From the NCBI GenBank assembly GCA_041664605.1, contig JBAYKO010000002.1:7453-71452 (forward strand): 64,000 nt of DNA, written 5' to 3'. This DNA comes from Minisyncoccota bacterium. GTDB lineage: Bacteria > Patescibacteriota > Minisyncoccia > Phycocordibacterales > UBA9973. The notes under the pieces are model-generated. The model was not told the DNA's origin and made no database searches. It was given only the letters and a program-made list of their open reading frames with translations. Both the position numbers and the translations under genes were made by a program. Numbering within the stretch: the first letter of the stretch is position 1; each line of letters begins with the position of its first letter. This document shows, piece after piece, positions 1-64,000 of this stretch.

Positions 1-872
1 TGTGATGAAGTTGAAAGAAATGTTCCTAGCATTTGAGGAAATAATAAAATAGATAAAGCAAAAATGATCGGAATAACCCCAGCTTGGTTTATTCTAAGTG
101 GTATATAAGTTGAAACCCCACCATACATTTTCATTCCTCTGACTCTCTTAGCATAAGTGACAGGAATCGGTCTCTCTGCTTCGGTTACAACAACCACACC
201 AGCAATAATAAAGAGTCCTACCACAGTAAAGAGAATAAATAATGGAATTTGAGATACATCAAAAGAAAAGATTGTCTGACCGACTTGGCTTGGAATAGAA
301 GCCACAATACCCGCAAAAATTATAAGTGAAGTACCATTACTAATTCCGTATTCAGAGATAAGCTCACCAATCCACATTATAAGTATTGACCCAGCAACAA
401 TAACAATTAAACTAGTGGCTTGATCAAACATAGTTAAATCAGCTAATATGCCCTGTTTTTGAAGTAGTGCTATCATTGAAAATCCTTGAATTAGAGCAAG
501 GGGAACAGTAAGTAATCTTGAATATTGAGCAAATTTTTTCTTCCCAGCTTCACCTTCTTCGTGATAAAGCCTCTTTAGAGCAGGGATCATAATAGTTAAA
601 AGTTGCATAATAATCGAAGCAGTAATATATGGTCCAACCCCCATCATAAGAATAGACAAATGAGAAAGACCACCTCCTGAGAATATGTTTAATATTCCAA
701 AGAATTGATTATTGTTTAAAAAATTCTCAAGCTTAATAGCATTAACGCCAGGAATTGGAATCGCAGCCAAAAGTCTAAAGACAATAAGAGCCCCTAACGC
801 AAAAAGTATTTTCTTTCGCAGAACTTTATCTTGGAAAACAACTTTAACTTTATTCCAAAAATTTGTAATCAT
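1..872 (-). CDS. secY: Preprotein translocase SecY, N-terminal ~290 aa; the gene runs off the window start
   Basis: Reverse translation from ATG at 872 gives MITNFWNKVKVVFQDKVLRKKILFALGALIVFRLLAAIPIPG, a typical SecY N-terminus. No stop before position 1. It sits upstream of L15 as in the spc operon. Confidence 0.85.
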   Translation of the reverse strand, partial: MITNFWNKVKVVFQDKVLRKKILFALGALIVFRLLAAIPIPGVNAIKLENFLNNNQFFGILNIFSGGGLSHLSILMMGVGPYITASIIMQLLTIMIPALKRLYHEEGEAGKKKFAQYSRLLTVPLALIQGFSMIALLQKQGILADLTMFDQATSLIVIVAGSILIMWIGELISEYGISNGTSLIIFAGIVASIPSQVGQTIFSFDVSQIPLFILFTVVGLFIIAGVVVVTEAERPIPVTYAKRVRGMKMYGGVSTYIPLRINQAGVIPIIFALSILLFPQMLGTFLSTSS

Positions 873-893
873 ATTTTTATTATATCTTTAAAC

Positions 894-1325
894 CTATTTT
901 ATTTCACCTCCCAAAGCTTCGATCTTTTTTCTTGCTGATTCAGACACTAGGCAATCTGAAATAATTATTTTTTTTGTTAATTCTCCTGTTGCTAAAATTT
1001 TTATCAAACTTATTCTTCCTCCGAGTTTTTTTATAATATTTTTACTAAACAATGAATTAGGCGTAACTTTTTCTCCATCTTTAAAAAGTTTGTCGATGGT
1101 TGAGAGATTAATTGCAACTGGTTTTTGTTGAGTAGTAGTAAATCTGTATCCTCTTTTTTTAGGAATCTTTTTTATTATGTCTCTTAGTTCTGGTCTCTTT
1201 TTTCTTCCAGCTCTTGAGTTCTGTCCTTTGTGTCCCTTGCCAGAAGTTTTACCACGGCTTCCTCCTCTACCGATATACTTTTTCTTTCTATTTTTAGTTT
1301 TTCTTTTTATTTCGTGTAATTGCAT
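894..1325 (-). CDS. rplO: 50S ribosomal protein L15
   Basis: 143 aa, Gly/Lys-rich N-terminus GRGGSRGKTSGKGHKGQ typical of uL15; spc operon position. Confidence 0.9.
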   Translation of the reverse strand: MQLHEIKRKTKNRKKKYIGRGGSRGKTSGKGHKGQNSRAGRKKRPELRDIIKKIPKKRGYRFTTTQQKPVAINLSTIDKLFKDGEKVTPNSLFSKNIIKKLGGRISLIKILATGELTKKIIISDCLVSESARKKIEALGGEIK

Positions 1326-1329
1326 GGTT

Positions 1330-2004
1330 TTATTCTTCTTTTTCTTTTAAATTTTCTGGAATAATATCATCTAAATTAATTTCTTCATCTATAATTGGTG
1401 CTGTATAAACTTTTTCTGTTAGATATGAAAGTGCTTTCATTGTTGCTCTGGCAGTATTATATTTATTTTTACTTCCAGAAAGAACTTTTGAAGTAACATT
1501 TTTAACACCTGCTAAATTCAAAATATCTCTTACAGAACTTCCAGCTACCATTCCCTTTCCTCTGTTTGGCATAATCATGACAACTGAAGCACAGAATTTT
1601 GCTTCAACATCATGAGGAATAGACATCTCTTTTGTTGTTCTAATCTTTATCATGCTCTTTTTTGCGCTTCTTAGGGCCTTTCCAATAGCAAGTGCTGTAT
1701 CCCCGGCTTTTCCAGTTCCAAGACCAACAGAACCCTTTCTGTCTCCTATAACCATAGCAACGCTAAAACTAAATCTTCTTCCTCCTGAAACGACACGAGT
1801 CACTCTTCTTATGCTTATGATTTTTTGATCAAATTCAGGCTTAGCTTTTTCAAAAGACGGTCTTCCACCCCTTCTATCGTTTGATTTTCTGCCATTACTT
1901 TCTCCTGGTTTTCTAGGAGAAAAACCTGGCTTTCTAGGTAGAAATCCTGGCTTACTTCCATTTGTACTTCCTGTGTTTGGTTTTGTATTTTGAACTTTAT
2001 CCAT
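1330..2004 (-). CDS. rpsE: 30S ribosomal protein S5 with ~55-aa N-terminal extension (PRKPGF repeats)
   Basis: Core RVTRVVSGGRRFSFSVAMVIGDRKGSVGLGTGKA matches uS5; sits between L18 and L15, with no L30 gene. Confidence 0.9.
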   Translation of the reverse strand: MDKVQNTKPNTGSTNGSKPGFLPRKPGFSPRKPGESNGRKSNDRRGGRPSFEKAKPEFDQKIISIRRVTRVVSGGRRFSFSVAMVIGDRKGSVGLGTGKAGDTALAIGKALRSAKKSMIKIRTTKEMSIPHDVEAKFCASVVMIMPNRGKGMVAGSSVRDILNLAGVKNVTSKVLSGSKNKYNTARATMKALSYLTEKVYTAPIIDEEINLDDIIPENLKEKEE

Positions 2005-2009
2005 ATTAT

Positions 2010-2354
2010 TTAAAATTTAAGACCATTACTTCTAGCTTCATCAGCAAGAATTTTAATTCTTCCTGTATACTTGAAACCGTTTCTATCAAAAACAACATCT
2101 GAAACCTTCTTTTCTTTAGCGCTTTCGGCAATTAATTTTCCAACTTGCTTTGCTCTTTCTGTCTTTGTGCCTTTTTTAACAGTAATATCAGAAACTGAAA
2201 CTAAAGTATTTCCTTTTACATCATCAATAAGTTGAGCATAAATATAACTATTTGAACGGAAAATAGAAAGTCTAGGTCTTTTTGCAGTCCCAGAAATTTT
2301 TGATCTGATTTTTTTCTTCAATCTTATTCTTTTTTCTGTTTTTTTATTTGCCAT
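2010..2354 (-). CDS. rplR: 50S ribosomal protein L18
   Basis: 114 aa, uL18-like; operon position L6-L18-S5. Confidence 0.88.
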
Positions 2355-2377
2355 AATACTTTATAACTTTCTACTTA

Positions 2378-2914
2378 TTAAGCAGATTTCTTTCCTTGTT
2401 TTCTTCTAATAACTTCATCAAAATATCTAAATCCTTTACCCTTATATGGTTCTGGTTTTTTAAGTGATCTAACTTTTGCTGCAAATTGTCCAACGCTTTC
2501 TTTATCAATTCCAGAAATTGTAATATTGTTTTTTTCAGCCTTAACTTCAAGGCCGTCTGGAATAGGAACAATAACTGGATGAGAAAAACCGAGTGCAAAG
2601 TTTAAATTTTTTCCAACTACTTCTGATTTAAAACCGATTCCTTCTAAAATTAACTTCTTTTCAAATGGAGTATTTACTCCTAAAATCATATTCTTTAAAT
2701 GTGATCCATAAGTTCCCCATAATGCTCTTGCAAAAATATCACTTTTAACTGGATTAAGGGTTATTTCATTGTTTTCAATTTTAACTTCAATAACATCAAA
2801 TTTGAATTCTCTTTTCAATTCTCCCTTTGGTCCTTTTACAATAATAAAACTGCCATCTTTTTTGACTTCTGTTTTTTCCGGTATTTGAATTATTTGTTTT
2901 CCTACTCTAGACAT
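2378..2914 (-). CDS. rplF: 50S ribosomal protein L6
   Basis: 178 aa with the MSRVGKQIIQIP...KGPKGEL uL6 signature. Confidence 0.9.
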   Translation of the reverse strand: MSRVGKQIIQIPEKTEVKKDGSFIIVKGPKGELKREFKFDVIEVKIENNEITLNPVKSDIFARALWGTYGSHLKNMILGVNTPFEKKLILEGIGFKSEVVGKNLNFALGFSHPVIVPIPDGLEVKAEKNNITISGIDKESVGQFAAKVRSLKKPEPYKGKGFRYFDEVIRRKQGKKSA

Positions 2915-2946
2915 AATTTTTATTATTTATAGTGAGCTCTGTCGAA

Positions 2947-3336
2947 CTACCAAATCTTAAACAATAATTCTCCTCCGACCATTTCCTTTTTAGCTTCTTT
3001 GTCTGTTAAAATTCCTTTTGGGGTTGATAGTACAAAAATTCCAAAACCATTTTTAAATGGTTTGATTTCCTTTACTCCTGCATACATTCTTCTTGATGGT
3101 TTAGAAATTCTTTTTACATCATTAATTCTTGGTTTATCATCTCTGAAGGCAACACCTATTTCCAAAACTGGAAAATCCTTTGTTGTCTTTTTTGTTACTG
3201 ATTTAACATAACCTTCTTTTAAAAGACAATTTGCAATTGCGTGTTTGATTTTTGAATAAGGTACAGTAATAGAATCTCGGGAAGCATTTCCTGCATTTTT
3301 TATCATTATTAACATTGATGAAATTGGATCAGTCAT
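2947..3336 (-). CDS. rpsH: 30S ribosomal protein S8
   Basis: 129 aa MTDPISSMLIMIKNA...SRRMYAG, uS8-like. Confidence 0.9.
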   Translation of the reverse strand: MTDPISSMLIMIKNAGNASRDSITVPYSKIKHAIANCLLKEGYVKSVTKKTTKDFPVLEIGVAFRDDKPRINDVKRISKPSRRMYAGVKEIKPFKNGFGIFVLSTPKGILTDKEAKKEMVGGELLFKIW

Positions 3337-3348
3337 TTTTTTATATTT

Positions 3349-3534
3349 TTACCATGAAGATTTTCTAACACCAGGAACCATTCCTTCATTAGAAAGTTCT
3401 CTAAAACAAATTCGACAAAGACCAAAATCACGCATAAAACCATGCTTTCTGCCACACTTAAAACAACGATTTACTTTTCGCGTACTAAATTTGGGTGTTT
3501 TTTTTGATCTTGCGATAACTGAAGTTTTTGCCAT
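3349..3534 (-). CDS. rpsZ: 30S ribosomal protein S14 type Z (zinc-binding)
   Basis: 61 aa with CFKCGRKHGFMRDFGLCRICFRE zinc ribbon. Confidence 0.9.
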   Translation of the reverse strand: MAKTSVIARSKKTPKFSTRKVNRCFKCGRKHGFMRDFGLCRICFRELSNEGMVPGVRKSSW

Positions 3535-3540
3535 AAAAAT

Positions 3541-3571
3541 TAGGTTCTAGCTTCTAGGGGCTAGGTTCTAG
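3541..3571 (-). repeat. (CTAGAAC)n-type heptad repeat array directly 5' of the rpsZ start codon
   Basis: Minus-sense ACTAGAACCTAGCCCCTAGAAGCTAGAACCTAATTTTTATG. The same heptad array recurs at 19989-20022, 44041-44071, 50771-50800, 55329-55355, 54181-54220 and 61253-61283. Confidence 0.7.
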
Positions 3572-3687
3572 TAAATCAAGATATCTCATTCTTTTTCTTA
3601 AATACTTCAATAAATACGAGTACTTAAGGAGAAGAACGGATCTTTAACCTACCAAACTATATTAGCAAATTTAAAAATGTTGTCAAA

Positions 3688-3855
3688 CCCATTTTAAAAC
3701 CATCAGAAAAGGACGGTCCTTTTCTGATTAAAAAGCAAGTTTGAGAGCAAGTCAATTTTAAAACCCTTCGGGAAGGACCGTTCTTCCCGGATTCTGCGAA
3801 AGTCTTGCTTTCGCAGAATCAACCCATTTTAAAACCCCCTAAATAGGGGGTTTTA
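3688..3855 (-). repeat. Three tandem ~65-70-bp units, each CCCATTTTAAAACC followed by a GC-stem hairpin; the last hairpin is a T-tailed intrinsic terminator
   Basis: CCCATTTTAAAACC at 3688, 3753 and 3823. Hairpins are tcagaaaaggacggtccttttctga, ttcgggaaggaccgttcttcccgg, attctgcgaaagtcttgctttcgcagaat and aaaaccccctaaatagggggtttt. Confidence 0.6.
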
Positions 3856-3866
3856 TTAAAAAACTT

Positions 3867-4697
3867 TTATTTATTCTCGAACTTACGTTCCTTGGTTTCA
3901 GGATCAGTTACTATTCCTCTCTTAAAAACAATCGGACCAACTTTTTCAATTTGTTCTTCTTTTTTATTTTCAATTAAACGATTAAATGGACTATTATCTT
4001 TATTTCTTTGATCGTATCCAATCTTGATAATTTGTTCTTCCATTCTATTAAAAGCAAGTAAAAGATGTATTTTTCTTTCTTTTGGTGACATTTCTTCAAA
4101 ATTTTCATTATGACGTCCCCACCATTCACCTTTATTGTTTGGTTTTGTACCAAAATAACTCCCATTAATCAATTCATATGAGCAATTAGGGCAAATGGTA
4201 GTCTCATAATAAAGTGGTTCCAAACAATTAGAACAAATATTATTTTTTACTTGAAATCCACCATGATACACCCAATTATCTTTAAGGGAGCAAGCAAAAA
4301 TACCGAATTTTTGATGTTTAAACAAGCGACCAGTTTTTATTTTATTTCTTTCACTTCCATAAAGAGTTAAGCAAAATTCCCGTCCCTCTTGTGCTATTTC
4401 TTTTATTTTCTCAATTTCTTTTCTTTCAGAATTGTTTTCTACATCATTTGCTGTGATTGTAATAAATCGGGCAAAATGATAGGCATTCAAAAGATATTTT
4501 CTTTCTTTTGCATACCCATAAAGACTTTTAATCTTAAAGAAAGAATTTTTTTGACGCTCTATATGAGCTTTAAAACTTTTATCAAGATTTGGGAAAAATT
4601 CCGGACCACTTGGATAATGCCTATAAATAAAGAGTGTTTTCCTTATTTCATCTATGTATGAATTCATTAACGTCTGGGCAAATATTCTATTTTCCAT
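3867..4697 (-). CDS. Hypothetical 276-aa protein with a C-terminal CxxC...CxxC zinc ribbon, inserted between rpsZ and rplE
   Basis: Long ORF with CSNCLEPLYYETTICPNCSYE. It has its own upstream motif TTTACTTTTCT and a downstream terminator, and no recognisable family. Confidence 0.6.
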   Translation of the reverse strand: MENRIFAQTLMNSYIDEIRKTLFIYRHYPSGPEFFPNLDKSFKAHIERQKNSFFKIKSLYGYAKERKYLLNAYHFARFITITANDVENNSERKEIEKIKEIAQEGREFCLTLYGSERNKIKTGRLFKHQKFGIFACSLKDNWVYHGGFQVKNNICSNCLEPLYYETTICPNCSYELINGSYFGTKPNNKGEWWGRHNENFEEMSPKERKIHLLLAFNRMEEQIIKIGYDQRNKDNSPFNRLIENKKEEQIEKVGPIVFKRGIVTDPETKERKFENK

Positions 4698-4764
4698 TTC
4701 AATATATTTAATTTACTTTTCTACCCCAACCTTACCACAACCAAATAATTAGTCAATGAAAAAG

Positions 4765-4790
4765 AAAAGCGGCCATTATTGGCCGCTTTT
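4765..4790 (-). terminator. Intrinsic terminator (aaaagcggccattattggccgctttt)
   Basis: GC stem flanked by A/T runs just downstream of the 4796..5269 stop. A degenerate copy lies at 5344-5371 after rplE. Confidence 0.6.
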
Positions 4791-4795
4791 TAACA

Positions 4796-5269
4796 TTAAT
4801 GCATATTTTGGAGAAGTTGATTGAGCGTTTTATCAATATCAGCAACAACGCTTTCTGCTGATTGTTCAAGTATTAAAGCTCTTTCTTCTGATTTCGCTAA
4901 TAATTTATTTTTCTTTCTTAAAGAAGAAGATTCGGTTGCTTTAGAAAGATATTTATTAATTTTCTTTACATCCTTCTTCATTCCTTTTACTTTTTCACTT
5001 AAACTATTAGCAAAGTCAATCATTTGATTAACCGCTTCTTTTTTCTCTATATCTGAATCAGATATTAATTCACTGTAATCTTTGCAAGCAACAACTAATT
5101 TCTTACAGGAATTAGCCGTTGTGTCCAAGCATAATTTTAATGCCTTAATATCCTCCTTTAAAGACCTAATTTCTTCATTAGTATTCTGGTACTGACTTTT
5201 TTTGGCTTGACCAAAGATGTTAACACTGACAACAATTGATAAAATCGCTAAAATTACTAGTTTTTTCAT
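4796..5269 (-). CDS. Hypothetical secreted/lipoprotein-like coiled-coil protein (157 aa), inserted in the spc operon
   Basis: N-terminal signal peptide MKKLVILAILSIVVSVNIFG; the rest is charged and coiled-coil. Confidence 0.55.
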   Translation of the reverse strand: MKKLVILAILSIVVSVNIFGQAKKSQYQNTNEEIRSLKEDIKALKLCLDTTANSCKKLVVACKDYSELISDSDIEKKEAVNQMIDFANSLSEKVKGMKKDVKKINKYLSKATESSSLRKKNKLLAKSEERALILEQSAESVVADIDKTLNQLLQNMH

Positions 5270-5401
5270 TTTTACTGATTTAATGTTCTGTTTGTTTTAT
5301 CTAGTAAACATAATATCATTAAAAATATATTAGTCAAGCCAATTAAAAAACAGCCCTTATGGCCGTTTTTTACTTTACAAACTTTATAACTTTCTACTTT
5401 T

Positions 5402-5947
5402 CTAGTCTTCTTTCTTAAATGGAACTCCAATAGCTTCAAAGAATTTTATTGCTTCTTCTTTACTCTTAGCTGTTGTAACCAATGTAACCCCCATTCCAAA
5501 AACATCTTTTAATTCTTCATCGGCAGTTTCAGGAAAAATTGTATGTTCTTTAATTGAAAAAGTCATATTACCAATATTGTCTACTGATTTTCTGGTTAGT
5601 CCTCTAAAGTCTTTTGTTCTAGGAATAACAATATTAAAAAGCTTATCTAAGAAAGAATACATTCTTCCCCCTCTCAGTGTTACTACAACTCCAACAGGAT
5701 CTCCTTCTCTTGTCTTAAAAGAAGCAATTGATTTCTTGGCTCCCCTAATTGATCCTTTCTGGCCAGTCATCTTTGCTAATCTACCTAAAATAAAATCATT
5801 TCTATTTTTGTCTTTTTTCACACCTGAACCAGTTCCGGAATTTAAAACAACCTTAACCATTTTAGGTGATGCCATTTTATTTTTGTATCCAAAATCTTTT
5901 TTCATTGATTCAAATGCTTTTATTTCTCTTTGTTTTACTGTTTCCAT
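5402..5947 (-). CDS. rplE: 50S ribosomal protein L5
   Basis: 181 aa; MASPKMVKVVLNSGTGSG and the rest match uL5. Confidence 0.9.
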   Translation of the reverse strand: METVKQREIKAFESMKKDFGYKNKMASPKMVKVVLNSGTGSGVKKDKNRNDFILGRLAKMTGQKGSIRGAKKSIASFKTREGDPVGVVVTLRGGRMYSFLDKLFNIVIPRTKDFRGLTRKSVDNIGNMTFSIKEHTIFPETADEELKDVFGMGVTLVTTAKSKEEAIKFFEAIGVPFKKED

Positions 5948-5961
5948 AATTTTATTTGAAA

Positions 5962-6267
5962 TTAAATTTCTTGACCGCTTTTTTTACTGATTCTTACTTT
6001 TTTACCAGCAACTATTTTACTACCAACTCTTGATCTGGTGTTATCTTTTGGATCAACAATCATTACATTTGCAACTTTTATAGGCATAGCAATACTTAAA
6101 ATTTGTCCTTTTTCTCCACTCTTTCTTGGCTTTTGGTGTTTCTTTCTTACATTTATTCCTTCAACAACAATTTTTCCAAGTGCAGGGAAAGCCTTAACAA
6201 CTTTTCCCTTTTTGCCTTTGTCTCCACCAGTAATCACTATTATGTTGTCTCCTTTTTTTATATTCAT
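5962..6267 (-). CDS. rplX: 50S ribosomal protein L24
   Basis: 101 aa with KGDNIIVITGGDKGKKGKV, the KOW motif of uL24. Confidence 0.9.
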   Translation of the reverse strand: MNIKKGDNIIVITGGDKGKKGKVVKAFPALGKIVVEGINVRKKHQKPRKSGEKGQILSIAMPIKVANVMIVDPKDNTRSRVGSKIVAGKKVRISKKSGQEI

Positions 6268-6315
6268 GATTGATTTTTACTTTATAACTTTATGAACTTT
6301 CTACTTTATAACTTA

Positions 6316-6687
6316 CTAAAGTACTTCTGGTGCTAATGAAATAATTTTTTGATAACCTAATTCAGCAAGCTCTCTTGGAATCGGCCCGAATATTCTTCCT
6401 GCTTTTGGATCTTTCTTTCCTTTTTCCAGAATAACAACTGCATTATCATCAAATCTTATATATGATCCGTCTTTTCTTCTGAAAGCTTTTCTTTGTCTTA
6501 CAACTACGGCATGGTGAATATCTTTTTTCTTAACAAGTTTTCTTGGCTCTGCAACTTTAACAGAAATAACAACAAGATCGCCGATTTGTGCATATCTTTT
6601 TTTCGAACTACCAAGAATCTTGAAAACTTTTCCAATTTTTCCTCCAGCATTGTCTGTTATTTTTACTACTGTTTCTGGTTGTATCAT
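6316..6687 (-). CDS. rplN: 50S ribosomal protein L14
   Basis: 123 aa MIQPETVVKITDNAGGK, uL14. Confidence 0.92.
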   Translation of the reverse strand: MIQPETVVKITDNAGGKIGKVFKILGSSKKRYAQIGDLVVISVKVAEPRKLVKKKDIHHAVVVRQRKAFRRKDGSYIRFDDNAVVILEKGKKDPKAGRIFGPIPRELAELGYQKIISLAPEVL

Positions 6688-6691
6688 ATTT

Positions 6692-6949
6692 TTATAAGAC
6701 CTTAAATTTCTTATCTTTAGAAATTGGTCTTGTTTCTATTATTCTTACAACTTCACCGACTTTGTGAATGTTCTCTTCATCATGTGCCTTGTAACGTTTA
6801 TTAATCTTTAAATATTTCTTATATTTTGGATGTTTAACAAAACGAGCAACAGAAACAACTACAGTTTTCTGCATTTTATCGGAAACAATCTTACCTTGTA
6901 AAATTTTTCCTTTTTGTTCTTTTTCTGTTGTTTTGATTTCTTTTGCCAT
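6692..6949 (-). CDS. rpsQ: 30S ribosomal protein S17
   Basis: 85 aa, uS17-like; operon position. Confidence 0.88.
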
Positions 6950-6969
6950 AATTATTCTTGTCCGATCTG

Positions 6970-7173
6970 CTATGCAGATTTAGGATTATTATTCTTTTGT
7001 TTTGTTATCTCAGTTAAAATTCTAGCGATATTTCTTTTTATTGTCTTTCCTTCTTTAACATTTTTACTCTTACTTCCAGAAACTCCAAATCTAAATGCTT
7101 TCAGCTTGTGTCTCTCTTCTTCTAAGAGTTTTTGTAAATCAGTATTTTTAAGTTCTATTTTATTTTTTGCCAT
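6970..7173 (-). CDS. rpmC: 50S ribosomal protein L29
   Basis: 67 aa helical, between L16 and S17. Confidence 0.85.
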
Positions 7174-7177
7174 AAAA

Positions 7178-7603
7178 TTATTCTCTTGCTATAACTTTCG
7201 TCTTAACTGGTAATTTTGTTCCAGCTTTTCGTAAAGCTTCTTTTGCAATTTCTGCAGGAACTCCATCAACTTCAAAAATAACTCTTCCAGCACTTACTTC
7301 AACACAGTATCCCTGTGGATCACCTTTACCCTTTCCCATTCTTACCCCTGCTGCTTTTTGTGTAAAAGGTCTATCAGGAAAAATTCTAATCCAAACTTTT
7401 CCGGCTTTTGTAAGTTTTCTTGTCATTGCCTTTCTAGCTGATTCAATTTGGTTTGACTTGATTCTTGCTGGAGTTGTAGCTTTAAGCCCAAAAGAACCAA
7501 AGCTTACTTTTGATCCTCTCGCTGAAGTAGTGGAAGAAATCTTTTTTGGATTCTTTCTAGCACTTTGCCATTTTCTAAATTTTACTTTCTTTGGGAATAA
7601 CAT
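7178..7603 (-). CDS. rplP: 50S ribosomal protein L16
   Basis: 141 aa MLFPKKVKFRKWQ...GKGKGDPQGY, uL16. Confidence 0.92.
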   Translation of the reverse strand: MLFPKKVKFRKWQSARKNPKKISSTTSARGSKVSFGSFGLKATTPARIKSNQIESARKAMTRKLTKAGKVWIRIFPDRPFTQKAAGVRMGKGKGDPQGYCVEVSAGRVIFEVDGVPAEIAKEALRKAGTKLPVKTKVIARE

Positions 7604-7608
7604 AATTT

Positions 7609-8277
7609 TTATTTCTTATTTTTATCTTCGAAAATTTCTCCTCTATAAATCCAAACTTTAATTCCAATATCTCCATAAGGTAAGTGTCCTTTTTCTCTTG
7701 CAAAATCAACATCAGCTCTAAAAGTTTGAAGTGGAATACTTCCTTTTTTTAATTCTTCTGAACGAGCAATTTCAGCTCCTCCCAATCTTCCTGCAAGTAA
7801 TATCCTTACTCCTTGTACTCCCCTTGAAGACATTACTTTTTCAATTGTTTGTTTCAAAACTCTTCTATAAGGCATTCTTTTTTCTAATCCTTCTGCAACT
7901 GAATAAGCAACTATGTGCGCATCAGAATCTGGAGCAGTAACTTCAACAATATCAATTTTTAAATCTTCCCCTAAAGTAATTTTTTCCTTTCTTAACATTT
8001 TCAATAAATCTTCTTTCAACTTAATAGCACCTTCTCCACTTCTACCAATTATCATTCCAGGTCTTGAAGTTTTGATAACTATTCTTGTTGTTTTTTGATT
8101 TCTTTCAATTTCCACTACTGAAACATAAAAAGTTCTCAATCTTTTTTCAAAAAATCTTCTTATTAAAACATCTTCTTTTAAATATTCTTTATATTTTTTG
8201 TTATCAGCAAACCAAGCTGATTTCCAGCCTCTTAAAATTACTAACCTATGTGCGTATGGGTGAACAACTTTTGACAT
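7609..8277 (-). CDS. rpsC: 30S ribosomal protein S3
   Basis: 222 aa with KH domain GRSGEGAIKLKEDL. Confidence 0.92.
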   Translation of the reverse strand: MSKVVHPYAHRLVILRGWKSAWFADNKKYKEYLKEDVLIRRFFEKRLRTFYVSVVEIERNQKTTRIVIKTSRPGMIIGRSGEGAIKLKEDLLKMLRKEKITLGEDLKIDIVEVTAPDSDAHIVAYSVAEGLEKRMPYRRVLKQTIEKVMSSRGVQGVRILLAGRLGGAEIARSEELKKGSIPLQTFRADVDFAREKGHLPYGDIGIKVWIYRGEIFEDKNKK

Positions 8278-8282
8278 AAATA

Positions 8283-8771
8283 TTATTTGGCCTTTTTAAT
8301 CGGCTTCTTAACTGATTTTTTGGTAACTTGCCCCGCCTTGGCGTGGGTCTTTTCTATATCTTTTTTAGGTTTTAAAATTTTTTCAGCTTTTTTCAATGCT
8401 TTCTTTGCAACCTTCTTTTCTTTCTTTGTTTCTTTAGTACCTACTTGTCTTACCCCAAGAGTAATCACAAGATGACTTGTTCTTTTATTAATTCTTGATG
8501 CTGAACCTCTTGCTCTTGGCATAAACCTTTTATAAACAACACCTTTATCTACTGTGACTTCTTTTACATAAAGCTCATCTTCATTTGCTCCAAAATTATT
8601 CTTTGCGTTAGCTATTGCTGATTTTAAAAGTTGTTTAAATGGAAGAGCTGCTCTTTTAACTAAGAAATCAAGTTCTGTTTCTGCAACTTTTACGTTTTTA
8701 CCTTTTATTAAATTCGCAACTAAACGAACTTTTCTAGGTGATTGTCTGTAGTTTTTAAGTATTGCTTTCAT
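8283..8771 (-). CDS. rplV: 50S ribosomal protein L22 with ~50-aa Lys-rich C-terminal extension
   Basis: 162 aa; uL22 core followed by a K-rich tail. Confidence 0.88.
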   Translation of the reverse strand: MKAILKNYRQSPRKVRLVANLIKGKNVKVAETELDFLVKRAALPFKQLLKSAIANAKNNFGANEDELYVKEVTVDKGVVYKRFMPRARGSASRINKRTSHLVITLGVRQVGTKETKKEKKVAKKALKKAEKILKPKKDIEKTHAKAGQVTKKSVKKPIKKAK

Positions 8772-8780
8772 GATTTAAAA

Positions 8781-9152
8781 TTATTTTTTCTTAGTGTCAG
8801 TTGTTGACTTTGCAGCCTTAGCAGCAGTTATTTCAGCTTCTTTTTTCTTTTGTTCTAATTCTTTCTGCATTTTACCTCCGTGTCTTAGGAATTTCTTTGT
8901 TGCAGAAAATTCTCCAAGTCTGTGACCTACCATATCTTCAGTGGCTAAAACATCAATAAAAAGCTTCCCATTATGAACAGCAAAAGTAAAACCAACCATT
9001 TCTGGTGATATCTGACAGGCTCTTGACCATGTCTTAATAGCGCCGGTTTCAAGCGGTTTTTTGCCTTCTATTTTCTTTAGAAGTCTTTCGTCTACGTATG
9101 GTCCTTTTTTAAGTGATCTTGTCATTTGTAAATTAAAATAAAATAAGCCCAC
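8781..9152 (-). CDS. rpsS: 30S ribosomal protein S19 with C-terminal extension
   Basis: 123 aa; [21 protein letters not shown] and the rest match uS19. Confidence 0.9.
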
Positions 9153-9247
9153 CTAATACGATTAGGTTATTTTGAGCCTGTTAGTTATCTTAACAAATTT
9201 AAAGATAGTGTCAACTTTATTTATATAAAAACCTATTAATATCTTGG

Positions 9248-9332
9248 GGGGTTGACCCGGCAGTAGAGCTTGGTGATGCTCTTTTAGAGCCGTGCTTTGC
9301 ACATCTCCAAGTCTCACTGCCGGGTTGACATA
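9248..9332. other. Long imperfect hairpin in the enlarged L2-S19 spacer (stem arms GTTGACCCGGCAGTAG / CACTGCCGGGTTGAC)
   Basis: Inverted repeat of about 15 bp; the ~50-nt interior holds a further GAGCTTGG/CCAAGTCTC pairing. A TTGACA...TAAGAT promoter-like sequence lies downstream on the minus strand. Confidence 0.5.
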
Positions 9333-9380
9333 AACTCCCAAAAGGTAATCTTGGGGTAGAAATTCTTTAAATTACATAAA

Positions 9381-9629
9381 ATGGTTGTAATTATTGGTGC
9401 CTTTCTTATCTGCGCAGCACTTTTGATAGTTTCTACACTAACAACTTTGTACTATTTAACACTGTTACATGACGCAGAAAAGAAGAAATTGGGAGAAGAA
9501 ATTATTAATTCTTACAAAAGAGAATACTCTTTTTTTAAGAACATATCTTGGATCTTTTTTTTCATCGCTGGAACATTAGCAGTTTGTCTATTTTTAATAG
9601 ATAAATTCCATATACTAGTGATAAAATAA
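9381..9629 (+). CDS. Small 82-aa two-TM membrane protein encoded antisense inside the L2-S19 spacer
   Basis: Two hydrophobic helices; a terminator follows directly (9645-9670). Confidence 0.45.
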   Translation: MVVIIGAFLICAALLIVSTLTTLYYLTLLHDAEKKKLGEEIINSYKREYSFFKNISWIFFFIAGTLAVCLFLIDKFHILVIK

Positions 9630-9644
9630 TAAAGTTCTTATTGT

Positions 9645-9670
9645 AAAAAACCGCCAAATGGCGGTTTTTT
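9645..9670. terminator. Bidirectional intrinsic terminator (aaaaaaccgccaaatggcggtttttt)
   Basis: Perfect GC stem with A/T runs on both sides, immediately after the rplB stop and the 9381..9629 stop. Confidence 0.7.
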
Positions 9671-9677
9671 ATTTAAT

Positions 9678-10526
9678 TTATTGAGATTTTCTAGATTTTC
9701 CAGTCTTTCTTCTTGATACAATGAAAACATTTGAGTATTTCTTTGGTTTTCTTGATTTTCTACCTCCTGTAATTTTACCATGTCTTGTTTTTGGTCGTTT
9801 TGTTCCCCTTCCTTGTCTTCCTTCACCTCCACCATATGGGTGATCAACTGGGTTCATAGCAGAACCTCTAACTGTTGGCCTGATTCCTTTCCATCTTGAT
9901 CTTCCTGCTTTTCCAAAGTTAACAAGTTTTGATTCTTCGTTTGAAACTCTTCCAATAGATGCCCAACAATTCTCTGTTACTCTTCTTACTTCAGAAGATG
10001 GCATTTTAATGTGTGTATATCCTTCGTTGTTTGCAATTACTTGAGCAAATATACCTGCTCCTCGTGCGATTTTTGCCCCTCCCTTTGGTTTTAATTCAAT
10101 ATTATATACAAATGTACCAACTGGAATAACTTTGAGCGGTAGCCTATTTCCTTCTGTAAGTGGAGCCTTTTCCGAAGAAACTATTACATCACCAACTTTC
10201 ATCCCTTTTGAAGCTAAAATATATCTTTTTTCTCCATCCTTATAAAAAACTAAAGCTATAAAACCTGATCTGTTTGGATCATATTCAATAGTCTTTATTG
10301 TTGCTGGAATATCAATTTTTTCCTGTCTAAAATCTATATCTCTAAAAAGTCTTTTATGCCCACCACCTTTGTGTTGAGTTGTTATTCTTCCTTGATTATT
10401 TCTTCCTACACTTCTTTTAAAACCTTTTACTAGAGATTTTTCTGGTTTTGATACTGTTAAAGATTCTCCGTAAGAAACGGTTGTCATTTGTCTTCGTGAT
10501 GGTGTTTTTGGATTATACTTTTTCAT
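9678..10526 (-). CDS. rplB: 50S ribosomal protein L2
   Basis: 282 aa with GRNNQGRITTQHKGGGHKR and the C-terminal uL2 motif. Confidence 0.93.
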   Translation of the reverse strand: MKKYNPKTPSRRQMTTVSYGESLTVSKPEKSLVKGFKRSVGRNNQGRITTQHKGGGHKRLFRDIDFRQEKIDIPATIKTIEYDPNRSGFIALVFYKDGEKRYILASKGMKVGDVIVSSEKAPLTEGNRLPLKVIPVGTFVYNIELKPKGGAKIARGAGIFAQVIANNEGYTHIKMPSSEVRRVTENCWASIGRVSNEESKLVNFGKAGRSRWKGIRPTVRGSAMNPVDHPYGGGEGRQGRGTKRPKTRHGKITGGRKSRKPKKYSNVFIVSRRKTGKSRKSQ

Positions 10527-10542
10527 AATTATTTAAATATTT

Positions 10543-10896
10543 TTATACAAAATCAATTTTGTCACCTTTTTTAAGATAAACATAAGCTTTCTTTCCACCC
10601 TTCTTTGTTCCTTTTTTCCCTCTAAAAATAATATTTTTAGCTTTAATAGTAACAACTCTTACTTTTTCAGGTGAAACTTTATATATGGAAAAAATCGCTT
10701 TTTTAATTTCGTTTTTTGTTGTATCTTTTGGAACATTAAAAGTATAGGCTCCATTTTCACTTAACATTGTTGCCTTTTCGGTAATTCTTGGTTCTTTTAA
10801 AATAAGAGAATAATCCTTTTTACTAAAAACAACCGGTGACTTTTCTTTCACTTCTTTTTTGTCTGTATTATTTTTTACTTTTTTTTCTGTTGGCAT
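10543..10896 (-). CDS. rplW: 50S ribosomal protein L23 with N-terminal extension
   Basis: 117 aa; uL23 core. Confidence 0.85.
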   Translation of the reverse strand: MPTEKKVKNNTDKKEVKEKSPVVFSKKDYSLILKEPRITEKATMLSENGAYTFNVPKDTTKNEIKKAIFSIYKVSPEKVRVVTIKAKNIIFRGKKGTKKGGKKAYVYLKKGDKIDFV

Positions 10897-10929
10897 TGTT
10901 TTACTTTATAACTTTATGAACTTTCTACT

Positions 10930-11664
10930 TTATAACTTGCCTTTTAAAAAGGCTATGCTTTCTTCTGGGTTTGCAACTATAAGATATTTACTATTCATAA
11001 TATCAAGCGGGTTTATGTTTTTAAAATCAATCAAACTGACAGAAGGCAGATTGTTAAAACTTTTATCTATGGTTTTATCCTTACCAAAAATTGTAATAAT
11101 AGCAGCATTTTTTCTTTTAGTAGATAGTTTTTCAAAACCAGAAACTTTTGCGAGTGTTTCTATAATTTCTTTTGCACTTTTTGTTTTTATTTCTTTAATT
11201 GAAATTTGATCAATAAAAAGAATTTCATTTTTCTTCATTTTTTCTGATAGAACAACATAAAGAGCCTTGACCATCATCTTTTTATTTATTTTCTTTTTAT
11301 AATTTTTTTCTGCAAGAGGACCATGAGTAACACCTCCACCTTTCCAAATAGGAGATCTGGATGATCCGTGTCTTGCTCGTCCTGTTCCTTTTTGTTTCCA
11401 TGGTTTTTTACCTCCACCACGAACTTCTCCGCGCCCTTTTGTGTCAGCTGTTCCTGCTCTTTTATTTGAAAGAATACTTGTAACTATTTGATGGACCAAA
11501 TCAGCATTCCATTTTAATCCAAAAATATTAGCAGGCAAACTTATTTTACCTGTTTCTTTTCCTGTTTGATTATATATAGAAGCAGAAAGACTAGAAACTT
11601 TTCCTTCTTTTACAACTGTCTCTTTTTGAGCTTTCTTTTCTTTTTTGATTGATTCTTTTTTCAT
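10930..11664 (-). CDS. rplD: 50S ribosomal protein L4
   Basis: 244 aa with GTGRARHGSSRSPIWKGGG, uL4. Confidence 0.9.
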   Translation of the reverse strand: MKKESIKKEKKAQKETVVKEGKVSSLSASIYNQTGKETGKISLPANIFGLKWNADLVHQIVTSILSNKRAGTADTKGRGEVRGGGKKPWKQKGTGRARHGSSRSPIWKGGGVTHGPLAEKNYKKKINKKMMVKALYVVLSEKMKKNEILFIDQISIKEIKTKSAKEIIETLAKVSGFEKLSTKRKNAAIITIFGKDKTIDKSFNNLPSVSLIDFKNINPLDIMNSKYLIVANPEESIAFLKGKL

Positions 11665-11677
11665 TTTATTTCTGTAA

Positions 11678-12292
11678 CTATCCTAATATTTTTACAAGAG
11701 TTCCTCTTCTTCCGGGAATTGCTCCTTTAATTAAAATTAAATTATTTTCTAAATCAATATCAATTACTTTAAGATTTTTCACTGTTACCGTATCACTTCC
11801 CATTCTTCCTCCCATTCGCATTCCTTTTGGAACACGATTTCGAAGTCCACCACCAATTGACCCTGCTTCATGTTCTGAGTGTTTTTGACCGTGACTTCTT
11901 GGTCCTCCATGAAAACCGTGTCTTTTTATAACACCTTGGAAACCCTTTCCTTTTGAAATTCCTGAAACTTCAACTTTATCTCCTTTTGAAAAAACAGAAA
12001 GTTCAATTTTATCCCCAGTTTTCATATTTCCTAACATTTCCTCATCAACAAGAAACTCTCGTAATGTTTTAAACGATCCAGTTCCTTTTAAATGACCAAT
12101 TTTTGCTTTCGTTAGTCTACTTTCTTTTTGATCATCATATCCAACTTGAACAGCCACATAGCCATCTTTTTCTTTGTTTTTTAGTTGAGTAATTGTGATT
12201 GGACCAGCTTCAATAACCGTTACTGGAGTAACTTTTCCATCTTCATCAAAATACTGGCTCATATTCTGTTTTTTTCCAAGGATAAATTTCAT
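11678..12292 (-). CDS. rplC: 50S ribosomal protein L3
   Basis: 204 aa with GKGFQGVIKRHGFHGGP, uL3. Confidence 0.92.
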   Translation of the reverse strand: MKFILGKKQNMSQYFDEDGKVTPVTVIEAGPITITQLKNKEKDGYVAVQVGYDDQKESRLTKAKIGHLKGTGSFKTLREFLVDEEMLGNMKTGDKIELSVFSKGDKVEVSGISKGKGFQGVIKRHGFHGGPRSHGQKHSEHEAGSIGGGLRNRVPKGMRMGGRMGSDTVTVKNLKVIDIDLENNLILIKGAIPGRRGTLVKILG

Positions 12293-12309
12293 ATATTTTT
12301 AAGGAATGC

Positions 12310-12460
12310 AATGACTATAAAAATAATGACCCAGCACTAATTTTATAATTGTCTTATCTTACTATTTTTCTGAAAAAAGGCAAATGATAACAAACGGAAA
12401 CCCACGTACACTAAATTAAAATTAGTGCTGGGTAAGGAAAATTACATTCCTTTCAGTCAT
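12310..12460. repeat. About 150-bp hairpin element in the rpsJ-rplC spacer (arms ...AATGACCCAGCACTAATTTTA / TAAAATTAGTGCTGGGTAAGG..., ~66-bp loop)
   Basis: Imperfect inverted repeat of ~40 bp arms. It belongs to the IR-65-IR family also seen at 22588, 23777, 42196 and 57315. Confidence 0.55.
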
Positions 12461-12470
12461 TAATTTTCTC

Positions 12471-12896
12471 TTAAATCATTTTTACGTCAATATCAACCCC
12501 TGAAGGCAAACTTAAGTTTGTTAATGCTTCAATTGTTTTCTGAGACGGACTCATAATATCGATTAACCTTTTATGTATACGAATCTCAAATTGTTCTCGT
12601 GAGTTCTTATAAATAAAAGTTGATCTATTAACTGTATATTTTTTTATTTCAGTAGGAAGAGGTGTTGGACCAATAATTTTTGCATCATAACGCATTGCTG
12701 TATCCATAATCTGCTTTACTGAAGCATCGAGAATTTTACTCTCATATGCTCTAACTCTAATGCGTAATATTGCACCTTCTTCTTTCTTTGTTGCAGTAGC
12801 TACTTTTGAAACTTTTATTTTTTTTTCTTTCACTTCTTTTTCTTTATGTTCCTTCACTACTTTAGGTTTTGTTGTTTTTGTTTTTGTTGTAGGCAT
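12471..12896 (-). CDS. rpsJ: 30S ribosomal protein S10 with ~40-aa Lys-rich N-terminal extension
   Basis: Core RIRVRAYESKILDASVKQI and the rest match uS10. Confidence 0.88.
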   Translation of the reverse strand: MPTTKTKTTKPKVVKEHKEKEVKEKKIKVSKVATATKKEEGAILRIRVRAYESKILDASVKQIMDTAMRYDAKIIGPTPLPTEIKKYTVNRSTFIYKNSREQFEIRIHKRLIDIMSPSQKTIEALTNLSLPSGVDIDVKMI

Positions 12897-12935
12897 GACT
12901 TTATATTAAAGAACTATAAATTTCGCTTTTTTAAA

Positions 12936-14138
12936 TTAAGCAATAATTTTTGTTACAACTCCTGCTCCAACTGTCTTACCTCCTTCACGAATAGCAAAAT
13001 TCATTTGAGCTTCAAGTGCAATCGGTACAACTAATTTTACAGTGAAAGTTGCTGTATCTCCTGGCATAACCATTTCGGTTCCTGCTGCAAGAGTAACTTC
13101 TCCAGTAACGTCTGTTGTTCTGATATAGAATTGAGGCTTGTAACCTGTGAAAAACGGTGTGTGACGACCTCCTTCTTCTTTTTTCAAAATATAAACTTCT
13201 GCTTCAAAGTCTGTATGTGGAGTAACAGAACCAACTGCTGCTAAAACTTGTCCTCTAGTTAGGTCTTCTTTCTTTGTTCCTCTTAGAAGTATTCCAGCGT
13301 TATCTCCTGCCATACCTTCTTTTAGAGACTTATTGAACATTTCAATACCAGTAACAGTTGTTTTTACTGTTGGTTTAATACCAACAATTTCAACTTCTTC
13401 TCCAACCTTTACAATACCCCTTGCTATTTTACCAGTAGTAACTGTTCCTCTACCTTCAATTGAGAATATATCTTCAATAGGCATAAGGAAGGGTTTGTCG
13501 GTTTCTCTTACTGGAAGTGGAATCCAAGTATCGAGAGCATTAACAAGTTCCATAATCTTTTGTGACCATTCATTTGTCAAATCGTTTGATTCCAAAGCTT
13601 TAAGTGCTGAACCTTTTATAATAGGCGCACTTGCCCCGTCAAATCCTTGTTTTGTAAGAAGTTCTCTAACTTCTTCTTCAACTAGATCAATAAGTTCTTT
13701 ATCTTCAACCATATCGCACTTATTTAGAAAAACAATCATTTTTGGCACACCAACTTGTTTTGCAAGTAAAACGTGCTCTCTTGTTTGAGGCATAACTCCA
13801 TCAGTTGCTGCAATAACCAAAATAGCACCGTCCATTTGAGCAGCACCAGTGATCATATTTTTAATATAGTCAGCGTGCCCTGGAGCATCTATGTGAGCAT
13901 AGTGTCTAGTTGGAGTTTCATACTCAGAGTGGTGAAGAGCAATTGTAATTCCTCTTGCCTTTTCTTCTGGAGCATTATCGATTTTATCGACAGCTTCTAC
14001 TCTAGCGCCATAACCTTGAGCCTTTGCCATATCTAAGGTATGAGTGATCGCTGCTGTTAATGTTGTCTTACCGTGGTCAACGTGACCAATGGTTCCCACA
14101 TTTACGTGTGGTTTATCTCTTTTATATTCTTCTGCCAT
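12936..14138 (-). CDS. tuf: Elongation factor Tu
   Basis: 400 aa with [22 protein letters not shown] and NKCD motifs. Confidence 0.97.
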
Positions 14139-14317
14139 AAAATTTTTGAGCTAATAACTACAATTTAATAATCGAGAACTGAATACTAAATAATAACTAC
14201 TAGCTAATATTGATTAACTAATAAATACAAAAACACAATATGGATTAGATAATAGCTGAAATAAATAAAATAGTCAAATTTTTAGGGCTCTTTTTACTGA
14301 ATATCTTGTGGACAAGT

Positions 14318-14356
14318 AAATACCCGAGATTTTTACAAAAATCTCGGGTATTTTTT
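14318..14356 (-). terminator. Intrinsic terminator (acccgagatttttacaaaaatctcgggt + T run)
   Basis: Perfect inverted repeat followed by a T run; downstream of the 14420..14980 stop on the minus strand. Confidence 0.6.
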
Positions 14357-14419
14357 AAACCAAAAACCTTAAAACCTACCTCGGGATGATCCTTAGTTTA
14401 ATCAGTAAATATAGTTTAT

Positions 14420-14980
14420 CTATTGAAGCACAAGAGGAAATTCCAAAGTATCAGGAGTTGCCCCTGAAGGATCATTTTCAGTAAATACTACTTTCATTAG
14501 TGTTCCAGATTGAAGTCCAATACCGCCGTTATTAAAGATGACTGACGCGGTAAAAGGTACTGGCCCAAGTGTCATCCAGTTTGAAACAGGAATTAGATTA
14601 ATAATTCCTATTGGCCCCCAATTATTCCCATTTTGATAATAAAGTTGAGCTGTTCCCGCTTCTCCTTCAAACATGGTCCACCTACATCCTGTTGTTTGAT
14701 AATTTGTATTATCTACAACTCCATTAAAAACTACTGGTACGTTTGAGGAAATTGTAGAATTTGGAACAGGAGAATTTATTGTAAAACCACAATTACTAAG
14801 AGTTTGAATACCCCCTTGGTCTTTATTATCTAAATTATTATCTGTATTGAGAACATTATCCTTGTCTTGTGCTAATTTATCAGAATTTTTACCTGAAAAA
14901 TACATTACTCCACCGACAACTAACAATGCTACAACTACTAAAACTATTAAAATTGGCGCAAAACCTTTATTTTTATTCAT
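14420..14980 (-). CDS. Hypothetical membrane-anchored or secreted protein (186 aa) between tuf and fusA
   Basis: N-terminus MNKNKGFAPILIVLVVVALLVVGG is a signal anchor, faintly prepilin-like but with no Glu at +5; the rest is a Gly/Asn-rich beta domain. Confidence 0.5.
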   Translation of the reverse strand: MNKNKGFAPILIVLVVVALLVVGGVMYFSGKNSDKLAQDKDNVLNTDNNLDNKDQGGIQTLSNCGFTINSPVPNSTISSNVPVVFNGVVDNTNYQTTGCRWTMFEGEAGTAQLYYQNGNNWGPIGIINLIPVSNWMTLGPVPFTASVIFNNGGIGLQSGTLMKVVFTENDPSGATPDTLEFPLVLQ

Positions 14981-15186
14981 ATATTTTACTTTCAGACCAA
15001 GACTAATAAGCCTATGGTTTAAATAAATTATTAATACTTAAATTATAACACCCTGTAGTAGATTTTAGTAGTGCATTAAAAATGCGTCCCAATTTTGATC
15101 GGGACATTACTAAAATTCACTACGGAGTAAAATTAAAAACAGAAAACCCCCCGACCTGAGCCGGAGGGTTTTTAATAAAAATAGCA

Positions 15187-15570
15187 TTATATTATTTCAT
15201 GCAAAGAACACTTAGCTTCTCCCTTCATTGGGATTTCGTCATTAGTAATCCATTTCCCTGTATAACCACAAGGAAAACGACCAAAATTCTTTGAAAGAAA
15301 ATCATATTTTACTTCATGATCCGTCTTCCCAAAAATACCGTCAAGGTATTTTTTAGAAAAAGACATTCCTGTATCAGATATAGTTCCTTTGATCATAGCA
15401 GAACCATAAGAATCTTCGATTTGCCCACTGAAAGGATTTCCATCTTTTTGTTTTGTTACGAAATCGACATTTATAGTCCCGACAAAAAGTCCTTTTTTTA
15501 TCTTGTTAAATGTCTCGGAATAAACATCTTTAGGATCATAAAATGACCCTATAATTAGGAATTCGGTCAT
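15187..15570 (-). CDS. Hypothetical protein (127 aa)
   Basis: ORF with its own promoter-like upstream module (15575-15668) and a downstream terminator (15145-15178). Confidence 0.5.
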   Translation of the reverse strand: MTEFLIIGSFYDPKDVYSETFNKIKKGLFVGTINVDFVTKQKDGNPFSGQIEDSYGSAMIKGTISDTGMSFSKKYLDGIFGKTDHEVKYDFLSKNFGRFPCGYTGKWITNDEIPMKGEAKCSLHEII

Positions 15571-15690
15571 ATTTCAATTATTTAATTTACTTTTCTGATT
15601 TAACATTACCATATAAATTTTAAATTGCAATATAAAATTCAAAAACCCCCGGGTTGGGGGTTTTTAGAAAGAACATTGTAGCCGGATTGA

Positions 15691-16158
15691 TTAATAATCA
15701 ATGAAACTAGCGAGAGCTTTTTTCATAGACAATTCCGCCCCTTTTTTGAAAATTGTTTTACTACCATCAGTTAAAACTTCTGCCTTCCCTGATGCGGTAA
15801 CATAATCTTCCCGATCTTTAACAAGAATATTTGTAGTAAAAATATCCCCTGAATCATCTTTTGAAATTAAAAGATGAAAGGTATCCTTGCCCAAAATTCT
15901 TATGTCATCATAACATTGATTAATGCTTATGAGGCCACAAAATTCAATTTTCATTGAGTCGGATTCTTTTGCAAAGCTATCCAGTGAACAAAGTTGCGGG
16001 ATACTGTGACTTTCCACTTTGGTGTACTCGCCATTAGAAAAAATGTAAATACCGGGTTTTAAATTCAAATTTAGAATAAAGGTTGTGGCAATACAACCAA
16101 GAATAATACCCCCAGCAAAAATGGTACCAACAATGCCTGATTTAAGTAATCTTTTCAT
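15691..16158 (-). CDS. Hypothetical N-terminally anchored membrane protein (155 aa)
   Basis: TM helix near the N-terminus; preceded by a consensus promoter (see 16195-16228). Confidence 0.5.
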   Translation of the reverse strand: MKRLLKSGIVGTIFAGGIILGCIATTFILNLNLKPGIYIFSNGEYTKVESHSIPQLCSLDSFAKESDSMKIEFCGLISINQCYDDIRILGKDTFHLLISKDDSGDIFTTNILVKDREDYVTASGKAEVLTDGSKTIFKKGAELSMKKALASFIDY

Positions 16159-16194
16159 GAGTTAAAAATTTAAGGTTCTTATTTAGTTATCTTC

Positions 16195-16228
16195 CACAAT
16201 TATAGCATTTTGAGTTTTAAATGTCAAT
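16195..16228 (-). promoter_or_regulatory. Consensus sigma70-type promoter (TTGACA-17-TATAAT) for gene 15691..16158; duplicated module at 50170-50205
   Basis: Minus sense: ATTGACATTTAAAACTCAAAATGCTATAATTGTG. -35 TTGACA at 16222-16227 and -10 TATAAT at 16199-16204, spaced 17 nt. It is ~90% identical to 50170-50205. Confidence 0.7.
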
Positions 16229-16322
16229 AGATAAATTTCTTTAATAAACCCTTATTTTTAGACCTAAAATTCAAAAACCCCTCCGACGCAAGGTCGGAGG
16301 GGTTTTCATTAAAGAGCATTAA

Positions 16323-16976
16323 TCAATCAGGATTAGGCATAGCTAATCTTTGAACAGAAACATCTAGTGTTCCAAAACTTACTGCTTCTCTTAAAAAACT
16401 GAGAGCAGCATTAAGTTTTTTTTCATTTTTTATTTTAAAATCAGCTATTTGATCTCCTGTATCTTGTAAATTAATAATTGATTCTAAAATTTTTATTTTT
16501 AATTCACCTTTTGCCAAACAAAGACTTAGGTGCCATATTTCATAAAATGTCCCATTATTATCTCTTTTTGATCGCAAGCACTCAAATCCATAGGACTCAA
16601 GCTTTTCAACATTCTCTCTGTACCCTTCTTTTGTGTAGTAATGTCCACAAAGATGTTGAATATCAATGATTGGAGAATATAATGACGCATTATTATCAAA
16701 AATAATCTCATTAAATGGAAGACGGACTTGAGACATTTGCCCATCAGTTGCTTCTCTCCAAAAAAGGAGCATTTTATCGTCCGTTTTTGGGTCTGGTAAT
16801 TTTTCCCAAACCGGGACTGCATCCAGTCTGCCGTTCACAACCCTGATGAAATAGTTGCCGGTCCAAAGTGACCCCATAATTTTTTCATACTCTTCCGTTG
16901 TGAATCCTTTTATTGAAATACCTGGATACCCATAGGATTGAACATGGATTTTCTGTTCTTCTTTATTGTCTGCCAT
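16323..16976 (-). CDS. Hypothetical protein (217 aa)
   Basis: Long ORF. Its upstream ~95 bp (16977-17068) is nearly identical to 15571-15668. Confidence 0.5.
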   Translation of the reverse strand: MADNKEEQKIHVQSYGYPGISIKGFTTEEYEKIMGSLWTGNYFIRVVNGRLDAVPVWEKLPDPKTDDKMLLFWREATDGQMSQVRLPFNEIIFDNNASLYSPIIDIQHLCGHYYTKEGYRENVEKLESYGFECLRSKRDNNGTFYEIWHLSLCLAKGELKIKILESIINLQDTGDQIADFKIKNEKKLNAALSFLREAVSFGTLDVSVQRLAMPNPD

Positions 16977-17342
16977 ATAAAATCAATTTAATTTACTTTT
17001 CTGCTTTAACATTACCATAGAGATTCTAAATTGCAATACAAAATTTAAAAACCCCCGAATGGGGGTTTAATTAACGCTTTTTCTTTTTTTTAAAATTTTT
17101 AGACAGCTTTTGCAATTAACAGGTAAAACCTTGTCATTAGAATGACCCTTTAAAAAATATTTTTTATTTGGGTTTAATCCACACAAAGTGTTTGCATAAA
17201 GTAAATTCTTTTTAGTTGTGTGAATTTTCATTTTTTCAATATTTTTTACTTTTCTGATTTAAAACTAGCATGGGAAGAAAAAATTGACAATCATTTTTGA
17301 AAGATATAATGTAAAAATAGAAAAGTTTTTAAATTTATCCTC

Positions 17343-17639
17343 ATGCCATCAAAAAGAAAATATGCTATGGTTTATTACCTTGATTTCAAAAAAGATTTGA
17401 CTGAAATGAAAGTTGATCTTGTCTTATGTAATACAGGAGGCGACCCTGACACAACATATATTTATATCCGCGAAAATGATCTTATTAGTGAAAAAAAGGT
17501 AAAAAAAATCCGCGGAGTAAATGAAATTATAAGAAACAAAAAAGAAGATACTTTTAAAGTATTTAAAACTTTTTTTTCTTTTAACCAAATTATGGATAAA
17601 TTGCTCAACTTAAATGTTGACGCAAATATGGATTTCTAA
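17343..17639 (+). CDS. Hypothetical protein (98 aa)
   Basis: ORF with a terminator-like hairpin downstream (17687-17714). Confidence 0.4.
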   Translation: MPSKRKYAMVYYLDFKKDLTEMKVDLVLCNTGGDPDTTYIYIRENDLISEKKVKKIRGVNEIIRNKKEDTFKVFKTFFSFNQIMDKLLNLNVDANMDF

Positions 17640-17827
17640 AAAATTCCCGCACAAAGCGGGAATTTTAGTATCTGATAAAGAAAAAATCCTCCGACATGGG
17701 TCGGAGGATTTTTTCTATTTATGATTTTATTTTCTACTTTATAATCCCAGAAGTAAAATTTTAAATCGAATGTACTTAAAATTTACTACGGGACATGCTT
17801 TATGAACTTTCTACTTTACAACTTGCC

Positions 17828-19981
17828 CTATTTTCTTGAAGCAATAATTGTGTCCGCAACGTTTGTAGGCACAACATCGTATCTTAAAAATTCCATAGTA
17901 AAACTGGCTCTTCCTTCAGTCATTGAACGAAGTCCTGTCATATAACCAAACATTTCTGAAAGAGGAACAACAGCATTTAAAACTTTACTCATTCCACGAT
18001 CTTCCATTCCTTCAATGAGTCCTCGTTTTGATGATAAGTTTCCAGTAATATCTCCCATGAATTTTTCTGGTGTAACAACTTCTACTTTCATCATTGGCTC
18101 CAAAATAACAGGTCTTGCTCGTCTACAAGCATCTTGCACCGCCATTGAAGATGCAATTTTGAAAGCCATTTCATTTGAGTCAACTTCGTGATAACTTCCA
18201 TCATAAAGTTCACAAGAAACATTAACCATTCTAAATCCTGCCATAACACCTCTATCTAATCCTTCTTTCAAACCTTTTTCAACAGCAGGAATATATTCTT
18301 GTGGAACAACTCCTCCCTTAATAGAATTAATGAATTCAAATGCACCAGATCTTTTTGTATTCTTAGGAAGTTTTTCAATTTCTTCCTTAGTAAGAATTTT
18401 CATCGGCTTAATTCTAATTCTAACGTGACCGTAGTTTCCGCGTCCACCTGACTGTTTAATATACTTGCCTTCTGCTTCAGATTCTCCTAAAATTGTTTCT
18501 CGGTAAGCAACCTGCGGTTTACCAACATTTGCATCAACAGTAAATTCTCTTTTCATTCGATCAACAATAATTTCCAAGTGTAATTCTCCCATTCCAGCAA
18601 TAATAGTTTCGCCAGTTTCTTGATCAGTTGTAACTTTGAAAGTTGGGTCTTCTTGAGCAAGTCTGTTCAAAGCCATTCCCATTTTTTCTTGGTCAGCTTT
18701 TGTTTTTGGTTCAATACGAAGGTTAATAACTGGTTCAGGGAAAACAATTCTATTTAATTCAACTGGATGATCTTCATCACAAAGAGTATCTGAAGTAATT
18801 GTATCTTTAAGACCAACAGCAGCTGCAATTTCCCCTGCAAAAACTTTTTTCACTTCTTCTCTATCGTTTGCATGCATTCTTAAAATTCTACCAATTCTTT
18901 CTTTGTTTTTTGTTCTTGGATTGTAAACATAAGAACCAGATTCAAGTGTTCCTGAATAAACTCTAAAGAAAATAATTTGCCCTACGAATGGGTCAGTAGC
19001 CACTTTGAAAGCTAGCGCAGAAAAAGGTTCTGAATCAGAAGCATTTCTTATCACCGGTGCATCATCGTGGTCTGGATCTGTCCCTTCTATTGGAGGAATA
19101 TCAAGTGGTGATGGTAAATAATCAACAACACCATCGAGTACCAATTGCACACCTTTGTTTTTTAAAGCTGAGCCTGCATAAACTGGAAAAATTTCATTTG
19201 TAATTACCCCTTTTCTTAATAATTTTTTCAAAATTTCCATATCTGGAATTTTTCCTTCCAAATAATCATTCATTGTTTGGTCATCTTGTTCAACAATTTT
19301 TTCCATAAGTTCATTGTGATATTTTTTCGCCTCTTCAAGCATGTTTTCTGGAATTTCTTTTTCAATAACTTGATTTCCCATATCACCTTCAAAATAATAA
19401 GCTTTCATTTTCAAAAGATCTACAACTCCTTCGTGCTTTTCTTCAAGACCAATAGGAATTTGAACTCTTACTGCCTTTTTTGTAAGTCTGTCTAAAATAG
19501 TTTTGTAGGAATATTCAAAAGATGCACCTGTACGATCAAGTTTATTTATGAAACAAATTCTGGGAACCTTAGCTTCGTCAGCGTAACGCCAGTTGGTCTC
19601 TGATTGAGGTTCAACACCCGCAACTCCATCAAAAACAACAACAGCTCCATCGAGTACTCTTAAAGATCGCTTCACCTCTACAGTAAAATCAATGTGTCCT
19701 GGGGTATCTATAATATTAAAACGATGTTTTTTACTTTTATCTTTTAGATCAGCATAAGTCGGAGTCCAGAAGCAAGTAACAGCAGCTGAGGTAATTGTAA
19801 TACCCCTTTCGCGCTCTTGTTCCATCCAGTCGGTTGTAGTTTCTCCGTCATGAACTTCACCTATCTTGTGTGATACTCCGGTATAGAATAAAACACGCTC
19901 TGTGGTGGTGGTTTTTCCAGCATCAATGTGAGCAATAATTCCTATATTTCTAACTTTTTCTAAAGGGTAATCTCTTTCCAT
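17828..19981 (-). CDS. fusA: Elongation factor G
   Basis: 717 aa with [27 protein letters not shown] and the rest of EF-G. A heptad CTAGAAC array precedes the start. Confidence 0.96.
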
Positions 19982-19988
19982 GATAAAT

Positions 19989-20022
19989 TAGGTTCTAGTA
20001 GCTAGGTTCTAGTTTCTAGTGT
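19989..20022 (-). repeat. CTAGAAC heptad array directly 5' of the fusA ATG
   Basis: Minus sense: CACTAGAAACTAGAACCTAGCTACTAGAACCTAATTTATC-ATG. Confidence 0.7.
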
Positions 20023-20135
20023 AAATTAATTTTAAAAAGCGCTAATGCGCTAGAAATAATATACAACAAAGACGTTTTTTTTGCAAAGCAAAAGCCGGGC
20101 TATTCCCGGCTTTTAAAAAAGATCTACTACATTAT

Positions 20136-20423
20136 TTAAGACAAAATAATTTGTCCAAGAACAAGGCGTAAAGAGTTTGGAATACTCATTTGTTCATTTT
20201 TTATGAAATCTTTTATTCTGTCTTTGCACTTAAAGACATTTTTATCCAAAACTTTTACAGCAAAGCTTAGTGCCCTATGGTCTTCTTCCGACCTAAAATC
20301 TTTAGCAATGTTTGAATATTTTCTCATAAGATCAAAACAAAGATCTAATTTCCGGTTTCTTGCTTCATCCCCATCTTCTTTGTCTAGTCTTTTAATGGTT
20401 TTATCTATTTGTGCTATTTCCAT
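20136..20423 (-). CDS. Hypothetical protein (95 aa)
   Basis: ORF with the upstream TTTACTTTTCTG motif and a downstream terminator at 20088-20112. Confidence 0.45.
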   Translation of the reverse strand: MEIAQIDKTIKRLDKEDGDEARNRKLDLCFDLMRKYSNIAKDFRSEEDHRALSFAVKVLDKNVFKCKDRIKDFIKNEQMSIPNSLRLVLGQIILS

Positions 20424-20537
20424 AATGTCTTACTCAATTTACTTTTCTGCCCTAAGATTAATATTTTATTGGTATTTTGTCAAAACCATTCGACAGGCTC
20501 AGGGTAAGACAAAAGCCGGAATTATCCGGCTTTGAAG

Positions 20538-20789
20538 TTAATCAAAAACAATCTTTAATTGAAACGAGTCTCGAGAAAGTAGATTCCATCTATTAACCAT
20601 TTCGTATGGATCATTACCACTAATCGAATAACCGCATATATCGCAAGATATATATCCCTCATCAGGGGCACATCCATCATGTGTTAAATTTCTTGAACCA
20701 CACCTAGGGCAACCACGATAACCATTTTTATCTAGTATGGCACCAGAAAAGATAGCTTGAGCTAATTTTATTTGGTCATCATAGTTCAT
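20538..20789 (-). CDS. Small zinc-ribbon protein resembling Lar-family restriction alleviation proteins (83 aa)
   Basis: CPRCGSRNL...CDICGY...YEMVNRWN matches the Lar pattern CPFCG...C..CG...A.EAWN.R. Terminator downstream at 20507-20533. Confidence 0.35.
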   Translation of the reverse strand: MNYDDQIKLAQAIFSGAILDKNGYRGCPRCGSRNLTHDGCAPDEGYISCDICGYSISGNDPYEMVNRWNLLSRDSFQLKIVFD

Positions 20790-20928
20790 ATTATTAACTA
20801 TTAAATTTTTCTTCCTTTATCTTATATTTCTAGAGATATTTGTCAAAACCCGTAAATGAGCTCGGGGCAAATTAAAAACCGTTCCAACCTGAGTTGGAAC
20901 GGTTTTTAAAGAACAAAATTGAGAGAAA

Positions 20929-21444
20929 TTAATCATATAATTTTTCAAAGGCTGGAATCCAATAATTTTTTAAAAATCGTGCATAATAACCACAGAGCCC
21001 ACGGTCAAAAGCTATGTATTCTTTTTTTACTCCGTACAAAGTACAAAGCAAAAATGAAGTAATATTTGCCTTAGAACGATTACTACGGGCCGGATCGTTT
21101 TCAAAACTCTTACAGGCCATGCGGTAACTTTCGGCCAATATTAAAATCACGGCTGATTCTTCTACTTTTTTTAAAGAAAGATGAAGAGCATTAAAATCAA
21201 CATTATAGTTAAGATTGAAAACTTTAAGATGGTGTTCTTCTGGGCCCGGATCATAAGAACCAATAAATAACCCTTGAGCCAATAATTCCCTTTTTACTAA
21301 AGACAGTTTTTTGCGGTAAACACTGTTTATGTAAGAAGTGTAACTTTTAAGACATTCTCCTGCTTTTTTCTTGCCATGAGACAAAACTTTTACTTTATTG
21401 TTTTCAAAAATATCAAACAATTTGTCGGTAGTTTCAGTAGCCAT
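20929..21444 (-). CDS. Hypothetical protein (171 aa)
   Basis: ORF between rpsG and fusA; terminator at 20877-20906. Confidence 0.45.
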   Translation of the reverse strand: MATETTDKLFDIFENNKVKVLSHGKKKAGECLKSYTSYINSVYRKKLSLVKRELLAQGLFIGSYDPGPEEHHLKVFNLNYNVDFNALHLSLKKVEESAVILILAESYRMACKSFENDPARSNRSKANITSFLLCTLYGVKKEYIAFDRGLCGYYARFLKNYWIPAFEKLYD

Positions 21445-21521
21445 TTAATTAATATTTATCAAATTTCAAATCTATCTACACATTACATCATAGATATATT
21501 TTGTCAATATTTTAAAAAATC

Positions 21522-21558
21522 CCCCACCAGAGGCGTGTCGGCCTTTGCGGGGGATTTT
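21522..21558 (-). terminator. Intrinsic terminator after rpsG (aaaaaatcccccaccagaggcgtgtcggcctttgcgggggattttt)
   Basis: GC stem GGGGGATT/AATCCCCC with a T run; separates rpsG from the inserted genes. Confidence 0.6.
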
Positions 21559-21577
21559 TAAATTATTTAAATTAAGA

Positions 21578-22048
21578 TTACCAAGCAAAGTGAGCGAATG
21601 CTTTGTTGGCTTCAGCCATTTTATGAGTATCGTCTCTTTTCTTAATAGCTGCTCCTTCGTTTTTACTTGCTAGGATTAATTCATCTGCAATTCTTTTATC
21701 CATTGATAAACCCTTTTTTGCTCTAGCTGCGGCAATAATCCATCTCATTGAAAGAGTAAGTCTTCTTTCTGGTCTTACTTCTTTTGGAATTTGATAGTTA
21801 GCACCTCCAACTCTTTTTGTTCTTACTTCAAGTAAAGGACCAACATTTTTTATGGCTAAATCAAAAACCTCAAGAGGATTTGGATTTCCTGTTTTTTCTT
21901 TTATTATTTCAAATGCTTGATAAACTGCTTTTCTAGCGGCATTCTTTTTTCCTGACCACATTAAGCAATTTATAAACTTAGATAATTTTTGTGAATTATA
22001 AACTAAGTCTGGCTGGGCGATATTTCTATTTTTTACTTTTCTTCTCAT
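21578..22048 (-). CDS. rpsG: 30S ribosomal protein S7
   Basis: 156 aa MRRKVKNRNIAQPD..., uS7. Confidence 0.92.
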   Translation of the reverse strand: MRRKVKNRNIAQPDLVYNSQKLSKFINCLMWSGKKNAARKAVYQAFEIIKEKTGNPNPLEVFDLAIKNVGPLLEVRTKRVGGANYQIPKEVRPERRLTLSMRWIIAAARAKKGLSMDKRIADELILASKNEGAAIKKRDDTHKMAEANKAFAHFAW

Positions 22049-22089
22049 TTTTTATTGTCCGTCACGCCAGCTATAAGCGTTAGGATTAA

Positions 22090-22515
22090 TTATTTTTTAT
22101 CTCCTTTCTTTGGTCTTTTTGCACCATAAGAACTTCTGCTTTGTCTTCTATTTTCAACTCCTGTAGTGTCCAAAACTCCTCTCACAATGTGATATCTTAC
22201 CCCGATTAGGTCTTTAACCCTTCCGCCTCTTAACATTACAACTGAGTGTTCTTGTAGATTGTGACCAATTCCTGGAATATACGCGGTAACCTCTTGTCCA
22301 TTTGTAAGACGAACTCTGGCAATCTTTCGAAGAGCTGAGTTAGGCTTTTTAGGAGTTGTTGTTGTAACTTTAATACACACACCTCTTTTGAATGGAGCAT
22401 TGTATTTTACTGGTCTATTTTTAATACTATTAAAACCGCTTGCAAGTGCAACCGCTTTAGATTTCTTTGAAACTTTCTTTCTTCCTTTTTTAATTAATTG
22501 ATTTACTGTTGGCAT
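22090..22515 (-). CDS. rpsL: 30S ribosomal protein S12
   Basis: 141 aa with [13 protein letters not shown]...[10 protein letters not shown], uS12, plus a short C-terminal extension. Confidence 0.95.
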
Positions 22516-22587
22516 AATTAAACAATCAGTCTCGAAAGACTAGTAAGAATTACTTTACTATTTTAAGTAAAAAAAAGCAAGCCCGCA

Positions 22588-22675
22588 CACTTATTTTACT
22601 GTTGGGTGGCTTTTTTAAGCTCAAATTTTTTCTAATTCTATTAAAAACAACAATAAATAAGTGTGTGGGTAAGTT
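22588..22675. repeat. Hairpin repeat (arms GCCCGCACACTTATTT / AAATAAGTGTGTGGG) upstream of rpsL
   Basis: About 15-bp inverted repeat. It shares the 10-mer GCCCGCACAC with 57317-57326, next to tRNA-Gly. Confidence 0.5.
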
Positions 22676-22837
22676 TTTGTGGATAATAACCCTTGAAATC
22701 TTCCCCAAAAACACTAAAAAGAGTAGAATTAGGACAAAGATCGAGTTTACAAACTTTAAAAATTGATTTCTTAAGTCTACGAGAAATCACCTGTAATATT
22801 TACCCGCCTTTGGCTGGGACAGGTAAAAATTAAAAAT

Positions 22838-23047
22838 ATGAAAACTAAAGATTGTTTTTGGTCTATTGTCGAATTTGCTCTTTGGGTATGGGTTACTTAT
22901 TACTTCTTTTATATGTTGCAAAATCTTTATGAAATAAATTTAATTGAAGCGTCTTTCATATTGGTTATTTCAACATATTTTGCAATGATGGCTTGCCCTT
23001 GGTTAAGAAAAACTAGTGCATGGAAAGAACTTTGGAAAAAAGATTAG
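22838..23047 (+). CDS. Small 69-aa two-TM membrane protein
   Basis: Hydrophobic helices; followed by terminator 23083-23107. Confidence 0.4.
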   Translation: MKTKDCFWSIVEFALWVWVTYYFFYMLQNLYEINLIEASFILVISTYFAMMACPWLRKTSAWKELWKKD

Positions 23048-23112
23048 TAGATATAAAATCTAAAAATAAAAAACAACCCCCACTAAAGCATAGTGGGGGT
23101 TGTTTTTTATTT

Positions 23113-23751
23113 TTAGACGCCTGTTATAAAGTGAAAAATAACATAAATTAGAGGGGCAAAATATTGCCAAAGGAAAAAAATAAAGAAAAGTAAGACAAAT
23201 ATAGAATACTGCTCTAAAAATATTTCAACTTTTCTATATTTATAAGAGAGAAAAGAAAAAAGAATTTTTGAACCATCAAGTGGAGGAATAGGAATAAGAT
23301 TAAAAAATCCAAGTAAGATGTTTATAAAAACAATCATTTCTAAAATACCTTTAAATGAATCTGTAACAGGGAAAAATCTTATTATGAGGCCTAAAACTAT
23401 AGCTAATATAAAATTGGATATTACCCCAGCAGAAGCAACAATTACTGTACCCCATTTTCTATCTCTTAGATTAGCAGGATTATAAGGAACTGGACGAGCC
23501 CAACCGAAAATCCCACCGTTCGTTGTTAAGGCAAAAATGAAAGGCACTGCAACTGAGCCAATAGGATCTATATGTTTTAGTGGGTTCAAAGTTAATCTTC
23601 CAGCTCTTTCTGCTGTTTCATCGCCACAATATTTTGCTGCATATCCATGAGATATTTCATGAATTACCACAGACATAATAAGTATCACTACTTTAAATAT
23701 AATATCTATTACTTGCATATGATTGTCTCTTATGTTAACATAATTTAACAA
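23113..23751 (-). CDS. Site-2 protease family (M50) zinc metalloprotease, short form without PDZ
   Basis: HEISHG HExxH motif in a TM helix, LNPLKHID motif, polytopic membrane protein. Confidence 0.75.
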   Translation of the reverse strand: MLNYVNIRDNHMQVIDIIFKVVILIMSVVIHEISHGYAAKYCGDETAERAGRLTLNPLKHIDPIGSVAVPFIFALTTNGGIFGWARPVPYNPANLRDRKWGTVIVASAGVISNFILAIVLGLIIRFFPVTDSFKGILEMIVFINILLGFFNLIPIPPLDGSKILFSFLSYKYRKVEIFLEQYSIFVLLFFIFFLWQYFAPLIYVIFHFITGV

Positions 23752-23776
23752 AATAATAAAAATTCGTATGGCGACC

Positions 23777-23878
23777 CCGCCCTAATTTTGACATTTAGAT
23801 TAAGGTGGTAAACGAAATGAATTAAGTAAATTATAAATTTTAAAGATAGATAGATTGAGCATCAAAATTAGGGCGGGG
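23777..23878. repeat. Perfect 17-bp inverted repeat (CCCCGCCCTAATTTTGA ... TCAAAATTAGGGCGGGG) with a 68-bp AT-rich loop
   Basis: Arms at 23777-23793 and 23862-23878 are exact reverse complements; it lies between divergent M50 and rpmB. Confidence 0.75.
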
Positions 23879-23913
23879 TGCTCATAAAATATATTCGCTA
23901 CGCTCATTATTTT

Positions 23914-24159
23914 ATGGCAAAAACTTGTGCAATATCTAAAAAAGGATCAAAAGTTACTGGAGGATACAGTAATCGTGTTCGTGCTACAAAATTTAACCCG
24001 ACAGGAAAAGTTAGAAAATATCCTAATATGCAAAAGAAAAGAATCTTTGTTCCAGAATTAAATAAAACCGTAACTGTAAATATCTCAACAACAGGAATCA
24101 GGACAATAAACAAAAACGGTGCTTATGTTACTCTAAAAAAAGCTGGTTTAATAAAATAA
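23914..24159 (+). CDS. rpmB: 50S ribosomal protein L28
   Basis: MAKTCAISKKGSKVTGGYSNRVRATKFNPTG matches bL28. Start taken at the internal ATG 23914 (the ORF track begins at 23878). Confidence 0.85.
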   Translation: MAKTCAISKKGSKVTGGYSNRVRATKFNPTGKVRKYPNMQKKRIFVPELNKTVTVNISTTGIRTINKNGAYVTLKKAGLIK

Positions 24160-24203
24160 AATTCACTTTATAATAAAAAACTCTATTTATATAGAGTTTT
24201 TTA

Positions 24204-25097
24204 TTATTTTATTTTTAGAATCTCCCCGTCTGTTTCAAACTCAATTGTTCCGACATCAGCGGTGTTAAAATAATTAATTCCTCGTTTCTGAAGTCTATCT
24301 AATGTTTCTTTATGTGGATGCCCATAAGAATTATTTTTACCTGAAGAAATAACTGCATATTGCGGATTTACAGATTCTAGAAATAATTCACTGCTTGAGG
24401 TTTTTGATCCGTGGTGAGCCAATTTTAAAACACTAGCTTGTAAAGAATTTTTATAATGATTAAACATATAAGCCTCTGTAATTTTGGGCGAATCGCCAGT
24501 AAACAAGAATGATTCATTTCCATAAATAAGCTTGGCAACAACAGAAGATTCATTGCTGTCTAGATCAGAAACATCTCTATCAGGAAATAAAATATCTAAA
24601 TGAATACTATTTTTTTGATCCAAAATAATTTTTTGCCCTGTCCTTGCTAAAATTTTTTCTGTTTTTTGTTTTTTAAAACCAAAAAGTGAAATCTTTTGAG
24701 TATTTATTAGATTTTCTAATTCAGCATAAACTTTAGAAGTAGAGGTATTTCCAGATTCTAAAATCTTCCCAACTTTATAATTCTTTAAAACAAAAGGAAG
24801 TCCGCCGATATGATCTTTGTCTGAATGAGAAACAATTATTGCATCAATGGTTCTATCATAAAATGGCATTACTTCACTTAATTTTCTTAAAACTTTTTTA
24901 TCAGGACCACCATCAATTAAAATTTGATAACCATTTGGTGCTTCAATAAAAATACTATCTCCTTGTCCCACATCCAAATAATAAACTTTTAAATTAGTAT
25001 TGTTTTCTGTAACATAGATTTCTCGCCAAATAAAAATTCCACCAATAACCAGTGTTAAAATTAAAATCGGCAATAAAAATTTTCTAAATTTTTCCAT
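24204..25097 (-). CDS. comEC: ComEC C-terminal metallo-beta-lactamase domain, as a separate membrane-anchored ORF
   Basis: N-terminal TM helix, then an MBL fold with AIIVSHSDKDHIGG (HxHxDH) and LAHHGSKTSSS motifs. Confidence 0.75.
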   Translation of the reverse strand: MEKFRKFLLPILILTLVIGGIFIWREIYVTENNTNLKVYYLDVGQGDSIFIEAPNGYQILIDGGPDKKVLRKLSEVMPFYDRTIDAIIVSHSDKDHIGGLPFVLKNYKVGKILESGNTSTSKVYAELENLINTQKISLFGFKKQKTEKILARTGQKIILDQKNSIHLDILFPDRDVSDLDSNESSVVAKLIYGNESFLFTGDSPKITEAYMFNHYKNSLQASVLKLAHHGSKTSSSELFLESVNPQYAVISSGKNNSYGHPHKETLDRLQKRGINYFNTADVGTIEFETDGEILKIK

Positions 25098-25147
25098 ATG
25101 ACTTTATAAACCCTGGTAGTATAAAAATTTATCGAATGTATAAATTT

Positions 25148-26659
25148 TTAACTACGGGGCATGCTTTCTACTTTATAACTTTTTAAATATGGTTTTAATA
25201 AATAAAATCCCAAAGCTAGATAAATTATTAAAACTAAAATCAATGGGAATTTATTAATTGTAATCGAAGAAAAACCAAGTGAGGCTAAAAATTTAACTAC
25301 AAAAAGTTCATAGTGAAGTAATAAATATGAAATTGATGAAAATGGAAAAGCTAAAATTGTCGAAACAAAACCAAAAACCCCGGTCAAAAGTCCAAAAAGC
25401 ATAGTGGCTGGAATAAATGGAAGGATAAGTAAGTTTGCTGGTAATGAAACAATGGAAAGAATTCCCATCTTATATAAAATGAAAGGTAAAACGAAAAATT
25501 GAGTGGCTAGGGTTGCTGAGACTAATTCTCGTAAACCAAATTTTTTTGGTAAAAACATTAAGTGTTTTTCAACCCTTGGTGTTAAATAAATAATTCCAAT
25601 TGTCGCTAAAAATGAAAGTTGAAAAGATACATCAAAAGCCAAAATCCACGGATTTTGCAAAAGCATCAAAAATCCAACAATAAAAATTGCTCTGGTAATA
25701 TTTGAACTTCTACCAAGTAAACGAGCAACTAATACTAGTATCGCCATAAGTGATGCACGAATTACTGTCGCACCAGCACCAGTCATTAAGGCAAATAAAA
25801 TTATTGCCCCAATCCCAAAATAAATAGAAAGGGTGATTGGCAAAAAGCCAAAAAACTTCATTATATTTTCTGCAACAATTGTCACGTTATAACCAGATAA
25901 AGCAATCACATGAATTGTTCCAGTTTTCACAAAATCTTGTTTCAAATCATCACCCAGCGATTGCTTTGTTCCAAGTAAAATTCCTCCCATAAAAGATGCT
26001 TCTGGGTCAGGAATTGTTCTTGAAATAATATTTAAAAATCCATTTTTTAATCCTAAAAGTCCACGCATTATAAAATTTCCATTTCCACGAGAAATAATTT
26101 CAATTTTTGGATAATTGATTTGATAAAAAATTCCATCTTTTCTTAAATATGAAACATAATCAAAAGTCTGGCCATTTTCATTTTCAAAGTTTGATGGAAT
26201 TTTTAAGGTTCCGTTTATTTGTATTCGGTCCCCATAATAAAAAGTCGGAAACATTTCAGTTGTAATTAAGGCTTTTGAGTTTACGAGAATTTCTTTATTC
26301 TCAACAACGACATTTTCTAATTTAACTTCTAGTTTTATATTTTTATCTCTTTGATCTGGCTCATCATTTATTGTTCCAATTAAAGAAACTTTTGAATTTA
26401 TAGAATTGTTTAAAACCTGATCTCCATTATTTAAATCAGAAATATGAAACCTTAAAATTCCTAAACTTAAAGCTATTAGAAAAATAGCTATAAAAAAAGC
26501 TGGCTTTTGTGTTTCTTTAAACAAAAAATGGAGCAGAAAAACTATCACTGAAATCAGAGCTAGAAAAATAATAACTGACCATCCTAAATTAAAAAATGAC
26601 CGAAACAAAATGCCCAGGGCAAAACCTATCACAAAAATGTAAAGTTTATTAGGATTCAT
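25148..26659 (-). CDS. comEC: ComEC/Rec2 competence channel, N-terminal polytopic membrane portion (DUF4131 + Competence domain)
   Basis: 503 aa with many TM helices; it ends 50 nt upstream of the MBL ORF. Confidence 0.75.
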   Translation of the reverse strand: MNPNKLYIFVIGFALGILFRSFFNLGWSVIIFLALISVIVFLLHFLFKETQKPAFFIAIFLIALSLGILRFHISDLNNGDQVLNNSINSKVSLIGTINDEPDQRDKNIKLEVKLENVVVENKEILVNSKALITTEMFPTFYYGDRIQINGTLKIPSNFENENGQTFDYVSYLRKDGIFYQINYPKIEIISRGNGNFIMRGLLGLKNGFLNIISRTIPDPEASFMGGILLGTKQSLGDDLKQDFVKTGTIHVIALSGYNVTIVAENIMKFFGFLPITLSIYFGIGAIILFALMTGAGATVIRASLMAILVLVARLLGRSSNITRAIFIVGFLMLLQNPWILAFDVSFQLSFLATIGIIYLTPRVEKHLMFLPKKFGLRELVSATLATQFFVLPFILYKMGILSIVSLPANLLILPFIPATMLFGLLTGVFGFVSTILAFPFSSISYLLLHYELFVVKFLASLGFSSITINKFPLILVLIIYLALGFYLLKPYLKSYKVESMPRS

Positions 26660-26696
26660 CTAACTTTATAAACTTTTTACTTTATAACTTTATACT

Positions 26697-27419
26697 CTAA
26701 AAACCCCATTCCTTTAAAATTTCTTTTTCTTCTTCAGCACTTTTTGCTTTTTTATATTTTACTCCAGAAACTCCTTTAACTTTTTTCTCACACTCTGCCC
26801 AAGTTTTCCATTTATAAATTTTCCCTTTAATTAAACTGAGATATGAGTAGGCTGGCCCAATATTTTTCTTATTTTTTGTCGGTGGTTTTTTTTTGCTTAC
26901 AATATCATGAAAATAAATTTCAAATTTTTCTTCATAGTCTTTTAGTTTTCCTTCATATAATTCAACTGGTTTCATCATAGCGAAACTCGTAGCGATAACA
27001 TCAGCCCTTTCATTTCCATCTACTCCACTGTGCCCTTTTATTTTCTCCCATTTTATCTTGCCTAACTTTAATCTCTTTTTATTAACTAAAGAAAGTTCTT
27101 GCCATAAATCTTTATTCAAAACTTCATTTTTGTCTTTTGTGATCCAATTATTTTTTTCCCAACCATAAATCCAACTAGTTATTCCGTTTAAAACATAGGC
27201 TGAATCTATATATATTAAAACATCTCCTTTTTTATTTCCTAAATATAAAAGTGCTTCTACAACAGCCCGTATCTCCATTCGATTATTAGTAGTATGTTTT
27301 TCCATTCCACCAAGTTCATTTATTTTATTTTTTTCTGAATCACAGATAATCGCCCCAAAACCTCCCGGCCCTGGATTTCCAAGTGAACTTCCATCAGTGA
27401 ATATTGTAAACTTTTGCAC
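26697..27419 (-). CDS. rnhA: Ribonuclease HI with a C-terminal hybrid-binding (Cauli_VI-like) domain
   Basis: N-terminal core TDGSSLGNPGPGGFG...NNRMEIRAVVEAL...HSGVDGNERAD is RNase H1. The C-terminus YKWKTWAECEKKVKGVSGVKYKKAKSAEE matches the HBD consensus (Y..W.EC...V.G..G..YK.F...EEA). Confidence 0.8.
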   Translation of the reverse strand: MQKFTIFTDGSSLGNPGPGGFGAIICDSEKNKINELGGMEKHTTNNRMEIRAVVEALLYLGNKKGDVLIYIDSAYVLNGITSWIYGWEKNNWITKDKNEVLNKDLWQELSLVNKKRLKLGKIKWEKIKGHSGVDGNERADVIATSFAMMKPVELYEGKLKDYEEKFEIYFHDIVSKKKPPTKNKKNIGPAYSYLSLIKGKIYKWKTWAECEKKVKGVSGVKYKKAKSAEEEKEILKEWGF

Positions 27420-27449
27420 TTAATTATTGTATCATATTTTTAATAAATG

Positions 27450-27490
27450 TATTGTCAACAAACTTTGCGATAGCGAAATTTATTGACAAT
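27450..27490. promoter_or_regulatory. About 40-bp palindromic site (TTGTCAACAAACTTTGCGATAGCGAAATTTATTGACAA) overlapping the -35 of the 27518 gene; an inverted copy sits at 28036-28076
   Basis: TTGTCAA...TTGACAA arms. The TTGACA-17-TAAAAT promoter ends 5 nt before the ATG. The right-hand copy is TTATCAATAAACTACGCTATCGCGAAACTTATTGATAA, and they share the GCGATAGCG core. Confidence 0.6.
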
Positions 27491-27517
27491 AGTAAATTTA
27501 TAAAATAAAATATAAAC

Positions 27518-28003
27518 ATGACTATTATAGAAAAAATATTAAATGAAATAGAAAAAACTTCTTTAAATTATAAAGGTGTTAGGGTTAATCTTTTAGGTAT
27601 ACCTCAATTTAAGAAATATTCTCCAAATTCAATAAAAACAACATTGTCTAAAATGAAAAAAGATGGGTTTATTAAACAAAATGATAATAATTGGCAAGTT
27701 ACTAATTTAGGGAAAAAATATATTAAAAGAAAAGCAGAATCATTATTAAATTTTGAATCTACTTTTGCAAAAAATGAACCTAAAAATCTTATTGTTATGT
27801 TCGATATTCCTGAGCCACAAAAAGCGGAAAGGGATTGGTTTCGTTGGAATTTAAAAAAATTTGGTTATATTATGATTCAAAAAAGTGTTTGGGTTGGTCC
27901 ATCTCCATTACCAAAAGATTTTCTAGATTATTTAGAAAAAATAAAACTTGAAAAATCAGTTAAAACTTTCAAATTAGCAAAACCCTATAATTCTAAATCT
28001 TAA
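27518..28003 (+). CDS. wHTH + Cas2/VapD-like domain protein (PaaX-like architecture), 161 aa; no CRISPR array nearby
   Basis: The N-terminal ~85 aa is winged-helix-like. The C-terminus LIVMFDIPEPQKAERDWFRWNLKKFGYIMIQKSVWVG fits the Cas2 beta1-alpha-beta pattern (hydrophobic-YDI ... R..V...L...G.R.Q.SVF). The gene is flanked by inverted 40-bp sites. Confidence 0.4.
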   Translation: MTIIEKILNEIEKTSLNYKGVRVNLLGIPQFKKYSPNSIKTTLSKMKKDGFIKQNDNNWQVTNLGKKYIKRKAESLLNFESTFAKNEPKNLIVMFDIPEPQKAERDWFRWNLKKFGYIMIQKSVWVGPSPLPKDFLDYLEKIKLEKSVKTFKLAKPYNSKS

Positions 28004-28106
28004 ATTATATTTAAAAATGGTTTAAGTTTATTAATAATTATCAATAAACTACGCTATCGCGAAACTTATTGATAATTAAATTAGTAATATTAATTACAAC
28101 CATAAT

Positions 28107-29936
28107 CTATAAAATTTCCACAATTCTTAATCTTATTTCTGATCTTCCACGAAAAATATTCTTTTCAATACACCCCACAAAACTAATTTTACTACCTATC
28201 CCTAGGTTATGTTTGTCTTTTTTATCTTTGGCAAAAAAACTAATTGCCTTAACACTCTCACTATTTTCTTTCTTAAAAATAACTTCCAAATGTAGTTGTC
28301 CTTTTCCAAAATATCTAAATTCTTCAATTTTTAAATCTTGAAAATAAAAAAGTGGTTTAGGGTTTGAAATACCAAACGGAGAAAGCATTTCAATAATTTT
28401 ATAATTTTTTTCATTCACATCTTCAACTTCCATTTTTTTATCAACCAAAGTTTTTTTATTATAATTTTTTTTATCCTGCGAAGCCTCGGCGTAGCAAGAC
28501 AAAATTCTTTCTTCTAGAAAATAAATTTCTTCATGTGAGACCGAAAAACCACCAGCCATTTCATGTCCACCGAAATTGGTAAAAGTTTTCTCTCCAGCTA
28601 ACTTCATTAAAAGTGAGAGGTCTAAATCACCGCATGATCTACATGATCCTTTTATATCTTCTCCTCCCTCCATTCCCCAAACAAAAACTGATTTTCCGTA
28701 TTCTTCAGAAATTTTTGAAGCCACAATTCCCAAAACTCCAATTCGCCATTTTGGATTTCCTATAACAATAATTTCTTTTTCTTCACCAGACTCTATTCTT
28801 TTTTCTAAAGTTGCTTTTGCTTCTTTCACAATACCTGCCACAATAATTTTTCTATCATCATTTATTTTACTCAAGTGAAGTGCTAGTGCCCCTGCTTCCT
28901 TTTCATCATCTGTTGCAAGTAATTCAAAAGCACGCCATGGATTATCCATTCTTGAAGCGGCATTTATTTTAGGCACAATAGAAAAAGAAATATCATCTTC
29001 TGTTAAATATCTTGGATCAATATACATAAGAGCTAAGAGTTTTTGAAGTCCAAGCCGGCGATTTTTTCTTAAAACTTTCAAACCGAAATAAGCAAAAACT
29101 CTATTTTCTCCAACCAAAGGAACTGAATCAGCAACCGTTGCAAGTCCAACCATATCTAAAAGCCATTTTTCCCATCCCTCACTAATTTTTTCCGAGAAAA
29201 AATTAGTGAGGGATGAATCCTTACTCTTTCCAACTTCTTCATTATATTTTCGTATCAGTGCTTGAATTAATTTAAAAGCCACTCCTGCTCCACAAAGCAT
29301 TTTAAAAGGATATTCATCATCTTCTTGTTTAGAATTTAAAATTGCATAGGCCGGAGGTAAAATAGTCCCAGGAATATGATGGTCTGTAACTATTACGTCA
29401 ATTCCTAAATCGTTCGCATATTTTATTTCATCTACATCTGTTATTCCAAGATCAACAGTAATTAGAAGTGATGCTTTTTTATTGGAAATTTTCAAAATAG
29501 ATTCTTTGTTTAAGCCATAACCCTCATCGTGTCGGTGCGGAATATAAATTTCATAATTTTCATATTTAATTTTTTTAAAAAAGTCGTTGAAAATTACACA
29601 ACCGGGAATTCCATCAGAGTCATAATCACCAAAAACCACAATTTTTTCATTTTGTTTTATGGCAAGCATTATTCTTTGCACAGCCCTTTCCATTCCAAGC
29701 ATTAAAAATGGGTCATGTAAATCATTTTCGTAAGATGGATTTAAAAATTTCTCTGATTCTTCTTTAGTGATAATTCCTCTATTAAAAAGTAACCTTTTTA
29801 CCAATTCCGGATAACCATCAAAATCTGTTATATTTTCATGGCCCAGAGGATAAAAAGCATATTTATCACCTAAAGAAAGTTTTTTATTATCATTTCGCAA
29901 CGAATCAGAAGAAACATCCATACTTTCAACTTTCAT
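28107..29936 (-). CDS. recJ: Single-stranded-DNA-specific exonuclease RecJ
   Basis: DHH motifs (VVFGDYDSDGIPG, ITVDLGITD, DVIVTDHH) and a DHHA1 region. Start taken at MKVESMDV (29936); the ORF track extends to 30011. Confidence 0.85.
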   Translation of the reverse strand: MKVESMDVSSDSLRNDNKKLSLGDKYAFYPLGHENITDFDGYPELVKRLLFNRGIITKEESEKFLNPSYENDLHDPFLMLGMERAVQRIMLAIKQNEKIVVFGDYDSDGIPGCVIFNDFFKKIKYENYEIYIPHRHDEGYGLNKESILKISNKKASLLITVDLGITDVDEIKYANDLGIDVIVTDHHIPGTILPPAYAILNSKQEDDEYPFKMLCGAGVAFKLIQALIRKYNEEVGKSKDSSLTNFFSEKISEGWEKWLLDMVGLATVADSVPLVGENRVFAYFGLKVLRKNRRLGLQKLLALMYIDPRYLTEDDISFSIVPKINAASRMDNPWRAFELLATDDEKEAGALALHLSKINDDRKIIVAGIVKEAKATLEKRIESGEEKEIIVIGNPKWRIGVLGIVASKISEEYGKSVFVWGMEGGEDIKGSCRSCGDLDLSLLMKLAGEKTFTNFGGHEMAGGFSVSHEEIYFLEERILSCYAEASQDKKNYNKKTLVDKKMEVEDVNEKNYKIIEMLSPFGISNPKPLFYFQDLKIEEFRYFGKGQLHLEVIFKKENSESVKAISFFAKDKKDKHNLGIGSKISFVGCIEKNIFRGRSEIRLRIVEIL

Positions 29937-30011
29937 GATATGATTATAACAAGTAAAGTTGAAAGTTATAAAGTTTATAAAGTTATAAAGCAAAAAAATA
30001 TAATAAATCAA

Positions 30012-30428
30012 ATGGAAAACTGTTTATTTTGTAAAATTATAAAAAAAGAAATTGATAGCTCGATTATATATGAAGATGATAAATTTATAGCTATTTTAGA
30101 CATAAGCCCAATAAATATTGGTCATTCATTGTTAATCCCAAAAGAACATTCTGTAAACATTTTTGATATCAAAGAAGAAACACTAAGTGAAGCTGCACCA
30201 ATATTGAAAAAATTATCTTTAGCTATAAAAAAAGCAGTAGATGCCGATGGAATTAATATTCACATGAATAACGAAGAAGCAGGTGGACAAGCTATTATGC
30301 ACACACACTTTCATGTAATTCCAAGATATAAAGATGATGGAATAGTCCAATGGAAATCAGTACGAGGATACTCTGGAGAAGACGAAGAACAAGAAATAAT
30401 AATAAAAATCAAAAGCGCCTTAAAATAG
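30012..30428 (+). CDS. HIT-family (histidine triad) protein
   Basis: MENCLFCKII N-terminus and the HTHFHVIPR triad. Confidence 0.85.
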   Translation: MENCLFCKIIKKEIDSSIIYEDDKFIAILDISPINIGHSLLIPKEHSVNIFDIKEETLSEAAPILKKLSLAIKKAVDADGINIHMNNEEAGGQAIMHTHFHVIPRYKDDGIVQWKSVRGYSGEDEEQEIIIKIKSALK

Positions 30429-30453
30429 GCGCTTTTGATTTTTATCCCCCAAT

Positions 30454-30485
30454 TTACATATTTACGCCATGGCGTAAATATGTAA
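30454..30485. promoter_or_regulatory. Perfect 32-bp palindrome TTACATATTTACGCCATGGCGTAAATATGTAA between convergent HIT and pgk
   Basis: Exact reverse-complement symmetry. It lies downstream of the HIT terminator hairpin (aaagcgccttaaaataggcgcttt). Confidence 0.6.
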
Positions 30486-30528
30486 CTTAAGATTTTTATA
30501 TTAAATAAACCTCAATTTTTAAATTTAT

Positions 30529-31659
30529 TTAATTCTTTCCTTTCTCAAGAGCCCTGATCCCAGGAAGTGTTCCTTTTGAAAGATAATCTATCATTGCTCC
30601 TCCACCAGTTGAAACAAAATTTATTTTATTTTCAATCTTCAGTTTTGAAATGGTGGTGACAGTATCCCCTCCACCTATTATTGTTTTAGCATCAGTTTTT
30701 ACTAAAAATTTAATTAACTCCGATGTTGCTTTATCGAAGCCTTCTTCGTAAACTCCAAGTGGCCCATTCCATAAAACAAGCTTTGATTTTGTGATATAAC
30801 TTTCAAGTATTTTTATTGTTTCTTCTCCAACATCAACTATTTTTTCATCGTGGAAAACCTTATCAACCTTCCTTGTAGAAACTTTTTTACCGTCAGTTAC
30901 AAGAACATCAACTGGTAAAATAATTTTACTATTTTTTATTAAACTTCTTAACCCAAAATTTTTATTATCAAAAGAAGATGTCCCTATTTCAAAACCTTGT
31001 TCTTTAAAAAAATTATTCGCAATTGCCCCACCGATAAAAATATAGTCAGCAATTTTTACATATTTTTTTATCAAAGGCATTTTTGTTTCAAATTTTGCAC
31101 CACCCAAGATAAACAAAAAAGGATGTTCTGGTTTTTTAAACAAGGCTTCCAGATGATGAATTTCCTCTTCAAAATTAAGCCCCATATAGCTCGGTAAAAA
31201 TTTAGTTATTGAATCAATAGATGCATGGTTTCTATGTGAAGAAGAAAAAGCTTCGTTTACATAAATATCTCCTAGTCGTGAGATTCCACGAGCAAAAGAC
31301 ACGTCATCTTTCTTTTCTCCTTCATGTTTCCTTAAATTCTCTAGCAGAAAAACTGAATTATTTTTCATTTTAGCAACCTCATCATTAACATTATCTCCCA
31401 AAGAAGTCGGGATAAAAACTGTCGGAATAATTTTATTTAAATAATCTGCCACAGGTTTTAAACTTTGACTCCCATCATCTCCGATATGGCTTATCAAAAT
31501 AATTTTTGCTCCTTTTGATTTTAAAAATTCTATTGTTGGTAATGATTTTCTAATACGAAAATCATCAAAAACCTTACCATTTTTTAATGGAACATTAAAA
31601 TCAACTCGAACAATTATTTTTTTTCCTTTTAAATTATTAGCCTTTTTTATTGAATTCAT
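30529..31659 (-). CDS. pgk: Phosphoglycerate kinase
   Basis: 376 aa with the VRVDFNVP N-terminal motif and GGGAMIDYL-type C-terminal motifs. Confidence 0.93.
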   Translation of the reverse strand: MNSIKKANNLKGKKIIVRVDFNVPLKNGKVFDDFRIRKSLPTIEFLKSKGAKIILISHIGDDGSQSLKPVADYLNKIIPTVFIPTSLGDNVNDEVAKMKNNSVFLLENLRKHEGEKKDDVSFARGISRLGDIYVNEAFSSSHRNHASIDSITKFLPSYMGLNFEEEIHHLEALFKKPEHPFLFILGGAKFETKMPLIKKYVKIADYIFIGGAIANNFFKEQGFEIGTSSFDNKNFGLRSLIKNSKIILPVDVLVTDGKKVSTRKVDKVFHDEKIVDVGEETIKILESYITKSKLVLWNGPLGVYEEGFDKATSELIKFLVKTDAKTIIGGGDTVTTISKLKIENKINFVSTGGGAMIDYLSKGTLPGIRALEKGKN

Positions 31660-31663
31660 TTTT

Positions 31664-32443
31664 TTACTTTACACTCTTTAATATTTCTCCAAACTTTTTT
31701 GAATCTAAACTATCTCTACCAACTAAAAGCCCATCTGCTCCACCATTTTCCAAAAAATCTTTTGCATTTTTATGATTTACTGATCCACCATAAACTATTC
31801 TTAGGGAAGAAATATTCTTTACCCCAAACATATCCGATAAAACCCTTCTAATAAAAATACTCATTTCTAAAAATTCTTCTGGTATTGCTTGTCTTTTTGC
31901 ATTTTTCCCAATCGCCCAAATGGGTTCATAAGCAATTATTAATTTGGAAAACATATTTTTAGAGAAACCCTTTAATCCTTCTTCAATTTCTTTCTTAATA
32001 AAAGTCAAATATTCATGATTTTCATCTCTTTCTCTTTCGCCAACACACAAAATTGGGATTATTTTATTTTTCAAACAAGCTTTTATTTTTAAATTAGTCA
32101 TTTCATTTGTCTCACCAAATGCCCGTTTTTCCGAATGACCAACAATCGAATATTTTATCCCTAAGTAATAAAGCATCCTTGGAGAAATTTCTCCAGTAAA
32201 AGAGCCTGATTCTTCCCAGTATAAATCTTGTGCCCCAATAGAAAAATTCTCACTTTTTGAATTTTTAGCCAAATTTTCAAGAAAAATAAAAGGAGGACAA
32301 ATAACCACCTTAGCCTTATTGATTCCGGAAGCTATTTTTTTAATAGCAAAGAACTCTTTTTTCGCCTCGCGCGTTGTCAAAGGGTTCATTTTCCAATTTC
32401 CTATGATAATTTTCCTACCTGTTGACATTATTTTATCCAACAC
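31664..32443 (-). CDS. tpiA: Triosephosphate isomerase
   Basis: 259 aa with IIGNWKMN, AYEPIWAIG and YGGSV motifs. Confidence 0.93.
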   Translation of the reverse strand: MLDKIMSTGRKIIIGNWKMNPLTTREAKKEFFAIKKIASGINKAKVVICPPFIFLENLAKNSKSENFSIGAQDLYWEESGSFTGEISPRMLYYLGIKYSIVGHSEKRAFGETNEMTNLKIKACLKNKIIPILCVGERERDENHEYLTFIKKEIEEGLKGFSKNMFSKLIIAYEPIWAIGKNAKRQAIPEEFLEMSIFIRRVLSDMFGVKNISSLRIVYGGSVNHKNAKDFLENGGADGLLVGRDSLDSKKFGEILKSVK

Positions 32444-32633
32444 TAAATTGTGTTATTGGTATGTGTTTATTAAAAAATAGAGACAAAAACCTCCATATTG
32501 CTATATCAATTACTCAAAAAGGAGATTAAAATGAACATAATTTAGTGCTGGATTTATTTTACCACAAATAATCAAAAACCCCTCCGATTTTTATCAGCAG
32601 GGGTTTTTAAATTTAATATAATTATTTACTCAA

Positions 32634-33941
32634 CTAAGGCTGTAGAACACCACCAATCAAGCAACCCTGGTATCCAAATACACCATTTGCTCCAGTACCA
32701 TAACCAGAATAACCAGTTCCACCATAGATAACGTTACCAGTATCCGTATTGTAAGCCCAAAGATTACAAAGAGTATTACCACCTGCTACAGCAACACCAG
32801 TGTCAACAGAGAATGGGATTAGGCGAGAACCGGCATTAGAACCAGAACCACCACTTGAAAAAATTCCCATTGATTTCGGTAGATAAACATTATTTTTTGT
32901 TTTAGTTTCTTGAGCTTTTAGTAATTCATAAAGAGCAGTCCTTGTTGTAGAATCAACTACTCCTGTTTTAATTAAGCTTTTTTCTTGTTGCAATTTAAGT
33001 ATCGCTGACCTTGTTGCACTACCAAAAGAACCAGTTATTTTTGTAGATAATGGAATATATCCTGCATTTTTTAGAATATATTGAAAAGCTTTTATTTCAT
33101 CACCTTGCATACCAAGAGCAAGAGTAAATGGGTTAGTTGGATTTTGAGCTATTAAACCACCCGAACCACCTCTATTGGTAGGTCCGCCAGTACATTCTTT
33201 AGGAGTTGCAGGCATATTTTGACCTTCACAAGAACTCCATGTCATTATTTGACCATTTAGCCAGCAATTTACAATACATGTTTTTTTATTCCAAATGAAA
33301 TCACCTCGTTGTTGTTTTAAATTTGAATAAGTTGTAGTTGGATTTTTTGTGGCAGTCGTTGTAGTAGTAGAAGTAGTTGTAGTTTTAGTTTCAGTAGTAG
33401 TATTATTAGCAATCTGAGAAGCATTTATAGTAAAAGTATTATTTGAATAATCTGTAAGACCACTTATTTGCCCAGTTGAAATTATTTTCAGTTTGAAATT
33501 ATTTGTTCCCAAAGAAGGAGCATTGACGATACTTGGAGTATGAGAAATATTACTACCAAATGAACTTTCACCTGACCCTAATGAATATGCCATTGAAGGA
33601 ATTGCCATATCAATTATCCAAACTTGTGCTCCTTGTCCAATAGCAATGTTACAACCTGACCAAGTTGGACGTATATTATCATTAAGATTGAAAATTTGCC
33701 CACCATTTGGATTTGTTACTTCTATCCAAGCAGGTGTTGTTGGTAAACAAACTCTCGCAGTAGGACCAGATGTAACAGCACTTGTTACAGCTGCTGACAG
33801 CTGAGATTGTAAATCTAGAACTTTTTGGTTAAGTTCTGAAATTTGATTCATTACATCATCTATTGTTGATGCTTTTGTTATTATTGGCATTGACACAAGC
33901 AACACCGACAATAAAATAAATAGACCTAATATTTTTTTCAT
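32634..33941 (-). CDS. Secreted protein with Thr-rich linker and a C-terminal peptidoglycan-binding (PG_binding_1-like) domain
   Basis: Signal peptide; a run of TTTETKTTTTSTTTTTATKNPTTT; a GDEIKAFQYILKNAGY...SATRSAILKLQQ PG-binding-like segment; Gly-rich tail. Confidence 0.6.
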   Translation of the reverse strand: MKKILGLFILLSVLLVSMPIITKASTIDDVMNQISELNQKVLDLQSQLSAAVTSAVTSGPTARVCLPTTPAWIEVTNPNGGQIFNLNDNIRPTWSGCNIAIGQGAQVWIIDMAIPSMAYSLGSGESSFGSNISHTPSIVNAPSLGTNNFKLKIISTGQISGLTDYSNNTFTINASQIANNTTTETKTTTTSTTTTTATKNPTTTYSNLKQQRGDFIWNKKTCIVNCWLNGQIMTWSSCEGQNMPATPKECTGGPTNRGGSGGLIAQNPTNPFTLALGMQGDEIKAFQYILKNAGYIPLSTKITGSFGSATRSAILKLQQEKSLIKTGVVDSTTRTALYELLKAQETKTKNNVYLPKSMGIFSSGGSGSNAGSRLIPFSVDTGVAVAGGNTLCNLWAYNTDTGNVIYGGTGYSGYGTGANGVFGYQGCLIGGVLQP

Positions 33942-34115
33942 AATTTATGATTGTCCTTCATAGCCTGTTTAGAATTAGAACAAAGCCGAAGGGTTAATTA
34001 ATAATAATATTTTTCAATGTTTTAATTATACCCTCTTATGTTAAAAAGTAAAAGGTAAAAGGGAATTACAAAAATCCCCTAGTTGGGGGATTTTTGTAAT
34101 TAAAATTAATTATTA

Positions 34116-35081
34116 TTACTGACAACCAGCGGGACAATCAGAATCATTATAATTTCCACCTGGCTTACATGGTCCAGCAGAAACTGTATGAGTAACAGAA
34201 TTTCCTGAATTACCGTTACTGTCAGTTACAGTTAAATTAATATTATAAACTAGAGGGTCTGTCGCTGTTGGCCCAGGTCTATCAAAAAGAAAAGTTCTTG
34301 GATTACCAGCAAATGTTTGACTAGGATAACCACCACCACTCTTTGTATATGAATAAGTTAGTGACCCAATTCCACCTTGTGATGTCCCCGTAAGTTGATA
34401 AGTTTTATCAGTACACTCAGTCCCAGTTTTATTTTGAGTAAAAGATGCAGTTACTGCTATATTAGCACTGCAATAATCCGGATTACCACCATTAATACCA
34501 GAACAATTCCAAGAATAAATATGCTGAATTGGTAGTGGGGTTGATGCTATACCAGAGTTACAAAGATTTGTAGGAGGAGATGTCACAAATTGACCATCTG
34601 ACGCACCACAAGCACCATCGATTGAGAAATCACAAATAAATAGTTTTCCTTCACTATCAGCACAAAGCTGTTTTCCTTCATTTCCAGTCAGAGAGCTGAC
34701 TCTCATTTTTCCTAAAGTATTATCAACTCCTTTAACTGTTAGGGCTTCAATATGGATGGCTGTTTCTGGATCTGTTTGTATAAGTTGAGTGTTTAAAACT
34801 GAAAGTTTTTGTGCAAATTGAGAATCTTGTGATGCTAAAAATCCAGCCACAGATAACCCTGCACTTTTTTCAAAAACAGAATTACCTTTATCTATGGGGC
34901 GACATGGATTTGAGTCTGGAAAAGATCCTGGATTATTTAGAGAAGATGATTCTGGTGTTATACAAGTATGACTATCTGATGAAACAATTTTAGAATTTCC
35001 AAAACTTAGATAACTAACAGCAATCCCAAAAACAAGCGCCAGTGATATTATTTTTATTGATTGTAATATTTCTTTTTTCAT
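34116..35081 (-). CDS. Secreted Cys-rich protein, paralog family A (start likely MKKEILQS)
   Basis: Conserved N-terminal signal MKKEILQ..KI..L.L....S.G and a Cys-rich module shared with 35242 and 36917 (VC....G.L..C.....GCG...GQ.....P..LC..G....W.W.C.G.NGG...C). Confidence 0.6.
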   Translation of the reverse strand: MKKEILQSIKIISLALVFGIAVSYLSFGNSKIVSSDSHTCITPESSSLNNPGSFPDSNPCRPIDKGNSVFEKSAGLSVAGFLASQDSQFAQKLSVLNTQLIQTDPETAIHIEALTVKGVDNTLGKMRVSSLTGNEGKQLCADSEGKLFICDFSIDGACGASDGQFVTSPPTNLCNSGIASTPLPIQHIYSWNCSGINGGNPDYCSANIAVTASFTQNKTGTECTDKTYQLTGTSQGGIGSLTYSYTKSGGGYPSQTFAGNPRTFLFDRPGPTATDPLVYNINLTVTDSNGNSGNSVTHTVSAGPCKPGGNYNDSDCPAGCQ

Positions 35082-35241
35082 CCTGTAGTGAATTTTCAAA
35101 TTGTTTTTTAAAACAGGTTTGAATTTTTAATTAATGTTTAATATTTTTTACGACTTTAATATTATTTTTTATTTTATTACCCCGTAATAATTTGAAAATC
35201 TGCTACGGGATTCATATTTTTGCTTTTATGCCAATTAGTTA

Positions 35242-36879
35242 TTAAAGTTTAGTGAATTTAATATAACCATTTCCTCCAACTCCTCCACCAGCTCCAGAGT
35301 TACAACCACCTCCACTACCACGATCTCCTCCACCTCCACCTCCACCTCCTTGTCCACCAGTACCAAGATTTCCATTATCTCCACCTGTTCCGTTACTTTC
35401 CTCACCATAAGCTCCTCCGTTTATAAGAACCCCATCGTAACAAGAAGATCCTCCTCCATTTCCACCATTACCTCCATGACCATCTGCTCTTGTATCTCCA
35501 TTGTATCCATTTCCACAACCAGAATTTTGACAAGAGTTTGGATTACAACTTCCAGCACCACCTGAACCACCTTGTCCGTAGAGATAATATGATCCATCAG
35601 TACCACCAAACCCGCCCTGACCACCAGGTGCAGACAAAGTTAAGACAGTAGTAGCTTCTCCACTTCCTCCATAATCCCCAGAAGTGACACCATCGCCACA
35701 AGCAGCACCATTATCAAAACCACGATTACCGCCAGCACCAACATGAAATGAAATCGTTTGGCCAGCAGTTAAATTTGTTTCAAGATAAGAATACCCACCC
35801 ATACCTCCTCCACCACCTCCTTGTCCACCAGTATTAGTAAGACTATCTAAAGCTCCCCCACCTCCTTGTCCTCCACCTCCACGAGCTTCAATTTTATAAT
35901 TACCACCACAACCAGCATGAATGGTATAAGACGAAGAACCTGGAGTTGTAAAATTGAAATTTGGTTGGTCACAATTAACAGGAACAGGTGCCTCACATGG
36001 TGCATCTATACCTCCGTTTATTCCAAAACATGTCCAATGCCATGATGAACCATCACTAGTAACGAGAGAAGCATTACCTTGTGAACAAAGACTGCCATAC
36101 ATATCATCTGGCGCCGAAGAAGCTGGAACAGAATCTGCTGGACCGCAAGCTCCAGGAATTGCAGGACATAAAATTAATTTTCCCAAAACATCAACACACA
36201 CCTCTTTATTACTATTATTTACCAAAGACGAAAGTTTCATATTTTGAGCTCTTTCAGTCCCAGCAACATCCAAAACATATTCGTCTGTATCAGTACCACC
36301 AAATATTTCACCAAATATTCCACCTTGAGCCAAATTAGGAATACATTGCGCCCCTAAATTGGGAACAATTTCACAATGTGTATCCGAAGGACAATTCAAA
36401 AGATCACATCCGCTTGGATTTGGAATACAAGTTGTAAAATAACAATAAAAACCAGTAGTACAAGCAGGATTACACCCTATTCCTTCAGGAGAAATAGGAT
36501 CAACAAGATCAGCTAACACTTTTTTTATATTAAAAGTTTTATTTAAAAAACTGAGTGAATTATTTATTCCTTTATAGTTAAACACTTGTTGAGATCCTCC
36601 ATTTCCTTCTTCCCCTGGAATAACAGGAGGAGTATAAGTACCAACAATTAGTTTAGTATAGAACCAGGCATTTTCTGTTGCAAAAAATGGATCAACTGCT
36701 AAATTACCATTTTTTACTTGAGCAGAAGTACTATTATTTACAGGGCCTGAAGTCGGTGTTCCTGCTTGTGATGTAGGGAAATTCCAAGTAGTGTTTGTGG
36801 CAAAAGCAAAGCCAATTGAAAGACAGACAATTAATCCTAGTATAGTTATTTTTAATCCTTGTAATATTTCTTTTTTCAT
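35242..36879 (-). CDS. Secreted Cys-rich + Gly-rich repeat protein, paralog family A
   Basis: Shared signal and Cys module, then ~200 aa of GGxGGxGG repeats (ARGGGGQGGGG...). Start taken at MKKEILQG to avoid overlap with 36917. Confidence 0.6.
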   Translation of the reverse strand: MKKEILQGLKITILGLIVCLSIGFAFATNTTWNFPTSQAGTPTSGPVNNSTSAQVKNGNLAVDPFFATENAWFYTKLIVGTYTPPVIPGEEGNGGSQQVFNYKGINNSLSFLNKTFNIKKVLADLVDPISPEGIGCNPACTTGFYCYFTTCIPNPSGCDLLNCPSDTHCEIVPNLGAQCIPNLAQGGIFGEIFGGTDTDEYVLDVAGTERAQNMKLSSLVNNSNKEVCVDVLGKLILCPAIPGACGPADSVPASSAPDDMYGSLCSQGNASLVTSDGSSWHWTCFGINGGIDAPCEAPVPVNCDQPNFNFTTPGSSSYTIHAGCGGNYKIEARGGGGQGGGGALDSLTNTGGQGGGGGGMGGYSYLETNLTAGQTISFHVGAGGNRGFDNGAACGDGVTSGDYGGSGEATTVLTLSAPGGQGGFGGTDGSYYLYGQGGSGGAGSCNPNSCQNSGCGNGYNGDTRADGHGGNGGNGGGSSCYDGVLINGGAYGEESNGTGGDNGNLGTGGQGGGGGGGGDRGSGGGCNSGAGGGVGGNGYIKFTKL

Positions 36880-36916
36880 ATTTTTTATATTTGTTTTGTT
36901 TTTAGGATTAATAATT

Positions 36917-38233
36917 TTAATTCCAGACAACCTTTAGCCAACCACTTCCACCATTTCCACCACTTCCGCCAGAGTGTAGAGAACCATATCCTCCACCTCC
37001 TCCACCTCCTCCATAACCACCAGTTTGGTTTCCTCCAGGGCCTGAAGCTCCAGGATCCCCTGCTTTTTCTGCAGGATCACCATTAAACCCAGCAGGACCA
37101 CCAAGAACAGTTACACCACTGCAACCAGTACCACCCCCATTTCCACCATTTCCATAAGTAGAAGGTTTTCCATCAGCATAATAATCAGCTGGACAATCTC
37201 CGAAATAACCGCTAGTTCCTTGGAATCCACCCCAATTTATATTGTTACCATAATCACCACCTCCTTTACCCCCAGGAGCAACCAAGTATGAACCGAATGA
37301 AGTACTCCCGGCATCTCCTCCAGGAATTCCTGTTTTGTCTTCTGTGCTTCCACTATTTGCACCACCAGCACCACCAGCACCACCAGCACCAATGGTAATC
37401 GGTATAACTTGCCCTGATGTTATTCCTAATTGTAAATAAGTATTATCTAATGAACCAAGTCCGCCACGTCCGCCTCCGCCACCTCCCATCTGGGAACCAA
37501 AGGCACTTTCATTACTACCACCAGCACCACCTCCTCCTCCACCACGAGCTGTTACTACTATATGAGAACAACCAAGTGGAACTGTCCAACTAGAAGATCC
37601 GACAGTATTAAATATTTGAGATCCAGAAATACAGGCGGGGATTGTAGCACAAGAAACCGTTGATCCGAGTGGGGGTGGAGTTGTACATGTCCAATTAAAT
37701 GGACCACCTAAAACACCAGTAACAGCAGATGGTGACCCTCCTGTAGCACAAAGATTTGTTGTTGGTGCATTCATAAATACCTGACCATATGAAGTTCCAC
37801 AACCAGGCATAACAAGATCTGGACATTTAATTAACTGCCCAATACTATTAGCACAAACTCTTTTCTGAGTTGAATTTATTAACCCTGTGATTTTTACATC
37901 ACCAGCGATTTTTTTATTTCCAAAAACTGTTAGTGTGTCCGGAATTGGTTGCCCAAGTTGATAAAATACTGGTATGTCATTCCCAACTACAACTTTTCTG
38001 TTAACACTTGAATTTTGAGTTGCTAAAAACGACATGACTGATAAATCTCCCTTTTTTACTTGAGCAACTATTCCTTCGTGAATATATGGATAGGTATTTC
38101 CATTATTAGTTAGATCTGTCGGGGGAGTGTTTGATGGGGTAAGAAATGTCTGCGCATTCAACATCCCAACACTAAGACTTATTATTAGTCCTAAAAAAAT
38201 TATTTTTCCTGCTTGTATAAAATCTTTTTTCAT
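36917..38233 (-). CDS. Secreted Cys-rich + Gly-rich repeat protein, paralog family A
   Basis: MKKDFIQAGKIIFLGLIISLSVG signal, Cys module, ARGGGGGGAGG... Gly repeats. Confidence 0.6.
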   Translation of the reverse strand: MKKDFIQAGKIIFLGLIISLSVGMLNAQTFLTPSNTPPTDLTNNGNTYPYIHEGIVAQVKKGDLSVMSFLATQNSSVNRKVVVGNDIPVFYQLGQPIPDTLTVFGNKKIAGDVKITGLINSTQKRVCANSIGQLIKCPDLVMPGCGTSYGQVFMNAPTTNLCATGGSPSAVTGVLGGPFNWTCTTPPPLGSTVSCATIPACISGSQIFNTVGSSSWTVPLGCSHIVVTARGGGGGGAGGSNESAFGSQMGGGGGGRGGLGSLDNTYLQLGITSGQVIPITIGAGGAGGAGGANSGSTEDKTGIPGGDAGSTSFGSYLVAPGGKGGGDYGNNINWGGFQGTSGYFGDCPADYYADGKPSTYGNGGNGGGTGCSGVTVLGGPAGFNGDPAEKAGDPGASGPGGNQTGGYGGGGGGGGYGSLHSGGSGGNGGSGWLKVVWN

Positions 38234-38303
38234 AGTTTTTGCTTTCCCGCAGAAGGCGGGACGCCCCGCCTTCTGCGGGACAAATTAACAATTATTTATA
38301 ATT

Positions 38304-39638
38304 TTAAATTTCTATCCATTTAGCTTTTTTATTTGAAGTTGATGAAGGACATGGCAAATCGTCTGGCCCTTGAATACCCTCATCATTTGGGCAAAGATCA
38401 AGAGGTTGGTCATTACAAAGAAGGTCAATCACTGGAGCTGATATTTCTTGATGATAAATAATAGATGGATCTTCAAGGTCAACACAATCTATAGAAGCAC
38501 TACTCGAATTTAAATTATATGGTATTAAAATATTATCAGCTTGTTGAGGATGTCCCCCTGTTACAGGAGGGGTAAAATTATAACCCCAAGATGTCTCACA
38601 ATAACCAACATCAAAAACATTATATACAATTTCATACCACTCATCTGCACTAGAGACACAAGTGGTAGGTGAGTATAAATACCATGATGGATTTAACGGA
38701 ACATAACTAACTGTTGTAGAAGCTGTTTGAGTTGCCATACTTGGAACTTCTATACAACTAATAGTGAAAGTTGTTGTTGAATTAGTTAATGGAACATCCA
38801 CTAATTTTGTAAATGGCCCAAAACCATTACCATTATTAGGAACCTGAATAGTATCGCCTGACGATGTAGTACCAAATAAACCATCCCAATCATTTGATCC
38901 ATCTACGGTAGCAGTACATGGACTTGAGCCTGAGCAAGAGAATGCTTCACAATTATTAAAGTTTGTTGATGTTGGAGACTGCCAAGTTAATGTAGTCGTA
39001 TTATTAGAAAATGTGATAGATGAAGGAGAAGCTGAAATCTGAAGGTCGGCCGCACCCCCTGTTGCAATTTTCATATTACTAAAATCTACCCAACCAACAA
39101 CATAAGAACCCCAGCCCATGTGAGTGCCTGTTGCTTTCATAACTTCTAAATCTGGGTCTGTTAAAGGTGGCGTGTCTGGCCCAAAAGCAATTGGTTCTGT
39201 AGAGTCTGGATTACCAAATAAAATCCACCCATCCCAACCATCGTTTGACCCGTTTATTGCCTTTGCAAAACCAACAACAGTATTTGTATCAGGATCAAAA
39301 TATGCCCCAGTTCTCCAGCTATTAGGGACACCATCAGTAGGGAAACTACTTAATCCACCAAATTTAACCCAGCCAATGTTCGAAGACCATGCGTAACCAG
39401 AAAGTTCGTTTTGAGAATTTATTTCTACTCCATATGGTACATTCCCATTAGAGCAATCAGGATTAGAACCCATTGGGTTATTACAATTATTGAAACTTAT
39501 CCAACCAATGTTTTGAGACCATGCTTCACCATAAACATTTTGCATTGGACTAGCAAAAGTTTTTTGATTTGTAAAAAATAAGGAGATTATAAAAATAAAA
39601 ATAAATAATGAGAATTTAAAAATTTTACCTTTTATCAT
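38304..39638 (-). CDS. Secreted protein with N-terminal NIGW/IGWV tryptophan repeats
   Basis: Signal MIKGKIFKFSLFIFIFIISLFF; repeats AWSQNIGWISFN, YAWSSNIGWVKFG, GWGSYVVGWVDFSN. Start is uncertain; the ORF track extends to 39710. Confidence 0.55.
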   Translation of the reverse strand: MIKGKIFKFSLFIFIFIISLFFTNQKTFASPMQNVYGEAWSQNIGWISFNNCNNPMGSNPDCSNGNVPYGVEINSQNELSGYAWSSNIGWVKFGGLSSFPTDGVPNSWRTGAYFDPDTNTVVGFAKAINGSNDGWDGWILFGNPDSTEPIAFGPDTPPLTDPDLEVMKATGTHMGWGSYVVGWVDFSNMKIATGGAADLQISASPSSITFSNNTTTLTWQSPTSTNFNNCEAFSCSGSSPCTATVDGSNDWDGLFGTTSSGDTIQVPNNGNGFGPFTKLVDVPLTNSTTTFTISCIEVPSMATQTASTTVSYVPLNPSWYLYSPTTCVSSADEWYEIVYNVFDVGYCETSWGYNFTPPVTGGHPQQADNILIPYNLNSSSASIDCVDLEDPSIIYHQEISAPVIDLLCNDQPLDLCPNDEGIQGPDDLPCPSSTSNKKAKWIEI

Positions 39639-39837
39639 ATCTAAAATAATAACACAAATACATTTTAATTTAAACACACTGTGGAAAAACAAACCATCTT
39701 CCCAAATCAAAAAAGGTTATAATTTTTAGTTTTAGTCCTAAAAAAATTAGGACTTTATTGTTACTTATCTGTATAATTTGAATAGACTTTTTATTGTACA
39801 AAAAAATAATAAAATACTATGAAAGGAGGTGTTAAAT

Positions 39838-40056
39838 ATGGGTTTATTTGATTTTATTTTTGGTTCGAGTACAGGCTCTGACCCAAAGACCAGGGTTTCA
39901 GATAACGGAGAAAAAATAACCGTAAGAAATAGTGATGTTGTTTTTGATCACAATTCAGGAAAACACGAAACTGCTTGGTCAAAAACAGAAGTTGATACAA
40001 GGACTGGTGATTCAAAAACAAGTGAAGGTGCACATGGGTCCAACTACCAAAAATGA
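39838..40056 (+). CDS. Small hypothetical protein (72 aa) with a canonical Shine-Dalgarno
   Basis: GAAAGGAGGTGTTAAATATG. This is the only clear GGAGG Shine-Dalgarno seen in the window. Confidence 0.45.
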   Translation: MGLFDFIFGSSTGSDPKTRVSDNGEKITVRNSDVVFDHNSGKHETAWSKTEVDTRTGDSKTSEGAHGSNYQK

Positions 40057-40139
40057 GTTATCAAATTCATTTTTGGTATACAAAAAAAACGCTGGGGTAT
40101 GTTATACATTCAGCGTTTTTTATTTTATAATAGAAGGGT

Positions 40140-40418
40140 ATGAACAAAATAACATCAGAAGAAAATAAAGAACTATTTTTAAAAACTTCTATTGTGATGG
40201 GCTTTATTTTATTAGGAGAAAATATTTTAGCAAAAGAATTATTTGAAAAACTAAATTTTCTAAAATTAAAAGATTCTAAAAATAGAGTCAATCCATATTT
40301 ATATAATCTAGCTTATGAGTTATTTCTATTTTTTGATGATAGAGATGTGACAACAATAGAAGATATTAAATCTGAATACAGAAAATGTTGTATTGAATAT
40401 AAAAATTTAGATAAATAA
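40140..40418 (+). CDS. Hypothetical protein (92 aa)
   Basis: ORF followed by a bidirectional terminator at 40433-40463. Confidence 0.4.
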   Translation: MNKITSEENKELFLKTSIVMGFILLGENILAKELFEKLNFLKLKDSKNRVNPYLYNLAYELFLFFDDRDVTTIEDIKSEYRKCCIEYKNLDK

Positions 40419-40468
40419 ATAATATAAAAAACAAATCCCCCGCCGGTTACACCGTGGGGGATTTTAAA

Positions 40469-42037
40469 TTAGTTAGAAACAACAATTTTACCTTTTTTGA
40501 TATTCAAATCATAAAGGTAAATTCCAGAAGAAACATTTAAATTAATGATTTCTTCTTGTTTGTCTATCTTTTTCGAAAAAATAAGCCTCGAGGAAAGATC
40601 GTAGAGATTGAAAGTAAAACCTTGTGCATTTGTAATAATTAAATTACCAATAGTAGGATTTGGAAACAAAGAAATCTGATTTTCTCCAATATTTTCCTCC
40701 GTTACCGAAGTTATTATTGAATAGCAGATTTGTTGTGTGGGTGTAGCTGAACCAACAATAGTTGCTGGAGTATTAACTACAACAGAATCTGTAACATCAA
40801 CTGTCTGTAAAACAACATTATTAACAACAGTCGCTGGTGTAGAAGATATCATTCCTGCATTTTCTTCATCACATCCAGATGTTCCTGACCATTCAGCTTT
40901 TACTAAATAAAGTTTGCTTTGTGAAAAACCAGTTGCAATAAAACCTCCATCAGATGTTTGCATCCCAGAATAAAAATAGTCACCATTTGTAGTCGATAAA
41001 CCAATTAATTTATTCCATAAAATTGAGCCGTTAGCATCAATTTTTACCAAGCAAGCATCATCATCCCAATCTGTAGAATCGCCAGACATTCCAAAAATTG
41101 CATACCCGCCATCAGATGTTTGAGACATTGAATAACTTCTTTCCCAATTTCCATTACCAATAGTCTTAGACCATTCAAGATTTCCATTTGCATCAGTTTT
41201 TACAACATAAAAGTTGTCATCATATTGAGTGTTAACAAAACTTTCAGTGTACCCACAAGCAATAAAACCCCCATCTTGAGTTTGAAGTACTGAATAACCA
41301 CCATCAGCAAGGGGTCCGCCATAAAGTTTTGACCACACTAGATTACCAAGACTATCAGTCTTAATTAGACAAAGATCATAATTACCAGCACCAATATATC
41401 CTCCGTGCCAACCAGTAATAATAAAACCATGATCATTTGTCTGTTGGATTGAAAGTCCGTAATCAGTATCACCACCATCATACATCTTAGACCATTGTAA
41501 GTTTCCATTTGAATTAAGTTTAATAATCCAAATATCAGCAAAAATTGAGCCAAAACCTTCGGTGTATCCCAAAATAACGTAGCCTCCATCAGATGTTTGT
41601 TTTACGGAATAGGAGTAATCATCTCTGTCTGACGAAAATGTTCTTGACCATTCTAAGTTTCCGCTTGCATCAGTTTTAATCACGTAAACGTCTTCAAAGT
41701 ATATTAGGGTTGGAAACGAAGAAGTTTCCCCTGCGATAATATAGCCACCGTCAGATGTTAATTCAATAGAGTAACCAACATCAATACCAGTTCCACCATA
41801 AGTTTTACTCCATAATTTAATACCATCTGCATCAGTTTTAATGAGACAGACTTCATCGTTTACATACCCAGTGATGACATATCCACCATCGGGTGTTTGT
41901 TTTACATCGTTTCCCAGCCCAGCTGATCCAAATAATCTTTGGAAAATAGGCATTTGAGTTTGAGTTTTCCCTGTTTGAGCTATCAATACGAAGCCAAACA
42001 AAAGAATAATAATTGTGAAAAATTTGTTTGTTTTCAT
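40469..42037 (-). CDS. Secreted beta-propeller-like repeat protein (SDGGY repeats) with a C-terminal domain resembling a Por/T9SS-type sorting domain
   Basis: Signal peptide; at least six repeats of (T/Q)(S/N)DGG(Y/F)(I/V/A)I.G. The C-terminus reads LFPNPTIGNLII...FNLYDLSSRLIF...GIYLYDLNIKKGKI. Confidence 0.55.
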   Translation of the reverse strand: MKTNKFFTIIILLFGFVLIAQTGKTQTQMPIFQRLFGSAGLGNDVKQTPDGGYVITGYVNDEVCLIKTDADGIKLWSKTYGGTGIDVGYSIELTSDGGYIIAGETSSFPTLIYFEDVYVIKTDASGNLEWSRTFSSDRDDYSYSVKQTSDGGYVILGYTEGFGSIFADIWIIKLNSNGNLQWSKMYDGGDTDYGLSIQQTNDHGFIITGWHGGYIGAGNYDLCLIKTDSLGNLVWSKLYGGPLADGGYSVLQTQDGGFIACGYTESFVNTQYDDNFYVVKTDANGNLEWSKTIGNGNWERSYSMSQTSDGGYAIFGMSGDSTDWDDDACLVKIDANGSILWNKLIGLSTTNGDYFYSGMQTSDGGFIATGFSQSKLYLVKAEWSGTSGCDEENAGMISSTPATVVNNVVLQTVDVTDSVVVNTPATIVGSATPTQQICYSIITSVTEENIGENQISLFPNPTIGNLIITNAQGFTFNLYDLSSRLIFSKKIDKQEEIINLNVSSGIYLYDLNIKKGKIVVSN

Positions 42038-42195
42038 AGTTTCAATAGCCCCTCCTTGAGACTTATTTTTTATTGTTTAAGAACTTTTAACACTTCTTAA
42101 GAAAGTGTTAGGCGAACATTTACACAGTAAGTGTTTTAGCCTTTTCTGCCCCAACTTTACCATATTTTTCAACGCAAGTCAAAGAAATGTGGATA

Positions 42196-42328
42196 ACCCC
42201 CACACCTATCCCGCCCTTATTCTGCTTTTCAATAACCACTCCTATTATAATCTCAACAACTTATCTAGGTTTAATATTTAAAGAACAGTCTATCTACAGA
42301 ATAAAAGCAAGGGCGGGACAGGTGTGGG
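42196..42328. repeat. MITE-like inverted-repeat element (arms CCCCACACCTATCCCGCCCTTATTCTGCTTT / CAGAATAAAAGCAAGGGCGGGACAGGTGTGGGG, 64-bp loop)
   Basis: ~30-bp imperfect inverted repeat. The core TTATTCTGCTTT...CAGAATAAAAGCAA is shared with the element at 57334-57440. Confidence 0.65.
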
Positions 42329-42434
42329 GGATAACCCGTGCATTCTCACTTCCGAAAAGGACCGCTCTTTTTGAGATTTAGTTTTACAAAAAATCCCCCG
42401 ATATCAATCGGGGAATTTTTATTTTCTCTATTTA

Positions 42435-42839
42435 TTATAGATTTTTGAGAGAGTTCAATAAGTCTAATTTTTGTTGATCTGTTAGTCCGTCACTATTTTT
42501 TGTAGTTCCTGAATTTGCTCCAGAAGTAGAGCCAGTTGTTCCCGATGTTGTACCACTAGTATTTTTTACAGTACCGGATGATAAATTATTTAAAATTTTT
42601 GCTTTTTGATCGGTTGTTAGATTCATGTCTTTTGAAGAATCAGACAGGTCTTTTAAAATATCCAATTTTTGTTGCTCATTTAAGTTATTCATATCAACAG
42701 GCTTTCTAAGTAATAAATAACCAACAACAAGAAGTGCTGTAAGTGCCACTATTAATAAAATTATTCTTAATTTATTTTTTGGATTTTTTAAATCCATTGC
42801 TCCACTATTTTTTTGAGGAAAAATATTTATACTTTTCAT
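42435..42839 (-). CDS. Hypothetical membrane-anchored protein with Ser/Thr/Gly-rich segment (134 aa)
   Basis: TM anchor, then SGTTSGTTGSTSGANSGTT. Confidence 0.45.
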   Translation of the reverse strand: MKSINIFPQKNSGAMDLKNPKNKLRIILLIVALTALLVVGYLLLRKPVDMNNLNEQQKLDILKDLSDSSKDMNLTTDQKAKILNNLSSGTVKNTSGTTSGTTGSTSGANSGTTKNSDGLTDQQKLDLLNSLKNL

Positions 42840-42943
42840 AAGATTGTGTCTGTCATCTAAGACAGAAAAATTATTTATTTACCCTGAGTTTATCGAAGGG
42901 TTACCTTAATCATAACATTTAAGAAATCGAGCAACAAGAAACC

Positions 42944-43294
42944 TTGTGGGAAAAACCCCCACACCTTTTATTTTATTGTCTTAGGTCATATACCTGCACA
43001 ACCTTTCAAGAAGAAAGGTGTGGAGGTATAATTTTTTATATGTATTATTTATATATTCTAAAAAGTTTAAAAGATGAAAAATTGTATATTGGTTCAACTA
43101 ATGACCTAAGACGAAGACTTTCGGAACATAATAATGGCCTTAATCGTTCAACAAAAGCACGACTGCCATTTGAAATTAGGTATTACGAAGCTTATAAAAG
43201 TGAGTATGATGCTAGAAAAAGAGAATATTCATTAAAAAAAGATGGAAAGGCATTAGGGCAACTAAAAAAGAGAATATCCGAAAGTCTTCTATAA
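42944..43294 (+). CDS. GIY-YIG nuclease domain protein (likely starts at internal Met about 43040, ~85 aa)
   Basis: YYLYILKSLKDEKLYIGSTNDLRRRLSEHN is GIY-YIG. Flanked by CCCCCACACCTTTT (42956-42969) and its exact reverse complement AAAAGGTGTGGGGG (43298-43311). Confidence 0.7.
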   Translation: MWEKPPHLLFYCLRSYTCTTFQEERCGGIIFYMYYLYILKSLKDEKLYIGSTNDLRRRLSEHNNGLNRSTKARLPFEIRYYEAYKSEYDARKREYSLKKDGKALGQLKKRISESLL

Positions 43295-43364
43295 AACAAA
43301 AGGTGTGGGGGAAAAGTAAAAGCCCCCAACCGTGATTGGGGGCTTTTGAAAGTCATAAAAAATA

Positions 43365-43850
43365 TTAATTCCCGGCAAATAGAAACTTAGTAAGTTCCTG
43401 ATTTGATCCGTAAGAAAATGATGTTTTAAGCTCTGTTCCATTTCTGGGACAAAAACTAAAATAGAAGAAAATTGGTTTTCCAACTAAATGAATAGTATTA
43501 ATGAATGGAAAAATTCTTATTCCAGATTTTCCATGATTAATACCAGCAAAAATTGCTTCATGAATACTCACTTGTCCGAGACTTTGTCCTTTTCCCAAAT
43601 TATCCAGTTGGTAAAAACCAACATTATTTTTTAGAGACAAGAGATGTAAATTTCTGTGTGAGTTTCTTTTGTGACCTTTTTCTTCTTCTGCCAAAATTAA
43701 ATGGCGTAAATAATTCTCTGTTTCAAGACTTATTTTTACAAATTTTTTTAAAAGTGTAAGCAATTCGTCTGCAGACAAACTGTAATCAACTTTCAATCCG
43801 TCTAAAATTTTTCTTTCTTTAATCATTGTATAATTTTTTATAATGAACAA
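43365..43850 (-). CDS. Hypothetical protein (161 aa)
   Basis: ORF only; no recognisable motif. Confidence 0.4.
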   Translation of the reverse strand: MFIIKNYTMIKERKILDGLKVDYSLSADELLTLLKKFVKISLETENYLRHLILAEEEKGHKRNSHRNLHLLSLKNNVGFYQLDNLGKGQSLGQVSIHEAIFAGINHGKSGIRIFPFINTIHLVGKPIFFYFSFCPRNGTELKTSFSYGSNQELTKFLFAGN

Positions 43851-44040
43851 ACTTGAAATAGATTAGCATATATCTATAAAAAGTCAAGATTTTGAATATT
43901 TACCAATTTTAGCATTTGACATTTCCTTTAATATGTCTATTATAGTAAATGTAAGTCCGTCACGAAACGGGCTTTTATTTTAAAAAATTTAATATTAAAA
44001 AAATAAAAAAGGTATCGAAAGTTTTGTTTTAGTATTTTAC

Positions 44041-44071
44041 TAGAACCTAGAACCTAGAACCTATCACCTAA
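44041..44071 (+). repeat. CTAGAAC heptad array 5' of nusA
   Basis: TAGAACCTAGAACCTAGAACCTATCACCTAATTT-ATG. Confidence 0.7.
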
Positions 44072-44074
44072 TTT

Positions 44075-45487
44075 ATGTTAGATATAAAAGTAATGAAATC
44101 CGCTCTTGAACAATTAGAAGAAGAGCGAAAAATTCCAAAAGAAAAAATAATCGAAGCTATCGAGCAGGCTGTTGCCGCTGCTTACAAAAAAGATTACGGC
44201 AAGAAAGGCCAGATAGTTAGAACTCATCTTGATATGGATACAGGTGCACTTGAATTTTCTCAAGTAAAAATTGTTGTTGATGACACTCTTGTAAAAATGC
44301 CAAAAGACGAAGATGAGGAAGGTGAAGAAAAACAAACTGAAGAAATTGTTGATGATGGAGATGAGAGAGCTTATTTTAATCCTGAACATCACATCTGGCT
44401 TGAAGATGCAAAAAAAATAAAAAGTAATGTTAAGCTCGAAGAAGAAATTATTTTTCCACTTGAAATGCGTGATGACTTCGGAAGAATCGCAGCACAAACC
44501 GCAAAGCAAGTTATTATCCAAAGAATTCGAGAAGCAGAAAGAGAATCAATTGTCGGAGAGTATGGAGAAAAGGAAGGAGAAATCGTTAGTGGAATAGTTC
44601 AAAAAATTGAACACGGTGATGTCTTCGTAGATTTCAATAGAACAGTCGGAGTAATTCCTTTCAGTGAACAAATTCCAAATGAACACTACAGAAGAGGTGA
44701 AAGAATTCGCGCATACTTGTACATGGTTGAAGAAACTCCACGCGGAGTAAATTTGAGATTATCTCGAACTCATCCAAAATTTTTAGAAAAACTTTTTGAA
44801 ATGGAAGCACCAGAAATCGCAAGTGGCGTTGTTGAAATAAAAAGTGTTGCTCGCGAACCAGGATCAAGATCTAAGATCGCGGTTAAATCAAATGATGAAC
44901 ATATTGATCCAGTGGGATCATGTGTCGGCCAACGCGGTGTCAGAGTTTCGACAGTAATGAATGAATTGGGTGGAGAAAAAATTGATCTTATAGAATGGTC
45001 AGATGATCCAAAAAAATTCGTCTCAAGTTCTCTGTCACCAGCAAAAGTTTTAGATATTGAAATTGATGAAAATTTACATCGTGCAAATGTCGAAGTTGCA
45101 GAAGATCATCTATCTCTTGCAATCGGTAAAGGAGGACAAAATGTTCGTCTCGCTGCAAAATTAACTGGATGGAAAATTGATATCAATGGAGTACAAAATG
45201 AAGAAGTTGCAAGCGATGAAGATAAAATTGAAACTGATAATGATAATGAGGAAATTGATAGTGAAACACTTGAAGAAAAATTTGGAAGCGAACAAGTAGT
45301 TGATGAAACAGATGAAAGCAAGGAAGGAATAGAGAATATTACTGATGAAACTGATGAAGAAGATAGTGATGAAAATGAAAACAAAGTGGGGGATGAACCA
45401 GCTATTCAAATAATAAATGATGAAAAAATAAAAGTTGATGACTCTCCTGCCATAGAAATTGTGAAAGAGAAAAAGAAGAAAAAATAG
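44075..45487 (+). CDS. nusA: Transcription termination/antitermination factor NusA with long acidic C-terminal tail
   Basis: S1 domain (GEIVSGIVQKIEHGDVFVDF) and KH domains (GSRSKIAV...CVGQRGVRV; LAIGKGGQNVRLA), then a D/E-rich C-terminal ~90 aa. Confidence 0.9.
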   Translation: MLDIKVMKSALEQLEEERKIPKEKIIEAIEQAVAAAYKKDYGKKGQIVRTHLDMDTGALEFSQVKIVVDDTLVKMPKDEDEEGEEKQTEEIVDDGDERAYFNPEHHIWLEDAKKIKSNVKLEEEIIFPLEMRDDFGRIAAQTAKQVIIQRIREAERESIVGEYGEKEGEIVSGIVQKIEHGDVFVDFNRTVGVIPFSEQIPNEHYRRGERIRAYLYMVEETPRGVNLRLSRTHPKFLEKLFEMEAPEIASGVVEIKSVAREPGSRSKIAVKSNDEHIDPVGSCVGQRGVRVSTVMNELGGEKIDLIEWSDDPKKFVSSSLSPAKVLDIEIDENLHRANVEVAEDHLSLAIGKGGQNVRLAAKLTGWKIDINGVQNEEVASDEDKIETDNDNEEIDSETLEEKFGSEQVVDETDESKEGIENITDETDEEDSDENENKVGDEPAIQIINDEKIKVDDSPAIEIVKEKKKKK

Positions 45488-45549
45488 AAAAAGAAAAACC
45501 GTTTCGACACCTAAATGTCGAAACGGTTTTTTTGATACTACTGGCATTA

Positions 45550-45777
45550 TTATTTTTTTAACACCGCTTTTAGTGCACCAGAGCCAATCACATAGCCGAT
45601 GTTTAGTATCTCAACAATAAGCCACACCCATAAAATACACAAAATTCCTAAGCCAGAAAAGAGTGATATCAAAAATTTTTTTGTTGAAATATTTTTACAA
45701 ACCTCTTTCCAAAGACTAGAAACCATATCTATGAATTGATCTCTTAACTTTTTAATGCCTGATTTCTTAGCTGCCAT
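45550..45777 (-). CDS. Small membrane protein (75 aa)
   Basis: One or two TM helices; ORF only. Confidence 0.35.
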   Translation of the reverse strand: MAAKKSGIKKLRDQFIDMVSSLWKEVCKNISTKKFLISLFSGLGILCILWVWLIVEILNIGYVIGSGALKAVLKK

Positions 45778-46066
45778 ATTTAAGATCTTTTAAATTCTAG
45801 TACAATTGTATCATATTTAGATTGTTTTGTCAACCCAACATACTTACTTTGTTTTTCGGGATATATCTTTAAAATCAGCCTTCATTTATCTATGCAACAA
45901 AGTAAGTGTATGGGTCAACCCAATAAAATGTAACGATTTTGTCCCTCATTCGGCATAAATGATATAATGTAAAAAACTTCACCCGAAAAATGAAGTAAAA
46001 ATTATTAGTTAAAAATTTATTATTAATTATTAAATAAAAAATCACGAAAAAGAGTTTTGCTCTCAC

Positions 46067-47140
46067 GTGATAAAATATCTTATGAAAAAATTAAAACTCG
46101 CATTCATATTATCCGTTCTTGGTTTAATGGTCATCCCATTTGCAACCAAGGCAGCATCTTGTACAACATTCCCAGCTGCATCTCTATCTCTTGATCCCAA
46201 CACCCCAATCTCACAATTAGTAACAGCTGGATCACAAAACATTGGGTTAGCTAAATTAAAAATTACGGCTGTAAATTGTGATATCACAGTGAAAGGAATA
46301 TCTCTCTATTCATCACCAAATAAAAATACTTTGAAAAATACTCTTAGTGTTTTAAAAATTTATAACGGTGGAACATTACTTGCTTCTGGAACAAATTTAG
46401 ATCCAGATGAAGGACAAGCAGTTGGCATTGGAAACTTCACAACCCCAATATTTTTAACACAAAGACAATCAGTTACATTAACTGTTACTGGAGACATAAA
46501 AACAAATGCCTCAGGAACTCTTGCTGTTGGGTTTAAAGACGCATCAATTTGGGATACAACTCTAAATACACAAACTCCAATGACTGAGTGGTTAACATTT
46601 TTTCCAAAAGGAAATGTAATGACAATTCTTAACACAAGTACATCATCAGATGATGACGAAAATGATGACAGTAAAAATGGAAATAAAAATGAGGAAAATA
46701 ATGAAGACAATGATGACAGAAATAAAAATAATGAAAATTATGGACAAGAAAATTCTGCTTCAAAACAATTAAGAAATGAACAAAGAAAAGAATTGAAAGA
46801 AGCAAAAAAGTTAACTGAGACAAAAGAAAGAGCTGTGAAGAAAATTTCTGCAGCAATAGAAAGATTACAAAAATTACAAGATAGATTACAATCAAGAATT
46901 ACAAAACTTGATGGATCAAAAATAAACACAGTTGAAGCTAAAAAGTTTTTAGAACAATCAAAAACAAAATTAGCTGAAGCAAAAGTTTTATTTGAAAGTC
47001 TAAAAAATGGAACAGTACCACCAACCATAGAACAATTAAAAACTGGTGCAAAAAGTCTTGAAGATATGTTAAAACTTTCAAAAGAATTTTTAACTAACGC
47101 GATTGAATCATTAAAAGCATCTACTCCAAAAACTAATTAA
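46067..47140 (+). CDS. Secreted protein: N-terminal beta domain, acidic Asn/Asp linker, C-terminal coiled coil (357 aa)
   Basis: Signal peptide (KKLKLAFILSVLGLMVIPFATKAAS), then DDDENDDSKNGNKNEENNEDNDD, then K/E-rich helices. Confidence 0.5.
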   Translation: MIKYLMKKLKLAFILSVLGLMVIPFATKAASCTTFPAASLSLDPNTPISQLVTAGSQNIGLAKLKITAVNCDITVKGISLYSSPNKNTLKNTLSVLKIYNGGTLLASGTNLDPDEGQAVGIGNFTTPIFLTQRQSVTLTVTGDIKTNASGTLAVGFKDASIWDTTLNTQTPMTEWLTFFPKGNVMTILNTSTSSDDDENDDSKNGNKNEENNEDNDDRNKNNENYGQENSASKQLRNEQRKELKEAKKLTETKERAVKKISAAIERLQKLQDRLQSRITKLDGSKINTVEAKKFLEQSKTKLAEAKVLFESLKNGTVPPTIEQLKTGAKSLEDMLKLSKEFLTNAIESLKASTPKTN

Positions 47141-47191
47141 CAATTTATTAAACTTGTCCGCCTTTGGTGGATTTAATCTCAAATAAAAAAT

Positions 47192-47455
47192 ATGGAAAAC
47201 GAAAATATAAAAAACGGAGAAAGTAAATCACATGGAGCCTTGATTGGTTCAATCATAGTTGTAGTAATTCTTATCATTGGTGGAATTTATTTTTGGAACA
47301 CAGATGTGAAGCAAGCATTACAAGAAAAACAACTCAATCAACAAGATGAACAATTAGTACAACAATTAAATACACAAGGAACTTCAGATGAACTAGCTGA
47401 TATTGAAAAAGATTTAAATGACACTCAACTAGATAATTTAGATCAAAATATTTAG
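47192..47455 (+). CDS. Small membrane-anchored Gln-rich protein (87 aa)
   Basis: TM helix followed by a Q-rich coiled segment; terminator at 47467-47503. Confidence 0.4.
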   Translation: MENENIKNGESKSHGALIGSIIVVVILIIGGIYFWNTDVKQALQEKQLNQQDEQLVQQLNTQGTSDELADIEKDLNDTQLDNLDQNI

Positions 47456-47582
47456 TCCCCTATTTTAAAAAGCCACCCCGACATAAAGGTCGGGGTGGCT
47501 TTTTATTTTGCAAAATGATAAATTAGAAAAACATTAGAAATTAATCAAGGTATTTTATTAAAAATAACTTACATATATTGAG

Positions 47583-48689
47583 ATGGAAATAAACAAATTA
47601 AAAAATTCTGAAGTTGAAATAATTGGCGAAATTAGTGCTGAGGACTTTAAAAAATACGAAGAAAAAGCATTTGAAAAACTAGGAGAAAATATAGAAGTAG
47701 ACGGTTTTAGGAAAGGAAAAGTTCCAAGAAATATTTTAGAGGGTAAAATTCCTGAAATGAGCATACTTGAAGAAATGGCGGAAATGGCCCTGGCTGAAAA
47801 CTACCCAAAAATAATTATCGACAATAAGATCGACGCTATAAGCCGACCAGAAATTTCTATTACAAAAATTGCAAAAGGTGAGGCTCTTGGTTTCAAAATC
47901 AAAACTGCCGTAATGCCTGAAGTTAAACTTACTGATTATAAAAAAATCGCTAGTGCTGAAAACAAAGACAAAATAAAGGTTGAAGTCACTGATGAAGAAT
48001 TTGAAAAAACAATCTTAGAAATAAGAAAAATGAGGGCTCCAAAATTCGAAGGACAAGAAGAAGAACATAAGTGCGAAAACGAGAATTGTGAACATAAACC
48101 AGCTGAAATTAAAGCTAAATCCGACGCAGTCGGATCGCCCGACTCTTCTAAAGAAGAGTTTAGAGAAGAAGACCTCCCTACCCTAGACGATGACTTTGTA
48201 AAAACACTTGGAAAATTCGAAAACGTAGAAGATTTTAAAAATAAATTAAAAGAAAACATTCAAAAAGAAAAAGAAGTTACAGAAAAACAAAAGAAAAGGC
48301 TAAAAATAGTAGAGAAAATAATAGAAGAGTCTGTTATTGAATTACCTAGAATCTTGATCGATGTCGAACTAGATAAAATGATGCATCAAATGAAAGGTGA
48401 CATTTTAGCTATGGGGCTTCCATTTGAAGATTATTTAAAACATTTACAAAAAACAGAAGACGATATTAAAAAAGATTGGGAAAAAGAAGCAGAAAAGAGA
48501 GCAAAACTCCAACTTATAATCAATAAAATCCCACTAGACGAAAAAATTGAAGCTGAAAAAGATGCTGTTCAAAAAGAATTAGATGTAATTTTGGAACAAT
48601 ATAAAGACGCCGATCCAGAAAGAGCGAGAATTTATGTTGAATCAGTACTGACTAATGAAAAAGTATTTCAATTTCTCGAGAACCTCTAA
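47583..48689 (+). CDS. tig: Trigger factor lacking the PPIase (FKBP) domain
   Basis: N-domain signature DGFRKGKVPRNILE. The middle FKBP domain is replaced by a ~40-aa acidic segment with HKCENENCEHK. The C-terminal arm domain is present. Confidence 0.75.
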   Translation: MEINKLKNSEVEIIGEISAEDFKKYEEKAFEKLGENIEVDGFRKGKVPRNILEGKIPEMSILEEMAEMALAENYPKIIIDNKIDAISRPEISITKIAKGEALGFKIKTAVMPEVKLTDYKKIASAENKDKIKVEVTDEEFEKTILEIRKMRAPKFEGQEEEHKCENENCEHKPAEIKAKSDAVGSPDSSKEEFREEDLPTLDDDFVKTLGKFENVEDFKNKLKENIQKEKEVTEKQKKRLKIVEKIIEESVIELPRILIDVELDKMMHQMKGDILAMGLPFEDYLKHLQKTEDDIKKDWEKEAEKRAKLQLIINKIPLDEKIEAEKDAVQKELDVILEQYKDADPERARIYVESVLTNEKVFQFLENL

Positions 48690-48737
48690 TTAAAACTGGA
48701 ATTAATTTAAACAAAGATAATCTAAATTTATTACTTC

Positions 48738-48790
48738 TCGCCCCGCACTAAAAAATTTGAGCATTAGTTGAATTTTTTTAGTGCTGGGGT
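48738..48790. terminator. Hairpin (CCCCGCACTAAAAAATT ... AATTTTTTAGTGCTGGGG) after tig
   Basis: 17-bp inverted repeat with a 15-nt loop. The AGCACTAA arms are related to the hairpin at 12337-12434. Confidence 0.5.
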
Positions 48791-48870
48791 GTTCGAATTT
48801 CTAGAGAATCAATAAAATACAATAAAAATAACAGCCGTTTGCAATTTTGTCGCAAACGGCTGTTTTAATA

Positions 48871-49398
48871 TTAATCTCTGTTATAAGGAAAAACATAACC
48901 AGTATTAAACGTTTTCTTGGGTGCTGAACTTTTTATTTTCCCATCCAAATACATTTGAAGGATTTTTGCCGTATCAACCGAGGTCTTTAACTCAAAGATA
49001 ACTAAACTAGCAGACCCAGTAACAGAAAATGTGGCAGCACTAACTTTTAAATCTTTATGGGAATCAAGAAAATGACTTATTTTTTGACCAAATTCGCTCT
49101 GGTGATATGTCTCAAAAGTATAGACATTATTCCCAAAATTAGTAATACCGTTTTCTTCTTTTATTATTTTTGCAATAGTGTCACTAGAACCGGCAACTTG
49201 TTTGATGGAAGCAATGACATTGTTGTCAGTTTTATTTCCTGACGAACAAGATGTCAAAGGTCCCATAACACTGGGAATAGCTATAATAAACAGAAGAAAT
49301 AAAATTGCATAAAATTTTTCTAATCTCTCTTTTCTGAGAGAACCTTTTTTACTTTCCATATAATTTATTTTAGAACATTTCTGCCCCAACATTACCAA
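48871..49398 (-). CDS. Hypothetical secreted/lipoprotein-like protein (175 aa)
   Basis: Hydrophobic signal and a Cys near SCSSG; upstream motif TTTCTGCCCCAACATTACCA. Confidence 0.45.
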   Translation of the reverse strand: MVMLGQKCSKINYMESKKGSLRKERLEKFYAILFLLFIIAIPSVMGPLTSCSSGNKTDNNVIASIKQVAGSSDTIAKIIKEENGITNFGNNVYTFETYHQSEFGQKISHFLDSHKDLKVSAATFSVTGSASLVIFELKTSVDTAKILQMYLDGKIKSSAPKKTFNTGYVFPYNRD

Positions 49399-49513
49399 AT
49401 ATCAAAATATTGTCAATCCCAACTTGGACATCGGATGTCCAAGTTGGGGAAAATCAATAAAATAGTTACACAAAAGCCCCTGGTTGGGGGGCTTTTTATA
49501 AAGAGCTAAAATA

Positions 49514-50131
49514 CTATGCTTTGTCCATCCATGCCCAGAATGATTTCCATCCTGCAGGTACTTTTACAATAAATTTGAAAAGATTATACCCGAGAGCCGA
49601 AATCATAAATATGGCAGTATAAACAATAAGACAAAATGTTACTACTATGACAGCATTTGGAATTCCCCAAATTATGGTAGTGCAAAGGAAAATCCCAAAT
49701 AAAGAGACAATTGCCCTATTTATGATTGCTTTAACTTTACTTGAACCATCATAAGGGAGGTCCTGACATGCCATTAACATAGTAAAGCCAGTCACGACAA
49801 GGTATCCGTAGAAAACACCAGTATCTATTGATGCAAAACTGCAAAGAAAACATAATACAGATATTGCAGCCACAACTATAATTCCGGGATTAAAACCATC
49901 ATCTTTGTCTGATAATACAAAAATCAACAGACAGAATGGAATAATTACCAGTAAATCCCAAAATCTGGAAATAGGGCTTCCTGCGTCAAAAATCCACAGG
50001 TTAAACAAATTGAATTCAATTAACGGTGATTGCCTTGCGTATTCTGCCGGTAAAATATGTGGCATAACAAACAACCAGATTAATCCGAGAAGGATCGTTG
50101 CAAGAACTGAATACTTTAATGTCTTTTTCAT
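49514..50131 (-). CDS. Polytopic membrane protein (205 aa)
   Basis: 5-6 TM helices; driven by a consensus promoter at 50170-50205. Confidence 0.5.
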   Translation of the reverse strand: MKKTLKYSVLATILLGLIWLFVMPHILPAEYARQSPLIEFNLFNLWIFDAGSPISRFWDLLVIIPFCLLIFVLSDKDDGFNPGIIVVAAISVLCFLCSFASIDTGVFYGYLVVTGFTMLMACQDLPYDGSSKVKAIINRAIVSLFGIFLCTTIIWGIPNAVIVVTFCLIVYTAIFMISALGYNLFKFIVKVPAGWKSFWAWMDKA

Positions 50132-50169
50132 AGCATAAAATTTAAAGGTTCATGAATATATTTATCTAA

Positions 50170-50205
50170 CACAATTATAGCATTTTCAAGTTTGAATGTC
50201 AATCC
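50170..50205 (-). promoter_or_regulatory. Consensus sigma70-type promoter (TTGACA-17-TATAAT), near-identical copy of 16195-16228
   Basis: Minus sense: ATTGACATTCAAACTTGAAAATGCTATAATTGTG. -35 at 50197-50202, -10 at 50174-50179. Confidence 0.7.
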
Positions 50206-50380
50206 CCACACTTAGTTCCCTATAAAACCCTTTATTTTCAAAAGATTTTTTGTGCCTCTGGAGATTTCCACCACATAGGTCTTGCCTATGGGGTTGAAAA
50301 TGGTACCCAAAAACATATTTATGAACATGTTTATTATTTTTTAAAATTGCTGTACAATTAAAAAGAAATTTATAAGTAAC

Positions 50381-50719
50381 TTGTCCCGCCATCGGCGTGG
50401 ATTGAAAAAATCTATGTTTTTAGGAAATGAAATAGAAAAAACAATAAACTTATCCCCTGAAGAGCTTATATCAAAGAAAGAAACTGAAATAAAGCGTCTT
50501 GAAAAACTAAGAGCAAACACAAAAAATAATCTCGATAAGGAAAAAGAAGAAAGAATAAATCCTAAAAAACCAGAAAAAACAGATAAAAATTTTTTGAAAT
50601 GGGTAGATGAAACAGAAGATGAACTTGCGGGATATACAGTTACAATCATTAGGTTAGAACAAGAAGTTGAGGAGATAAAAGAAAAAAATAAAGAAAAATC
50701 ACATCAAATCGCTGCTTAA
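50381..50719 (+). CDS. Charged coiled-coil protein (about 100-112 aa)
   Basis: K/E-rich helical ORF; the start is uncertain. Confidence 0.4.
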   Translation: MSRHRRGLKKSMFLGNEIEKTINLSPEELISKKETEIKRLEKLRANTKNNLDKEKEERINPKKPEKTDKNFLKWVDETEDELAGYTVTIIRLEQEVEEIKEKNKEKSHQIAA

Positions 50720-50787
50720 TAAAAATTTTTTATATTATTAATTTATTATTGATTTTAATTAACTAGTCACTAGAACCTAGTCGCTAG

Positions 50788-51393
50788 TTGCTAACCAACA
50801 TGTTAATACCTACCGTTATAGAAAAATCACAATTTGGCGAAAGAGCTTATGATATCTATTCTCGATTACTTAAAGAACGCATTATCTTTTTAGGTGGTGT
50901 TATTGATGACGATGTCGCAAATATTATTATTGCTCAACTTATTTTTCTTGAACACGAAGATCCGAAACAAGATATTAAACTTTATATAAACTCCCCTGGC
51001 GGATCTGTCACTTCAGCTATGGCAATTTTTGACACAATGAATTATATAAAACCAGAAGTTCAAACAATTTGTGTTGGTGTTGCTGCTTCAGCAGCTGCTG
51101 TTTTACTTGCTTCTGGTAAAAAAGGAAAAAGATTTGCACTTCCAAATGCAGAAGTAATGATTCACCAAGTTATGGGTGGAACAGAAGGACAAGCTTCTGA
51201 TATTGAAATAGCGGCAAAACATATTTTGAAAACTAAAGAAAAATTAAATAAAATTTTAGCTAAAAGTACTGGCAAAACTCCAGCTCAAATAGAAAAAGAT
51301 TCTGATAGAGACAATTATATGTCAGCAGAGGAAGCAAAAGCTTACGGAATTATAGATGAAATAATAGATGAGACTAAATCGAGAAAATCTTAA
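50788..51393 (+). CDS. clpP: ATP-dependent Clp protease proteolytic subunit
   Basis: [14 protein letters not shown] (Ser), MIHQ (His) and DRD triad context. A CTAGAAC-like array precedes it at 50771-50800. Confidence 0.93.
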
Positions 51394-51470
51394 TCACCCA
51401 AAGAAAACTAAAACCAAAATAGAAATACAAAAGCCGTTCCGGTAATCCCGGAACGGCTTTTTAAATACTG

Positions 51471-52202
51471 TCATTCTGTTTTTTTACTTATTTCATCTTC
51501 CATAAAAGGTGACAACCCAATTTTTTCAAAAATAGAAATAAATTGTGCGGTTATCAAAACATACTTTGAGGTATTAAAATATAGGTGATTTTTTTGAAAA
51601 CATTCTTTTTGTCCTTCTTCTATTTCAATAAGGATTGTTTTTTCCTCAATCAATTTATCACGAAAAACATTTAGATATTCTTTATCATTTCCAGAAACTA
51701 TGGTAATGATAAAAGATTCTACTTCTTTAGCCCATTCTGAATTAGGAAAAACCCTATTTTGATTAAGAGCTCCAACAAAAATAGATACAACTCGCTGAAT
51801 ATTTAGCCCTTCTTTAATCAATTCATTAAAGATACCTAAAAGAAATTCTCTTTTTTCTTCTTCGGGCTTATTGACATTCCTAAGAAAAAAACCAAACACA
51901 GTATAAGTGCATTCATCAAAAAATCGCCTCATACCAAATTCAACAAAAGTTCTCATTCCAAATAAACTATCTATGGATAACTTTTTTATTTCAAATAAAC
52001 AAAAATCATTATTATTGGTATCCCCCATAAATAATTTTTGTAATAACACGACTTTTTTTTCAGAGAAATAATTGTACTTTTTACATACATTTAATTTTCT
52101 TTTAAGAGAAATAAGTGTAATACCACCCCAAAGGATAATAATCGCACCAACTACAAAAATCAAAATCAAAATAACACTCATATTAACAGTAGTCATATTC
52201 AC
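51471..52202 (-). CDS. Hypothetical N-terminally anchored protein (243 aa)
   Basis: N-terminal TM helix; no recognisable domain. Confidence 0.45.
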   Translation of the reverse strand: MNMTTVNMSVILILIFVVGAIIILWGGITLISLKRKLNVCKKYNYFSEKKVVLLQKLFMGDTNNNDFCLFEIKKLSIDSLFGMRTFVEFGMRRFFDECTYTVFGFFLRNVNKPEEEKREFLLGIFNELIKEGLNIQRVVSIFVGALNQNRVFPNSEWAKEVESFIITIVSGNDKEYLNVFRDKLIEEKTILIEIEEGQKECFQKNHLYFNTSKYVLITAQFISIFEKIGLSPFMEDEISKKTE

Positions 52203-52651
52203 CTCCTTTTAAATAACTATTTAAAATATCTGCCCAAATTCTACAAAATATTGAGTTGTTTGTCAACAAGCAGTAAAGTTTAATTAGAGCAGAGCGTCTT
52301 TTTTGAAAAAGACGCCCTGCTTGTATTTCTATTAGACAACAAAAATTAAAGGTGATAATATGTAGTTATCGAAATTTTATAAATTTTAGTCAAAAAATGC
52401 TTAGCTTAAAGAATAATTATTGTCTTAGCCCAGCCAAAGGCGGGCAGGTTCCAGAACCGAAAGAAGAGTTAAACAAATCGAAAAAACCTTTATTTATCTT
52501 ATGTATTCAAAACTTTTTCCAAAAAACGAAGTAAAAATAGAGAAAAAAATACATATCTAAAACCTACCTGCCGGTAGGCAGGCTTAGAAATCTAAGACAA
52601 TTTTGATGTTCCTAAAGCAAACCCACAAAAAATGGGCTGGCATAGAACATT

Positions 52652-54178
52652 ATGAGTTTACAATTAATATTACTTGGCATCGCAACATTAATCGTTGGCG
52701 GTGCAATCGGATACTATCTTCGATTTGTCATTTCCCTTGGAAAAAGGGGTGGCGTTGAGCTTGAAATCAAGCAAATGCTTCTTGGGGCAAAAGAAGAAGC
52801 CCAAAAAATCTTAGATGAGGCAAATAAAAAGGCCGAAGAAAAGACTAGTGAGCTAAAGGAAGTAGAAAAAACAAAAGAACAAGAGTTCAAAAAAACAGAA
52901 GACCGCCTTATTAAAAAGGAGGAGCTTTTGGATGGTAGACAAGTCGAAATCGACAGAGAAGTCGAGGGAATAAAGGTGAAAGTTGAAGAAATAAAGAAAA
53001 TTAGAGAAAGAACCGACAAAATGGAAGAAGAAAAGGAAGGTGAATTAGAAAAAATTGCTAGATTAACAAAAGAAGAAGCAAGAGACGAACTTCTCAACAC
53101 CATTGAAAAAAGATACGAAGAAGATTTCTTGATTAGAATGCAAAAGCTAGAAAATATGAGTGAAGAAAAATTGGACAGAAAAGCAAAAGATATCCTTGCA
53201 ACAACAATTCAAAGACTTTCATCATCCACAGCATCAGAACTTATGACAACTGTTGTAAATATTCCATCTGATGACATTAAAGGAAAAATTATTGGAAAAG
53301 AAGGAAGAAACATTCGCGCATTTGAAAGAGCATCAGGTGTTGAACTTATTGTTGATGACACACCAGGCTCAATTATTATTTCATCTTTTGATCCAGTAAG
53401 AAGACAAGTGGCAAGACTTGCCCTTGAAAATCTTATTTTAGATGGAAGAGTACAACCAGCAAAAATTGAAGAGATGGTTGAAAAAGCGAAAGAAGAAATA
53501 AATAAAATTATAAAAGAAAAAGGCGAACAAGCGGTTTATGAATGTGGAATATTTAATTTAGATCCAAGAATCACCGCAATTTTAGGAAGACTTTATTTCA
53601 GAACAAGTTATGGACAAAATGTTTTACAACATTCTATTGAAATGGCTCACATTGCAGGAATGCTAGCAGAAGAATTAGGAGCTGACGTTTCAATTGCAAA
53701 AGCAGGAGCATTGGTGCACGACATCGGAAAAGCGCTTGATCATGAAGTTCAGGGAACACACATTGATATTGGAATCAGAATTTTGCAAAAATTTGGCGCT
53801 GATCCAAAAATTGTTACTGCAATGAAGTCGCACCACGAAGATTATCCTTATGAAACAATTGAATCAATCATTGTTCAAACAGCTGACTCGATCTCAGGAG
53901 GAAGACCAGGAGCAAGAAGAGATACTATTGAAAATTATTTAAAGAGACTAGCTGATTTAGAAGCTGTTGCAAATGGTTTTCAGGGTGTTGAAAAATCTTA
54001 TGCTCTGCAAGCAGGACGTGAAATAAGAGTATTTGTTATCCCAGATAAAATTTCAGATATCGAAGCAAAAAATATGGCACGCGAAATGGCAGTTAAAATA
54101 GAAAACGAACTTAAATATTCAGGTGAAATTAAGGTGACGGTCATACGAGAGAATCGAGTTATAGAATACGCCCGATAA
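52652..54178 (+). CDS. rny: Ribonuclease Y
   Basis: N-terminal TM, coiled coil, KH domain (IGKEGRNIRAFE) and HD domain (HSIEMAHIAGMLA...LVHDIGK). Confidence 0.92.
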   Translation: MSLQLILLGIATLIVGGAIGYYLRFVISLGKRGGVELEIKQMLLGAKEEAQKILDEANKKAEEKTSELKEVEKTKEQEFKKTEDRLIKKEELLDGRQVEIDREVEGIKVKVEEIKKIRERTDKMEEEKEGELEKIARLTKEEARDELLNTIEKRYEEDFLIRMQKLENMSEEKLDRKAKDILATTIQRLSSSTASELMTTVVNIPSDDIKGKIIGKEGRNIRAFERASGVELIVDDTPGSIIISSFDPVRRQVARLALENLILDGRVQPAKIEEMVEKAKEEINKIIKEKGEQAVYECGIFNLDPRITAILGRLYFRTSYGQNVLQHSIEMAHIAGMLAEELGADVSIAKAGALVHDIGKALDHEVQGTHIDIGIRILQKFGADPKIVTAMKSHHEDYPYETIESIIVQTADSISGGRPGARRDTIENYLKRLADLEAVANGFQGVEKSYALQAGREIRVFVIPDKISDIEAKNMAREMAVKIENELKYSGEIKVTVIRENRVIEYAR

Positions 54179-54292
54179 TAAATAGGTTGTATGTTTTAGG
54201 GGATAGGTTGTAGTAAATACAGAAAAAGCCGGCATTTGCCGGCTTTTTTAAAAAAAATCATTCAATAAAACTATCAGTTACGAAAATAACAA

Positions 54293-54952
54293 TTAATGTA
54301 ACATCAATTTTTTTGCAGCCCCCTCTAGTAAATCGGGATAAAATGGTTCTTCATTCAGCCTATAAGATAAACCCGGCTGGCAATATATTTTCTTCTTTTC
54401 CTTCATTCCTTTAATGTAGGCATAATAAGGTGAAGTAAGTAATGCATTAGGAAGTAAATTCTCCAAATCCCCATTTTTTCTGAACATACGAATTTGGGCA
54501 TCTTCAGCATTAAAATAAATTGGCAATATTCCAAAATAATCGTTCTTATTAGGAATTAGATTGTTTATCTCACTACAATTACCCATAATTACTCTCCCAT
54601 TTCTTGAAAACAATGTTATAAATCCGATATTACCTATGTTTAATTGTTCCAATTCAATAGCTTTGCTTTGTAATTCTTTTGTTTTGAATGGTACATCGTT
54701 TACGTAATGATCATCATAATAGACATCAGTATCAAGATAGGGCTTTATTGGACAAGTTAATTGCTGTTGAGGCATCAGGTCGTGCATTCCTCTATTTGTT
54801 ACTTTTCTCAATTGAAGGCTTTCTTTAGAAAAGCCTATTGGAACAATAAGAACATAATCATTTTGATCAGGTAATAATTTATTAAATTCATTACACCCTA
54901 CAATGATTATTCTTTTATGACTTGCTGTCATTTGCATAAAATCTATTTTCAT
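54293..54952 (-). CDS. Hypothetical protein with internal tandem duplication (219 aa)
   Basis: Two ~100-aa repeats: IIIVGCNEFNKLLPDQNDYVLIVPIGFSKESLQLRKV and VIMGNCSEINNLIPNKNDYFGILPIYFNAEDAQIRMF. Confidence 0.5.
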   Translation of the reverse strand: MKIDFMQMTASHKRIIIVGCNEFNKLLPDQNDYVLIVPIGFSKESLQLRKVTNRGMHDLMPQQQLTCPIKPYLDTDVYYDDHYVNDVPFKTKELQSKAIELEQLNIGNIGFITLFSRNGRVIMGNCSEINNLIPNKNDYFGILPIYFNAEDAQIRMFRKNGDLENLLPNALLTSPYYAYIKGMKEKKKIYCQPGLSYRLNEEPFYPDLLEGAAKKLMLH

Positions 54953-55357
54953 AATATGTACTTTAAAATTTCTGCCTATAATTGTACTAAATTAAAATTG
55001 TTTTGTCAACATAAGACTATTTCTATATAGTATATAGGGTAATTATAAAAAAGCCTTATGAACAAAGGGTGAAATTTTGTTCACAAAATTTCACCCAAAT
55101 CCCCTTGTTTTATAAGACTTTATAACTTTACAACTTTATGAACTTTCTACTTTTTTTGCTTGCCTTAAAAAACCCTTGTTATATAATAGTATACGAAGCA
55201 CATTGGTAAAAAGGTGTTTATAGAATAAAGTCTTTTCATAATAAATGTGAGAAGATATTAGGTCGAAAAATTTTTAAATAATAAATTATTAGTTGATAGT
55301 TTTTAGTCTTTAGTTTTAATACTATTCACTACAACCTATAACCTATAACCTAATTAA

Positions 55358-55630
55358 ATGAATAAACAAGCAATTGTAGAAATGGTTCACGAAAAAATCG
55401 GTGGAACAAAAGTTCAAGCTGAGGAAATCGTAGACTCAATAATTGATTCTATTATAAAGACTTTGAAGAAAGGCGATGAAGTTTCAATCGCAGGTCTTGG
55501 AATCTTCTCCGTAAAAGCAAGAGCAGCAAGAACAGCAAGAAACCCAAAAACTGGAGCAGCTGTACAAGTTCCAGCAACAACGGTTCCAAAGTTCAGAGCA
55601 GCAAAGGCATTGAAAGATGCAGTAAAATAA
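55358..55630 (+). CDS. hup: DNA-binding protein HU
   Basis: 90 aa, GLGIFSVKARAARTARNPKTGA arm; preceded by the CTACAACCTATAACCTATAACC heptad array. Confidence 0.93.
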   Translation: MNKQAIVEMVHEKIGGTKVQAEEIVDSIIDSIIKTLKKGDEVSIAGLGIFSVKARAARTARNPKTGAAVQVPATTVPKFRAAKALKDAVK

Positions 55631-55788
55631 AATTTTTCTCTAGAGAAAAAGAAAAAATTCCACAAATTTGTGGAATTTTTTCTTTTAAAAATAACTTCCC
55701 TGCCTACCGGCAGGCAGGTTCTCGCGCGCGAAAAGAAACTTAAACAAAAAAATCCACACTATGTGGATTTTTTTGTTTGTAATTTTAT

Positions 55789-56454
55789 TTAAACTATTTT
55801 CTTAGATTCCCCATAATTATCATTTCTCATATTTTCACTGATTCTTGTTTTTAATCCATCAATTCTCTTTATTGTGTCCCAAAAATTTTTAACATCCTTC
55901 TTTCCGTTATAATTTTGATTAGTGTTTAAGATGGTTTTCAATTTTTCATATACCTCTGGAGCAGTTAACTCGGTAGAATTATTAGCTTTAATCATGTCAT
56001 TAATTTGTTTTCCAGAATCTGTTGTCAAAAGAAACTCTTTTACAGCAGAATGTTTTATATATTCTAAACGCTCTGATCTTTTTGCCCAAATTTCTTTATT
56101 TGTTTCATGGAAATCACTGTCTTTTTTGATTTCTGAAATTTGATCTGAGATATCATCAATCTCTTTTTCTATTGGACCAAGTACTCCAGAAAAAGTTTCA
56201 GACCGCTTTGGATTTTCATATCTTTCCCCAGCCATAACAGAAGTTCCTCTTTCTTCTAAAGCTTTTTTCATGTCATCGGATGGTTCACTTTTTTCAAGAA
56301 TACCAGATACATTCTTTTTTACCCCTAGTTCCTTAAGTCCTATTGTTGCATCCCTATGCTCTTCTCTTTTCTCTGTTTTTTGAGCTTCGAGTTCTTGTAT
56401 CTTTTTTTTATTTTCCCCTATCTTTTCTAAATTAAACATATTTTTACTCCACAA
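55789..56454 (-). CDS. Hypothetical charged protein (221 aa)
   Basis: K/E-rich ORF; terminator at 55752-55780. Confidence 0.4.
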   Translation of the reverse strand: MWSKNMFNLEKIGENKKKIQELEAQKTEKREEHRDATIGLKELGVKKNVSGILEKSEPSDDMKKALEERGTSVMAGERYENPKRSETFSGVLGPIEKEIDDISDQISEIKKDSDFHETNKEIWAKRSERLEYIKHSAVKEFLLTTDSGKQINDMIKANNSTELTAPEVYEKLKTILNTNQNYNGKKDVKNFWDTIKRIDGLKTRISENMRNDNYGESKKIV

Positions 56455-56564
56455 AAAGTGGGTCTATTATTAATTATTAAAATAATACATTAAAAAGGTG
56501 TTTTAACTATAAATACCCCCTTAAATAAGGATACAATAAATTTATAGAAAATGGAAATAATTCA

Positions 56565-57296
56565 TTAGATAAGTGTCGTTACCAAAAAAATAAATATCAC
56601 CCCAAAAATTGTAGCCAATAAAGTTTTAAAAGATGAATTTTCTCTGTGAGCTTCCGGTAAAATATCAGAGACCCCAATATACAAAAGAAAACCAGCAAAA
56701 AATCCTAGATAAATAATTAGCGCTCCCTTTGGAAGAGTAAAAAATAAAGTTGAAATTCCTCCAAGCACAGGCGCAAGTGCGCTAAAAAATAAAAACTTTT
56801 TTGCCCTACTCTCACTATTTTTATGATTCAACATTAATGAAACCGTGTTTAGCCCATCAGAAAAATCATGAGCAATCACAGCAAGCGCAATCAATATTCC
56901 TGTGGCTCCTGAAACCTGAAAACCAAGACCAATCGCAACACCATCTAAAAATGAATGCCCTATTAAGGCCATGGCTTGCGCTACACCAACCGTAGGATGT
57001 TTGTGTGGACCATAATCATCTTCATGACTGTGGTGAATTAAAATTGTTTTTTCAAGTGTATGAAAAAGTAAAAACGCAACAACAAGAGCAATCATTGGAT
57101 AAAGTGGATTCATTCCCGTCTCCCCTATTAAATTTATAATTTCAGGAAAAACATCAAAAGCAATAACCGCCAAAATAACCCCAGCGGTAAAACCAAGAAT
57201 TATTCGTAAATTTTTTTTAAATTTAAGACCAAAAAAACCCCCTAAAATAGTGGATATGAATGTAAGAAAAATAAAAAATAAAAATGATGGATTCAT
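56565..57296 (-). CDS. ZIP-family metal cation transporter (ZupT-like)
   Basis: HSFLDGVAIGLGF and AHDFSDGLNTV motifs, polytopic. The start is probably the internal Met (MNPSFLFF) because the upstream 27 nt form the GCGGGTACGCCCGC minihelix. Confidence 0.8.
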   Translation of the reverse strand: MNPSFLFFIFLTFISTILGGFFGLKFKKNLRIILGFTAGVILAVIAFDVFPEIINLIGETGMNPLYPMIALVVAFLLFHTLEKTILIHHSHEDDYGPHKHPTVGVAQAMALIGHSFLDGVAIGLGFQVSGATGILIALAVIAHDFSDGLNTVSLMLNHKNSESRAKKFLFFSALAPVLGGISTLFFTLPKGALIIYLGFFAGFLLYIGVSDILPEAHRENSSFKTLLATIFGVIFIFLVTTLI

Positions 57297-57444
57297 GGTT
57301 AAAATTAGCGGGTACGCCCGCACACTGACTTTGCCATTATTCTGCTTTTTAAATATAAAAAATTTATTTTAAATAACTTAACTGAACATAATTTGTGTTG
57401 AGACTATATCTATCGGCAGAATAAAAGCAATGGCAAAGTAAGTG

Positions 57445-57515
57445 TGCGGGTAGGGAGAATCGGACTCCCGTCTCATCCTTGGCAAGGACGTGTTCTACCA
57501 CTAAACCATACCCGC
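57445..57515 (-). tRNA. tRNA-Gly (anticodon GCC)
   Basis: Hand-folded cloverleaf: acceptor GCGGGTA/TACCCGC, D arm GTTT-AGTGGTA-GAAC, anticodon stem CGTCC/GGATG with loop TTGCCAA, T arm GGGAG-TCCGATT-CTCCC, discriminator A. Confidence 0.85.
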
Positions 57516-57634
57516 ATTATTTAATTTTTAATAAAAAGTAATTTTAATATAACAAAAAAAAGAGTTTTTTTCAAATTTCCAATTTAAAAGCCCCCAATTG
57601 GGGGCTTTAAATTTCAGCTGAAATTTGCAGATTT

Positions 57635-57868
57635 TTAGTTCGAGCCGACAAAAATAGTTTTGCCAACCAACTCCGGTTCATCAGAGGTAATTGTGTGAAA
57701 AACAATCTTTGGTTTTTTATCAACAAAAACAGTCAATTCGCCGGGTTTTTGCAAAATCCCTTCAGTTTTTGATGCTTTTATAAGAGTTTTTGCAACTTCA
57801 ATTACCTTTGTTTCAAAAGCTTTGTTTATCTTCACAATACTCAATCCTTTCTTTTTTGTTTCTGGCAT
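57635..57868 (-). CDS. Hypothetical small protein (77 aa)
   Basis: ORF only. Confidence 0.35.
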   Translation of the reverse strand: MPETKKKGLSIVKINKAFETKVIEVAKTLIKASKTEGILQKPGELTVFVDKKPKIVFHTITSDEPELVGKTIFVGSN

Positions 57869-57931
57869 AAAATTTTAAATTAATAACTTATTTCCTTTTT
57901 TATAATATCAAATTATATAAAAATGTCAATA

Positions 57932-58663
57932 CTATCTCTCATTTCCAAATTCATCTGTCTGTTTTAGTCCTTTTTGTCTCCAATAGACTGATTTTATGGT
58001 CGCCTTTAGTGAGGGAATGGATTCTTTTAAATCATCGAGATAATAACCTTCTTTATTAACATAGGTTTTTTTAATAGGATCATAAGTAAAAATAGATTCT
58101 TGATAAGCAAACATACCAGCGCCATCAGGGTCAGTTGTCCTAATAGTTGTACCGAAATCAATAATAACAGGTTTACATTTATCATTTATTAAAACATTTC
58201 CGCTTCTTAAATCACGGTGAATAAACCCGGCTTTGTGCATTTTTTTTACTTCATTTTCTAAATCTTTAAAAAAGATATCTAATTCAAACCCTTCTGGAAG
58301 TTCTTTTTTACCACTTGATACATCCTCAATAGAAATACCTGATCTTTCCATAAAATAATACAATGCTCCTTTTTCATCTTTTAAAATAAGAATGGGTTCT
58401 GGGACAGAAACTCCTTTATTAAAAAGCTCCAATTGTGTATTAAACTCTTCTTCTAAATCATTACCTTTCATAAAAGGCACTTCTCGTATTTTTTTAAAAC
58501 AAATTCCAGATAATTGAGTATTTTCCAGTGCATTTACGGTGGCATTTCCACCATCACCAATAACTTCAAATTTATTAATAAAAAGCTCAAGATTATTAGT
58601 TACAATCTTTGACTTCTCGCTTTCTGGATTTCCTATTTTTAGAGTAATGTTATTTTTAACCAT
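57932..58663 (-). CDS. Minimal protein-kinase-like protein (243 aa)
   Basis: Gly-rich loop IGDGGNATV, catalytic loop HRDLRSGNVLIN and IIDFG (DFG) motif. Confidence 0.6.
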   Translation of the reverse strand: MVKNNITLKIGNPESEKSKIVTNNLELFINKFEVIGDGGNATVNALENTQLSGICFKKIREVPFMKGNDLEEEFNTQLELFNKGVSVPEPILILKDEKGALYYFMERSGISIEDVSSGKKELPEGFELDIFFKDLENEVKKMHKAGFIHRDLRSGNVLINDKCKPVIIDFGTTIRTTDPDGAGMFAYQESIFTYDPIKKTYVNKEGYYLDDLKESIPSLKATIKSVYWRQKGLKQTDEFGNER

Positions 58664-58666
58664 TTT

Positions 58667-58791
58667 ATTGTCGGGGGTGCCGAGAATCTCCCCTTACTGG
58701 GGCTGGTGATTTTCCCATCTACTATATGGAAAATCCTTTCAATTCTCGACGCAGGTGAAGCAGTTCACCTGCTTCACCCCTCACTTGCGTG
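58667..58791 (-). ncRNA. Conserved tRNA-trailer / 5'-UTR structured element ending in a copy of the tRNA-Pro 3' T-loop-to-acceptor segment
   Basis: ~85% identical to 60480-60593, with compensatory stem changes between the copies. It ends 6 nt before the kinase ATG with GATTCTCGGCACCCCCGAC, versus the tRNA 3' end GATTCTCGGCACCCCGA. Confidence 0.55.
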
Positions 58792-58862
58792 TCGGGGTGC
58801 CGAGAATCGAACTCGGGCCACATGATCCCAAATCATGGATACTACCGCTATACTACACCCCG
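58792..58862 (-). tRNA. tRNA-Pro (anticodon TGG)
   Basis: Acceptor CGGGGTG/CACCCCG, anticodon stem CATGA/TCATG with loop TTTGGGA, T arm CCGAG-TTCGATT-CTCGG. Confidence 0.85.
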
Positions 58863-59005
58863 GTATTTGTTTTTAATTAAAAAACTTTATATATATTATC
58901 ATATTTTTTCACAAAAACAATTTTTATTTTATGGATAAATTTAACTATTTGACAAAATAAATAAATGTGATAGTATAGTAATCAGAAAAAATAAAATTTG
59001 AAAAG

Positions 59006-59431
59006 ATGAAAAAAGTGTTTTATTTATTAGTTCTTATTGTGTTGATAGGTTGTTCCAATAAAGAAACTTTTTTGGAGAATGATTTTAAAGAAAATTCTTT
59101 TACACTTGAAGATGGGTCAAAAATTCAAATCCAAGTAAATCAAATAAACAAATATGAATTTTCTATTGAAGTAAAAAGTAGTGATACAAATTCTTTTATC
59201 GGTTTTGCCAAATCTAGTCCTATGGAAAGCACTAAACTCCAACCTTACATAGGTGATTTGGGTTTATATAAAGGACATTTTAAAGTTAATTTTGATCCAC
59301 AACCTGGACAATATTTAAATATCTATAAGATTGGAGTCGCAAAACACAATGAAAATCCAGGATATTTTATTGAACGAATAAAATATGTTTATTTCAGAAG
59401 TGAAACAGATTTTTGTATTCCAGAAAAATAA
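59006..59431 (+). CDS. Lipoprotein (141 aa)
   Basis: Signal peptide with lipobox LIGC. Confidence 0.5.
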   Translation: MKKVFYLLVLIVLIGCSNKETFLENDFKENSFTLEDGSKIQIQVNQINKYEFSIEVKSSDTNSFIGFAKSSPMESTKLQPYIGDLGLYKGHFKVNFDPQPGQYLNIYKIGVAKHNENPGYFIERIKYVYFRSETDFCIPEK

Positions 59432-59470
59432 AAATTCATTTAGAAAAGCCGGCTAAAACCGGCTTTTTGT

Positions 59471-59875
59471 TTACAAAATCACATTATCTAAAATTTTTAT
59501 TTTGGCTAAATTATTTTTAAGGTCAAGGTATACAGCAATCACTCCGAATTCCCATTCCCTATCGTCGGGGATATTTTTCTCCAGCAAATAAACTTGAATG
59601 GTAGTTGAAAGTCTTTTAATCTTCCATGGATGAACATTTTCTTCAGGTCTATAACCATCATTTGTTTCATGTGTAACACTTAAATTAGCCGAGTTTGTCT
59701 TAACCTCAAAGAAATATAGCTTATTTTTCTTTTCTCCAATAATATCAATTTCCCCACATTTCTTCGTATAATTCCTGTCTATTATTTTAAATCCTTGTTT
59801 TATTAGATATTTACAGGCCAATTTCTCGCCAATTTCCCCTATTTTTTGATTTTCTGAGGTAAAAACTTTTGGCAT
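59471..59875 (-). CDS. yraN: YraN/UPF0102-family endonuclease-like protein
   Basis: GEIGEKLACKYLIKQGFKIIDRNYTKKCGEIDII matches the UPF0102 signature. Confidence 0.65.
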   Translation of the reverse strand: MPKVFTSENQKIGEIGEKLACKYLIKQGFKIIDRNYTKKCGEIDIIGEKKNKLYFFEVKTNSANLSVTHETNDGYRPEENVHPWKIKRLSTTIQVYLLEKNIPDDREWEFGVIAVYLDLKNNLAKIKILDNVIL

Positions 59876-59892
59876 AAACGATTTGTTTCATA

Positions 59893-59944
59893 TGAAACAA
59901 TAAAAACTTACTTAAATGTGTTTCACGTGAAACGATTTTACTAT
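59893..59944. promoter_or_regulatory. Two perfect 14-bp palindromes GTTTCATATGAAAC and GTTTCACGTGAAAC, 24 bp apart, upstream of yraN
   Basis: GTTTCA-N2-TGAAAC dyads at 59893-59906 and 59931-59944; putative operator pair. Confidence 0.5.
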
Positions 59945-60180
59945 TTATTAGACAATTAATCTGTTTTAAAATACTTGTCTCTTAAAATACCATTATAAAA
60001 TAAGGATATTAGTTACAACACAGAAAAAATTTTAAGACAAAAATTGACTTGAAATCCCCAATAATTTGTGTCTTTTATGAACATATTCAACATAGTTATC
60101 CACAGTTTCCTTTAAAAAATCCTTAATTTAAAAGGATTTTTATAATTTATAAAAGACAGCAGTATTACAAAAAGACATAA

Positions 60181-60471
60181 TTACTTCAATCCTTTTAATT
60201 TTTCTTCCAATTTAACCATTTTAGCAGCCAATCTTCCTATCTTAGCTTTTTTCTTAAAAATTTCTTGATTTAATTCTTGTTTCTTTTCTTCATTATTTAT
60301 ATTACGTTCTCCATTTTCATATTTTCTTTGTTGTTCTAAAACAATGACTTCCTTCTCAAGTTTTTCTTTCTCTTCTTTTTTAACTTCTATTTCAACTTTA
60401 ATAGTCTCCTTTTCTGAGAAGTTATCTTCGTTATTTAAATTTGGTATTAAATTATTCTTGTTTATTTTCAT
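60181..60471 (-). CDS. Small charged coiled-coil protein (96 aa)
   Basis: K/E-rich ORF. Its ATG lies 9 nt downstream of the tRNA-Gly(TCC)-copy element. Confidence 0.45.
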   Translation of the reverse strand: MKINKNNLIPNLNNEDNFSEKETIKVEIEVKKEEKEKLEKEVIVLEQQRKYENGERNINNEEKKQELNQEIFKKKAKIGRLAAKMVKLEEKLKGLK

Positions 60472-60479
60472 AGGATATT

Positions 60480-60593
60480 GTCGGGATGGGAGAATCTCCC
60501 CTTACTGGGGCTGGTGATTTTCCCGTCTTCGACATGGAAAATCCTTTCGATTCTCCACGCAGATAAAGCAGTTTATCTGCTCATCTACGCTGG
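60480..60593 (-). ncRNA. Second copy of the conserved tRNA-trailer / 5'-UTR element, ending in a copy of the tRNA-Gly(TCC) 3' segment
   Basis: Shares AGAATCTCCCCTTACTGGGGCTGGTGATTTTCCC...ATGGAAAATCCTTTC.ATTCTC.ACGCAG with 58667-58791. Terminal GTCGGGATGGGAGAATC versus tRNA TGCGGGATGGGAGAATC. Confidence 0.55.
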
Positions 60594-60664
60594 TGCGGGA
60601 TGGGAGAATCGAACTCCCAACCTCAGTTTGGAAAACTGACGTTTTACCATTAAACTAATCCCGC
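60594..60664 (-). tRNA. tRNA-Gly (anticodon TCC)
   Basis: Acceptor GCGGGAT/ATCCCGC, D arm GTTT-AATGGTA-AAAC, anticodon stem TCAGT/ACTGA with loop TTTCCAA, T arm GGGAG-TTCGATT-CTCCC. Confidence 0.88.
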
Positions 60665-60770
60665 ATTGAATTTATTATTAAAATTCAAAAAGATTATAGC
60701 ATATTATTTTTATTTTTAAAATAAAATAACCTATTAATTTTCCCTTATTTTGTGTATAATTCGACTTAGG

Positions 60771-60842
60771 GCGCCCGTAGCTCAACGGATAGAGTACTTG
60801 TCTTCGGAACAAGTGATGTGGGTTCGATTCCTGCCGGGCGCA
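60771..60842 (+). tRNA. tRNA-Arg (anticodon TCG)
   Basis: Acceptor GCGCCCG/CGGGCGC, D arm GCTC-AACGGATA-GAGT, anticodon stem CTTGT/ACAAG with loop CTTCGGA, T loop TTCGATT. The T stem has two G-U pairs, so the fold is slightly weak. Preceded by TGTGTATAAT, an extended -10. Confidence 0.78.
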
Positions 60843-60998
60843 CAAAGAGAGAGAAAATATTAACTGCTTAATATTTTTGATGCTTTGTGCGAGACGGAAG
60901 TATGTTTTTTCAGCAGAAAAAACAACTGAGTCAGGGTCGGGAAATTTTAAGAGTGGCTGACGAGTAAAATATTCCTGACCACAAAGACAACAATAACC

Positions 60999-62504
60999 AT
61001 GAAACATCAATTTAAAATACCAGAAGAAGTTTCACGTGTAACAGAAACTTTAGAAAAAGCGGGATTTGAAGCCTATCTTGTTGGTGGGTGTGTTCGTGAT
61101 ATCTTATCGGACAAAGAGCCTAAAGACTGGGATGTGACCACAAATGCTACACCTGAGCAGATAATTGGTTTGTTTGAAAAGACTTATTACGAGAACTCTT
61201 TTGGAACAGTAGGAGTGGTTGTTTCATGTGAAACTAATATTGTTTCCTCTTCTATAACCTATAACCTAGAACCTAGAACCTGTATCATTGAGATAACTCC
61301 TTATAGATTAGAAGCAAAATATAGCGATAATAGACATCCAGACTCTGTTTCATTCAGTAATAAACTAGAAGATGATCTTAAGAGACGTGATTTTACTGTA
61401 AATGCCATAGCTTATAGTGTTTCTAAAGGACAGTTTATTGACCTTTATAACGGACAAAAGGACATAAAGGACAAAATAATCAGAACGGTAGGAAATCCAA
61501 AAGACAGGTTCCAAGAAGACGCACTTAGGCTTTTAAGAGCCGTTAGGTTTTTCGCTCAGCTTGGTTTCGTGATAGAAAAAGAAACAGGGGATGCGATCTT
61601 AGAAAATGCCCATCTTTTAAAAAATATTTCCAAAGAAAGAATCCGTGATGAATTTATAAAAATAATAATGTCGGAAGATCCAATGAAGGGAATTATCATG
61701 GCAGAAAAATTTGGAATTTTAAAATACATAATTCCAGAACTTGAAATTATGATTGGAGTAAAACAAAACGGTGATCACATTTATGATGTTTGGGAACACA
61801 GTCTTCGTGCCCTGCAACATGGAGCTGATAGAAATTTTTCTTTGGAAGTTAGATTGGCGGCACTGCTTCATGATATTGGAAAACCAAAAACTCGTTTTTG
61901 GTCAAAAGAAAAAAATGATTACACATTTTATGGTCATGATGTTGTTAGTGAAAGAATCACAAAAAAAATTCTTGATGATTTAAAATTTCCCAAAAAAACA
62001 ATTGAAACTGTCTCAAAACTCGTTAGAAATCATATGTTTTTTTCAGATATTGAAAAAATTACGCTTTCAGCAGTGAGAAGAATTGTAAGGAATGTTGGTG
62101 CAGATAATGTTTGGGATTTGATGAAAGTAAGAGCCTGTGATCGTATTGGAATGGGAAAGCCAAAAGAAGCTCCTTATCGTTTACGCAAATATGAATCAAT
62201 GATTGAAGAAGCAATGCGTTCTCCTGTATCTGTTGGAATGTTAAAAATTGATGGGTTAAAAATTATGAAAATCACAAATGAAAAACCAGGGAAAAAAATT
62301 GGCTATCTTTTGCATGCACTTCTTGAAGAAGTTTTTGATCATCCAGAATTAAACACTGAAGAATTTTTAGAAAATAGAGCGGTGGAATTAATAAAACTTT
62401 CTGAAAAAGAATTGCACGATCTCGGTGAAAAAGGGAAGGAGAAAAAAGATATTGAAGAAGAAAAAGAACTCGAAATAATCCGCAAGAGACACGGGGTGAG
62501 ATAA
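60999..62504 (+). CDS. cca: CCA-adding enzyme / poly(A) polymerase family with HD domain
   Basis: GGCVRDIL...DWDVTT head motif, RRDFTVNA and HD domain HDIGK. Contains an in-frame heptad insertion (61253-61283, SITYNLEPRTC). Confidence 0.88.
   Translation: MKHQFKIPEEVSRVTETLEKAGFEAYLVGGCVRDILSDKEPKDWDVTTNATPEQIIGLFEKTYYENSFGTVGVVVSCETNIVSSSITYNLEPRTCIIEITPYRLEAKYSDNRHPDSVSFSNKLEDDLKRRDFTVNAIAYSVSKGQFIDLYNGQKDIKDKIIRTVGNPKDRFQEDALRLLRAVRFFAQLGFVIEKETGDAILENAHLLKNISKERIRDEFIKIIMSEDPMKGIIMAEKFGILKYIIPELEIMIGVKQNGDHIYDVWEHSLRALQHGADRNFSLEVRLAALLHDIGKPKTRFWSKEKNDYTFYGHDVVSERITKKILDDLKFPKKTIETVSKLVRNHMFFSDIEKITLSAVRRIVRNVGADNVWDLMKVRACDRIGMGKPKEAPYRLRKYESMIEEAMRSPVSVGMLKIDGLKIMKITNEKPGKKIGYLLHALLEEVFDHPELNTEEFLENRAVELIKLSEKELHDLGEKGKEKKDIEEEKELEIIRKRHGVR
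61253..61283 (+). repeat. CTATAAC/CTAGAAC heptad array inserted in-frame inside cca
   Basis: CTATAACCTATAACCTAGAACCTAGAACCTG is translated as ITYNLEPRT within the head domain. Confidence 0.7.
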
Positions 62505-62547
62505 AGAAAAACCGGTCAATTGACCGGTTTTTTTAAAAAAGCTTTTC

Positions 62548-63261
62548 TTACCCTAAAATCTTAATGCCAAGTAAATGACAATTTTCCTCTCTGGGACCAA
62601 AAACATAATAATGAACCCCAAGGCCACGCTGACCTGGTTTCCTTTTTGAATCACAGTTGTATAAACACAGACAAATTGAATTTGAATAAAGCATTTTGGA
62701 AATTGTTCCAAGAGCCATAATTGGAAATTTTCTTTGAACTTCAGAATGGGTTGCCCCAAAAGCCAAAAGTTCAAATGCAGTAGCTGGGTGGAAACCCTTA
62801 GATTCCATGTTCTTTGTTTCTTCATCAACCTTACCCTTAAAAGGTAAAACTTTAGCAGCGACCTTGACGATTTTATTAGTATTTTCAGTTTTTTTGAATG
62901 AAAAATTATTTATGTCATCATTTTGCCAGTCATAATTTCCCTGAGAAATCATTTCCTTGATATTTTTTGAGTAATCAACATCAAAATAATAGGTTTCAGC
63001 TTCAGAACTTAAGAGGTAGCCGAGTTTTTCTTGAAGTTTGGCTGCATCTTCTTCTAATTTTTTTATTCGTTCTTTTGTTTTTTCTATTGTTTTTTGTTCT
63101 TGCTTGATCTTAATATTTCGATCAATCAGAGAGAGAATAAATCCAAGAAGAATTATCACTGACCCCCAGTGATCAAGGGTAAATTTTTCATTCAACAATT
63201 CGAGAACGATTCCTAAGATTACCAGGAAAGCTGCAATGTAAATCAAAATTTGCTTTTTCAC
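62548..63261 (-). CDS. Hypothetical N-terminally anchored coiled-coil protein (237 aa)
   Basis: TM helix, then charged helix; shares a bidirectional terminator with cca at 62503-62528. Confidence 0.45.
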   Translation of the reverse strand: MKKQILIYIAAFLVILGIVLELLNEKFTLDHWGSVIILLGFILSLIDRNIKIKQEQKTIEKTKERIKKLEEDAAKLQEKLGYLLSSEAETYYFDVDYSKNIKEMISQGNYDWQNDDINNFSFKKTENTNKIVKVAAKVLPFKGKVDEETKNMESKGFHPATAFELLAFGATHSEVQRKFPIMALGTISKMLYSNSICLCLYNCDSKRKPGQRGLGVHYYVFGPREENCHLLGIKILG

Positions 63262-63278
63262 TTTTTTGTCGTCAGTGA

Positions 63279-63833
63279 TTATAGTGCTGACTCCGCACTT
63301 TTATTTTGTTTATTTATTTTTTTACAGAAAACAAAGATTTGTTGGTTCCCATGCCAGAAAATGCGTCCTCCACAATCATCACTTCCACCAAGATAAAGAA
63401 TATTATTAATGTTATAAACTAAATAGTGATAGAAAAAGATTAGAGAGCCATCTGTGGGCTTAATTGGAATATGGAGCTTCTCACCCTCTGGCTGATCTTG
63501 GTATTGTAATCGTAATTGGGGGCCAGCTTCATATGGACAATAATCTAAGTCTAACGCTTCAGCTCTATCACAAATATCCGGATAGATGGCACCATCTCTA
63601 AATCCGAGATCTGCTACAGTTACTTTAATTAATTGAATTTCCACAGGAGTTTCAATAAGTAAAGTTTTTCTTAGGTGGCAATCATAAGGTTGATCATTTC
63701 CTTTACAAAGAAAAAGAAGATAATCACCATAGGTTCCAATTTTAATATTGTTTGTTTTAAATGTTTTATTTAATACATTTAGATCTTGTGGAATAACATC
63801 AATTGTTTTCCAAGTTTCAAAATTTGTTTTCAT
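63279..63833 (-). CDS. Hypothetical protein (184 aa)
   Basis: ORF only. Confidence 0.4.
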   Translation of the reverse strand: MKTNFETWKTIDVIPQDLNVLNKTFKTNNIKIGTYGDYLLFLCKGNDQPYDCHLRKTLLIETPVEIQLIKVTVADLGFRDGAIYPDICDRAEALDLDYCPYEAGPQLRLQYQDQPEGEKLHIPIKPTDGSLIFFYHYLVYNINNILYLGGSDDCGGRIFWHGNQQIFVFCKKINKQNKSAESAL

Positions 63834-64000
63834 TTTTTATAAATTTAATTGGTTAGTCGGGGATTCTAGAATTTCCCCGTGCAACCAATCAAATTATTTT
63901 TCAAATAACTTTAATTTCTGATCAAAGTATAGCAAAATATTTTATAATTGTCAAGTTGTTCCGACAAATTAAATCTAGATTTTTATAAAATAAGATTAAA

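Follow-up and report, generated by a model that had tools for sequence, protein, structure and literature searches.

The closest described systems in form are bacterial MITEs and foldback elements, such as the Correia/NEMIS elements of Neisseria, the enterobacterial ERIC sequences and the palindromic elements of Rickettsia, together with the mobile insertion cassettes (MICs). With these, the family described here has in common a short non-coding body (68-135 bp here), terminal inverted repeats, a target duplication of fixed length, intergenic dispersal, a transcript that would form a hairpin and coding relatives with the same ends. It differs from them in that the only gene found between its ends encodes a GIY-YIG nuclease of 83-87 amino acids in place of a transposase of the DDE, HUH or serine type, in that the whole stem is kept complementary by compensatory changes, and in that one subfamily regenerates the end of a tRNA gene. 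In the REPIN-RAYT system, REP doublets are mobilised by a single-copy HUH/Y1 transposase (PMC3116915, PMC2817692). Our family resembles this system by a small single-copy gene, perhaps vertically retained, which is flanked by palindromic repeats that are also dispersed as non-coding hairpins. However, its enzyme class is GIY-YIG and not HUH tyrosine, no Y1 or HUH gene was present in the examined gene tables, and its members carry 4-bp target duplications and true terminal repeats, neither of which REP/IS200-type elements are known to possess.

GIY-YIG homing endonucleases, free-standing or encoded in introns, like I-TevI or SegB from the tRNA gene cluster of phage T4, also combine a GIY-YIG domain within a selfish element with an association to tRNA genes and a site preference. 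Their genes lack terminal repeats and target duplications and home into one cognate site, and their products have DNA-binding extensions, whereas the protein considered here is a bare domain and the present copies possess terminal repeats and duplications at many unrelated sites. The integrative elements that target tRNA genes, that is tyrosine-integrase islands and prophages, likewise insert in the 3' part of a tRNA gene, rebuild the gene and leave the displaced end at the far junction. In contrast to them, the 134-bp element of this study contains neither an integrase nor any other ORF, the identity is limited to a repeat terminus of 6-7 nt plus a 4-bp duplication from a staggered cut instead of an att core of 15-50 nt, and the elements measure 134-320 bp and not kilobases. 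Among eukaryotes, the DDE-based, kilobase-sized Dada DNA transposons target specific positions of tRNA and snRNA genes. They are comparable with regard to terminal repeats, target duplication and the recurrent use of one position in a small-RNA gene, which is not destroyed by the insertion.

In the window, which is the whole analysed stretch of 64,000 nucleotides, a tRNA-Gly(GCC) gene is located at 57445-57515 on the minus strand; ARAGORN and Rfam (66.9 bits) agree with the initial annotation in this point. A promoter-like site 5' of the gene (TTGAAA-17-TATATT with a TG; 57546-57574, minus strand), detected by a consensus scan, probably serves the tRNA and possibly also drives the downstream ZIP gene via read-through. 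The tRNA is chimeric. Only 57451-57515 is derived from the host, and the last six bases CCCGCA (57445-57450), comprising acceptor positions 68-72 and the discriminator A, are part of the terminal repeat of an inserted element. An intact gene is nevertheless regenerated, since the 71-nt sequence is identical to that of seven uninterrupted tRNA-Gly orthologs.

The inserted element is a non-autonomous foldback element (MITE) of 134 bp at 57317-57450 (minus strand), recognised by family copies and by the covariance model R1, whose training set included this very copy. Its insertion point within the tRNA gene is situated between CCTA and CCCGCA. The outer arms (57429-57450 and 57317-57338) have 22 nt each and are 95% complementary; the left one covers the tRNA 3' end by the shared bases CCCGCA (57450-57445), an overlap that had been noticed before. 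A stem of 21 bp is followed by a 6-nt GCTTTT bulge (57423-57428, minus strand) and then by a second stem of 8 bp, which closes an AT-rich loop. The bulge offsets the inner arms (57415-57422 and 57339-57346, minus strand), which contain the segment ATTCTGC/GCAGAAT. The inverted repeat thus amounts to 29 pairs, and its loop measures about 73 nt, close to the earlier estimate of about 30 bp and 66 nt. There is no ORF of at least 50 amino acids wholly inside the element. A search of the window and related loci against Rfam 15, at gathering as well as permissive thresholds, yielded tRNAs as the sole matches, the best non-tRNA score on the element being that of a plant miRNA hairpin (28.8 bits, where the gathering score is 85).

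Immediately before the ATG of the ZIP gene, a minihelix made of both tRNA acceptor strands had been reported, and the sequence bears this out: GCGGG-CGTA-CCCGC, followed by TAATTTT, is present at 57308-57321 (minus strand), with GTGTGCGGGCGTACCCGC mapping to 57325-57308. Three adjoining pieces make up this minihelix. The first is the right repeat end GCGGG and the second the right target-site duplication CGTA (57313-57316, minus strand), one substitution away from the left duplication CCTA (57451-57454, minus strand), which is still within the T-stem/acceptor junction of the tRNA. The third is the tRNA 3' end that the insertion displaced, CCCGC and a T (57307-57312, minus strand), with a discriminator that has decayed from A to T; an A occupies this position in 56 of the 64 orthologous tRNA loci. 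The minihelix forms because GCGGG and CCCGC are complementary. With its short, all-GC stem of 5 bp, a 4-nt loop and the trailing TAATTTT it passes a terminator consensus scan and looks like a terminator. It is a by-product hairpin of the insertion and fully explained by its three pieces. The proposal that hairpin and minihelix constitute a designed element is not supported.

The ZIP metal transporter ORF (Pfam Zip; 56565-57296, minus strand) starts with the ATG at 57296, 10 nt past the displaced tRNA end. This start is supported by NCBI and JGI, which both carry the 243-aa form, and by homologues of about 240 amino acids. In two relatives the ZIP gene follows 22 nt past a tRNA without any element; where the nearest ZIP homologues show this element-free order of tRNA and ZIP, the tRNA is a different one. 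Probably the tRNA adjoined the ZIP ORF before the insertion, as tRNAs do in these relatives, and by this reconstruction that is the reason why the remnant touches the ZIP start codon.

Altogether, we read the hairpin behind tRNA-Gly as a mobile foldback MITE of 134 bp that entered the tRNA gene at its end and rebuilt this end by its own terminal repeat (probability roughly 0.87). A GIY-YIG enzyme is its presumed engine. The element would have entered tRNA-Gly(GCC) between ...CCTA and CCCGCA. Since the repeat terminus of the subfamily reads CCCGCAC, the insertion would have rewritten the five final bases of the acceptor together with the discriminator, and the tRNA gene stays identical to intact orthologs. 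The old tRNA end would have been pushed to the far side, giving ...GTGTGCGGG, then CGTA (originally CCTA) and then the orphaned CCCGC(T); the uninterrupted junction between tRNA and ZIP is predicted as GATTCTCCCTACCCGC[AT]AATTTTAACCATGAATCC. Against this reading it has to be considered that two later substitutions must be assumed at 57 kb, one in the duplication, which matches at three of four positions (CCTA versus CGTA), and one in the displaced discriminator (T, ancestral A). An element-free allele of the exact tRNA-ZIP junction was not found, the nearest ZIP relatives being only 71% identical, and a search with the HU protein for strain variation at the window locus gave only an identical contig.

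The element belongs to a family with the termini CCC(C/G)CACAC...GTGTG(G/C)GGG. The inverted-repeat core had been noted at 42196-42328 as well, and a second full-length copy of 134 bp is indeed located at 42197-42330 (minus strand), with the termini CCCCCACACC and a perfect ATAA duplication inside TGTGGATAA/CCCG (in this and other target sequences, such as N4/CCCGCA, the slash marks the junction). Two degenerate copies are on the plus strand: one of 88 bp at 22582-22669, which has CCCGCACACTTAT termini, belongs to the subfamily of the tRNA copy and is flanked by CAAG and TAAG, and one of 81 bp at 45834-45914 (CCCAACATACTTACTTTG...) with a perfect TCAA duplication. Further window copies are those at 57317 and, as a coding member, at 42956, and others were detected at ten loci elsewhere. 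A pattern search with the inner core only revealed six more copies in other genomes, all of them with the outer arms CCCCCACACCTAT/ATAGGTGTGGGGG, which were absent from the query, an outcome far beyond chance. The family is spread over Patescibacteria (Paceibacterota, Nomurabacteria and MAGs labelled as Saccharibacteria). Full-length copies have a constant length of 131-135 bp, and their stem of 29 pairs shows compensatory changes at 10 pairs and almost no broken pair. It speaks against the MITE reading that so variable a stem keeps perfect complementarity, which is unusual where recognition is confined to the ends of a MITE. An invertible promoter or a palindrome bound by a regulator was rejected, since the arms vary in sequence from copy to copy and every copy is flanked by a target duplication of its own.

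Mobility of the core, the test of which had been suggested, is supported by the terminal repeats, by target duplications and by one site that exists both empty and filled. Of 22 elements, 14 are flanked by perfect 4-bp repeats and 20 by repeats that agree in at least three of four positions, compared to 0 and 1 of 22, respectively, in an offset control. A 67-bp member plus TCTA is present at L096, L097, L098 and L101 and missing at the 95-100% identical locus L095, so that the empty and the filled sites differ by a clean indel of 71 nt.

The related suggestion that the MITE targets tRNA 3' ends stands only for the subfamily with the CCCGCAC terminus, which recurs at tRNA-Gly 3' ends. Most copies of the family lie in ordinary intergenic DNA in either orientation to their neighbours; the eight full-length ones are all intergenic, with mixed orientation relative to the neighbouring genes. 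In L016/L029, a GIY-YIG element occupies the same N4/CCCGCA junction of tRNA-Gly(GCC), with a perfect CCTA...CCTA and a displaced CCCGCA. In L125, such an element occurs at the same junction of tRNA-Gly(TCC), with the ORF in opposite orientation, the duplication CTAT and a displaced CCCGCAC. No element of the MITE/GIY-YIG family is contained in about 50 further distinct tRNA-Gly loci that share this T-arm and acceptor. Among 50 outward flanks, 7 have CCC right behind the duplication, compared to a background of 0.7% (P ~6e-8).

In 11 of 55 distinct tRNA-Gly loci of Patescibacteria the tRNA 3' end is found again within 400 nt downstream, and in none of the 55 upstream. The supposed enrichment of acceptor-end copies behind tRNAs is real and far above chance. 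The MITE/GIY-YIG family explains part of these copies (L016/L029 and this window). At five further tRNA-Gly loci there are downstream hairpins with acceptor-like minihelices, which could not be cleanly reduced to a repeat plus a 4-bp duplication and count against the insertion scheme. Thus, tRNA 3' ends appear as repeated landing sites for small insertions in the reduced genomes of Patescibacteria.

The putative autonomous member of the family in the window spans 42956-43311 (plus strand), has the termini CCCCCACACCTTT and AAAGGTGTGGGGG and is flanked by an AAAA duplication. Its sole ORF (43040-43294, plus strand) encodes an 84-aa GIY-YIG protein (Pfam PF01541; 65.3 bits at a cut-off of 22.6, E=6e-18) that also matches UPF0213 BH0048 (1zg2; E=1e-5). 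The nearest solved relatives are BH0048 and EF2693 of UPF0213, SLX1 being weaker. The catalytic-type residues Y3, Y5, Y16, G18, R26, E29, H30, N31, E50 and E62 are invariant across 16 sequences, and searches for close homologues returned more than 360 and more than 214 proteins, nearly all from Patescibacteria where the source was named. In general, coding elements have a length of 297-356 bp and consist of terminal repeats of 20-24 bp around a single gene for 83-87 amino acids. The element in the window and six others with clear termini all carry the ORF between the shared termini, mostly with a perfect 4-bp duplication. Some GIY-YIG loci deviate: the terminal repeats are different in L030 (GCCCCGTTAGAAACTCAAT), the right terminus is degenerate in L095, the left terminus is mismatched in L126, which has a 5-bp GATAA repeat, and direct repeats of about 40 nt instead surround the weaker homologue (35% identity) of L018. 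The locus exposes a widespread repeat family of Patescibacteria whose only associated gene codes for a minimal GIY-YIG nuclease.

We infer that this nuclease moves the elements. Its recognition site would be the terminal heptamer, both where an element ends and, as a half-site (N4/CCCNCAC or GTGG-N4-CCC), in targets, and it would cut with a stagger of 4 nt, the gaps being filled by host repair. Candidate cleavage sites are the repeat junction, the tRNA-Gly sequence CCTA/CCCGCAC and TGTGGATAACCCC. tRNA-Gly might be a hot spot since the 3' strand of its acceptor resembles the repeat terminus and an insertion is harmless there. The GIY-YIG elements of about 310 bp may represent a kind of bacterial transposon that has not been described; literature searches for GIY-YIG combined with TIR, TSD, MITE, Patescibacteria or UPF0213 gave no such element. 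In the most far-reaching version, the 84-aa protein is the transposase itself and defines a new superfamily of prokaryotic DNA transposons, the smallest autonomous ones known (about 300-320 bp), whose bare nuclease recognises its own heptamer in ends and targets, and which are accompanied by a swarm of MITEs and use as a safe harbour the tRNA-Gly genes, replacing their 3' end by the terminal repeat. We advance this version tentatively, as somewhat short of an even chance. If the GIY-YIG protein drives the movement, it would be a new enzyme class in bacterial transposition and a very small DNA-insertion system with site preference.

The alternative to be taken most seriously, although clearly below even odds, is that a conventional transposase encoded elsewhere, for instance of the DDE type, acts in trans on elements that are no more than ordinary MITEs or mobile insertion cassettes. 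GIY-YIG would then be cargo, or a free-standing homing endonuclease gene that colonised one copy and spreads via homology of the arms. Nothing would change for the origin of the tRNA-end remnant and only the engine would differ. GIY-YIG enzymes are known as nucleases only, and no strand-transfer chemistry is known for them. Because of this, and because the gene appears to be single-copy per genome and is located upstream of nusA in two genomes, it could be a passenger or a resident gene. Moreover, there is one GIY-YIG copy compared to at least five non-coding copies in the window, and a complete 71-bp mini-hairpin is nested in the left end of the coding element, beside the ORF (42956-43026, plus strand), as if the gene had joined a pre-existing element. 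In L018, the family repeats even carry other cargo, namely a tRNA gene. The window gene has termini of the CCCCCAC type and the tRNA copy those of the CCCGCAC type, for which the 64-kb window contains no cognate GIY-YIG partner. On the other hand, the gene tables revealed no transposase gene between or beside the repeats at any locus examined, and IS elements are said to be rare in genomes of this small size. The ORF takes up the whole element in seven cases, which come from two protein subfamilies, and each subfamily has a matching repeat variant. The stop codon is just inside or abuts the right repeat and -10-like boxes are found shortly within the left repeat. For one and the same pair of genomes, the GIY-YIG protein is conserved to 88% but NusA only to about 65%. 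A scan of viral contigs with the right end of the GIY-YIG element, which addressed carriage by phages, gave no match.

The initial annotation had ascribed the same logic to three tRNAs of the window, each followed by a copy of its acceptor end at the next gene. Such copies exist behind tRNA-Gly(GCC), tRNA-Pro (58671-58688) and tRNA-Gly(TCC) (60482-60496), the latter two just before the next ATG, and all three tRNAs have left a copy of their own 3' end beside the downstream ORF. A common class, however, is not given. The trailers of tRNA-Pro and tRNA-Gly(TCC) have direct repeats of 15-18 nt but no terminal repeats of the MITE family and belong to a different, unexplained class. An explanation by guide RNAs of the TnpB or IS110 bridge-like kind found no adjacent nuclease or recombinase gene at these two trailers.

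The recurrence of such copies bears on the idea that hairpin and minihelix are a selected cis-acting RNA device, an acceptor mimic that steers RNase P, RNase Z or the CCA-enzyme, or the translation of ZIP. All three minus-strand tRNAs of the window have the 3'-end copy 7-10 nt before the next ATG, similar copies are enriched 3' of tRNA-Gly genes in Patescibacteria, the tRNA 5' strand is able to pair with the remnant in the predicted RNA fold and the remnant hairpin resembles a terminator. We nevertheless regard such a device as improbable. Repeat, duplication and displaced end account for every base, the same element exists at non-tRNA sites in both orientations, and the remnants are decayed, by substitutions in duplication and discriminator here and by one indel in each of the two others. 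Furthermore, the ZIP gene of relatives is expressed directly behind a tRNA without it. Under the insertion reading, any present role of the hairpin or the terminator-like remnant in tRNA 3' processing or in the insulation of ZIP would be secondary. In a further alternative, a local, non-mobile rearrangement gave rise to a palindrome where the tRNA ends, by snap-back or template switching, and thereby to both the inverted repeat and the second acceptor strand. This is contradicted by the family evidence and very improbable, since the element at 57 kb has its arms, bulge, core and length in common with copies that are found at unrelated places in several genomes and are each flanked by a 4-bp duplication of their own. 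In its favour, perfect palindromes include 21 nt of the tRNA 3' end at four other loci, and quasi-palindrome correction could also produce compensatory changes.

The copy at 42 kb is adjoined by perfect DnaA boxes and has a GC-skew minimum nearby. A replication origin was considered and rejected, as the neighbours are nusA and the trigger factor gene and not dnaA. As this copy belongs to the family and carries a duplication of its own, a preferred target is the better reading of the DnaA-box-like sequence. With respect to annotation, a tRNA gene that has obtained its last six bases from a transposon end is easily misread. The sole ORF overlap with the 134-bp element is the extension of the ZIP frame to GTG 57323, by which one gene caller stretched the ORF into the element; from this GTG, translation would begin inside the element.

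We read the 134-bp hairpin at the 3' end of the tRNA-Gly(GCC) gene (57445-57515, minus strand), with a probability of roughly 0.87, as a MITE (57317-57450, minus strand) of a GIY-YIG-associated terminal-repeat family, which was inserted in the tRNA gene and functionally replaces its 3' end. The acceptor-like minihelix in front of the ZIP transporter gene would be a by-product of this insertion. On the minus strand, the tRNA gene ends with ...GATTCTCCCTACCCGCA and is followed by the left arm CACTTACTTTGCCATT-GCTTTT-ATTCTGCC, an AT-rich stretch, the right arm AGCAGAAT-AATGGCAAAGTCAGTGTGCGGG, and then CGTA, CCCGC, T, AATTTTAACC and the ZIP ATG. A repeat search recovered arms of 22 nt with 95% complementarity (57429-57450 and 57317-57338), a second complementary segment with a six-base offset, and the 7-nt direct repeat GCGGGTA at 57308 and 57446. 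The initial annotation of hairpin and minihelix was therefore accurate, and what it saw is non-random. The related core that it placed at 42196-42328 is also present.

The family was searched with the inner core only (GCTTTTATTCTG, 50-80 nt, AAAAGCAGAAT) in one genome per species. Nine loci matched, six in Patescibacteria MAGs (L003 and L006-L010; L numbers denote loci from other genomes or metagenomes) and three by chance in coding DNA. All six Patescibacteria matches repeat the window architecture within 131-135 bp: CCCCCACACCTAT, about nine variable bases and GCTTTTATTCTG precede a variable AT-rich loop of approximately 65 nt, which is followed by AAAAGCAGAATAA, the complement of the variable bases and ATAGGTGTGGGGG. 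RNAalifold gave 29 pairs, arranged as a 21-bp and an 8-bp stem with a conserved 6-nt bulge between them; compensatory double changes occur in 10 of these pairs and almost none is broken. A covariance model detected shorter members in the window at 22582-22669, 45834-45914 and 42956-43026, a weaker match at 12329-12433, and members outside the window in L003, L010, L018, L019, L043 and L096. Rfam contained no family matching the hairpin element. Each of the eight full-length copies is located between genes, in varying orientation to its neighbors, which argues for a DNA-level element and not for a strand-specific RNA gene. No published description of such an element was found in an incomplete coverage of the literature, so that its novelty is provisional only.

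In 14 of 22 elements the same four bases flank both termini, and at least three of the four match in 20 of 22; in the offset control, five bases further out, the corresponding values are 0/22 and 1/22. Examples of such duplications are TTTA, CTTG, TAAA, TCAA, ATAA, TGTG, TCTA, CAAG, AAAA, TTGA and CCTA. The empty site ...GCATCTACACCCCC in L095 is filled in L096, L097, L098 and L101, which read ...GCATCTA, a 67-bp hairpin element and TCTACACCCCC, with flanks that are 95-100% identical and a clean 71-nt indel. The hairpin family is mobile, L095 and the filled strain-level contigs forming a direct empty/filled pair.

The terminal motif of the family also occurs on both sides of 42956-43311, a stretch with an AAAA flank on each side, whose sole ORF (43040-43294, plus strand) encodes an 84-aa GIY-YIG protein (PF01541, E=6e-18). 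The closest solved structures to this protein are UPF0213 BH0048 and EF2693, with SLX1 as a weaker match. It has more than 360 close homologs (73-92% identity), which belong to Patescibacteria wherever the source is named. The elements with clear termini, i.e. those of the window, L075, L085, L105 and L112 (one subfamily) as well as L016/L029, have a common layout. Terminal repeats of 20-24 bp start with CCCCCACACCTTT and enclose an ORF of 83-87 aa, whose stop codon abuts or lies just inside the right repeat. Their duplications are TTGA, ATAA, AAAA and CCTA, with only a 3/4 match in L085 and L112. The length is 302-318 bp except for the window copy, which has 356 bp compared with about 315 bp and carries a complete 71-bp mini-hairpin (42956-43026) nested in its left end. 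L030 with different repeats and L095 with a degenerate right terminus fit more poorly, and in L018 direct repeats take their place around a weaker GIY-YIG homolog. A second GIY-YIG subfamily, about 60% identical to the first and with 214 homologs, carries the repeat variant CCCGCACACTTAC (L016/L029, L125, L128, L130), or CCCGAACAC at the left end of L126. The Tyr-Tyr, Tyr-x-Gly, Arg, His-Asn and Glu positions are invariant in both subfamilies. A comparison of the window with L085 gave 88% identity for the nuclease and about 65% for the adjacent NusA.

It is plausible, at slightly less than even odds, that the GIY-YIG nuclease is the engine of element movement. The main rival to the nuclease in this role is mobilization in trans by an unseen transposase; no transposase or integrase gene was seen within or beside any GIY-YIG element examined.

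Two further observations concern the coding elements. In the window element, a TATAAT box is situated just inside the left repeat; as only 8 nt separate it from the ATG, the leader would be very short. In comparison with L128, the GIY-YIG element of L127 has lost its right terminal repeat through a 30-nt deletion between two GATAAAAAAG repeats (around 850-900), which has immobilized the element.

Family homology places the start of the 57-kb element at CCCGCACAC (57450) and its end at GTGTGCGGG (57317), with the tRNA bases CCTA to the left and CGTA, then CCCGC-T, to the right. From these limits and flanks, the sequence before insertion would have been ...GATTCTCC-CTA-CCCGC-(A)-AATTTTAACC-ATG, in which the ZIP start followed 10 nt after the end of an intact tRNA-Gly. 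The element would have entered between CCTA and CCCGCA, duplicating CCTA, and because its own terminus is CCCGCA, acceptor positions 68-72 and the discriminator A73 would have been rebuilt. The 71-nt tRNA-Gly(GCC) gene is identical to the uninterrupted tRNA-Gly in seven metagenomic loci, and the discriminator is A in 56/64 tRNA-Gly loci. Later drift at the orphaned end would have changed CCTA to CGTA and A to T. The minihelix GCGGG-CGTA-CCCGC (57308-57321) is apparently nothing else than right repeat end, duplication and orphan tRNA end; its pairing results solely from the complementarity of the two repeat ends, of which the left one equals the tRNA end.

The position of the minihelix next to the ZIP gene would follow from the site of insertion. 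The closest available ZIP relatives (71% identity) are preceded by tRNA-Pro(TGG) and tRNA-Gly(TCC), with the ZIP ATG 22 nt further on and no hairpin, so that a tRNA abutting the ORF is the ordinary state there. An insertion within the last tRNA bases necessarily leaves the old tRNA end beside the ZIP ATG. NCBI and JGI set the ZIP start at ATG 57296 (243 aa), which fits homologs of about 240 aa. The gene call for the contig at ENA (252 aa) starts at GTG 57323 inside the element, so that translation would run through the transposon end, the target duplication and the orphaned end of the tRNA (57297-57323).

Metagenomes were scanned with the 3' half of tRNA-Gly(GCC) as query. In L016 and L029, a GIY-YIG element with 20-bp perfect repeats (CCCGCACACTTACTTGTTGA) occupies the same tRNA-Gly junction, with a perfect CCTA...CCTA and the displaced tRNA end CCCGCA. 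Among four second-subfamily loci picked without regard to tRNAs, one (L125) has its element at the equivalent position in tRNA-Gly(TCC), with the junction ...CTAT|CCCGCA, the duplication CTAT, the orphan CCCGCAC on the far side and the GIY-YIG ORF antisense to the tRNA. The same junction is thus occupied in three different tRNA-Gly contexts, one of them TCC and the other two GCC isodecoders. No element of the GIY-YIG/MITE family is present in about 50 further distinct loci that share this T-arm and acceptor. Of 50 outward flanks, 7 have CCC directly after the duplication, compared with a background of 0.7% (P ~6e-8), and several targets resemble GTGG-N4-CCC, including the DnaA-box-like TGTGGATAACCC (window at 42 kb, L085, L105, L112, L126). 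We infer from these flanks that the machinery also recognizes the terminal heptamer in the target, for which tRNA-Gly, with its acceptor 3' strand CCCGCAC, would be a natural and harmless mimic.

As for a possible effect on the RNA, a consensus scan found a promoter-like site upstream of tRNA-Gly(GCC), and a scan for terminators accepted the remnant hairpin together with TAATTTT. The predicted fold of tRNA, element and remnant contains the full element hairpin (-78 kcal/mol, z = -6.5), and at minimum energy the tRNA 5' strand pairs with the remnant, not with the repeat-derived end. According to this prediction, the element could interfere with tRNA precursor processing or could have been accommodated in it.

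The initial annotation saw the same logic, with a different element, behind tRNA-Gly(GCC). This logic holds only in that tRNA-Pro and tRNA-Gly(TCC) are likewise followed, immediately ahead of the next ATG, by a copy of their own 3' end. The trailers of these two tRNAs (58671-58791 and 60478-60593, both minus strand, about 115 nt each) belong to a different class. They consist, in this order, of a hairpin with a AACUGCUU loop, a complement of the preceding tRNA's T-stem and T-loop (CGAGAAT versus GGAGAATC), a structured module with a 35-nt stretch identical in both window copies, and, in slightly decayed form, 15-18 nt copied from the tRNA 3' end. The T-arm complement varies with the upstream tRNA (Pro, Gly-TCC, Gly-GCC and another tRNA in L017). 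Trailers of this build are also found behind tRNA-Gly in six distinct metagenomic loci (L019, L042, L055, L059, L065, L069) and behind the other tRNA in L017; across the window and these loci the element measures about 105-170 nt and the 3'-end copy 15-21 nt. L019 and L055 contain apparent tandem arrays with progressively decayed copies, and in relatives L122 and L125 the orthologous tRNAs have no such trailer. Neither an Rfam match nor GIY-YIG-family repeats nor an adjacent recombinase was found for these trailers, which resemble a further class of small insertions with specificity for the 3' regions of tRNAs.

Some minor observations relate to tRNA-Gly and its surroundings. The cargo of a 140-bp family member in L018 (9687-9826) is a complete tRNA-Gly(CCC) gene. 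This member has a perfect CAAG duplication, and its target is an apparent orphan 3' half of another tRNA-Gly. Short hairpin trailers lie 75-110 nt after tRNA-Gly in L017, L030, L032, L041 and L064, starting with the tRNA's CCCGCAC and ending with an acceptor-like minihelix such as GTGCGGAGTATGG-TAA-CCCATACCGCAC. Parsing them into repeat and 4-bp duplication failed; possibly these trailers are ancient and decayed representatives of the MITE family at the same hot spot.

Insertions in the DnaA-box-like TGTGGATAA(CCC) were noted at 42179-42196, 42331-42340 and 22676-22690 of the window and in L085, L105, L112 and L126. Clusters of TGTGGATAA or TGGGGATAA boxes follow many tRNA-Gly(GCC) loci of Patescibacteria, often together with a UPF0102 (yraN-like) gene. 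The cumulative GC skew of the window has minima at about 40-44 kb and again at 56-60 kb, and an origin of replication may lie near 42-43 kb.

Foldback-like intergenic inverted repeats with AT-rich loops of 70-90 nt are located at 23767-23886, 12329-12433 and 35080-35211, where no clear target duplication was seen; two of them, with the common arms CCC(A/C)GC(A/C)C-TAATTTT(G)A, may represent a further foldback family.

The hairpin with the AACUGCUU loop is common to the trailers of tRNA-Arg (60844-60900, plus strand), tRNA-Pro (58745-58766, minus strand) and tRNA-Gly(TCC) (60553-60574, minus strand), and it occurs in several metagenomic tRNA-Gly trailers. In the tRNA-Arg trailer, the outer pairing GCACAAAG/CTTTGTGC takes in the last tRNA bases. 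This hairpin may be a native signal for tRNA processing or termination. Among the four tRNAs of the window, only tRNA-Gly(TCC) has an encoded CCA (57442-57444, 58789-58791, 60591-60593 and 60844-60846 compared), and a gene for a CCA-adding enzyme (60999-62504) adjoins tRNA-Arg.

Follow-up and report, generated by a model that had tools for sequence, protein, structure and literature searches.

What is the structured element that lies directly behind two tRNA genes of a Candidatus Paceibacterota (CPR) contig and stops just short of the next start codon? The window, the whole 64-kb stretch of this contig that was analysed, contains four tRNA genes and no more according to ARAGORN, and an Rfam cmscan scores the same four. 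Two of them, tRNA-Pro(TGG) at 58792–58862 and tRNA-Gly(TCC) at 60594–60664, both on the minus strand, were called correctly in an earlier note on this DNA; both programs show that the encoded CCA carries the glycine gene on to 60591. The elements behind them (58669–58791 and 60479–60593, minus strand) share 80.5% identity across 123 aligned columns. From hairpin to tail the identity is 85.6% over 104 nt, in agreement with the 85% over about 105 nt first estimated, and the 3' 35 nt do not differ at all. The window contains a 27-nt core exactly twice, where 100 shuffles predict 0 occurrences, and the two folding energies lie far below those of shuffled sequences (z = −5.4 and −6.8). The evidence assembled below identifies the Pro and Gly elements as local, miniaturised members of a structured RNA family that occupies tRNA 3' flanks in Paceibacteria, bacteria of very small genome. 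It is possible that the units are tRNA-derived punctuation marks cut by tRNA-processing enzymes; this reading, which rests on anatomy and context, is the one we prefer, although we give it somewhat less than an even chance.

The Pro unit follows a tRNA gene (62.6 bits with the Rfam tRNA model) that does not encode CCA and has a promoter-like site upstream in the promoter scan. It opens with an acceptor-like 5' strand, GGGGUG (58775–58780), identical to tRNA positions 2–7 and paired in the MFE fold with CACCCC of the tail. At the acceptor/T-stem junction stands a 9-bp hairpin, GCAGGUGAA-CUGC-UUCACCUGC, followed by GU (58751–58772). The P1 5' strand CGAGAAU, which complements the T-stem 3' strand and the 3' half of the T loop, leads into the junction UGAAAG (58736–58748). 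A reduced body (58690–58735) comprises the hairpin GAUUUUCC..GGAAAAUC, the junction ACCAG and the hairpin CCCC-AGUAA-GGGG. The tail, GAUUCUCGGCACCCCCGACA (58669–58688), repeats tRNA-Pro from the T loop as far as the discriminator and a following CA, with a single C added. A Pkinase/RIO-like gene (Pfam) starts with the ATG at 58663.

The Gly unit has the same plan. Its tRNA gene has a promoter-like TTTAAA-16-TATAAT at 60720–60693. The 5' strand, GCGUAGAUG (60582–60590), starts right behind the encoded CCA and repeats in degenerate form the acceptor 5' strand GCGGGAU(G); only GAUG/CAUC pairs with the tail. The 9-bp hairpin GCAGAUAAA-CUGC-UUUAUCUGC, again followed by GU (60559–60580), precedes the P1 5' strand GGAGAAUC and the junction GAAAG (60544–60556). 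The reduced body (60498–60543) has the same two hairpins with identical stems, the P2 loop being the sole difference. The tail, GAUUCUCCCAUCCCGACA (60479–60496), copies the 3' part of tRNA-Gly with one C missing, and a 96-aa K/E-rich ORF begins at ATG 60471. The acceptor-like stem of the Gly copy has only 4 bp, and an alternative fold is 8 kcal/mol more stable than the one consistent with the family; both tell against the punctuation reading.

Each element thus ends, as the earlier note had observed, in a near-exact copy of the tail of its own tRNA just before the next ATG. In the Pro tail, GATTCTCGGCACCCC, 15 nt of tRNA-Pro are copied before the additional C; in the Gly tail, GATTCTCCCATCCCG, 15 nt of tRNA-Gly are copied before the missing one. 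Shuffled tails score 5.8 on average and 11 at most. The ATG lies 5 nt (Pro) and 7 nt (Gly) past the ...GACA end of the tail, or 7 and 9 nt past the discriminator-like A. The claim that three helices covary between the two copies holds for the first helix, which shows two compensatory pairs and is better read as the 9-bp hairpin with a CUGC loop, in a register conserved in relatives. It does not hold for the GAUUUUCC/GGAAAAUC and CCCC/GGGG helices; these are identical in both copies and therefore carry no information on covariation.

Units are present at all four tRNAs of the window, and every one of them ends 7–18 nt ahead of a start codon. The unit behind tRNA-Arg(TCG) (60844–60987, plus strand) precedes the gene for the CCA-adding enzyme (ATG 60999). 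It has a CUGC hairpin at 60854–60877, a strand CUUUGUGCG (60883–60891) that complements the tRNA end plus flank, a body of the large P2/P3 type, and a direct copy, CACAAAGA, at 60980–60987. The body was matched at 60888–60980 (41.1 bits, E 5e-8) by R2, a covariance model of the large-type unit body, which finds no match in the reduced body of the Pro unit. The fourth unit, behind tRNA-Gly(GCC) (57308–57444, minus strand), has no body. It consists of a long AT-rich palindromic linker whose arms begin inside the tRNA end, then GUGCGGG-CG-UACCCGC, an inverted and a direct copy of the acceptor 3' strand, and then UAAUUUUAACC; a ZIP transporter gene starts at ATG 57296. The terminator scan scored this mini-unit as terminator-like at 57321–57308. 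Outside the window the source contig adds 7.7 kb (L035), with no tRNA and no additional copy of the element.

Relatives of the element were found in other Paceibacteria, in a sample of about 290 kb from 10 genomes in which all but one of the relatives' loci (labelled L0xx) were anchored on the same tRNA cluster. Kinase homologues, tried as a route to close relatives, gave at best proteins of only 41–54% identity, and three loci from other assemblies of the same organism (L001, L002 and L036) are 100% identical and so add no variation. Larger homologous units follow about half of the tRNA genes sampled in relatives. Tail repeats of 15–19 nt occur downstream of 9–10 of 30 tRNAs and upstream of none of the 30. 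R1, a covariance model of the scaffold built from five relatives with no window sequence, matches both window copies, the Gly copy at 60542–60590 (51.1 bits, E 3e-11) and the Pro copy at 58734–58782 (45.9 bits, E 9e-10), and has no other match in the window or in control loci. The two copies also share the features by which R1 members are recognised: an acceptor-like strand, a 9-bp hairpin with a YUNC (mostly CUGC) loop, GU, the T-stem complement plus 4 nt, GAAAG, and a tRNA 5' of the unit on the same strand.

The shared order is an acceptor-like 5' strand, the 9-bp CUGC hairpin, GU, the T-stem complement, GAAAG, a body of variable size and the copy of the tRNA tail. The hairpin occupies the place of the D and anticodon arms, and the complement strand covers the T stem plus the 3' half of the tRNA T loop. 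In 7 of 10 aligned hairpin-bearing units, from five genomes, the hairpin lies at the acceptor/T-stem junction (window Pro and Gly, two units of L017, L019 Arg, L038 Pro and L040 Arg); in window Arg, L026 Arg and L031 Leu it stands directly behind the tRNA instead. The 4 nt behind the T-stem complement follow five different T-loop sequences. That the whole GAA of GAAAG complements the T-loop TTC was considered and dropped: correspondence with the T loop can be demonstrated for no more than the 4 nt before it, and GAAAG is treated as a conserved junction. At least eight units end with the discriminator plus 1–2 nt. What is conserved is therefore not the 105-nt core on which the earlier note had focused but a scaffold of 5' strand, CUGC hairpin, GU, T-stem complement, GAAAG and tail. 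The body of the window copies, with the junctions UGAAAG, ACCAG and A where the large type has GAAAG, GG and none, is a lineage-specific replacement of the larger two-hairpin body.

Several other arrangements were seen in the relatives. In several of them a terminator-like hairpin stands between tRNA and unit and a second one behind the unit; many units are flanked in this way rather than adjoining an ORF. The 5' strand of L038-Arg, L027 and L031-His is a perfect 19–21-nt complement of the real tRNA, and the tail has decayed. L026 has a copy of tRNA positions 1–52 beside an intact tRNA. L026 and L027 differ downstream of tRNA-Gly(GCC), both with a unit or remnant and with diverged flanks.

The earlier note had named three outcomes that would speak against its proposal: copies of the core away from tRNAs, the two copies being terminal repeats of a larger mobile element, and a lack of covariation in a larger alignment. 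None of these was found. Every R1 or R2 match lies in a tRNA 3' flank, the R2 match at the window tRNA-Arg included; the gene order between the two copies is the same in relatives that lack them; and the hairpin and P3 both show compensatory changes. In the hairpin, both sides change in 9 of 9 pairs and 100% of cells are paired; in P3, compensatory changes affect 10 of 17 pairs, the share of paired cells is 92.7% and a single G·U is invariant. The sense (tRNA) strand folds better than the antisense strand in all 16 units, with summed energies of −889 versus −757 kcal/mol and 47 versus 21 G·U pairs. The covarying helices and this strand preference thus identify the element as a sense-strand RNA. 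Between the window and L038, which have CCA enzymes of 66% identity, the unit behind tRNA-Pro is orthologous: its scaffold is retained together with the tail plus flank, CCCCGACAAU, and its hairpin has three compensatory pairs. More generally, the scaffold is conserved among genomes whose CCA enzymes are only about 66–70% identical.

The family is unannotated. None of the 4227 models of Rfam 15 gives a credible match on the units in the window, L017, L019, L022, L027, L031, L035, L038 or L040; weak matches to 'BSnc120' are terminator hairpins. The tRNA model (RF00005) does not hit either window element in cmscan even at E up to 10, nor does ARAGORN, and no models match for an SRP, tmRNA or Y-RNA-like mimic. 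A hammerhead or other small self-cleaving ribozyme was rejected, as the CUGANGA core is absent and no Rfam ribozyme model matches. For a T-box riboswitch there is no Rfam match, and the tail repeats the tRNA end instead of complementing it. The terminator scan finds no intrinsic terminator in the Pro or Gly element. An intron in the T loop is rejected since the upstream tRNA is already complete; the group I intron of Patescibacteria tRNAs described in a preprint lies in the anticodon loop at position 35/36 and is unrelated to the units. A primer-binding site for tRNA-primed reverse transcription does not fit, as the inverted copy corresponds to genomic flank and not to CCA, and no reverse transcriptase is present. 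A MITE or insertion-sequence derivative is likewise discounted: the arms differ from one tRNA to another, the repeat is anywhere between 7 and 21 nt long, and model matches occur only in tRNA flanks. Pattern searches of genome contigs (AATCACCAGNNNNAGTAANNNNAGATTC) and metagenome contigs (GAAAATCACCAGNNNNAGTAANNNNARA), which targeted the lineage-specific body rather than the scaffold, gave chance matches without hairpin complementarity; viral contigs gave nothing, or chance matches in G+C-rich phage DNA. No description of a family of units that copy tRNA tails was found in the literature.

How might such units act as punctuation? They would be made as part of the tRNA's own transcript: there is a promoter-like site at each tRNA of the window, and the promoter scan of the window shows no convincing promoter between tRNA and ORF. 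The 3' strand of the long closing helix is the tail copy, which starts in the second half of the T loop, takes in the 3' strands of the T stem and the acceptor and ends at the discriminator; its 5' strand is the complement of that copy, so that the helix reproduces the coaxial acceptor/T-stem stack of the tRNA in question. The CUGC hairpin branches off at the very point where the D and anticodon arms of a real tRNA depart, and a body forming a three-way junction takes the place of the T loop. RNase P may cut the 5' side of the unit, and an RNase Z-type activity may cut behind the discriminator-like A. Such cuts would split the co-transcript into tRNA, module and an mRNA with a leader of 7–9 nt. 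A cut where the Gly 5' strand begins, right after the encoded CCA, would leave a mature tRNA 3' end. Left uncut, a structure of −48 kcal/mol would adjoin the start codon, and its removal may benefit translation; the genes of this region show no Shine-Dalgarno sequence. In L031 the kinase homologue starts 8 nt behind a real tRNA-Val, and in L030 cca starts 10 nt behind a real tRNA-Leu, the same spacing as from tail to ATG in the window. The units would have arisen, most simply, by local duplication of tRNA sequence, with bodies swapped between units by recombination.

The mimicry is incomplete. A stack of the t-element or mascRNA type is present in the Pro copy (GGGGUG/CACCCC and CGAGAAU/AUUCUCG, then G-A, with the hairpin branching at the junction), but it is weaker in the Gly copy with its 4-bp acceptor part and absent from the window Arg unit. 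The tRNA-like minihelix proposed earlier does not extend to a T loop or elbow, since the junction GAAAG and two hairpins replace the T loop; this, and the lack of any score with the tRNA covariance model, weigh against the punctuation reading. So does the Arg closing helix, which is made of the last 3 tRNA nt plus flank (CACAAAGA) and not of an acceptor stem; the topology of copy and inverted copy is thus more general than tRNA mimicry. Units in relatives with a terminator-like hairpin on either side cannot have a role at an mRNA start, and the 5'-strand complements of 19–21 nt fit better with pairing to the tRNA or with a process at the DNA level than with mimicry.

A rather unlikely alternative, in our view, is that each unit is a small non-autonomous element which has spread from one tRNA locus to another and whose structure serves the element itself. 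Such elements could move by ectopic recombination anchored on the conserved T-arm sequence, or through a small circular single-stranded intermediate that integrates by means of a copy/inverted-copy stem imitating the tRNA-gene target; the tail beside the ORF would then be the displaced original end of the tRNA. If a circle made of tail, linker, inverted copy and body recombined with a tRNA gene by a single crossover, the product should have just the order seen in the units: tRNA tail, linker, inverted copy, body, tail. The direct repeat of the tRNA 3' part that marks integrative elements is indeed present, and the earlier suggestion of an integrative footprint survives as far as the behaviour of a duplicating, recombining repeat is concerned: there are tandem arrays parted by tail copies (L017 after tRNA-Gly, L031 after tRNA-His), 107 nt identical at two tRNA-Gly loci of L038 with the junction inside shared T-arm sequence, and decayed or truncated remnants (L026, L038 Gly-gcc). 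The tRNAs that carry units vary among genomes, bodies are more similar within a genome than between genomes, the repeat may take in flank past the tRNA (window Arg, L027), and the partial tRNA copy of L026 is in keeping with such duplication. The suggestion finds no support where machinery and cargo are concerned. Neither in the units nor beside them is there an integrase, a transposase or a reverse transcriptase, the sole nearby recombinase being a syntenic Xer-like gene. Between the tail repeats there are only 100–250 nt, with no ORF, and neither a recombinase gene nor kilobase cargo; a search for tail copies farther away, such as would delimit a large island, turned up the T arms of other tRNAs alone. 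The viral contigs yielded nothing to support it. The arms match the local tRNA, for which a mobile element with fixed ends would need extra steps. Moreover, the deep orthology of the Pro unit and its compensatory changes point to constraint rather than transient parasitism, and a hairpin at a tRNA-like junction is needless for a DNA recombination site.

The long complements invite a different explanation, a conformational switch, which we consider distinctly unlikely. Here segment 2, the inverted copy, pairs either with segment 1, the tRNA 3' end, or with segment 3, the direct copy; folding or removal of the upstream tRNA would set whether segment 3 and the start region 7–9 nt downstream are locked or free, and downstream gene expression would thereby be tied to the maturation of the tRNA. 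All family members have the 1-2-3 topology, even where the repeat is flank as in window Arg, and such a switch would profit from the perfect complementarity to the real tRNA in L027, L031-His and L038-Arg, from the pairing of tRNA with unit strands in whole-transcript folds, and from the nearness of all window units to start codons. In relatives, however, many units precede a terminator or a convergent gene and no ORF. The downstream genes (kinase, unknown 96-aa protein, ZIP transporter, cca, MazG) are unrelated, so that no common regulatory logic is visible. Pairing of segments 1 and 2 would unfold the tRNA, and a simple switch needs neither the hairpin nor the body, both conserved and covarying. 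Nor is it at all probable that the units are neutral scars, functionless and decaying leftovers of tRNA duplications or old integrations at tRNA sites. Direct repeats of tRNA 3' ends are a classic mark of integration and some units are clearly decayed, but compensatory changes in the hairpin and P3, the invariant G·U, the strand asymmetry in 16 of 16 units and the retention of the scaffold between divergent genomes all speak for selection on the RNA. Since the helices are palindromic both strands can fold, and a unit read from the opposite strand would end in an intact T-loop sequence and tRNA 3' strands. Nevertheless an RNA from that strand, or a palindrome bound by protein as double-stranded DNA, is very improbable indeed: the sense strand folds better throughout, its G·U pairs would turn into A·C mismatches, 8 of 8 loops read CUGC on the tRNA strand and none GCAG, and in the window such an RNA would run antisense into tRNA and ORF.

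CPR bacteria (Patescibacteria) account for much of bacterial diversity, and to our knowledge almost nothing is known of their non-coding RNAs or of how their compact, Shine-Dalgarno-poor transcripts mature. It is conceivable, though on balance we doubt it, that the units are a new CPR class of structured RNA within tRNA transcription units, with a closing helix taken from the 3' end of the host tRNA, acting either as tRNA punctuation that yields mRNAs with short leaders and discrete small RNAs or in propagation without proteins via a target-imitating RNA or single-stranded intermediate. If the punctuation reading is true, this would be the first bacterial counterpart of the organellar definition of mRNA ends by t-elements or tRNA punctuation; if the alternative is true, it would be an element that encodes no protein and spreads through imitation of tRNA genes. 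With the R1 and R2 models, family members can be counted in all CPR genomes. The tail copies could be mistaken in annotation for attachment-site scars of integrated elements.

Processing signals that resemble tRNAs are known from the t-elements of plant mitochondria, from mascRNA at the 3' end of MALAT1 (an example found in PMC8457004) and from mitochondrial tRNA punctuation. Like them, the units would place a helix imitating the acceptor and T arms in a longer transcript beside an mRNA end, presumably read by RNase P and RNase Z; and as in tRNA punctuation, real tRNAs hold the same position in relatives, 8–10 nt before an ATG. The units differ from these signals in that they are bacterial (CPR), copy the sequence of the adjacent cognate tRNA, and are multi-copy and partly arrayed; their cleavage is a prediction. 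They also exchange the T loop for a three-way junction and the D and anticodon arms for a single CUGC hairpin. Integrative elements, too, attach in tRNA genes, among them a class with its site in the T loop, and have cis-mobilisable derivatives that lack an integrase. The units share with these the direct repeat from T loop to tRNA 3' end, an intact tRNA on one side with a displaced tail on the other, and tandem arrays; unlike them, they span 100–250 nt without an integrase and have an extra inverted tail copy, a covarying RNA-like interior and arms that depend on the tRNA. In integration of the CTX-phage type, a folded single-stranded attP hairpin imitates the chromosomal target. Two inverted target copies about 60–110 nt apart in the units could likewise fold, in a strand-specific manner, into a target-like duplex, but the target would be a tRNA gene rather than dif, and there is no phage genome, replication function or evidence of single-stranded DNA. 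As in a T-box riboswitch, the sequence of a leader RNA is matched to one specific tRNA; whereas the T-box pairs with the anticodon and the NCCA end, the units copy the tRNA tail and its complement and have no specifier or T-box sequence. REP/BIME, the Rickettsia palindromic elements and Correia elements are intergenic repeats with fixed ends that are not tied to tRNA genes. The units resemble them in being short, structured, multi-copy and intergenic and in evolving in concert within a genome, and differ in that each rebuilds its closing helix from the local tRNA.

Four tRNA genes were called concordantly by ARAGORN and Rfam in the window: tRNA-Gly(GCC) (57445–57515, minus), tRNA-Pro(TGG) (58792–58862, minus), tRNA-Gly(TCC) (60594–60664, minus; CCA encoded) and tRNA-Arg(TCG) (60771–60842, plus). 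Directly 3′ of both tRNA-Pro and tRNA-Gly(TCC), on the minus strand, lies an element of about 115–120 nt (58669–58791 and 60479–60593, respectively) that reaches the next ORF. The Pro and Gly elements are 85.6% identical across the 104 nt from hairpin to tail and 80.5% identical across all 123 aligned columns. The final 35 nt of their common body are identical, and a 27-nt core occurs exactly twice in the 64 kb and in none of 100 shuffles. Each element closes with an exact 15-nt copy of the tail of its own tRNA (GATTCTCGGCACCCC for Pro, GATTCTCCCATCCCG for Gly), followed by one indel in each and then GACA. The pairing of two related elements with cognate tails, proposed in an earlier note, is thus verified, as is the specificity of the tails: just 4–6 nt of each discriminate between the tRNAs (GGCAC(C) versus CCAT), and these match the local tRNA. 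The opposite helix strand varies with them (CGAGAAU in Pro versus GGAGAAUC in Gly; GGGGUG in Pro versus GAUG in Gly). The ATG of a Pkinase/RIO-like gene (58663) is found 7 nt past the discriminator-like A of the Pro element, and that of a 96-aa K/E-rich ORF (60471) 9 nt past the corresponding A of the Gly element.

The CCA-adding enzyme encoded at 60999–62504 has a 100% identical counterpart in a Candidatus Paceibacterota MAG, and the next relatives are only about 70% identical. Contigs encoding homologues of this enzyme and of the kinase supplied about 290 kb from ten genomes. The sampling is limited in that every locus but one is anchored on one and the same syntenic tRNA cluster. In this sample roughly 18 of 35 tRNA genes, about half, have a unit of the same design 3′ of them on the same strand, usually with a larger body. 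From 5′ to 3′ the unit consists of a linker, a complement of the acceptor 3′ strand, an optional hairpin followed by GU, a complement of the T stem, GAAAG, a body, and a direct copy of the tRNA tail. The linker varies from none at all, through 8 nt, to a terminator-like hairpin; the optional hairpin, where present, is a perfect stem of 9–12 bp with a CUGC loop (rarely CUUC or UUUC). The strand before GAAAG complements the 3′ strand of the T stem together with the final 4 nt of the T loop, and its 4 T-loop-pairing nucleotides vary in step with five different T loops (AAUC, AUUC, AAUU, AUUU and ACUU). The tail copy starts midway through the T loop and extends 1–2 nt past the discriminator. Among 30 tRNAs, direct tail copies (score at least 9) lie downstream of 10 and upstream of none; for inverted copies the corresponding numbers are 11 and 2.

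Homology was assessed with two covariance models that contain no window sequence, R1 for the scaffold (five relatives) and R2 for the large body (seven relatives); the alignments are small and partly hand-guided, and the brief calibration makes the E-values rough. R1 matches the Gly unit at 60542–60590 (minus; 51.1 bits, rough E 3e-11) and the Pro unit at 58734–58782 (minus; 45.9 bits, rough E 9e-10); the rest of the window and six unrelated control loci give no match. The Pro and Gly elements belong to a wider family of tRNA flanks. Scans of large collections with patterns from the body identical in the Pro and Gly copies gave chance matches only, the patterns being too lineage-specific.

All four tRNAs of the window carry a unit, since a body-less version follows tRNA-Gly(GCC) and an R2 match follows tRNA-Arg; every unit ends 7–18 nt ahead of a start codon. 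The R2 matches are confined to tRNA 3′ flanks, and the one in the window (60888–60980, plus; 41.1 bits, rough E 5e-8) falls within the unit after tRNA-Arg (60844–60987, plus). This unit comprises a CUGC hairpin, the tRNA end and flank repeated in inverted orientation, and a body of the large type with hairpins P2 and P3, and it ends 11 nt ahead of the ATG of the CCA-adding enzyme. Its closing helix is built from the last 3 nt of the tRNA and 5 nt of flank, not from the acceptor stem. The element after tRNA-Gly(GCC) (57308–57444, minus) looks like a body-less unit. A long AT-rich palindromic linker, whose arms start within the last bases of the tRNA, leads to GUGCGGG-CG-UACCCGC, in which the acceptor 3′ strand is copied once inverted and once direct, and then to a U-rich tail; the element is 11 nt ahead of the ATG of a ZIP transporter and scores as a terminator as well.

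The relationship between scaffold and body is clarified by Parcubacteria LiPW_30 (locus L038), where tRNA-Pro is followed by a unit that can be aligned with the Pro unit of the window in two blocks, one from the 5′ strand over hairpin, GU and T-stem complement to GAAAG, the other comprising the tail with its flank (CCCCGACAAU). The stretch separating them is a large P2/P3 body in L038 and a short two-hairpin body in the window. Three double, pair-preserving changes separate the hairpins (GCAGGUGAA/UUCACCUGC versus GCGAAUGAA/UUCAUUCGC). The alignment and these paired changes indicate that the scaffold is old and constrained. What the earlier note took for the shared body, its “105-nt core”, is a lineage-specific, reduced replacement.

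Covariation of the helices, first suspected from two copies, persists in larger alignments and, with the strand bias described below, is evidence that the structure is single-stranded and lies on the sense strand. In ten units, seven of them collected by a search that demanded perfect stems, 9 of 9 hairpin pairs vary on both strands and every cell (100%) is paired; none of 500 shuffles reaches the observed level, and slid controls are about 40% paired. The perfect-stem search found CUGC hairpins solely in units and solely on the tRNA strand. In P3 of the large bodies, 10 of 17 pairs are compensatory and 92.7% of cells are paired, with an invariant G·U beside an invariant GGUC/GACC base. All 16 units compared are more stable in the tRNA orientation than as the reverse complement (summed −889 versus −757 kcal/mol), with 47 versus 21 G·U pairs. 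Where tails have decayed, in locus L027, the changes are mostly C to U and preserve G·U pairing with the 5′ strand. The three-way-junction fold of the family is close to the minimum-energy fold for the Pro copy (−47.7 versus −48.5 kcal/mol); for the Gly copy, an alternative is favored over it by 8 kcal/mol.

Promoter-like sites with extended −10 boxes occur upstream of the tRNAs. Because scans of the window revealed no convincing promoter separating any tRNA from its ORF, and nothing terminator-like within the Pro or Gly elements, cotranscription of tRNA, unit and ORF is the simplest reading. A Shine-Dalgarno sequence is absent from all ORFs inspected in this region. The kinase is repeatedly placed directly behind a tRNA or a copy of a tRNA tail, for in L031, at 4168–4251 (plus), its closest long-contig homologue (42% identity) starts 8 nt past a real tRNA-Val (GGGCGCA CAGAAUAU AUG). 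Similarly, in L030 the gene for the CCA-adding enzyme starts 10 nt past a real tRNA-Leu. The tail-to-ATG junctions of the window, CCCCCGA CAAUAAA AUG (Pro) and AUCCCGA CAAUAUCCU AUG (Gly), look just like these.

Other features were noted nearby and in the syntenic loci. Between the 96-aa ORF and the UPF0102 gene lie a DnaA-box-like cluster (60070–60107, minus; CTGTGGATAAC..., TGTGGATAA type) and a 14-bp palindrome, GTTTCACGTGAAAC (59920–59933). Both motifs are found again at the corresponding position in L019, L022, L026, L027, L030 and L038, and this region may be origin-associated or regulatory. In L040 the syntenic Xer-like tyrosine recombinase gene adjoining rpsO (12861–15074, minus) contains an intein with a LAGLIDADG domain, and its product is 737 aa rather than the usual 300 or so. 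Beyond the window on the source contig, JGI Ga0376277_0001269 of 106,580 nt (L035, 3560–4900), about 1.3 kb of relatively G+C-rich DNA, most of it without a called gene and with no Rfam match at gathering thresholds, may represent a pseudogene or an RNA that has escaped annotation.

The analysis establishes how the units are built and conserved, on which strand they lie and in what context. As to function, we tentatively favor the idea that they are modules of tRNA-like punctuation, which would be transcribed, cleaved and possibly beneficial. The closing helix reproduces the acceptor/T-stem stack of the neighboring tRNA, the hairpin occupies the position of the D and anticodon arms, and the helix has a discriminator-like A at its end. 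Cleavage of RNase P type at the 5′ edge, and of RNase Z type behind this A, would yield three products: tRNA, module, and an mRNA with a 7–9-nt leader. At tRNA-Gly(TCC), where the 5′ strand of the unit starts right after the encoded CCA, the 5′-edge cut would generate the mature tRNA end in a single step. Where a terminator follows the unit in relatives, a discrete small RNA would be set free by these cuts, and its conserved body (a CGGAG/GAG internal loop and the G·U-containing P3) would presumably bind some partner.

Several observations do not fit simple mimicry. The closing helix of the Arg unit is built from flank. In L027, in the His unit of L031 and in the Arg unit of L038, the tails are decayed and the 5′ strand is perfectly complementary to the real tRNA over 19–21 nt, running beyond the tRNA end in L027. 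Often the tRNA end, linker and inverted copy together make up a single long palindrome. The order that holds in general is therefore that of local 3′-end sequence, inverted copy, body, direct copy. This topology also suits a self-propagating repeat or a three-segment switch in which the start region downstream would respond to the state of the tRNA. The repeat is unlikely, yet the more serious of the two: a single crossover between a tRNA gene and a small circle would generate exactly the observed layout, and the family shows tandem arrays, a non-orthologous distribution, remnants, homogenization within genomes (107 identical nt at two tRNA-Gly loci of L038) and, in L026, a stray copy of tRNA positions 1–52. 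Against it, the arms are tRNA-specific, no recombinase was found in or next to the units, and no counterpart in viral contigs. The switch is decidedly doubtful, as many units have no ORF after them. Covariation and strand asymmetry weigh both against neutral scars left in the tRNA flanks, which are very improbable, and against a role on the opposite strand or as double-stranded DNA, which is scarcely credible. Punctuation and self-propagation are mutually compatible.

Three loci show rearranged or repeated segments. The 107-nt identity between the tRNA-Gly(TCC) and tRNA-Gly(GCC) units of L038 (7007–7170 and 9417–9617, minus) begins in the T-arm-derived GGGAGAATCGAAAG, and the second copy is cut short and has no tail, which points to recent copying or gene conversion between these loci. 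In L026 (4635–5000, minus), the region upstream of the intact tRNA-Gly(TCC) (4563–4634) holds the copy of positions 1–52 of tRNA-Gly, then about 170 nt, then GATGGGAGAATCGAA, which repeats the T loop and 3′ strands in inverted orientation, and lastly a promoter-like TATAAT ahead of the tRNA itself. The locus has the look of a rearrangement whose breakpoint lies in the T arm. In L017, the hairpins of the linkers that separate units (AAAATGAAAAT-stem-ATTTTCATTTATGT) recur at two tRNA loci (2440–2700 and 4940–5045, minus), their central stems differing by compensatory changes, so that the terminator-like linker is seemingly part of the repeated unit.

The RNA family is unannotated: no Rfam family matches any unit of the window or the relatives, the units are not tRNAs, and they have neither a ribozyme core nor T-box features nor, in the loci sampled, an integrase. 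Their closest functional counterparts are tRNA-like processing signals, namely the t-elements of plant mitochondria, mascRNA/MALAT1 and mitochondrial tRNA punctuation. In layout, the units come closest to the attachment sites of integrative elements in tRNA genes and to the folded single-stranded attP of CTX-type phages. The principle of the unit is a new variation on tRNA mimicry or on duplication of a tRNA site.
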